In this document: one piece after another, positions 1-32,000 of the stretch
How the letters are laid out: every line of letters starts with the position of its first letter
How positions within the stretch are numbered: position 1 is the first letter of the stretch
Assembly (NCBI GenBank): GCA_049942775.1
Contig: CP188087.1
Span: 360,001 to 392,000, forward strand
Direction: 5' to 3'
Length of the DNA stretch: 32,000 bases
Origin: Candidatus Saccharimonadota bacterium
GTDB taxonomy: Bacteria > Pseudomonadota > Gammaproteobacteria > Enterobacterales > Enterobacteriaceae
Translations under genes and position numbers: made by a program
Notes under the pieces: model-generated
Databases searched by the model: none
What the model saw: the letters and a program-made list of their open reading frames with translations, nothing else
What the model was told of the DNA's origin: nothing

Positions 1-249
1 TAAAAAATTGTTTTTTTTTAAAAATTTCAAAACTAATAAAAAAAAAAGTAATTAAAATATTAGGTTGTTATTCTTCATCAAACATTTAAATTCAAAATAT
101 CAAAATTCTTTAATAATTTCACAATAATGTTTGTTTTTTTTAATAACATAATCTTTATGATAAAAAACTAATTCTATTAAAACGTATCTTTATTAACAAT
201 TTTCATTATTTTGAGATTTTAAACAAACAAAAAATTATTTGAGACAATC

Positions 250-1597
<1,348 letters not shown>

Positions 1598-1712
1598 TTA
1601 GTTTAATTGACAATTTTTCATAATTTTAAATTGTTAAATAAATTTAATTTATATATAAATGCAGTATTATAAACTATAATTAGTTTAATTAATTAGTTGA
1701 GAGGTAAAAATT

Positions 1713-1964
1713 TTGGTAAAAATTCGTTTAGCAAGACATGGTAATAAAAAAAAACCTTTTTATAAAATCGTAGTAGCAGATAGCCGTTTTTTTAGAAATG
1801 GAAGATTTATAGAAAAAATTGGATTTTTTAACCCCATTGAAAAAGAAAATTCTAAAAAACTATCTATTAATTTAGATAATTTAAAACAATGGATTAGTAA
1901 AGGAGCACAATTATCTCAAAAAATTAAGTTTTTAATAAAAAAACTAAAAGAAAAAAAAAGATAA
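1713..1964 (+). CDS. rpsP: 30S ribosomal protein S16
   Basis: MVKIRLARHGNKKKPFYKIVVADSR..RNGRFIEKIGFFNP matches S16. TTG start at 1713 is preceded by GAGAGG (1699..1704). Confidence 0.95.
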   Translation: MVKIRLARHGNKKKPFYKIVVADSRFFRNGRFIEKIGFFNPIEKENSKKLSINLDNLKQWISKGAQLSQKIKFLIKKLKEKKR

Positions 1965-1999
1965 AATTTATTTTTTTAATTATTAATTTTAAATAAATC

Positions 2000-2530
2000 A
2001 TGTTTAAAAAAAACAAATCTTTATTAAAAATAGGAAAAATAAAATCAGCATATGGAATATTAGGATGGATGAAAATACATTCTTTTACAGAAAACAAAAA
2101 AAACATTTTTAACTATCAACCTTGGTACATAGAAAAAAAATTTGATTTATTAAATTTAGAAACATGGAAAAAAAATAAAAAAAATTTTTTAATAAAAATT
2201 AAAGAAATAAATAATAGATCTGAAGCCGAAAAAATTGTCAACCAATATATTATGATTGAAGAAAAAGTATTACTACCATTTTCAAAAAAAAAAGAATACT
2301 ATTGGAAAGATATTATAAAATGTCAAGTATTTGATTTAAATTTAACTTTTTTAGGGATCGTCGTAAAAATAATAGAAACAGGAAATTATGATGTTTTAGT
2401 TGTAAATTCTCTTAAAGAGAATAACAATAAGAAAAAAACAGAAATTCTAATTCCATTTATTGAAAAAAAAATAATTAAAGATGTGAACATTCAAAAAAAA
2501 AAAATATTAGTTAACTGGAATTTATTTTAA
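2000..2530 (+). CDS. rimM: 16S rRNA processing protein RimM
   Basis: GKI.SAYGILGWMKIHSFTE....IFNYQPWY and YYWKDI..C.V match E. coli RimM. The position between rpsP and trmD is the canonical operon order. Confidence 0.9.
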   Translation: MFKKNKSLLKIGKIKSAYGILGWMKIHSFTENKKNIFNYQPWYIEKKFDLLNLETWKKNKKNFLIKIKEINNRSEAEKIVNQYIMIEEKVLLPFSKKKEYYWKDIIKCQVFDLNLTFLGIVVKIIETGNYDVLVVNSLKENNNKKKTEILIPFIEKKIIKDVNIQKKKILVNWNLF

Positions 2531-2559
2531 TTAACATATAAAAATAAAGAATTTAATTC

Positions 2560-3297
2560 ATGTGGATAAATATTATTAGCATTTTTCCAAAAATGTTTAA
2601 AAATTTCACACAATATGGAATTATTTCTAGAGCAATAAAAAAAAAAATAATAAAAATTGATGTATGGAATTTAAGAAACTTTTCAAAAAATCCTAGAAAA
2701 TCAATAGATGATAGACCTTATGGAGGTGGAGTAGGAATGGTAATGACGGCACCTCCTTTGTTAAAATCTATCAGACATGTTAAATCACTTATTAAAGGAA
2801 AAAAAAAAATAATATATTTGTCTCCTCAAGGAAAAATATTAAATCAACATGAAATCTTAAAATTATCCAAAATACCTAATTTTATTCTTGTATGTGGAAG
2901 ATATAAAGGAATCGACGAAAGAATAATAGAAATGGAAATTGAAGAAGAATATTCAATTGGTAATTATATAATTAGTGGTGGTGAATTGGCAGCAATGGTA
3001 TTCATTGACGCATTAACAAGAAGTTATCCAGGAGTTTTAGGAAAAAAAAAATCTTTCACAAAAGATTCTTTTTATGAAAATGTTCTAGATTATCCGAATT
3101 ATACTAGACCAAAAACAATAGAAAACAAAACTGTTCCAAAAGTTTTACTATCAGGAAATCATGAAAAAATAAAAAAATGGAGAAGGTTAAAATCTCTAAA
3201 AAAAACTTTAGAGAAATATCCTAATATTATAAAAAAAATTTCATTAACAAACGAAGAAAAAAAATATATCTATAATCTAAAAAAGACGACTAAATAA
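2560..3297 (+). CDS. trmD: tRNA (guanine37-N1)-methyltransferase TrmD
   Basis: MWINIISIFPKMF, DDRPYGGGVGMVM, YLSPQGK, LVCGRYKGIDERI and SIGNYIISGGELAAM are all colinear with E. coli TrmD. Confidence 0.95.
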   Translation: MWINIISIFPKMFKNFTQYGIISRAIKKKIIKIDVWNLRNFSKNPRKSIDDRPYGGGVGMVMTAPPLLKSIRHVKSLIKGKKKIIYLSPQGKILNQHEILKLSKIPNFILVCGRYKGIDERIIEMEIEEEYSIGNYIISGGELAAMVFIDALTRSYPGVLGKKKSFTKDSFYENVLDYPNYTRPKTIENKTVPKVLLSGNHEKIKKWRRLKSLKKTLEKYPNIIKKISLTNEEKKYIYNLKKTTK

Positions 3298-3335
3298 AAA
3301 ATACAAAAAAATATTTTTCATTTCGGAAAAATTAA

Positions 3336-3707
3336 ATGAATAAATTGATAACTTTGATAGAAAATCAACAAATAAAAAAATCCATACCTAGTTTTCGTAC
3401 TGGAGATAATCTAAAAATAGAAATTTGGGTAGTCGAAAGTAACAAAAAAAGACTTCAATCTTTTGAAGGAATTGTTATCTCAAAAAAAAATAGACAACTT
3501 AATTCTTCTTTCTGTGTTCGGAAAATTTCAAACGGAGAAGGTGTAGAACGTGTATTTCAAACTCATTCTCCTATTATAGAAAAAATTTCTATAATTAGAA
3601 AGGGTAATGTTAGAAAATCAAAATTGTATTATTTAAGAAATAGAACTGGAAAATCAGCAAAAGTAAAAGAAAAAAATTACGAACAAAATAAAAATTTAAA
3701 TAAATAA
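3336..3707 (+). CDS. rplS: 50S ribosomal protein L19
   Basis: [29 protein letters not shown] and [19 protein letters not shown] match L19. Confidence 0.95.
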
Positions 3708-3714
3708 TATACTC

Positions 3715-3746
3715 TTGCAGTCTAGTATTCTAATTTTAGACTGCAA
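3715..3746. terminator. Hairpin between convergent rplS and tldD (10-bp perfect stem ttgcagtcta/tagactgcaa, 12-nt loop)
   Basis: The inverted repeat was read directly. It is one of the few G/C-containing intergenic elements. There is no clean T-run, so its function as a terminator is inferred from position. Confidence 0.6.
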
Positions 3747-3788
3747 CAATATGTATATAATTGTGCTTTTATCAATTTTAAAAAAATT

Positions 3789-5246
3789 TTAAACTTTTTT
3801 TGTTCCACCTACAGTTAATTTTTCTATTTTTATAGTAGGCAAACCTACCCCAACAGGAATACCTTGTCCATCCTTAAAACAAACCCCGATTCCTAAATCC
3901 ATGTTTAAATCATTTCCTATCATTGATATTGATTTCATTACATTTATTCCAGATCCAATTAGAGTAGCATTTTTTACAGGATAAACAATTCGACCTTTTT
4001 TAATTAAATATGCTTCTGAAGTTGAAAATACAAAATTCCCAGAAGTAATATCTACTTGACCTCCAGAAAAATTTGTTGCATATAAACCATAGTCAACACT
4101 ATTAATTATATCTCCAGGATTAGAGTTTCCAGGTAACATATAGGTATTTGTCATTCTAGGAATAGGTAAAAAGGCGTAGGACTCTCTTCTCGCGTTTCCA
4201 GTAGAAGAACTATTCATCAAACTAGCATTGAATTTATCTAATAAATATCCAACTAAAACTCCATTCTTTATTAAAACATTACGTTGAGTAAGTGTTCCTT
4301 CATCATCTATAGTTAATGAACCTCTCCTATTTCTAATTGTTCCATCATCAATCACAGTACATAATGGAGAAGAAACCATCTCTCCTAATTTTCCAGTAAA
4401 AACAGAAGTTTTTCTTCTATTAAAGTCCCCCTCAAGACCATGTCCCACCGCTTCATGCAAAAGTACTCCAGGCCAACCACTTCCTAAAACTACTGGAAGA
4501 GTGCCTGATGGAGCCTCTTTTGCATTTAAATTAACCAATGCTATTCGAACTGATTCAGATACAAAATATTCTAAATTAGAACATCCAAAATTGTTCTTTT
4601 TTAAAAAAAAACTATAATCGTATCGTCCTCCTCCACCACTCATACCAATTTCTTTTTTTCCGTTTTTTTCAACTAAAGTATGTATAAAAAATCTAACTAG
4701 AGGTCGTATATCTGCTTTCAGTACACCATCAGTAGATGCTACAAGTACGTATTCATAAGAACCAGATAAGCTGACAAACACTTTAACTACATTTTTACTA
4801 ATTTTTTTTGCAATTTTACTAACATTCTTTAAAATATTTATTTTTTCTTCATTTCTATAATATTTTAAAGGATTGTTTTTTGTGTATATACTGTTTATTA
4901 CAGATTTTCTAAAAAAAAATTTATTTTTTTTAATTCCTTTCCCTAGAAAAATATTATTTACTATATTAATTTGATCTTCTATAGATTTCCTGTTTATTTC
5001 ATTAGAACAAGAAAAACCTATTGTTTCTTTATTTATTGATCTTATTCCAACACCTTGATCTAAATCATATTTTACTTCTTTTATTTTATCATTTTCCAAA
5101 AACCAATTTTCATAATATTTAGTTTGGAAATACAAATCAGAATAATCAGATCCATGATTAGCAAGATTGCTTAAAAAAGATAATAAATTTTCAGTTTTTA
5201 TTCCATTCTCTTCTAATAATTGATTTTTTACTAAATCTAATATCAT
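3789..5246 (-). CDS. tldD: Metalloprotease TldD
   Basis: DYSDLYFQ, DQGVGIRS and HEAVGHGLEGDFNRR match TldD. Length is 485 aa versus about 481 aa in E. coli. Confidence 0.93.
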   Translation of the reverse strand: MILDLVKNQLLEENGIKTENLLSFLSNLANHGSDYSDLYFQTKYYENWFLENDKIKEVKYDLDQGVGIRSINKETIGFSCSNEINRKSIEDQINIVNNIFLGKGIKKNKFFFRKSVINSIYTKNNPLKYYRNEEKINILKNVSKIAKKISKNVVKVFVSLSGSYEYVLVASTDGVLKADIRPLVRFFIHTLVEKNGKKEIGMSGGGGRYDYSFFLKKNNFGCSNLEYFVSESVRIALVNLNAKEAPSGTLPVVLGSGWPGVLLHEAVGHGLEGDFNRRKTSVFTGKLGEMVSSPLCTVIDDGTIRNRRGSLTIDDEGTLTQRNVLIKNGVLVGYLLDKFNASLMNSSSTGNARRESYAFLPIPRMTNTYMLPGNSNPGDIINSVDYGLYATNFSGGQVDITSGNFVFSTSEAYLIKKGRIVYPVKNATLIGSGINVMKSISMIGNDLNMDLGIGVCFKDGQGIPVGVGLPTIKIEKLTVGGTKKV

Positions 5247-5481
5247 TAAAAACTCACTTTAAGTTATTTTTTTATATAATTTTTTGTAAAAAATTGTAAT
5301 AAATTGATTTCTTTAAAAAAATCAAATAAAATATTTAAAATATTTTATTTAAAATTTAATTTTTATTAATTTTAAATTATTTTATAAATCTATATTCATG
5401 AAAACTTTATAATATATTAAAAAAATATTTTTTTTAAAAAAATGTTAACATTTTTTTATAAAAACTGGAAAACTCAAAGTT

Positions 5482-5934
5482 ATGAAAAATATGTTCAATA
5501 TTCTAATATTAAATGGACCTAATTTAAATTTATTGGGAACTAGGGAAACTAATATCTACGGAAAAACTACTTTAAAAGAACTAACAGTTCTACTAAATGA
5601 AGAAGCAAAAAAATTAAATATAAAACTTTCCCATTTTCAGTCTAATTCTGAACACGAAATAATTAACAAAATACATATTTCTAAAAATAACATCCAATAT
5701 ATAATAATAAATCCAGCTGCATTTACTCATACTAGTTTAGCTATAAGAGATAGTTTATTAGCTATAAATATTCCTTTTATTGAAGTACATATTTCTAATA
5801 TATATTCTAGAGAAAGCTTTAGAACACATTCCTGGTTTTCTGATATTTCTAATGGTACGATTAGTGGACTAGGATTAGAAGGTTATATTTGGGCAATTAA
5901 AACAGCTGCAATTAGATTAAAAAATAAAAAATAA
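5482..5934 (+). CDS. aroQ: 3-dehydroquinate dehydratase, type II
   Basis: ILILNGPNLNLLGTRE..IYG, INPAAFTHTS.AIRD and the ~150 aa size are typical of type II dehydroquinase. The start could be Met1 or Met4. Confidence 0.9.
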   Translation: MKNMFNILILNGPNLNLLGTRETNIYGKTTLKELTVLLNEEAKKLNIKLSHFQSNSEHEIINKIHISKNNIQYIIINPAAFTHTSLAIRDSLLAINIPFIEVHISNIYSRESFRTHSWFSDISNGTISGLGLEGYIWAIKTAAIRLKNKK

Positions 5935-5961
5935 AATTAGTTCATTATTTTCAACAATTAA

Positions 5962-6930
5962 TTAACATTTTTTTAAAGAAACTAAAATCTCCTGCATATC
6001 TACAGGTATTCTTGATTTCCAAGACATATTTATTTTTTTTGTTGGATGCATAAAAGATAATTTATTTGCGTGCAAAGCTTGTCTTGGAAATTTTAAAAGT
6101 TTTTTTTTTAATTTATCAGTCAATTTTAAAAAAAAATTGTTTTTATTGTTTTTATAAATTGGATCTCCTACAATACCATGGTTAATATGTAACATATGTA
6201 CTCTAATTTGATGTGTTCTACCAGTTTCTAAAAAAATTTTTAAATAAGTATGTGATTTAAATCGTTCTATAATACGATAATGTGTAATAGATTTTTTTCC
6301 TCTAGAATGAATAATCATTTTCATTCTGTTTTTTAGATGTCTTCTAATTGGTTCATTTATTAAACCTCCTGTAAGAACATTACCATGTACTATTGCTCTA
6401 TACTCTCTTTTTATTTTTTTATTTTTAATTAATTTTGTTAAAATTTTATATGAAAAAAAATTTCTAGCTATAACCATTAACCCTGTGGTATTTTTATCTA
6501 AACGGTGTACAATTCCACATCTAGGTACAATACCTATGTTCTTATCATAAAACATTAAAGCATTTAACAAAGTTCCTTTATTATTACCAGGATAAGGATG
6601 TACTACCAAATTAGAAGATTTATCAATAACTAAAATATCTTCATCTTGATAAATAATATTTATTTTTATATTTTCTGACTGTGGTTGAATATTTTTAATT
6701 TTTTCAGGAAAAATAAAAATTTTTTCTCCTCCAAACAACCTTTGAGACGGTTTGTACACAATCTTATTATTAACAATTACTTTACCATCTAATATTAATT
6801 TTTTTAAAATAGAACGAGAATATGAGTTAAATAAATGTACTAAAATGTGATCTAATCGTTCTTTAACAATTGATGTCTTAGGAACAATAGCTTTTAATTT
6901 TAGCTTCTTCTCAACCAAATTTTGTTTCAA
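5962..6930 (-). CDS. rluD: 23S rRNA pseudouridine synthase RluD
   Basis: S4-like N-terminus (RLD..L), catalytic HRLDKNTTGLMV, ETGRTHQIRVHM and RQALHA are colinear with E. coli RluD (326 aa). Confidence 0.9.
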   Translation of the reverse strand: MKQNLVEKKLKLKAIVPKTSIVKERLDHILVHLFNSYSRSILKKLILDGKVIVNNKIVYKPSQRLFGGEKIFIFPEKIKNIQPQSENIKINIIYQDEDILVIDKSSNLVVHPYPGNNKGTLLNALMFYDKNIGIVPRCGIVHRLDKNTTGLMVIARNFFSYKILTKLIKNKKIKREYRAIVHGNVLTGGLINEPIRRHLKNRMKMIIHSRGKKSITHYRIIERFKSHTYLKIFLETGRTHQIRVHMLHINHGIVGDPIYKNNKNNFFLKLTDKLKKKLLKFPRQALHANKLSFMHPTKKINMSWKSRIPVDMQEILVSLKKC

Positions 6931-6947
6931 TAAAGTTATCCTTGTTT

Positions 6948-6973
6948 AAAAAAAAAAAAAAAAAAAAAAAAAA
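6948..6973. repeat. Poly(A)/poly(T) homopolymer, 26 nt, in the divergent rluD/bamD spacer
   Basis: Counted directly: A at 6948..6973, between the rluD start (6930) and the bamD start (7038). Confidence 0.9.
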
Positions 6974-7037
6974 CAAACCTTTTTTATTTGTATAATAAAA
7001 ATATTAATTTTTCAAATTAAATATATTATTTCAAATA

Positions 7038-7766
7038 ATGAAAAAAAAAACTATATTTTTAATATTAATTATATATTCAACAAATATTTTTGCTAGCGTT
7101 AACATGAATAAAAACTTTTTTTTAGAAGAAAAAAAAATTAATTTTTCTAATATTAGAAATCAATTAAAAGAAAAAAAAACAAGTGAAATAATAAAAAATT
7201 TAAAAAAACTAGAACAAAAACCACTAAAAAAAAAAACAATTGAAAAAATTAGAATGTACATAATTTATCTACATGTAATTAATAAAAATTTTTTTTTAGC
7301 GCTACAAGAAATTCATAAATTTAAAAAAATATACCCACATAATTCTAATATGGATTATGTTCTTTATCTAGAAGCTATATTACACATGTCTCTTGATCAA
7401 AATTTTTTATTTGGTCTTTTTAAAATAAATAATTGTGAAAATGATCCTATTCATAGTATTCAAGCACTGATGATCTTTTTAAAATTAATATCTATTTATC
7501 CTAATAGTCCATATTCTAAAATAGCTAAAAAACAACTTTTTTATATAAAAAACAGATTAGCTGAACATGATTTCAGTATTCTAGAATTTTATTACAAAAA
7601 AAGAGTATATCCAGTAGTAATCGATAGAGGTAAAGATATAATAAAAAATTATTTAGATACTATATACGCAAAAAAAACACTGTTTTTAATGAAAAGTTCT
7701 TATTATGAAACTAATCAAATTTCTAAAGTTAAAGAGATTGAAAAAATTATTTCTTACAATAGTTAA
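7038..7766 (+). CDS. bamD: Outer-membrane assembly factor BamD (YfiO)
   Basis: YPHNSNMDYVLY and YPNSPYSKIAKKQLFYIKNRLAEHDFSILEFYY match E. coli BamD ([44 protein letters not shown]). The N-terminus is hydrophobic and signal-like. Confidence 0.85.
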   Translation: MKKKTIFLILIIYSTNIFASVNMNKNFFLEEKKINFSNIRNQLKEKKTSEIIKNLKKLEQKPLKKKTIEKIRMYIIYLHVINKNFFLALQEIHKFKKIYPHNSNMDYVLYLEAILHMSLDQNFLFGLFKINNCENDPIHSIQALMIFLKLISIYPNSPYSKIAKKQLFYIKNRLAEHDFSILEFYYKKRVYPVVIDRGKDIIKNYLDTIYAKKTLFLMKSSYYETNQISKVKEIEKIISYNS

Positions 7767-7950
7767 TTATTAATGTATAGTTTAAAATTTAATTAATAAT
7801 TAAAAATGATTTAATTTTTAATTAAATTCAATAATTTTTTTAATAAATAAACAATCTTTTTTATTAAAACTAAAAATAATATTTTTTTTCATAAAAAAAA
7901 TATTATTTTGTTTTCTTTTCAAAATTTAAATAATTTATATTTAAAAAAAA

Positions 7951-10590
7951 ATGCATAAAAAATCTAATGAAATACGTCAAATGTTCCTTAATTATTTTAA
8001 AAAAAGAGGACATAAAATAATTAAAGGAAGTCCTTTAATACCAAAAAATGATTCAAGCCTATTATTTACCAATGCAGGAATGAATCAATTTAAAGATATT
8101 TTTTTAGGAAAAAAAAAAATTGATCATGATCCGTTAGTAACAGTACAAAGGTGTCTTAGAACTGGAGGTAAAAAAAACGATCTAGAAAATGTAGGATATA
8201 GTGATAGACATCATACTTTATTTGAGATGTTGGGAAATTTTAGTTTTGGAAAATACTTTAAAAAAGAAGCAATTGAATATGCTTGGGAACTATTAACTTC
8301 CTCTACTTGGTACGGAATAAACAAAGATAGATTATGGGTAACAATACATGAAAATGATGAAGAAACTTATAACATTTGGTTAAATAATATTGGTTTAAAA
8401 AAAAATAAAATCATACGAATTAAAAACAAAAAAAAATCAAAATTTTCTTCCGATAATTTTTGGAAAATGGGAGAAGATGGACCATGTGGTCCTTCTACTG
8501 AAATTTTCTTTAATCAAAAAAAAAATTACTTAGAAGACATTGATCTTAATTCAAAACATGATTTATTAAATCAAATCGAAATTTGGAATATCGTTTTTAT
8601 AGAATATAACAAACAAAATAATGGAAACATAGTTCCATTATCTAATCCATCTGTAGATACAGGAATGGGTTTAGAACGAATTACTAGAATTCTACAAGGA
8701 AAAAAAAATAATTATGATACAGACATTTTTCAATTTTTAAAAAAATCCATTAAAAAATTTAATACAGGAATAAATTTAAACGATTATAAAATATTAAATG
8801 TAATATCAGACCATATCAGATCTGCTGTATTTCTTATATTTGAAAACATAATTCCAGAGAATGAAGGAAGAGGTTATGTATTAAGAAGAATTATAAGAAG
8901 AGCTTTAAGATATTCTCATATTGCTGGTTTAAAAAAGATGTTTTTTTTTAAATTAGTTTCAGTTGTAATTGATTCTCTGAATGAAGAAAAAGAAATTTTT
9001 AAAAAAAAAGAAAATACAATCATAGAAATAATAAAAAATGAAGAAATTCAATTTAACAAAACTATAGTAAAAGGAATAAAATTATTAGAAACTAGTATTA
9101 ATTCTAATACAAAAATATTATCTGGAAAAATTGCATTTAAACTATATGATACATTTGGATTTCCTATTGATTTAACAAAAGACTTTTGCAAAGAAAAAAA
9201 CATAGAACTAGATTTTTCTACTTTTGAAAAAAAAATGAAAAAACAAAAATCTATGTCTTTTAAATCACAAAAATTCAAAAAGAAATATTTAGAAAATGTT
9301 AATATTGAACTGAACACTTCATTTGAAGGATATAACGAAACTAGTATTAACGCAACAGTAAAGAAAATTATTGTAAATGGAAAGTTTACAAATTCAATTA
9401 AAAATGGAGAACAAGGAATTATATTTTTAAATAAAACTACGTTTTTCCCAGAATCTTCTGGACAAATAGGTGATATTGGAAAATTAGAATCTAAAAATTC
9501 TTTTCAATCAATATTTATTGTCAAAGATACAAAAAAGTATAATAATTCCATAGCTCATATTGGAAAATTAATTTCTGGAATTATAAAAATAGAACAAAAA
9601 ATATTTACTAAAATTGATATTAAAAATAGAAATTTAATACAAAATAATCATACTTCCACACATTTATTAAATTCAGTAATTAGAAAAATAATGGGAGAAA
9701 ATATATTTCAAAAAGGATCTTCAATAAATGCAAAACGTTTGAGATTCGATTTTTTATTTAAAGAAAAAAATTTTAAAAATTACATTCGATATAATATCGA
9801 AAAAAAAATGAATTCCATTATTAATAAAAACATAAAAATAAATACTAATTTTGAAACACTAGAAAACGCAAAAAAAAATGGTGCTGTATATTTATTCGAA
9901 AAAAAATATAAAAAAATAGTACGAGTTGTATCAATAAAAAATATTTCTGTAGAACTATGTAATGGAACACATGTAAAATATACAGGAGATATTGGTTTTT
10001 TTAAAATTATTTCCGAAAAAAAAATTGGATCTAATATAATTAGAATCGAGGCAAAAACTGGTATACAAGCATTAAAATACATACATGATCAAGAAAAACA
10101 ATTAAGCAAAATTTCAAAAATTCTAAATTCTAGTAAATTAGATATTTATAATAAAGTTGAGCAATTAATTAAAACAATCAAAAATCAAAAAAAAGAAATA
10201 AAAAAAATAAAAATAAAAGAAATAATTTTACTAACCAATAAAATCAAAAAAAAATCAAAAAAAATAAAAAACATAAATCTTTTAATAACAACAATTAACA
10301 ATTGTACTCCAAATTTTTTACGAATATTACTAAAAAAAACACAAAACATACTGAAAAATTCAATTATAATTTTGTTTACCAACAATGTAGAAAAATCTAA
10401 TTTTATAATTGGAATTAGTAAAAAAATAACTAACAAGATTACTGCTATCGAAATAATAAAACGTATAAAATTTTATATTAAAATAAAAGGAGGAGGAAAA
10501 GAAAAATTAGCAGAGGGTGGTGGAGAGAAAATTGAAAAAAAAGTTGAAAAACAAATTTTATCTGAAATCCAAAAATGGATTCTTAACTAA
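7951..10590 (+). CDS. alaS: Alanine--tRNA ligase
   Basis: FTNAGMNQFKD, VDTGMGLERI, editing-site HTSTHLL and CNGTHV, and a C-terminal GGG motif. Length is 879 aa versus 876 aa in E. coli. Confidence 0.96.
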   Translation: MHKKSNEIRQMFLNYFKKRGHKIIKGSPLIPKNDSSLLFTNAGMNQFKDIFLGKKKIDHDPLVTVQRCLRTGGKKNDLENVGYSDRHHTLFEMLGNFSFGKYFKKEAIEYAWELLTSSTWYGINKDRLWVTIHENDEETYNIWLNNIGLKKNKIIRIKNKKKSKFSSDNFWKMGEDGPCGPSTEIFFNQKKNYLEDIDLNSKHDLLNQIEIWNIVFIEYNKQNNGNIVPLSNPSVDTGMGLERITRILQGKKNNYDTDIFQFLKKSIKKFNTGINLNDYKILNVISDHIRSAVFLIFENIIPENEGRGYVLRRIIRRALRYSHIAGLKKMFFFKLVSVVIDSLNEEKEIFKKKENTIIEIIKNEEIQFNKTIVKGIKLLETSINSNTKILSGKIAFKLYDTFGFPIDLTKDFCKEKNIELDFSTFEKKMKKQKSMSFKSQKFKKKYLENVNIELNTSFEGYNETSINATVKKIIVNGKFTNSIKNGEQGIIFLNKTTFFPESSGQIGDIGKLESKNSFQSIFIVKDTKKYNNSIAHIGKLISGIIKIEQKIFTKIDIKNRNLIQNNHTSTHLLNSVIRKIMGENIFQKGSSINAKRLRFDFLFKEKNFKNYIRYNIEKKMNSIINKNIKINTNFETLENAKKNGAVYLFEKKYKKIVRVVSIKNISVELCNGTHVKYTGDIGFFKIISEKKIGSNIIRIEAKTGIQALKYIHDQEKQLSKISKILNSSKLDIYNKVEQLIKTIKNQKKEIKKIKIKEIILLTNKIKKKSKKIKNINLLITTINNCTPNFLRILLKKTQNILKNSIIILFTNNVEKSNFIIGISKKITNKITAIEIIKRIKFYIKIKGGGKEKLAEGGGEKIEKKVEKQILSEIQKWILN

Positions 10591-10692
10591 CTTAAAATTT
10601 GATTTATCAAAATATTAACAAATAATTGATTTAAACAAATTAAATGTAATTTTTTTAAATAAATTCTACAATTATACAAGGAGTATAATAGA

Positions 10693-10878
10693 ATGTTGAT
10701 TCTAACTCGAAGAGTTGGAGAAACGCTTGTAATCGGAGACGAAATTACTGTAACTGTGCTTGGAGTAAAAGGAAATCAAGTTAGATTAGGTATTAATGCA
10801 CCAAAAGAAATTTCAGTTCATCGAGAAGAAATATATCAACGAATCCAAGCTGAAAAAAAATCCAAAATAAAAAAATAA
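10693..10878 (+). CDS. csrA: Carbon storage regulator CsrA
   Basis: [55 protein letters not shown] is near-identical to E. coli CsrA. A strong SD, AAGGAG, lies at 10678..10683. Confidence 0.97.
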
Positions 10879-10893
10879 AAAATCTCATAAAAA

Positions 10894-10925
10894 CTACGTC
10901 TTGCTGTTGTTAATGTAAGACGTAG
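10894..10925 (+). terminator. Hairpin 16 nt downstream of the csrA stop (9-bp stem ctacgtctt/aagacgtag, 14-nt loop)
   Basis: The inverted repeat was read directly. No T-run follows, so it could be a terminator or a 3' stabilising stem. Confidence 0.5.
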
Positions 10926-11160
10926 AAATAAAATATCTAAAAATCTTTATATAAAAAAAATAGCAATAAACATATATATAAAATATATAAAATATTAAAA
11001 ACATTTAAAAAAAACATAGATATAAACAAAAATAATTTTTATTTTATATATTTTTATATAAATGTAAATAATTTACATTATTTATAATTTTTAAAATTAA
11101 ATAACTATTTTTATCAAATAATTGATTTTTTGTAAAAATAAAAGTAAAATTAAAAAACAT

Positions 11161-11258
11161 TTTTTATATTTATAAAAATAAAATTTACTTTCCAAAAAAG
11201 TATATTTTATTTTTATATTTATAAAAATAAAATTTACTTTCCAAAAAAGTATATTTTA
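11161..11258. repeat. Perfect tandem direct repeat, 2 x 49 bp
   Basis: Copy 1 (11161..11209) and copy 2 (11210..11258) are both tttttatatttataaaaataaaatttactttccaaaaaagtatatttta, a 49/49 match by direct comparison. Confidence 0.95.
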
Positions 11259-11324
11259 AAGAATTAAATATAAAAATAATATTAATTATGATATAGTTAA
11301 AATCTTAAAAAATTAAAAATAATT

Positions 11325-11416
11325 GGTGAGATGGCCGAGTGGTTGAAGGCGCTCCCCTGCTAAGGGAGTATGTAAAATTAATTATTAGCATCGAGGGTTC
11401 GAATCCCTCTCTCACC
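11325..11416 (+). tRNA. tRNA-Ser (anticodon GCU), long variable arm, no encoded CCA
   Basis: ggtgaga acceptor / tctcacc, anticodon arm ctccc-ctGCTaa-gggag, and T arm gaggg-ttcgaat-ccctc. It closely resembles E. coli serV, and the position after csrA matches E. coli. Confidence 0.93.
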
Positions 11417-11459
11417 TAATAAAAAAATAATAAAAATTATTTTTATGTTTACATAAACT

Positions 11460-11533
11460 GCATCTGTAGCTCAGTTGGACAGAGTACTCGGCTACGAACC
11501 GAGAGGTAGAAGGTTCGAATCCTTCCAGATGCA
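11460..11533 (+). tRNA. tRNA-Arg (anticodon ACG), no encoded CCA
   Basis: gcatctg / cagatgc acceptor, anticodon arm ctcgg-ctACGaa-ccgag, and T arm gaagg-ttcgaat-ccttc. It resembles E. coli argV, which follows serV. Confidence 0.93.
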
Positions 11534-11541
11534 AAAAAAAT

Positions 11542-11593
11542 AAAATCCAAAAAATATATTTTTTAATATTTGTTTTGGATTTTATTTTTTTTT
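11542..11593. terminator. Hairpin plus T-run after the tRNA pair (aaaatccaaaa / ttttggatttt), flanked by an A-run and a T-run; probably bidirectional with convergent metK
   Basis: An 11-bp inverted repeat at 11542..11552 / 11573..11583 is followed by atttttttttt and preceded by aaaaaaaa. Confidence 0.6.
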
Positions 11594-11688
11594 AAACGAC
11601 CTATTTAATTTATAAATTAATTAAAAAAATAAATTTTTTAAAATAATTAATTTTTAATTTAAAAATTAATATTTGTTTTAAATATTTT

Positions 11689-12855
11689 TTAAAAAACAAA
11701 ATTTTCACTAATTTTTTTTATTTTTTCTATTTGATCAGTTTTTTCCCATGTAAATTGAATTCTTCCAAAATGGCCATAAACAGATGTTGTTAAATAAATA
11801 GGATTTAGCAAATCAAGCATTTTTATTATTCCATAAGGTCTTAAATCAAATATTTTTTTTATTAATTTAACCAAATTTTCATTACTTATTTTGCTTGTTC
11901 CAAACGTATCCACCATAATTGATATCGGATTAGAAATACCAATGGCATAAGATAATTGTATTTCACACTTTTCAGCAATTCCTGCTGCAACAATATTCTT
12001 AGCTATATAACGTGCTGCATAGGCAGCTGATCTATCAATTTTAGACGGGTCTTTTCCAGAAAAAGCACCCCCACCATGTCTAGCCATTCCACCATAAGTA
12101 TCAACTATAATTTTTCTTCCAGTTAAACCACAATCTCCTAAAGGACCTCCAACTACAAATCTTCCTGTAGGATTAATATAAAATTTAGTATTTTTACTAA
12201 TCCATTCTTTTGGTATAACAGAAAAAATAATTTCCTCCATTACAAAATCTTTAATTTCTTTGTTTGAAACCATTTTAGAATGTTGAGTAGAAAAAACTAT
12301 TGTATCCACTCCTACTATTTTACCTGAATTGTATTCAAAAGTAATTTGGCTTTTTGCATCTGGTCGTAACCAAGATAATAAATTCTTTTTTCTAATTTTA
12401 GAATGTGTTTCCACTAATCTATGAGCATATACAATAGGAGCAGGCATAAACACATCTGTTTCATTAGTAGCATATCCAAAGACAATTCCTTGATCTCCTG
12501 CCCTTTGATCATATGGATTAAAATCATTTTTATTAATGCCCTTTCTAATGTCTAAAGATTGTTTCCCAAAAGTATTTAGAATAGAACAAGAATCAGCATC
12601 AAAACCTGAATTTGAATCAATATATCCAATTTTTCGTATTGTATCTCTTACAATTTCTTCCACATTAATAGAAGCTGTTGTATTAATTTCTCCACCTACT
12701 AAAACCATTCCAGTTTTTACGTAAGTTTCACAAGCTACATGAGAATTTGGATCTTGAATCAAAAAAGCATCAAGTAATGCATCAGATATTTGATCTGCAA
12801 CTTTATCTGGATGACCTTCAGAAACAGATTCTGAAGTAAAAAAATATCGAGACAA
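11689..12855 (-). CDS. metK: S-adenosylmethionine synthase
   Basis: [21 protein letters not shown] and [23 protein letters not shown] match MetK. The TTG start (complement of 12853..12855) has an AAGAGGAA SD (complement of 12864..12871). Confidence 0.96.
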
Positions 12856-13193
12856 CTGATCAGTTCCTCTTTAAAAAATAAAAAACATAAAAAAAAAAAA
12901 AATTGATAAATTTTTCTATTATATGTAAAAAATATGTATTAATTAAATTAAATTTATAAAAAAAAAATCTAAAAATAATAAATTTCTTTTTATATAAATT
13001 AACTTTTCTAGTTTTTAATTCTAAAAAAAAAGTATATAAAATTTAATTATCTAATTATTTTATAAATTATTACAATATTTAAAAAATTTTTATATTTTTC
13101 TAAAACATACATTTAGATCTCAAAATCTAAAACCATATTTTTAACTGATTTTAAAAAACAAAATTTAGAAAATAATCAAAAATCTAATACCAA

Positions 13194-13865
13194 CTATATT
13201 TTTTTATCCTTGAAATTTGTTTTTAAACCATTAGAACTTCCTATTAATACTATATCAGCAGGTCTTTTAGCAAAAATTCCTACTGTTACAACACCTACAA
13301 TCGAATTTATTTTTTCTTCCATTAAAATAGGATTAATAATATTTAATTTATGTACTTCTACTATATAATTTCCATTATCAGTTATTACATTTTTTCTTCT
13401 TACACTGTAACCGCCTAATTTATTTAATTCAGAAATTACATAAGAACAAGCCATTGGAATGACTTCTACAGATAATGGAAATTTCCCTAAAACTTCTACT
13501 TGTTTATTTTCATCGACAATGCAAATAAATTTTTTTGAAACAGCAGCTATAATTTTTTCTTTCGTTAATGCATTTCCACCACCCTTTATCATTTGCATTT
13601 TAGGGTTAACTTCGTCAGCTCCATCAACATATACAGATAACGAATTAACTTCATTTAAATCAAATATTTTAATTCCAATTTTTTTTAAAAGTTTACTGGA
13701 AATAGATGAACTAGAAACCGCACCTTTAATTAAATGTTTTATTTCCTTCAAAAATTTAATAAAAAAAGATACTGTAGTTCCAGTTCCAATACCTATAATT
13801 GAATTTGGAACTATGTATTTAATTGCAGATTTAGCTGCTAATTCTTTAAGTCTACGATTTTTCAT
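13194..13865 (-). CDS. rpiA: Ribose-5-phosphate isomerase A
   Basis: [20 protein letters not shown] and [12 protein letters not shown] match RpiA. Length is 223 aa versus 219 aa in E. coli. Confidence 0.93.
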
Positions 13866-13923
13866 AGAAATGTTTCAAAAAAATATTTATGAAATTTAAT
13901 AAAAATTGTTAATAAAAAATATT

Positions 13924-13994
13924 CTGGGACACCTGGATTCGAACCAGGGATGCCGGTATCAAAAACCGGTGCCTTGCCTCTTGGCTATGTCCCA
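13924..13994 (-). tRNA. tRNA-Gln (anticodon UUG), no encoded CCA
   Basis: The reverse complement tgggacatagccaagaggcaaggcaccggttTTGataccggcatccctggttcgaatccaggtgtcccag has U1-A72 and G73, as in E. coli tRNA-Gln. Confidence 0.92.
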
Positions 13995-14023
13995 ACTATT
14001 TTTTTAATTTTTGCTAAGAATTT

Positions 14024-14105
14024 TACGGAAGGCGGGACTTGAACCCGCAAATCTTTCGATGCCAGATCCTAAATCTGGTGCGTTTGCCAATTCCGCCACT
14101 TCCGC
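14024..14105 (-). tRNA. tRNA-Leu (anticodon UAG), class II long variable arm, no encoded CCA
   Basis: The reverse complement gcggaagtggcggaattggcaaacgcaccagattTAGgatctggcatcgaaagatttgcgggttcaagtcccgccttccgta resembles E. coli leuW. Confidence 0.9.
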
Positions 14106-14146
14106 TATAAAAAACTAAAATATAAACTTAAAAAAAATTGAAATTA

Positions 14147-14220
14147 TGGCTATGACGGGATTCGAACCCATGACCGCAGCGTTATGAGTGCTGTGCTCTA
14201 ACCAACTGAGCTACATAGCC
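14147..14220 (-). tRNA. tRNA-Met, elongator type (anticodon CAU), no encoded CCA
   Basis: The reverse complement ggctatgtagctcagttggttagagcacagcactCATaacgctgcggtcatgggttcgaatcccgtcatagcca is very close to E. coli metT and unlike ileX. The Met-Leu-Gln order matches the E. coli metT-leuW-glnU operon next to glnS. Confidence 0.88.
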
Positions 14221-14364
14221 GAAGTAACAAAAGATTATTTCTTTTATTTATTTAGTGTAATATATTTTTCGAAAATCATCAATATACTTATAATTTTCTT
14301 TTAAAAAAAATATTTTTTTATTAAAATATTGTTTTTAACAAACAATAACAAAAAATTAAAAAAT

Positions 14365-16026
14365 ATGACAAAAAAAAAAATACATAATAATTTCATAAAA
14401 AAAATTATTGAAAAAGATCTAAAAGATAAAAAACATCTATTTATAAGAACTAGATTTCCACCAGAACCAAATGGGTACTTACATATTGGTCATGCAAAAA
14501 CAATTTGTTTAAATTTTGAAATTGCTAAAAACTACAACGGATATTGTAATCTAAGATTTGATGATACAAATCCTAAAAAAGAAAAAGCAGAATTTATTAA
14601 TTCTATACAAAAAGACATACAGTGGCTAGGATTTAAATGGCATAAACAACCACGTTATACTTCAAACTATTTCGAAAAAATATATAAATATGCTATTCAA
14701 TTAATTAAAGATGACTTAGCTTACGTAGATTTATTAACAAAAAAACAAATTCGAGAATATAGAGGCACACTTATTCAACCAGGAACAGATAGTCCTTATA
14801 GAAAACATACGATTGAAAAAAATTTGTTTTTATTTGAAAAAATGAAAGCAGGACTATTTCTACCAGGACAAGCTTGTCTTAGAGCCAAAATAAATATGAA
14901 ATCCTCTCGGATTATAATGAGAGATCCTGTTTTATACAGAATTGTTTTTAAAAAAAAAGATCAAACTTCTTCTAATAAATGGCTTATATACCCTACTTAT
15001 GATTTTAGTCACTGTATTTCTGATTCAATAGAAGGAATTACTCATTCGTTATGTACATTAGAATTTTCAGATAATAAACATCTTTATAATTGGATATTAA
15101 AAAAAATTAAAATTTTAAATAAACCTAATCAATACGAATTCTCCCGATTACAATTAGAATATTCAATATTATCAAAAAGAAAAATCCAAATTCTTATCGA
15201 AAAAAAAATTGTAACTAATTGGAATGATCCTAGATTAGCAACTATTTCCGGACTTAAAAAAAGAGGATATACTGCTTCTTCTATAAAAGATTTTTGTAAA
15301 AAAATAGGAGTTACAAAACAAGAAAGTTTAATTGAATTTTCTCTTTTAGAATCCTGTATTAGAAAGGAACTAAATAATGTTGCTCCTAGAATTATGGCTG
15401 TATTAAATCCAATAAAAATAATTATTGAAAATTACCCAAACAATAAAATTGAAAAAATAATTATTGCCAATCATCCTAATAATCCAAAAATGGGATTTAG
15501 AGAAATATTTTTTTCTAAAGAAATATATATAGATAAATCAGATTTTTCAGAAAAGGAGAATAAGAAATACAAACGTTTAACTTTACATACAAAAATTAGA
15601 TTAAGATACGCATACATTATACAAACTACAAAAATTAAAAAAGATAAAGATAATAATATTATTTCTATACATTGTACGTATGATAAAAATACTCTAGGAA
15701 GAAATCCAAAAAACGAAAAAATAAAATGTGTATTACATTGGGTTGCTAAAAAAAAATCTCTGCAATCTAAATTTATTTTATATAATAAATTATTTAAAAT
15801 AAAAAATCCAGAATTAGAAAAAGATTTTTTATCTCATATTAATGAACAATCAATAATTATAAAAAAAGGATTAATCGATTCTTACATATCTAAAAATAAC
15901 TATAATAAAATTTATCAATTCGAAAGAATCGGGTATTTTTGTATTGAAAAAAAAAACTATGATAAAAAAAAATGGATTTTTAGTAGAATTGTTTCTTTAA
16001 GAGAAAAAATAAATTTAAAAAAATAA
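14365..16026 (+). CDS. glnS: Glutamine--tRNA ligase
   Basis: NFIKKIIEKDL...RTRFPPEPNGYLHIGHAKTICLNF and NLRFDDTNP match GlnRS, with ILSKRK as the KMSKS-type motif. The ATG at 14365 aligns with the E. coli N-terminus. The ORF track extends to a TTG at 14329, which I consider less likely. Confidence 0.93.
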   Translation: MTKKKIHNNFIKKIIEKDLKDKKHLFIRTRFPPEPNGYLHIGHAKTICLNFEIAKNYNGYCNLRFDDTNPKKEKAEFINSIQKDIQWLGFKWHKQPRYTSNYFEKIYKYAIQLIKDDLAYVDLLTKKQIREYRGTLIQPGTDSPYRKHTIEKNLFLFEKMKAGLFLPGQACLRAKINMKSSRIIMRDPVLYRIVFKKKDQTSSNKWLIYPTYDFSHCISDSIEGITHSLCTLEFSDNKHLYNWILKKIKILNKPNQYEFSRLQLEYSILSKRKIQILIEKKIVTNWNDPRLATISGLKKRGYTASSIKDFCKKIGVTKQESLIEFSLLESCIRKELNNVAPRIMAVLNPIKIIIENYPNNKIEKIIIANHPNNPKMGFREIFFSKEIYIDKSDFSEKENKKYKRLTLHTKIRLRYAYIIQTTKIKKDKDNNIISIHCTYDKNTLGRNPKNEKIKCVLHWVAKKKSLQSKFILYNKLFKIKNPELEKDFLSHINEQSIIIKKGLIDSYISKNNYNKIYQFERIGYFCIEKKNYDKKKWIFSRIVSLREKINLKK

Positions 16027-16273
16027 TTTTTTTTAAATAAATTTAAAAAAATAATTTTTTTACAAAAATTTAAATTTAAAAAAAATTTTTAATAAATAAT
16101 TAAATTAAAATTAAAAAATTAAAAAATAAAAACACATGTTATAATTAATTTTTGAAATTTAATCTCATTAAAATTAAATAACTTGCATTAAAATTACATA
16201 ACTAATTTACTACCAATTCAACTCGTTGCTAATTATTAACTAAAAAACTAATTTTTTTTTCAATCTAATTAGA

Positions 16274-17874
<1,601 letters not shown>

Positions 17875-17887
17875 TTTAGGAAAAAAA

Positions 17888-19210
17888 ATGTCAAAAATAA
17901 TTAAAATAATCGCTAGAGAAATAATCGATTCCAGAGGATATCCAACGATAGAATCTCAAGTATATTTAGATTGTGGAAAAACTGGAATATCTTCAGTTCC
18001 ATCTGGTGCTTCCACCGGCTCTAAAGAATCTTTAGAACTACGAGATAACAATAAAAAATATTTTTTAGGAAAGGGAGTAAAAAAAGCTGTAAAAATAGTT
18101 AATTCAACTATAAACGATGCAATTTTTGAAATGGATTGCAGAGAACAAAAAAAAATTGATGAAACTATGATACAACTGGATAATACAGAAAATAAATCTA
18201 ATTTAGGAGCTAATGCTATTTTAGCTGTTTCTTTAGCTGTAGCAAAAGCTGCAGCATCTTTTAAAAAAATGCCTTTGTTTCAACATATTTCTGAATTAAA
18301 CGAAACAAAAAATAAATATTCTATGCCTTTACCTATGATAAACATTATTAATGGAGGTAAACATGCAAATAATAATATTGATATACAAGAATTTATGATT
18401 CAACCTATTGGAGCAAATAATATCAAAGAAGCAATACAAATAGGATCTGAAATTTTTCATAATTTAAAAATTGTTCTGGAAAAAAAAGGAATGAGTACAT
18501 CAGTAGGTGATGAAGGAGGATTTGCTCCTAATTTAAATTCTAACGAAGATGCATTTATAATTATGAAACAAGCCATTGAAAATACAGATTATGTTTTAGG
18601 AAAAGATGTTGCTTTTTCTATAGATTGTGCAGCTTCAGAATTATACGATAAAAATGATAAAAAATATAATTTACCTGGAGAGAAAAAAAGCTTTTCTTCA
18701 AAAGAATTTACTCACTATTTAGAAAAATTCATAAATAAATATCCAATTACTTCAATAGAAGATGGTCAAAGTGAATTAGATTGGGATGGGTTTTATTATC
18801 AAACAAAAATCTTGGGAAGTTTTATACAATTAGTTGGAGACGATTTGTTTGTAACAAATCCTAAAATACTAAAAAAAGGAATTGAAAAAAACATTGCAAA
18901 TTCTATTTTAATTAAACTAAATCAAATAGGAACTTTAACAGAAACTTTATCTACAATACAACTTGCAAAAAAATTTAAATATTCAACAATTATTTCTCAT
19001 CGTTCAGGAGAAACAGAAGACACTTTTATATCAGACCTATCTGTCGGAACTGCATCAGGACAAATCAAAACTGGTTCAATGTGTCGAACTGAAAGAACTG
19101 CCAAATATAATCAACTAATTAGAATTGAAGAAACAATCGGAAACAAAAAAGCACCATTTTTTGGTTATAAAGAAATAAAAAATTATAAAAATAAAAATTT
19201 TAAAAAATAA
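17888..19210 (+). CDS. eno: Enolase
   Basis: [34 protein letters not shown] and [15 protein letters not shown] match enolase. Length is 440 aa. Confidence 0.97.
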
Positions 19211-19240
19211 ATTTATTATTGATTTAAGATTAAAAATCTG

Positions 19241-19275
19241 TTCTTGTTAGTAATATTTAAAAAAACTAACAAGAA
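19241..19275 (+). terminator. Hairpin 30 nt downstream of eno (10-bp perfect stem ttcttgttag/ctaacaagaa, 15-nt loop)
   Basis: The inverted repeat was read directly. No immediate T-run follows. Confidence 0.5.
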
Positions 19276-19600
19276 TACAAAACATAATTTTTTGATAATT
19301 AACTTTAAAAAAAATATTAATTTTTAATTTATTTAAAAGACAATCATTTTATTTTTTAAAATTTAAAAATAGAAATTCTTTTTAAATTTTACATTACTTA
19401 ATTGTAATTAAATTTAATTAAATTAGAAAAAAATAGATTAATACAATGTTTCTATGTTAATGTTAACTAGAAATAAAAAATTTATTTAAAAAAATGTTTT
19501 TTAAAAAAAAAATACTTTTTAAAAATGAACTTTTACTAAAAAAAAATATCTAAACAAAAAATACTTTTTACAAATTTTGATTTATATACGTAAAAAATTT

Positions 19601-22105
19601 TTATAACATTTTTTTTATTTTAAAAATATAATTTAGCGCTTCAATTGGAGAAATTTTTTCTGGAATTAAAGATTTTAAATAATCTACAACTATTGAATTT
19701 TTTTTAGATTTTCTTTCGTTTTTTTCTAGTTCTGTTATTTTTTTTACTGCTTCTTCAATAACCGATAGTGGTAATCCAGCCAATGAAGATACTAATAATC
19801 CATAACTTTTATTGGAAACACCAATTTTAACTTTATATAAAAAAAGTATTTTATTATTTTTTTTTAAAATTTTAAAAAACAAATTTTCAATTGAATTATA
19901 TTGATTTGATAATTCTGTTAATCTAAAAAAATGTGTAGAAAATAAAGTCATACAATTTATTTTTTCAACTAAATATTTTATACATGACCATGCTAAAGAA
20001 AATCCGTCAACAGTTGAAGTACCCCTACCTATTTCATCTATTATTACTAAACTATTTTTTGTAGCATTGTTTAGTATACTAACCATTTCTTTAATTTCAA
20101 CCATAAAAGTAGATTGTCCATAAGATAAATTATCAGAAGCACCAATTCTAGTAAATATCTTGTCAATAACTCCGATAGTAGCTGATTCTGCAGGAACAAA
20201 ACTACCAATCCAAGTTAATATAGCAATTAATGCTATTTGACGCATAAATGTGCTTTTTCCTCCCATATTAGGACCTGTGATAATAAACATTCTTTTATTT
20301 TCACAAAATTTAATTCCATTTTTTACAAAATTTATCCCAGTTATATTTTCTATTACTGGATGTCTTCCATTTTTTATAAACAAAATATTTTTATTAGTAG
20401 ATATTTTAGGACAAACATAATTTAAAGTTACTGACCGTTCTGATAAATTTGTTAATACATCTAATTCAGAAATTGCCGAATACATTTTTTGTAAATCAAT
20501 TATATATGGAGAAATATAATCAAATAATTCTTCATATAACATTTTTTCTAAAGCTATTATTCTAATTTCTGATTCTAAAAATTTTTTTTGATATTCTTGT
20601 AATAAAGGAAAAATATATCGATTCGAATGTTTAATTGATTGTTTTTTTATGTAATATAAAGGAACAAGATGTGAATATTTTTTATTAATTTGAATATAAT
20701 AACCAATTAAACTATTAAATCCTATTTTCAAAGATTTTATTCCTAATCTACTTCTTTCTTCTAATTCAATATTTTTAAGCAAATTTTCAGAAGTAGATTT
20801 CAATCTTCTTAATTCGTCTAATTCAGAATTATAATTTTCTGCAATCACACCTCCATTTCGTAAAGAATTCGAAGGATTATCACTTATACATTTTTTTAGT
20901 AAAAAATATAAATTAGGAAAGAATATTATTTTTTTTAATATTTTTTTTAAATTTTTATTTTTGGTTTTTTTTAAAATAAAATTTATTTTTGGAAATAATT
21001 TGATAGAATTTTTTAGTGATAAAAAATCTCTAGGTAAAGCGATTCTTAAAGAAATTCTCCCTACAATTCGTTCTAAATCTCCTATTTGAGATAAATATTT
21101 TTTTATTTTAAAAAAAATTTTTCGTAAATCTAAAATACTACCTTGTCTATTTTTAACTATTGATACATCTCTAATTGGAAAACATAACCAACGTTTTAAC
21201 ATTCTACTACCCATTTTAGTAGATGTTTTATCTAAAATAGATAATAAAGAATTATTTCCTGTTCCTAAAACATTTTTTATAATTTCTAAATTTTTAATTG
21301 TAGAAGAATTTATTTCAATATACTCATGATCTTTAACAAATTCTATTTTTCTAATATGTATTAAATTAGAACTATAATTTATGGATTGAACATACTTAAA
21401 TAAACATCCTGCCGATTTTAGGTTAAAAAAATCATCCTTTATTCCAAATTCTTTAATTTTATTTTTTCCAAAATGCATTTCTAGTTGATTTCTGATAACA
21501 GATAAGTCAAAATAAGAATTAGGTTTAGGATTTAAGCCTCTTCTGTTTTTTATTAATTTTTTTATTGACGAATGTTCAGGAAACAATAATTCATTAGGAT
21601 TAGTTAATTCAATTTTAGATTGCAAACTTTCAAAATTATTGCATTCAAAAATTTTAAATCTTCCTGAACTTAAATTTAAGGTTGAATAAGAAATTCTATC
21701 TTTTTCTTGATACAAGGCTGCTAATAAATTATCATTATTCCCATATAATAATTCTTCTTCTAAAACAGTTCCAGGAGTAATTATTCTTACTACTTTTCGT
21801 TCTAATATTCCAAACTTTGTTCCAGAGTTTTTTATTTGATCACAAATAACCACTTTTTCTCCTTTATTGATTAGTTGTGATAAATAAAAATTAACATTTG
21901 AACAAGGGACACCGGACATAGGTATTTCATCATTAGATGAATAACCTCGTTTCGTTAGAGTAATATTTAATAACGAAGATACTTTTTTAGCATCTTCAAA
22001 AAATACCTCATAAAAATCCCCCATTTGATAAAAAACAATCATTTTCGGGTATTTTTTTTTAAATAAAAAATACTGTTTCATCATAGGAGTACGATAATTT
22101 TTCAT
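19601..22105 (-). CDS. mutS: DNA mismatch repair protein MutS
   Basis: Mismatch-binding motif GDFYEVFFEDA, Walker A GPNMGGKSTFMRQ, and DEIGRGTST. Length is 834 aa versus 853 aa in E. coli. Confidence 0.95.
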   Translation of the reverse strand: MKNYRTPMMKQYFLFKKKYPKMIVFYQMGDFYEVFFEDAKKVSSLLNITLTKRGYSSNDEIPMSGVPCSNVNFYLSQLINKGEKVVICDQIKNSGTKFGILERKVVRIITPGTVLEEELLYGNNDNLLAALYQEKDRISYSTLNLSSGRFKIFECNNFESLQSKIELTNPNELLFPEHSSIKKLIKNRRGLNPKPNSYFDLSVIRNQLEMHFGKNKIKEFGIKDDFFNLKSAGCLFKYVQSINYSSNLIHIRKIEFVKDHEYIEINSSTIKNLEIIKNVLGTGNNSLLSILDKTSTKMGSRMLKRWLCFPIRDVSIVKNRQGSILDLRKIFFKIKKYLSQIGDLERIVGRISLRIALPRDFLSLKNSIKLFPKINFILKKTKNKNLKKILKKIIFFPNLYFLLKKCISDNPSNSLRNGGVIAENYNSELDELRRLKSTSENLLKNIELEERSRLGIKSLKIGFNSLIGYYIQINKKYSHLVPLYYIKKQSIKHSNRYIFPLLQEYQKKFLESEIRIIALEKMLYEELFDYISPYIIDLQKMYSAISELDVLTNLSERSVTLNYVCPKISTNKNILFIKNGRHPVIENITGINFVKNGIKFCENKRMFIITGPNMGGKSTFMRQIALIAILTWIGSFVPAESATIGVIDKIFTRIGASDNLSYGQSTFMVEIKEMVSILNNATKNSLVIIDEIGRGTSTVDGFSLAWSCIKYLVEKINCMTLFSTHFFRLTELSNQYNSIENLFFKILKKNNKILFLYKVKIGVSNKSYGLLVSSLAGLPLSVIEEAVKKITELEKNERKSKKNSIVVDYLKSLIPEKISPIEALNYIFKIKKML

Positions 22106-22146
22106 AAGTTTTATTTATTGTTAATTAATATTTTTGTAGGAAGATT

Positions 22147-22758
22147 ATGAAAAAAATAATTTTTGTTATTGTTTTTATTTTCTCATGTAAAGTAAATTCA
22201 CAAACTTTTTTAGAAGGAACGAATTATATTCGACTTCCACATCCAATAAAAAATGCTGCTACTATAACTGAGTATTTTTCCTTTTATTGCAAATATTGTT
22301 ATCAATTTGAAAAAGAACTACATCTTTATTCACATTTAAGTAAAAATATAAAAATAAATTCATATCATTTAGAATTTTTTAAAAATAAACAAGAAAAAAT
22401 ACTAACTCATATTTGGTCCATAGCTAAACTTATTCATGTAGAAAACAAAATCATTTTACCAATGTTTGAATTCATAAATGAAACGAAAAGCAAAATCAAC
22501 TTTCAAACAATAAAAAAAATATTTATAGAAAATACAAATATTTCAAAACAAGAATTTAATAAATTATGGAATAGTTATTCTGTATTAAACCTTATTACTG
22601 AAAATAAAAAACAAAGTAAAAAAATCTATTTATCTTATGTTCCTCAAATTATTATTAATGGAAAATATACAATTCTAACAGAATCTTTAAATGCTGATTC
22701 ATTAGAAAATTTTATCCTAGAATATACTAAAATAATTAAATACTTAATAAAAAAATGA
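22147..22758 (+). CDS. dsbA: Periplasmic thiol:disulfide oxidoreductase DsbA (active site CKYC)
   Basis: There is an N-terminal signal peptide. EYFSFYCKYCYQFE aligns with E. coli EFFSFFCPHCYQFE. The cis-Pro region YVPQIIINGKY aligns with GVPAMFVNGKY, and the C-terminus ends KYL..KK. Confidence 0.9.
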   Translation: MKKIIFVIVFIFSCKVNSQTFLEGTNYIRLPHPIKNAATITEYFSFYCKYCYQFEKELHLYSHLSKNIKINSYHLEFFKNKQEKILTHIWSIAKLIHVENKIILPMFEFINETKSKINFQTIKKIFIENTNISKQEFNKLWNSYSVLNLITENKKQSKKIYLSYVPQIIINGKYTILTESLNADSLENFILEYTKIIKYLIKK

Positions 22759-23651
22759 AAAAACCAAAAATTATATTAATTGACGGAACATTTTATTTAT
22801 ATAAATTTTATTATACTTTTCCTACTTTTCAAAATAAAAAAAAAGAACCTACTGGAGCAATTTTTGGATTAATAAACATGATTTCTAAAATGTTTGTTTT
22901 ATACAATCCTAAAAATTTAATTGTTATTTTTGATTCACCTATAAAGAATTTTAGAAAGATATTATTTTCAAAATACAAATCCAACAGAAAAAAAATGCCA
23001 TTGCTTTTGCAAAAACAAATTGTTCATATAATTAAAATTATTAAATATTTAGGAATTCCAGTAGTAATAGTTTCTAAATTTGAAGCAGATGATGTAATTG
23101 GAACACTTAGCAAAATGTATGAAAAAAAAGATTACTCTGTTTTTATCAGTACTAAAGATAAAGATATGGCTCAATTAGTATCTAAACAAATAAAAATAAT
23201 TGATGGAACAAACAAAAAAATTCTTGGAATTGTAGAAATAAAAAAAAAATATGGAGTGTTTCCAAAACAAATATGCGATTTTTTAGGATTAATAGGAGAT
23301 AATTCAGACAATATACCAGGAGTTAAAGGAATTGGAAAAAAAACAGCAATACTACTGTTAGAAAAATTTGATTCTATAAAAGAGATATATAATGATATAA
23401 ACAAAATATCAAACATACCAGTAAAAAGATCAAATAATATTCAAAAAATAATCAAAAACAATAAAAAAAAAGCGTTTCTATCCAAAACACTTGCAACTAT
23501 CAATACTAATGTACCAATTAAAATTAAAAAAAAACAACTAAAATTAAAAAATTTAAACAAAAGAAAAATAAAAATATTATTAAAAAAATTTGAATTTAAA
23601 AATTGGAAAAATATAATCAATATGTTTTTAAAAAAAAAATTACTTAAATAA
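22755..23651 (+). CDS. polA: DNA polymerase I, 5'-3' exonuclease (FEN-like) domain as a separate cistron
   Basis: LIDGTFYLYKFYY, EADDVIGTL, ISTKDKDMAQL and GDNSDNIPGVKGIGKKTA are colinear with E. coli PolA residues about 1-320. The start overlaps the dsbA stop (ATGA at 22755..22758). Confidence 0.92.
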   Translation: MKKPKIILIDGTFYLYKFYYTFPTFQNKKKEPTGAIFGLINMISKMFVLYNPKNLIVIFDSPIKNFRKILFSKYKSNRKKMPLLLQKQIVHIIKIIKYLGIPVVIVSKFEADDVIGTLSKMYEKKDYSVFISTKDKDMAQLVSKQIKIIDGTNKKILGIVEIKKKYGVFPKQICDFLGLIGDNSDNIPGVKGIGKKTAILLLEKFDSIKEIYNDINKISNIPVKRSNNIQKIIKNNKKKAFLSKTLATINTNVPIKIKKKQLKLKNLNKRKIKILLKKFEFKNWKNIINMFLKKKLLK

Positions 23652-23660
23652 CAATAAAAA

Positions 23661-25376
23661 ATGAACGAAAACAAATTAAAAAAATATATAAAAAAAATAG
23701 AAAAATTAGATTGTTTCTCTATTTTTTTAGAAAAAACACATAATAAAGAAATTGTTGAGATTAGTATATATTCTCCTAAAGAAAAATCTATTATTTATTT
23801 TGATTGTTCTAACAATAAAAAAAAAAACAAATTTAATATTAAATTTGTTTTAAGTAATCTAAAACCATATTTAGAAAATTCAAATATAAAAAAAATTGGA
23901 TATGACTTTAAATCAGACTATCTATTATTAAAAAAAGAAAATATAAGCTTGTCAGGAATATACTTTGACACAATGTTAGGATTATATATAATAGATCCGT
24001 TTTTAAAAAAAGAAACAGAAAAAGAAAAAAAAAAACATATTGATTTCCTAACAGAAGAACTTTTAAATAATAAAAATCACGTAAGAAAAAAATCTAAAAT
24101 AAATTTCTATTTATATAAAAAAATTAACTATTTCCTAAAAAAGGATAAAATAAGTAAAAAAATATTCGAAAAAATTGATATTCCGATCATATCAGTAATT
24201 GCAAGAATGGAAATGAATGGAATTCTTATAGACAAAAAAATACTAAAAAAACAACTAAATGAAATAAATAAAAAATTATCGAATACAAAAAAAAACATAC
24301 AAAAACTAGAAAAAGAAAAATTTAATTTTTCCTCAAATAAACAAACCATTCAAATTTTATTAAAAAGAAATTTAATTTTAGATAAAAAAACAAAAAAAGG
24401 AAAAATATCAATTGATAAATCAGTCTTGAAAAGACTGTCAAAAAATGATCCTTTTCCAAAAAATATTTTAAAGTATCGTAGTTTAAAAAAAACAAAATCT
24501 AACTATATTATAAAGTTAATAAACTTAATAAATGAAAAAACAAAAAAAATACATACTTCTTACTATCAAACAACAACAATTAGTGGAAGAATTTCTTCCA
24601 AATCTCCAAATCTACAAAATATTCCTGTAAAAAAACAAGAAGACAGAAAAATAAGAAAGTCATTTATTCCAACTAAAGGTAATGTATTGTTATCAGCTGA
24701 TTATTCTCAAATTGAATTAAGAATAATTGCACATTTATCGAAAGATAAAAAATTAATTAAAAATTTCAAAGAAAACGAAGATGTTCATCTTTTAACAGCT
24801 TCTAACATATTTTCAAAAACAACTGAAAAAATTTCAATACAACAAAGACAATTTGCAAAAATTATAAATTTTTGTCTAATTTATGGAATAAGTGATTTTG
24901 GATTATCTAAAAAACTAAATATTAGTTTAAAAAATGCAAAAAAATATAAAGAAACATATTATAAAAAATATAAAAAAATACCTATTTTTTTCAAAAAAAT
25001 AATTAAGAAAACAAAAGAAAATGGATACATAACAACTATTACTGGAAGAAAAATAAATATTAACAACATCAACTCAAAAAATGTTTCTAGTCAACGATCA
25101 GCAGAAAGACAAGCTATAAATCTTACGATTCAAGGATCAGTTGCAGATATGCTAAAAATTGCAATGATAAAAATTGATAAATTAATACAAAAACAATTTA
25201 TTTTAAAAGCAAAAATGCTAATTCAAATACATGATGAATTGATTTTTGAAATTAAAAAAAAATATGTCATAAAACTAAAAAAATACATTTACAAAATAAT
25301 GAAAAATAGTTTAACAATGCAAGTACCCATTGAGATAAACATCAAAATTGGAGAAAATTGGAATCAATTATTCTAA
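23661..25376 (+). CDS. polA: DNA polymerase I, Klenow-like fragment (degenerate 3'-5' exo domain plus polymerase domain) as a separate cistron
   Basis: Motif A LSADYSQIELRIIAHLS, motif B RQFAKIINFCLIYG and motif C QIHDELIFE are present, as are HTSYYQTTTISGRISSKSPNLQNIP and FDTMLGLYII. The ORF is in the same frame as 22755..23651 and is separated from it by TAA CAA TAA AAA. Confidence 0.9.
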   Translation: MNENKLKKYIKKIEKLDCFSIFLEKTHNKEIVEISIYSPKEKSIIYFDCSNNKKKNKFNIKFVLSNLKPYLENSNIKKIGYDFKSDYLLLKKENISLSGIYFDTMLGLYIIDPFLKKETEKEKKKHIDFLTEELLNNKNHVRKKSKINFYLYKKINYFLKKDKISKKIFEKIDIPIISVIARMEMNGILIDKKILKKQLNEINKKLSNTKKNIQKLEKEKFNFSSNKQTIQILLKRNLILDKKTKKGKISIDKSVLKRLSKNDPFPKNILKYRSLKKTKSNYIIKLINLINEKTKKIHTSYYQTTTISGRISSKSPNLQNIPVKKQEDRKIRKSFIPTKGNVLLSADYSQIELRIIAHLSKDKKLIKNFKENEDVHLLTASNIFSKTTEKISIQQRQFAKIINFCLIYGISDFGLSKKLNISLKNAKKYKETYYKKYKKIPIFFKKIIKKTKENGYITTITGRKININNINSKNVSSQRSAERQAINLTIQGSVADMLKIAMIKIDKLIQKQFILKAKMLIQIHDELIFEIKKKYVIKLKKYIYKIMKNSLTMQVPIEINIKIGENWNQLF

Positions 25377-25985
25377 CTAATAAATATCATTTAAAAAAAA
25401 ATTATTAATTTTTTCTTGTAGTTCTTTAATTTTATTCTTTTCTTTAATAGAAATAACTATTATTTCTATTTTATAAAAAAAACAAGAAATCTGTTTTTTT
25501 AAAACTAAAAATTGTTTTCTTAATAAATTTTTTTTTAATTTATCTGATTTGGTTAAAACAATAATAAAACGTTTTTTGTTTTTAATTAAATATTTTATGA
25601 TGAAAAAATCAAGTAAACGCAATAAACGTCTACTATCAACTACAAGCAGAACACCTACTAAACAAATACTGTGATTTAAATACATTTTCAGTAATTTTTT
25701 TATATTTTCTTTATTTCTTTTTGACAATTTAGAATAACCATATCCAGGTAAATCTACTAGACGATATCCAGAAACAATTTCAAAAAAATTAATTGATTTA
25801 GTGCATCCTAATTTATTACTAGTTCTAGATAAAAAATTATTTTTTGATAAAAAATTTACTAAACTTGATTTTCCGGAATTAGAAAATCCTATAAAAGCAA
25901 CCTCTTTTCCATGATTAAACAAATATTTTTTTTCTGTATTAACTATACTAGTCAAAAAAACAGTATTTTGATATTTTCTAAACAT
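25377..25985 (-). CDS. engB: Ribosome biogenesis GTPase EngB (YihA)
   Basis: EVAFIGFSNSGKSSLVNFL (G1), RTS...G.T..INFFE, LVDLPGYGYS and LTKSDKL (G4) are colinear with E. coli YihA. Confidence 0.9.
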   Translation of the reverse strand: MFRKYQNTVFLTSIVNTEKKYLFNHGKEVAFIGFSNSGKSSLVNFLSKNNFLSRTSNKLGCTKSINFFEIVSGYRLVDLPGYGYSKLSKRNKENIKKLLKMYLNHSICLVGVLLVVDSRRLLRLLDFFIIKYLIKNKKRFIIVLTKSDKLKKNLLRKQFLVLKKQISCFFYKIEIIVISIKEKNKIKELQEKINNFFLNDIY

Positions 25986-26148
25986 ATAGAATACTCCTAA
26001 TAAGAAAATAGATTATAATAAAACTTTAAAAAACCTATCAAAAAGTCCTATTTTGTCAAATTAATTAACAATTAAACATCATTAAAAATAATAATAGTTC
26101 AATTTAATATAAAATACATCATATAAATAACTAGGAAAACAACTAATT

Positions 26149-27972
26149 ATGAATCAAAATTTGAGAAATGTAGCTATTGTAGCTCATGTGGATCATGGAA
26201 AAACAACTCTAATCGATAAATTATTACAACAAGCAGGAACATTTAAAGAACATGAAGAAAAAAAAGAAAGAATACTAGATTCTAACGAATTAGAGAAAGA
26301 AAGAGGAATAACTATCTTATCTAAAAATATTGCAATCCAATGGAATGGATATCATATAAATATTGTAGATACTCCAGGCCATTCTGATTTTGGAGGAGAG
26401 GTAGAACGAATATTATCTATGGTTGATTCAGTATTATTAATTGTTGATGCTACTGAAGGTCCTATGCCTCAAACACGTTTTGTCACAAAAAAAGCTTTTG
26501 AATATAAATTGAATCCAATTGTTGTAATTAACAAAATTGATAGAGAAAATTCTCGTCCGAACTGGGTTTTAGATCAAGTATTTGATCTTTTTATAGAACT
26601 CGATGCAAACGAAAAGCAATTAGATTTCCCAATTGTTTATTGTTCTGCAATTCAAGGGACTTCTGGAAAAAACCTAAAAAAAATAAAAAATAATATGGAC
26701 GAAATATATAAAACGATTATAAATTATGTTCCAGCACCTAAAAAAAACTATCACAAAAAACTACAAATGCAAATTTCTCAATTAGACTATGATAATTATC
26801 TTGGAATAATTGGAATTGGAAGAATAAAACAAGGAAAAATAAAAAACAATCAACAAGTAAATGTAATTAATACAAACGGTATTATTAAAGTTGGAAAAAT
26901 ACAACAAGTATTAAGCTATATGGGTTTAAAAAGAATACCATGTGATTTTGCTTTGTCTGGATCAATAGTAGCAATCACAGGATTAGAAAAAATAAATATT
27001 TCTGATACTATTTGTGAAATAAATACAATAAAACCATTACCAAAGTTAAATATAGATAAACCAACAATTAAAATGTATTTTTCTGTAAATAAATCTCCTT
27101 TTTCTGGAAAAGAAGGAAAATATATAACATCTAATCAAATCTATAAAAGACTAAAAAAAGAACTGATACATAATGTTGCTTTAAAAGTTGAAAAAACAGA
27201 AAATTCAAATACATTCTGTGTACATGGAAGAGGAGAATTACACTTATCAATATTAATTGAAAATATGCGTAGAGAAGGATTTGAATTAGAAGTATCTAGA
27301 CCTAAAGTTATATTTTTAAAAAAAAATGACATTCTACAAGAACCATTTGAAAATGTAACTTTAGACATAGAAAATAAACATCAAGGAATAGTTATGAATT
27401 TTATTGGGGATAAGAGAGGAACTATAAAAAATATAATAATACATAAAAATGGAAGAATACGACTAGATTATTTACTATCTAGTCGAACATTAATAGGATT
27501 TAGAACAGAATATTTAAACATTACTTCAGGAACTGGTTTGTTTTATTCTTCTTTTAGTCACTATAAAGAAGTCAACAATCAAACTGAAACTAGGAATAGA
27601 AAAAATGGAGTACTAATCGCAAATAAAACAGGAACTGCTGTTGCATTCTCTTTGTTTAATTTACAAGATAGAGGTAAATTACTAGTAAATCATGGGGAAA
27701 AAATATATGAAGGACAAATAATTGGAATACATAATCGTTCTAATGATTTAACTGTAAATTGTCTTACTGGAAAAAAATTGACTAATATGAGAGCTTCCGG
27801 TACTGATGAAGCAATTAATCTAATTAATATAAAACAAATGACGCTAGAAAGTGCATTAAGTTTTATTAATGAAGATGAACTAGTTGAAATTACTCCTAAT
27901 TCTATTAGAATTAGAAAAAAACAAATTACAGAAAATGAAAGAAAAATTTTAAAAAGAAAAACAAAAAGATAA
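26149..27972 (+). CDS. typA: Translational GTPase TypA/BipA
   Basis: [44 protein letters not shown] and NKIDR match BipA. Length is 607 aa, the same as E. coli BipA. Confidence 0.96.
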
Positions 27973-28007
27973 ACCAAAACTTAAAAAAAAAAAAAATAAA
28001 ATAAAAT

Positions 28008-28037
28008 AAAATCTTCAATTTTATTGAAGATTTTTTT
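28008..28037. terminator. Rho-independent-type terminator between convergent typA and gmk (11-bp stem aaaatcttcaa/ttgaagatttt, 5-nt loop, T7 tail; an A14 run lies upstream at 27983..27996)
   Basis: The stem, loop and T-run were read directly. A-rich sequence upstream, including the A14 run 11 nt before the stem, could supply a U-rich tail on the other strand. Confidence 0.75.
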
Positions 28038-28075
28038 AAAATATAAACAAAAAAAATTTTTATAAATACAGTTTA

Positions 28076-28717
28076 TTAATTTAGTAATAATTTTTCTTTT
28101 ATTAATTTTTCAATTAAAAAATTATATTTTTTTTTCTGATAATAAATTTGTGACATTTTAGATTTAATAATTAACTCTAATTCTAAAATTGCTGAATTTA
28201 AATCATCATTAATAATAACATAATCATATTCTTTATAATGCATTATTTCTGAAATTGATAAATTGATACGATCATAAATTACCGAATCACTATCTTGATT
28301 TCTATTTCTTAATCTTCTATACAACTCTTTTTTTGAAGGAGGTAATAAAAAAATACTACAAGTTTTTTTTACCAACGATCTAATTTGTTTAGCTCCTTGC
28401 CAATCAATATCCAAAAAAACACTGATTCCTTTTGATAAAAAATGATATATATTTTTTTTAGAAGTTCCATAATAATGATTAAATACTTTTGCATACTCTA
28501 AAAAAAAATTTTTCTTTATCATACAATGAAATTGTTTTTTAGAAATAAAATAATAATGTTTTCCTTGACATTCTCCAGGTCTATTACTTCTAGTAGTATA
28601 AGAAATTGATGATTTTATATTTAATAAAAAATTTTTTTTCAAAAATTCTTTAATTAAACTAGATTTTCCGGTTCCACTTGGAGCAGAAATAATAAATAAA
28701 ATACCTTCTTGATTCAT
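28076..28717 (-). CDS. gmk: Guanylate kinase
   Basis: LFIISAPSGTGKSSLIKEFLKK, YTTR..RPGE..G..YYF and the ~210 aa size match Gmk. Confidence 0.94.
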   Translation of the reverse strand: MNQEGILFIISAPSGTGKSSLIKEFLKKNFLLNIKSSISYTTRSNRPGECQGKHYYFISKKQFHCMIKKNFFLEYAKVFNHYYGTSKKNIYHFLSKGISVFLDIDWQGAKQIRSLVKKTCSIFLLPPSKKELYRRLRNRNQDSDSVIYDRINLSISEIMHYKEYDYVIINDDLNSAILELELIIKSKMSQIYYQKKKYNFLIEKLIKEKLLLN

Positions 28718-28769
28718 ATTATTAAATTAATTTTAAGTGTATAAAACTTTTTATAAAGTTTATTTATTT

Positions 28770-29789
28770 CTAAATTACCAAAAAATTTTTTTTTAAATCA
28801 AAAATATATATTTCTTTTTCTAATGTTATTTTTTTTGTTAATACCACTTGCATCCAAAAATAACCGTCGTATGTTCTAAATTTAAATAAAACTAATCCAG
28901 AATTAAGTTTATTCTTATTAAATTTAATTTTTAAAATAGAATTTAATTTAATCTTATTTTCTAACGAAATTCCCTTCAAATTATATAATCTTTTAGAATT
29001 ATTTTTAAAATAATGAATTTTTGTTATAATTTCTTGACCTAAATAACAACCCTTATTAACACTTATTCCATTTAATAAATCTAAATTAACATCTTGTGGA
29101 AAAAATTTCAACATCATATCATAATCAATAATAGGATATCCAGATTCAACTTCTAAAGAATTCCATTGAATAGAAGAACTGATTGATAGTTTTTTAATAT
29201 TTTTTTTTCTAAAAACTTTAAAAAAAGACTTATTTAAAATCAATAAAAATCGTTCTATTGGATTTTTAAATTTTAGAACGCTCATAAAGTTCGAATGTTC
29301 GATCATTTTCTCTTTAGAAAATGTATTAATATAATTTTTTAATATTTTTTTTACATTTTTTCCAATCAAACCAACTAAAATTAAATTAATTTCTTCAACG
29401 ATATTAACATCAGAAAAAATTGAATATTTTTTAAGTTCTAATATTATTCTTTTTGTGACAGATTTTCTAAAAATACAAAGAAAACCATTTTTATAACGAA
29501 ATACTCTACAAGTACTCCAGACCTTACCTTTGTTATTACAATAAGCAGAAAAATAATATTTTTCAGAACTAAAAGAAAATATGTCAACTGTTAATTGTGT
29601 TTGTAAATATTTTTCACTATCTGGTCCGTTAATAAATATACAAGACCAATCATTTAACAAGATAAAAGAATCTGGTATTTCTTGAGAAGAAGAATAAACG
29701 AATTTTTCTTTTACATTAGTCATAATTGTACTTTCCAAACTTTTAAAAAAGTTCATATTAATAAAATTTTTAAATTTTATAAAAAACAT
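28770..29789 (-). CDS. ygfZ: tRNA-modifying / folate-binding protein YgfZ
   Basis: LLNDWSCIFINGPDSEKYLQTQLTVD aligns with E. coli [25 protein letters not shown], and the KGCYLGQE signature is present. The start is uncertain: the Met codons at 29789, 29756 and 29723 are all possible. Confidence 0.85.
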   Translation of the reverse strand: MFFIKFKNFINMNFFKSLESTIMTNVKEKFVYSSSQEIPDSFILLNDWSCIFINGPDSEKYLQTQLTVDIFSFSSEKYYFSAYCNNKGKVWSTCRVFRYKNGFLCIFRKSVTKRIILELKKYSIFSDVNIVEEINLILVGLIGKNVKKILKNYINTFSKEKMIEHSNFMSVLKFKNPIERFLLILNKSFFKVFRKKNIKKLSISSSIQWNSLEVESGYPIIDYDMMLKFFPQDVNLDLLNGISVNKGCYLGQEIITKIHYFKNNSKRLYNLKGISLENKIKLNSILKIKFNKNKLNSGLVLFKFRTYDGYFWMQVVLTKKITLEKEIYIFDLKKNFLVI

Positions 29790-29865
29790 TTTCTCATTTA
29801 AAAAAACACTGATAAACTAAAAAAGATTTACTAAAAATATAAAAAACAAAAATGAGAAAATAATT

Positions 29866-30963
29866 ATGTCAGAAAGTAATACAATAAGAAATAAAATTAT
29901 AGAAATTAATAAAGAAACTAAAAAACTTTGGAGGAACCTTTGATTACAAAGTAAAAAAAAAAAACTAAATATAATTTCAGAAAAATTAAATAAAATAAAA
30001 AATTGGAATAATCCAAAAAAAATAAAAGAATTGCACGAAAAAAAAAACTTTTTAGAAAAAATTGTTAAACCTTTAGAAATAATTAAAAATTCTATTCAAG
30101 ATATAAATGATTTGTTTAAAATAATAGAAAACACTTCTGATTTCTCAATGTTACAAGAAATTAAAACAGAAATTTTAGAAATAGAAAAAAAAATTCAAAA
30201 TATAAAAAAAATACATTTTTTTACAAAAAAAGAAGACAAATATAATTGTTATATAGATATACAATCTGGTTCTGGTGGTATTGAATCTCAGGATTGGGCG
30301 AAAATTCTTCTTAAAATGTATTTACGTTGGTGCGAATTAAAAAAATTTAAAACTAAAATTATAGAACAAACAATTGGTGAAATAATTGGAATTAAATCAG
30401 CAACCATTAAAATTTCTGGAAAATTTTCTTTCGGATGGATGAGAACAGAAAGTGGAATACATCGATTAGTTAGAAAAAGTCCTTTCGATACAGGAAACCG
30501 CAGACATACTTCTTTTTGTTCAATTTTCGTATACCCGGATATTTATAAAAATAAAGAAATTAAAATTGATACATCTGAATTGCGAATTGATGTTTATAGA
30601 TCATCTGGAGCTGGAGGACAACATGTTAATAGAACAGAATCAGCAGTTCGTATTACTCACTTACCTACAGGAATCATTACACAATGCCAAAAAAATCGAT
30701 CTCAACATAAAAATAAAGAACAAGCTTTAAAACAAATTAAAGAGAAATTAACTCAATTACAAAATAAAAAAGAAGAAATACAAAAAAAAAAAATAGAAAA
30801 TAAAAAATCTAATATTACTTGGGGACAACAAATTCGTTCTTATGTATTAGATCAATCTAGAATTAAAGATTTAAGAACTGGCATTGAAACCAGAAAAATA
30901 AACGAAGTATTAAACGGAAATTTAGAATTATTTATTCTATCTAACTTACAACTCGAATTATAG
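29866..30963 (+). CDS. prfB: Peptide chain release factor 2, with the programmed +1 frameshift site and an additional frame problem in an A12 tract
   Basis: ORF1 (MSESNTIRNKIIEINKETKKLWRNL-TGA) has 25 codons before the UGA, as in E. coli. The body contains SPF (RKSPFD), GGQ (SGAGGQHVNRTESAVRITH) and QIRSYVLD. See the findings for the frame arithmetic. Confidence 0.93.
29930..29943 (+). promoter_or_regulatory. RF2 autoregulatory recoding site: SD-like GGAGG, 3-nt spacer, CTT TGA
   Basis: ggagg aac ctt tga t has the same architecture as E. coli AGGGGG UAU CUU UGA C. Confidence 0.9.
29953..29964 (+). repeat. Poly(A) tract, 12 nt, in prfB, starting 10 nt after the last base of the UGA shift codon
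   Basis: Counted directly: gtaaaaaaaa aaaac. Confidence 0.9.
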
Positions 30964-30975
30964 GGCACTTCTTAA

Positions 30976-32000
30976 ATGTTAGAAATAGAAAAAAAGAATA
31001 AGAATAATGAATATAAAAATAGATCAGAAAAACTAAAAAAAATGAAAAAAAAAGGTTTTTCTTTTCCAAATAAATTTAAACCAAATTACACTGCTAAAAA
31101 AATTTTATCAAAATTTTCTGATTTTACTAAAGAAAATCTGAAAAAATTAAAGATAGAAATAAAAATAGCTGGACGAATACTACAAAAAAGAACTATTGGA
31201 AAAGCAACATTTATATTAATACAAGACAACACACATTGCATACAAATTTACATTAGACAAAATAACATTTTTTATCAACAAAAATATAAATCTTTAATGA
31301 AAAAGATAGATATAGGAGACATAATTAGTACACAGGGGGAATTATTTAAAACACAAACTAATCAATTATCTATAAGATGTATGGAAATAAATATACTAAC
31401 AAAATCTCTTAGATCTTTGCCTGAAAAATATCATGGTTTATCAGATCCTGAAATTAAATTTCGTAAAAGATATCTAGATCTAATAGCCAATAAAAAATCA
31501 AAAAAAAAATTTATCATTAGATCAAAAATAATTGCAGAAATAAGAAAATTTATGAATTATCACCAATTTCTAGAAGTAGAAACTCCAATGTTGCATACAA
31601 TTCCTGGAGGTGCCACAGCACGTCCATTTACGACTTATCATAATGCATATGATACAAGTATGTACTTACGAATTTCTCCAGAATTATATTTAAAACAATT
31701 AATTATTGGTGGTTTTACTAAAATTTTTGAAATTAATCGTAATTTTAGAAATGAAGGCATTTCATTCAAACATAATCCAGAGTTCACTATGCTAGAATTA
31801 TACATGGCTTATGCTAATTACAAAGACATGATGAATCTTTTAAAAAAACTATTAAAAAATATCTCAAATGAAATCTTTGGAACAAAAATAATAATGTACA
31901 AAGATCAAAAATTTGATTTTTCAAAACCATATAATGAATTTACGATGCAAGAATCTATTTTAAAATATGTTCCTAGTATACAAGAATCAGATTTAAAAAA
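30976..32000 (+). CDS. lysS: Lysine--tRNA ligase (class II), 5' part; continues beyond the window
   Basis: ATG at 30976. KGFSFPNKF, AGRILQKRTIGKATFILIQD, RKRYLDLI, VETPMLHTIPGGATARPF, LRISPELYLKQLIIGGF and FEINRNFRNEGIS.KHNPEFTMLE are colinear with E. coli LysS. It is missing from the ORF track because there is no stop within the window. Confidence 0.94.
   Translation, partial: MLEIEKKNKNNEYKNRSEKLKKMKKKGFSFPNKFKPNYTAKKILSKFSDFTKENLKKLKIEIKIAGRILQKRTIGKATFILIQDNTHCIQIYIRQNNIFYQQKYKSLMKKIDIGDIISTQGELFKTQTNQLSIRCMEINILTKSLRSLPEKYHGLSDPEIKFRKRYLDLIANKKSKKKFIIRSKIIAEIRKFMNYHQFLEVETPMLHTIPGGATARPFTTYHNAYDTSMYLRISPELYLKQLIIGGFTKIFEINRNFRNEGISFKHNPEFTMLELYMAYANYKDMMNLLKKLLKNISNEIFGTKIIMYKDQKFDFSKPYNEFTMQESILKYVPSIQESDLK

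What the first reader, a model, noticed from the sequence alone, without database searches (positions are those of the whole stretch)
29926..29968. prfB needs two recoding events: the classical +1 shift at CUU-UGA, then a compensating slip in an A12 tract
Seen in the sequence: the canonical RF2 site is intact (GGAGG-aac-CTT-TGA at 29930..29943, 25 codons after the ATG, as in E. coli). After the normal +1 shift the frame reads GAT TAC AAA GTA AAA AAA AAA AAC TAA, which is D Y K V K K K N stop (TAA at 29966..29968). The D-Y matches the E. coli post-shift residues DY exactly, so this is the ancestral frame. The rest of RF2 (LNIISEKL...SPF...GGQ) lies in the original zero frame, the same frame as ORF1 and its in-frame TGA. 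With A13 (or A10) instead of A12, the +1 product would be a continuous ...NL-DYKVKKKKLNIISEKL..., the same length as E. coli ...YL-DYDAKKERLEEVNAELE. As encoded, full-length RF2 therefore requires one of three routes: (a) the +1 ribosomal shift plus RNA-polymerase slippage adding one A; (b) the +1 shift followed by a -1 ribosomal slip on the A-run; or (c) direct UGA read-through with no shift. TGA is still used as a stop here (ffh at 1595..1597 and dsbA at 22756..22758), so RF2 should be required. I am not aware of a described case of two recoding signals about 10 nt apart in the factor that decodes UGA. A homopolymer miscall must be excluded first.
Basis: partly seen in the sequence, partly recalled or inferred. 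Interest (0 to 1): 0.75.

Follow-up and report, generated by a model that had tools for sequence, protein, structure and literature searches.

The report
Frameshifted but conserved release-factor-2 gene
In the aphid symbiont Buchnera from two Tetraneura species, the release factor 2 gene has lost one base in or just before a run of 12 A's, right after its normal programmed frameshift site, yet it is still kept intact by selection, so it is probably rescued by slippage on the A-run, which is a known endosymbiont trick seen here in an unusual gene.

Summary
The window is Buchnera aphidicola of Tetraneura sorini (22% GC).

- **What the sequence shows.** prfB has an intact RF2 +1 cassette (GGAGG-AAC-CTT-TGA, 25 codons after the ATG). 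The +1 frame runs only DYKVKKKN and stops at TAA 29966-68. The other 332 codons, including SPF and GGQ, lie in the ORF1 frame.
- **Replication.** The A12 tract is identical in six other assemblies of five sequencing runs. Together with the window these represent three haplotypes (T. sorini and two T. akinire types).
- **Ancestral state.** Buchnera of T. ulmi is one base longer and has an ordinary single-shift gene.
- **Selection.** With one A added, the protein is 365 aa and aligns without gaps to RF2. Since the two carrier lineages split, the body has dN/dS of about 0.09 and no further indels, so it is still expressed.
- **Most likely mechanism (inferred, not shown).** The canonical +1 ribosomal shift acts on the fraction of transcripts that gained one A by RNA-polymerase slippage. 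This rescue was described for Buchnera and Blochmannia in 2008. Ribosomal -1 slippage or UGA read-through are alternative or additional routes.
- **Verdict.** This is a new member of a known kind. Its distinctive point is two recoding steps in series, in the factor that reads UGA.

The parts
29866..29940 (+). prfB ORF1: 25 sense codons (MSESNTIRNKIIEINKETKKLWRNL), in frame 0
   Evidence: The length is the same as in Salmonella and other RF2 genes.
29930..29934 (+). Internal Shine-Dalgarno-like GGAGG, 3 nt upstream of the shift codon
   Evidence: It is identical in T. akinire and T. ulmi Buchnera.
29938..29943 (+). +1 shift site CTT TGA (Leu25 followed by an in-frame UGA)
29942..29968 (+). Short +1-frame segment GAT TAC AAA GTA AAA AAA AAA AAC TAA (DYKVKKKN, then stop)
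   Evidence: Y27 is present in all five homologues aligned.
29953..29964 (+). A12 tract, the presumed site of compensating slippage. A13 or A10 would join the +1 frame to the RF2 body.
   Evidence: The length of 12 is found in the window and in L001 and L004-L008. T. ulmi Buchnera has GAAAGAAAAAAAGAAAAA, which is 1 nt longer.
29966..29968 (+). TAA that closes the +1 frame on unedited A12 mRNA
29965..30963 (+). RF2 body: 332 codons plus TAG, in frame 0 relative to ORF1. It carries the PCRF and RF-1 domains, SPF at 30478-86 and GGQ at 30613-21.
   Evidence: Compared with T. akinire Buchnera, dN is 0.014 and dS is 0.16.
30976..32000 (+). lysS, the downstream neighbour in the usual prfB-lysS arrangement. 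It runs off the end of the window.
   Evidence: the gene order matches L003 and L004.

Best explanation
This is a real, inherited 1-nt loss in prfB of Buchnera aphidicola from Tetraneura sorini and T. akinire. It lies in or just upstream of an A12 tract, 10-22 nt downstream of an intact RF2 autoregulatory +1 frameshift cassette, and the gene is still functional.

**Proposed mechanism**
1. RNA polymerase slips on the A12/T12 tract and produces a mixed mRNA pool (A11, A12, A13 and others).
2. Ribosomes start at ATG 29866. When RF2 is scarce, they shift +1 at CUU-UGA, helped by the GGAGG 3 nt upstream.
3. On A13 mRNAs (less often A10 or A16) the +1 frame continues into the RF2 body and gives a 365-aa protein, ...NL-DYKVKKKK-LNIISEKL....
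4. On unedited A12 mRNAs the shifted ribosome stops at UAA 29966-68 after 33 residues, unless it slips -1 on the A-run.

Feedback by RF2 at the UGA is kept, but maximum output is scaled down by the slipped fraction.

**Shown:** steps 1-4 are consistent with the sequence, the frameshift is real and conserved, and the downstream frame is under selection.
**Inferred:** that slippage occurs here, and which of the two polymer-slip mechanisms dominates.
For: **Not an artefact.** A12 is found in the window, in CP188088 (T. akinire) and in Logan assemblies of five runs. These are the Illumina runs of both published genomes, one Nanopore run and two runs I could not attribute. The T. sorini Illumina contig is 100% identical to the window over 4017 nt.

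**Derived state.** T. ulmi Buchnera is 1 nt longer and reads DYERKKEKL in one continuous +1 frame. All other RF2 proteins aligned are gapless against the A13-repaired product.

**Still expressed.**
- Between the two frameshift-bearing lineages, codons 34-365 differ at 28 synonymous and 11 non-synonymous positions. This gives dN/dS of about 0.09, with binomial P = 2e-12 against neutrality.
- Codons 34-94, directly behind the tract, have dN/dS of 0.24. That is no more relaxed than on the path to T. ulmi (0.32).
- prfB has no further indels, whereas 3 indel events occurred in 312 nt of flanking spacers. Under neutrality about 10.6 would be expected in the gene, P about 3e-5.

**Cassette intact.** GGAGG-AAC-CTT-TGA and the following GAT TAC are identical in all three species.

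**Mechanistic precedent.**
- Frameshifted Buchnera and Blochmannia genes give 12-50% frame-corrected transcripts at long poly(A) runs (PMC5009743).
- About 30% full-length transcripts were reported from frameshifted genes, and such frameshifts are conserved between species (PMC3017870).
- In Buchnera, transcription errors in A/T runs are mainly single-base insertions, and they rise exponentially with run length up to 11 (PMC5574713). A single insertion is exactly the +1 A needed here.

**RF2 is still needed.** TGA terminates ffh and dsbA, and no ORF in the window has an internal TGA.
Against: - No transcript or protein data were available, so slippage at this tract is assumed from other genes and other strains.
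- The zero frame is open across the UGA, so read-through alone could give a 365-aa protein.
- A reversion from A12 to A13 should be frequent and apparently beneficial, yet it is absent from all three haplotypes. The simple rescue model does not explain this.
- The most parsimonious alignment with T. ulmi puts the lost base at the G right after GATTAC rather than inside the run. The tract may therefore be only the place of compensation, not of the lesion.
- Shared A12 could in principle come from parallel deletions, which would weaken the dN/dS argument.
- The genome announcement says the Illumina libraries were made with an RNA library kit. If the reads were cDNA, the polished consensus would reflect the modal transcript.
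Confidence: 0.6

Rival explanations
1. Two ribosomal events act in series on unedited A12 mRNA. The +1 shift at CUU-UGA is followed by a -1 slip (or sliding) of tRNA-Lys on the A-run (A AAA AAA / A AAA AAC), and transcriptional slippage contributes little.
For: After the +1 shift the A-run offers perfect X XXY YYZ re-pairing at every position. Ribosome sliding on lysine-encoding poly(A) is established knowledge from my own recollection (Koutmou et al. 2015); I did not retrieve it here.
Against: No stimulator was found. The 121-nt region around the site folds no better than shuffled sequence (z = -0.76). The GGAGG lies 18 nt or more upstream of the first heptamer, which from my own knowledge is further than the roughly 10-14 nt that stimulates -1 shifts. 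Measured precedents in Buchnera and Blochmannia are at the RNA level.
Confidence: 0.15
2. There is a single recoding event: UGA read-through in the zero frame. The 1-nt loss put the RF2 body into the ORF1 frame, so near-cognate decoding of UGA (probably by tRNA-Trp) gives ...NL-W-LQSKKKK-LNIISEKL... (365 aa). This would still be autoregulated, because read-through rises when RF2 is low.
For: The zero frame is continuous from the ATG to TAG apart from the UGA, and the product has exactly the family length. A comparable idea, an in-frame UGA in prfB that is read through at a low level, has been proposed for the Providencia symbiont of a leech (PMC10540940).
Against: The intact SD-like element and CUU-UGA should send most paused ribosomes into the +1 frame, not into read-through (established E. 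coli RF2 biology, from my own knowledge). The stop context is UGA-U, not the leaky UGA-A discussed in PMC10540940. The read-through product replaces Tyr27, which is present in all five homologues aligned. There is no sign of UGA used as a sense codon elsewhere in the window.
Confidence: 0.12
3. The gene is not rescued. It is a young pseudogene, or only an N-terminally truncated RF2 is made from an internal start (TTG 30031 or ATG 30148).
For: The closest protein on record is the 271-aa internal-start product of T. akinire Buchnera, held only by Logan, and no NCBI protein for either A12 genome appears among the top hits. That pattern is consistent with 'pseudo' annotation, which is my inference; the window's own 271-aa product is not on record. 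The published genomes list 32 and 29 pseudogenes. Other genes in this window also look damaged: ffh, pyrG and polA.
Against: dN/dS is about 0.09 (P = 2e-12) and no further indels have occurred since the two carrier lineages split. Codons 34-94, upstream of the internal starts, are still constrained, with dN/dS of 0.24, although only 11 differences support this. TGA stops are still in use.
Confidence: 0.07
4. Rescue happens at the DNA level. Buchnera cells carry many genome copies (established knowledge, from my own recollection), and a minority of copies with A13, produced by replication slippage, supply intact prfB.
For: Long A-runs are length-unstable at the DNA level in these lineages. [quoted passage not shown]
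Against: Every consensus assembly shows A12. mutS is intact in the window. Replication slippage is orders of magnitude rarer than transcription errors (PMC5574713 abstract).
Confidence: 0.04
5. It is a homopolymer miscall or assembly artefact, and the true tract is A13.
For: The source genome was assembled from Nanopore reads and polished with 75-nt Illumina reads. The much longer A27 in ffh cannot be verified, because the Illumina contig ends inside it.
Against: A12 is found in six other assemblies of five runs and, with the window, in three haplotypes. These include Illumina-only assemblies of both species and two further runs I could not attribute.
Confidence: 0.02

Closest known systems
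Poly(A)-tract frameshifted but functional genes of insect endosymbionts, rescued by RNA-polymerase slippage (Tamas et al. 2008 PNAS; Wernegreen et al. 2010 MBE; used for Blochmannia annotation in PMC3017870 and PMC4389277)
   Same: The host is an AT-rich obligate endosymbiont. A single-base frame error sits at a long A-run. The gene is otherwise intact, the frameshift is shared between related species, there is no rate acceleration, and reduced output is expected.
   Different: Here the tract lies about 10 nt behind a programmed ribosomal frameshift site. The corrected transcript therefore still needs a ribosomal +1 shift, and the unedited transcript is open in the zero frame apart from a UGA. 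Transcript heterogeneity has not been measured for this gene.
Canonical prfB (RF2) autoregulatory +1 programmed frameshift, as in E. coli
   Same: It has 25 codons, an SD-like element 3 nt upstream, CUU-UGA, and D-Y as the first post-shift residues. The RF2 body carries SPF and GGQ, and lysS lies downstream.
   Different: The +1 frame closes after 8 codons, and the body is in the zero frame. The nucleotide after UGA is U rather than C.
Blochmannia vafer / B. floridanus dnaX (PMC3017870)
   Same: It is a gene that has a programmed ribosomal slippage site and also carries a conserved poly(A) frameshift downstream, which is thought to be corrected by transcriptional slippage.
   Different: In dnaX the ribosomal shift makes an alternative short product and is not needed for the long one. 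In prfB both events would be needed in series for the only functional product.
prfB with an in-frame UGA in 'Ca. Providencia siddallii' of Haementeria acuecueyetzin (PMC10540940)
   Same: A symbiont RF2 gene whose own expression is impaired in a way that depends on UGA decoding, with possible consequences for UGA termination genome-wide.
   Different: That case is a UGG-to-UGA change inside the body, accompanied by about 20% of genes carrying sense UGA. Here no sense UGA is seen in the window, and the lesion is a frameshift.

Membership tests
RF2 +1 programmed frameshift cassette | Short ORF1 (about 25 codons) that ends in an in-frame UGA preceded by CUU | tested here: met
   ORF1 spans 29866-29940 and is followed by CTT TGA at 29938-43.
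RF2 +1 programmed frameshift cassette | Shine-Dalgarno-like element 3 nt upstream of the shift codon | tested here: met
   GGAGG at 29930-34, then AAC, then CTT. It is conserved in three species. The anti-SD of the 16S rRNA is not in the window and was not checked.
RF2 +1 programmed frameshift cassette | The +1 frame runs continuously from the shift site through the whole RF2 body | tested here: not met
   The +1 frame stops at TAA 29966-68 after 8 codons, and the body is in frame 0.
RF2 protein family | PCRF and RF-1 domains with the SPF and GGQ motifs | tested here: met
   Pfam PF03462 scores 7e-50 and PF00472 scores 3e-38. SPF is at 30478-86 and GGQ at 30613-21.
Endosymbiont poly(A) frameshift rescued by transcriptional slippage | Frame error at an A/T homopolymer of about 9 or more, in an AT-rich obligate endosymbiont | tested here: met
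   The tract is A12, the window is 22% GC, and the organism is Buchnera of Tetraneura. Caveat: the lost base may instead lie 6 nt upstream of the run.
Endosymbiont poly(A) frameshift rescued by transcriptional slippage | The gene is otherwise intact, and the frameshift is conserved across lineages without accelerated evolution | tested here: met
   The repaired product is 365 aa. A12 is present in three haplotypes of two host species. dN/dS is about 0.09 and there are no other indels.
Endosymbiont poly(A) frameshift rescued by transcriptional slippage | A mixed transcript pool that contains frame-restored mRNAs, and a full-length protein | not testable with these tools
   Only consensus assemblies are accessible, with no read-level or proteomic data.
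Programmed -1 ribosomal frameshift site | Slippery heptamer X XXY YYZ | tested here: met
   A AAA AAA and A AAA AAC occur in the post-shift frame within 29953-65.
Programmed -1 ribosomal frameshift site | A downstream RNA structure or a suitably spaced upstream SD stimulator | tested here: not met
   The fold of 29920-30040 gives -7.9 kcal/mol with z = -0.76. GGAGG lies 18 nt or more upstream.
UGA reassignment (genetic code 4) or systematic UGA read-through | In-frame UGA inside otherwise intact conserved genes; UGA not used as a terminator | tested here: not met
   Most long ORFs in the window match their family profiles end to end under table 11; the exceptions (ffh, pyrG, polA) are not interrupted by an internal TGA. 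TGA ends ffh and dsbA. tRNA-Trp is not in the window.
Decaying pseudogene | Relaxed constraint (dN/dS near 1) and accumulation of further indels or stops | tested here: not met
   There are 11 non-synonymous and 28 synonymous differences, P = 2e-12. No indels occurred where about 10.6 would be expected at the spacer rate.

The most novel reading that the evidence does not exclude
The A12 state is not merely a tolerated lesion. It is kept by selection as a second, constitutive throttle in series with the RF2-sensing +1 shift, so that this Buchnera lineage runs on chronically low RF2. This would be a possible first step towards UGA read-through and UGA-to-Trp reassignment, as proposed for Providencia siddallii. 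It would be the first case of obligatory transcriptional plus translational recoding in one essential gene.
Probability: 0.15. Interest if true: 0.7.

Novelty: new member of a known kind. Interest (0 to 1): 0.45.

Why it matters
RF2 is the only factor that reads UGA, and its synthesis is the textbook example of autoregulatory frameshifting. A natural lineage in which full-length RF2 seems to need a second, error-based correction a few codons later raises three points:

- It shows how far essential translation genes can drift in bottlenecked symbionts without being lost.
- It gives a simple natural test bed (A11/A12/A13) for separating RNA-polymerase slippage from ribosome slippage on poly(A).
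- It bears on how weakened RF2 expression might precede UGA reassignment in reduced genomes.

It also matters for annotation. Such genes are likely to be called pseudogenes, and RF2 would then be wrongly scored as absent.

Tried and rejected
- **Artefact hypothesis.** Rejected after finding A12 in L001 and L004-L008.
- **Source of the window.** An exact look-up of the window's 271-aa internal-start RF2 found nothing. The gmk look-up located the T. sorini Illumina contig instead.
- **Other Buchnera prfB loci.** I tried to inspect the loci annotated as short proteins (Diuraphis noxia P0077, Nipponaphis monzeni P0036) for similar double sites. Neither is on record, so there is no survey beyond the protein alignment.
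- **pyrG check.** I tried to verify the pyrG lesion through the eno protein, but it is not on record.
- **Primary papers.** Tamas 2008 and Wernegreen 2010 are not held in the library. Their results are cited through PMC5009743, PMC3017870 and PMC4389277.
- **Run identities.** SRR14373458, SRR7186505 and SRR7186529 could not be traced to a paper. Treating them as independent of the published genomes is an inference from the accession series and from their distinct haplotype.
- **Downstream RNA structure.** A fold search for a -1 stimulator found none.
- **Rfam and tRNA scans.** These found only five tRNAs and nothing near prfB.

Full report
**1. What is in the sequence.**
The window has 22% G+C and is dense in homopolymers, with 77 A or T runs of 9 or more. 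prfB starts at ATG 29866.

- After 25 sense codons comes the classical RF2 cassette: GGAGG (29930-34), AAC, CTT (29938-40), TGA (29941-43).
- Skipping the T of TGA gives GAT TAC AAA GTA AAA AAA AAA AAC TAA. This is DYKVKKKN followed by a stop at 29966-68.
- The A-run spans 29953-64 and is exactly 12.
- Everything else that makes RF2 lies in the frame of ORF1, from CTA 29965 to TAG 30961-63. That includes the PCRF and RF-1 domains, SPF at 30478-86 and GGQ at 30613-21.
- The other two frames of that stretch carry 28 and 36 stops, so the long open frame is not chance.
- lysS follows, as in other enterobacterial relatives.

**2. Where the window comes from, and whether A12 is real.**
- A protein-guided scan of species-representative genomes found CP188088, Buchnera aphidicola of Tetraneura akinire, with 97% amino-acid identity.
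- A Logan assembly of run SRR33632137 is 100% identical to the window over 4017 nt.
- The genome announcement PMC12243488 lists that run as the Illumina data for Buchnera of Tetraneura sorini (CP188087, 533,871 bp). That genome was assembled from Nanopore reads and polished with Pilon. The window is therefore almost certainly from CP188087.
- A12 is present in the window, in the T. sorini Illumina contig, in CP188088, and in Logan assemblies of T. akinire-type Buchnera from four runs: one Illumina and one Nanopore run of the published project, plus two runs I could not attribute.
- Together these represent three haplotypes.
- A homopolymer miscall is therefore effectively excluded.
- One caveat remains. 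The announcement says an RNA library kit was used for the Illumina libraries.

**3. Polarity of the change.**
- Buchnera of T. ulmi (OZ060366) has the same cassette, followed by GAT TAC GAA AGA AAA AAA GAA AAA TTA. This reads DYERKKEKL in one continuous +1 frame and gives 365 aa.
- The T. sorini/T. akinire sequence is one base shorter between GATTAC and the Leu codon.
- Inserting one A into the run gives a 365-aa product in every A12 assembly. It aligns without any gap to RF2 of T. ulmi, Eriosoma and Pemphigus Buchnera, Blochmannia and Salmonella, and it keeps Tyr27, which all of them share.
- The most parsimonious alignment actually places the missing base at the G next to GATTAC, with G-to-A changes then fusing the run. 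The run may therefore be the site of compensation rather than of the lesion.

**4. Is the gene alive?**
- Between T. sorini and T. akinire Buchnera, both of which carry the frameshift, the region is about 5% diverged: 258 mismatches in 5040 nt.
- In codons 34-365 there are 28 synonymous and 11 non-synonymous differences. This gives dN = 0.014, dS = 0.16, a ratio of about 0.09, and binomial P = 2e-12 against neutrality.
- Codons 34-94, directly behind the tract and upstream of any plausible internal start, have dN/dS of 0.24. On the path to T. ulmi the figure is 0.32, so this region is not specially relaxed.
- All four indel events between the two lineages in this 5 kb lie in spacers or are a 3-nt in-frame change in ygfZ.
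- At the spacer rate, about 10.6 events would be expected in prfB, and none is seen (P about 3e-5).
- An intergenic A14 (27983-96) differs in length even between T. akinire haplotypes, whereas the prfB A12 does not.
- TGA still ends ffh and dsbA. No ORF in the window has an internal TGA, so RF2 is still needed and the code is standard.

The downstream frame is therefore translated and selected. The only escape from this conclusion is repeated parallel loss of the same base, which is less parsimonious. It would also imply that A12 is well tolerated.

**5. How it most likely works.**
Three routes give a 365-aa protein: (a) an A13 (or A10/A16) mRNA plus the normal +1 shift, (b) the +1 shift followed by a -1 ribosomal slip on the run, and (c) UGA read-through in the zero frame.

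*Route (a) is favoured.*
- It is the documented behaviour of these organisms. The Atkins et al. review summarises Tamas et al. 2008 as 12-50% frame-corrected transcripts at long poly(A) runs in frameshifted Buchnera and Blochmannia genes.
- Williams and Wernegreen cite about 30% full-length transcripts and conservation of such frameshifts between species.
- Traverse and Ochman show that in Buchnera, transcription errors in A/T runs are single-base insertions that rise exponentially with run length. An insertion is exactly what is needed here.

*Route (b) is chemically easy on an A-run.* However, no stimulatory structure or well-spaced SD was found.

*Route (c) must compete with an intact, conserved +1 cassette.* It also sits in a UGA-U context and would replace the conserved Tyr27.

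In all routes the RF2-sensing step at UGA is retained, so feedback survives. In (a) and (b) the ceiling of expression is lowered by the slipped fraction. None of this is measured here.

**6. Comparison with what is known.**
- The cassette passes every test for the RF2 +1 site except the defining one, that the +1 frame carries the protein.
- The locus passes every sequence-level test for the endosymbiont class of poly(A) frameshifts rescued by polymerase infidelity. The transcript and protein tests cannot be done with these tools.
- A partial precedent for a programmed ribosomal shift site combined with a poly(A) frameshift is Blochmannia dnaX. There, however, the two events are not needed in series.
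- The Providencia siddallii study argues that an impaired prfB can start UGA reassignment. No sign of that is visible in this window.
- Literature searches for prfB together with poly(A) slippage in endosymbionts, and for Tetraneura Buchnera, found no description of this site.

**7. Verdict.**
- It is a conserved, selected frameshift in an essential translation factor.
- The explanation is a known endosymbiont mechanism acting in an unusual place.
- The mechanism remains inferred.
- The finding is of moderate interest. It is a clean natural system for separating transcriptional from translational slippage, and it is a warning for annotation. It is not a new kind of system.

Noticed in passing
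window 250-1597 (A27 at 622-648): ffh is split at a 27-A run. The N domain and the start of the G domain (...GKFIKKKKKKKKK) are in one frame, and the rest (NILITSTDVYRAAAIKQLE...) is in the +1 frame, so A26 or A29 would be needed. T. akinire and T. ulmi Buchnera have intact 446-aa Ffh with a much shorter lysine run. The Illumina-only contig of T. sorini ends inside the tract, so the true length, and therefore the frameshift, is unverified.
   Followed up: partly
window 16274-17874 (junction 16385-16403): pyrG looks disrupted outside any long homopolymer. The first 40 codons ([11 protein letters not shown]...NVTIIK) are in a different frame from the 455-aa body, which matches the CTP synthase profile only from position 84. 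The conserved LDPYI segment is missing, which fits a deletion of about 16 nt between GATCC repeats. It was not checked in other assemblies.
   Followed up: no
window 22755-25376: DNA polymerase I is encoded as two ORFs in the same frame. The 5'-3' exonuclease part ends at TAA 23649-51, and a Klenow-like part starts at ATG 23661. The split is at the domain boundary, with an A10 run just upstream. This is either a nonsense split or a true two-gene arrangement.
   Followed up: no
window 1595-1597 versus L011 2839-2841: The ffh stop codon is TGA in the window (T. sorini Buchnera) but TAA in T. akinire Buchnera. Both TGA stops in the window (ffh and dsbA) are backed by an in-frame TAA or TAG 2-6 codons later.
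   Followed up: partly
window 6948-6973 and 27983-27996: There are very long intergenic A-runs: A26 between rluD and bamD, and A14 after typA. [quoted passage not shown] This shows how unstable unconstrained runs are.
   Followed up: partly
Source record (PMC12243488): The genome announcement for CP188087 and CP188088 states that the Illumina libraries used for polishing were made with a TruSeq RNA Library Prep Kit. If the reads were cDNA, consensus lengths of long homopolymers could reflect transcripts rather than DNA. It lists 32 and 29 pseudogenes, against 17 in the Eriosoma harunire strain.
   Followed up: no
window 19601-22105: mutS is full length (834 aa, end-to-end profile match), so mismatch repair of homopolymer loops is not obviously lost in this lineage despite the many long A-runs.
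   Followed up: no
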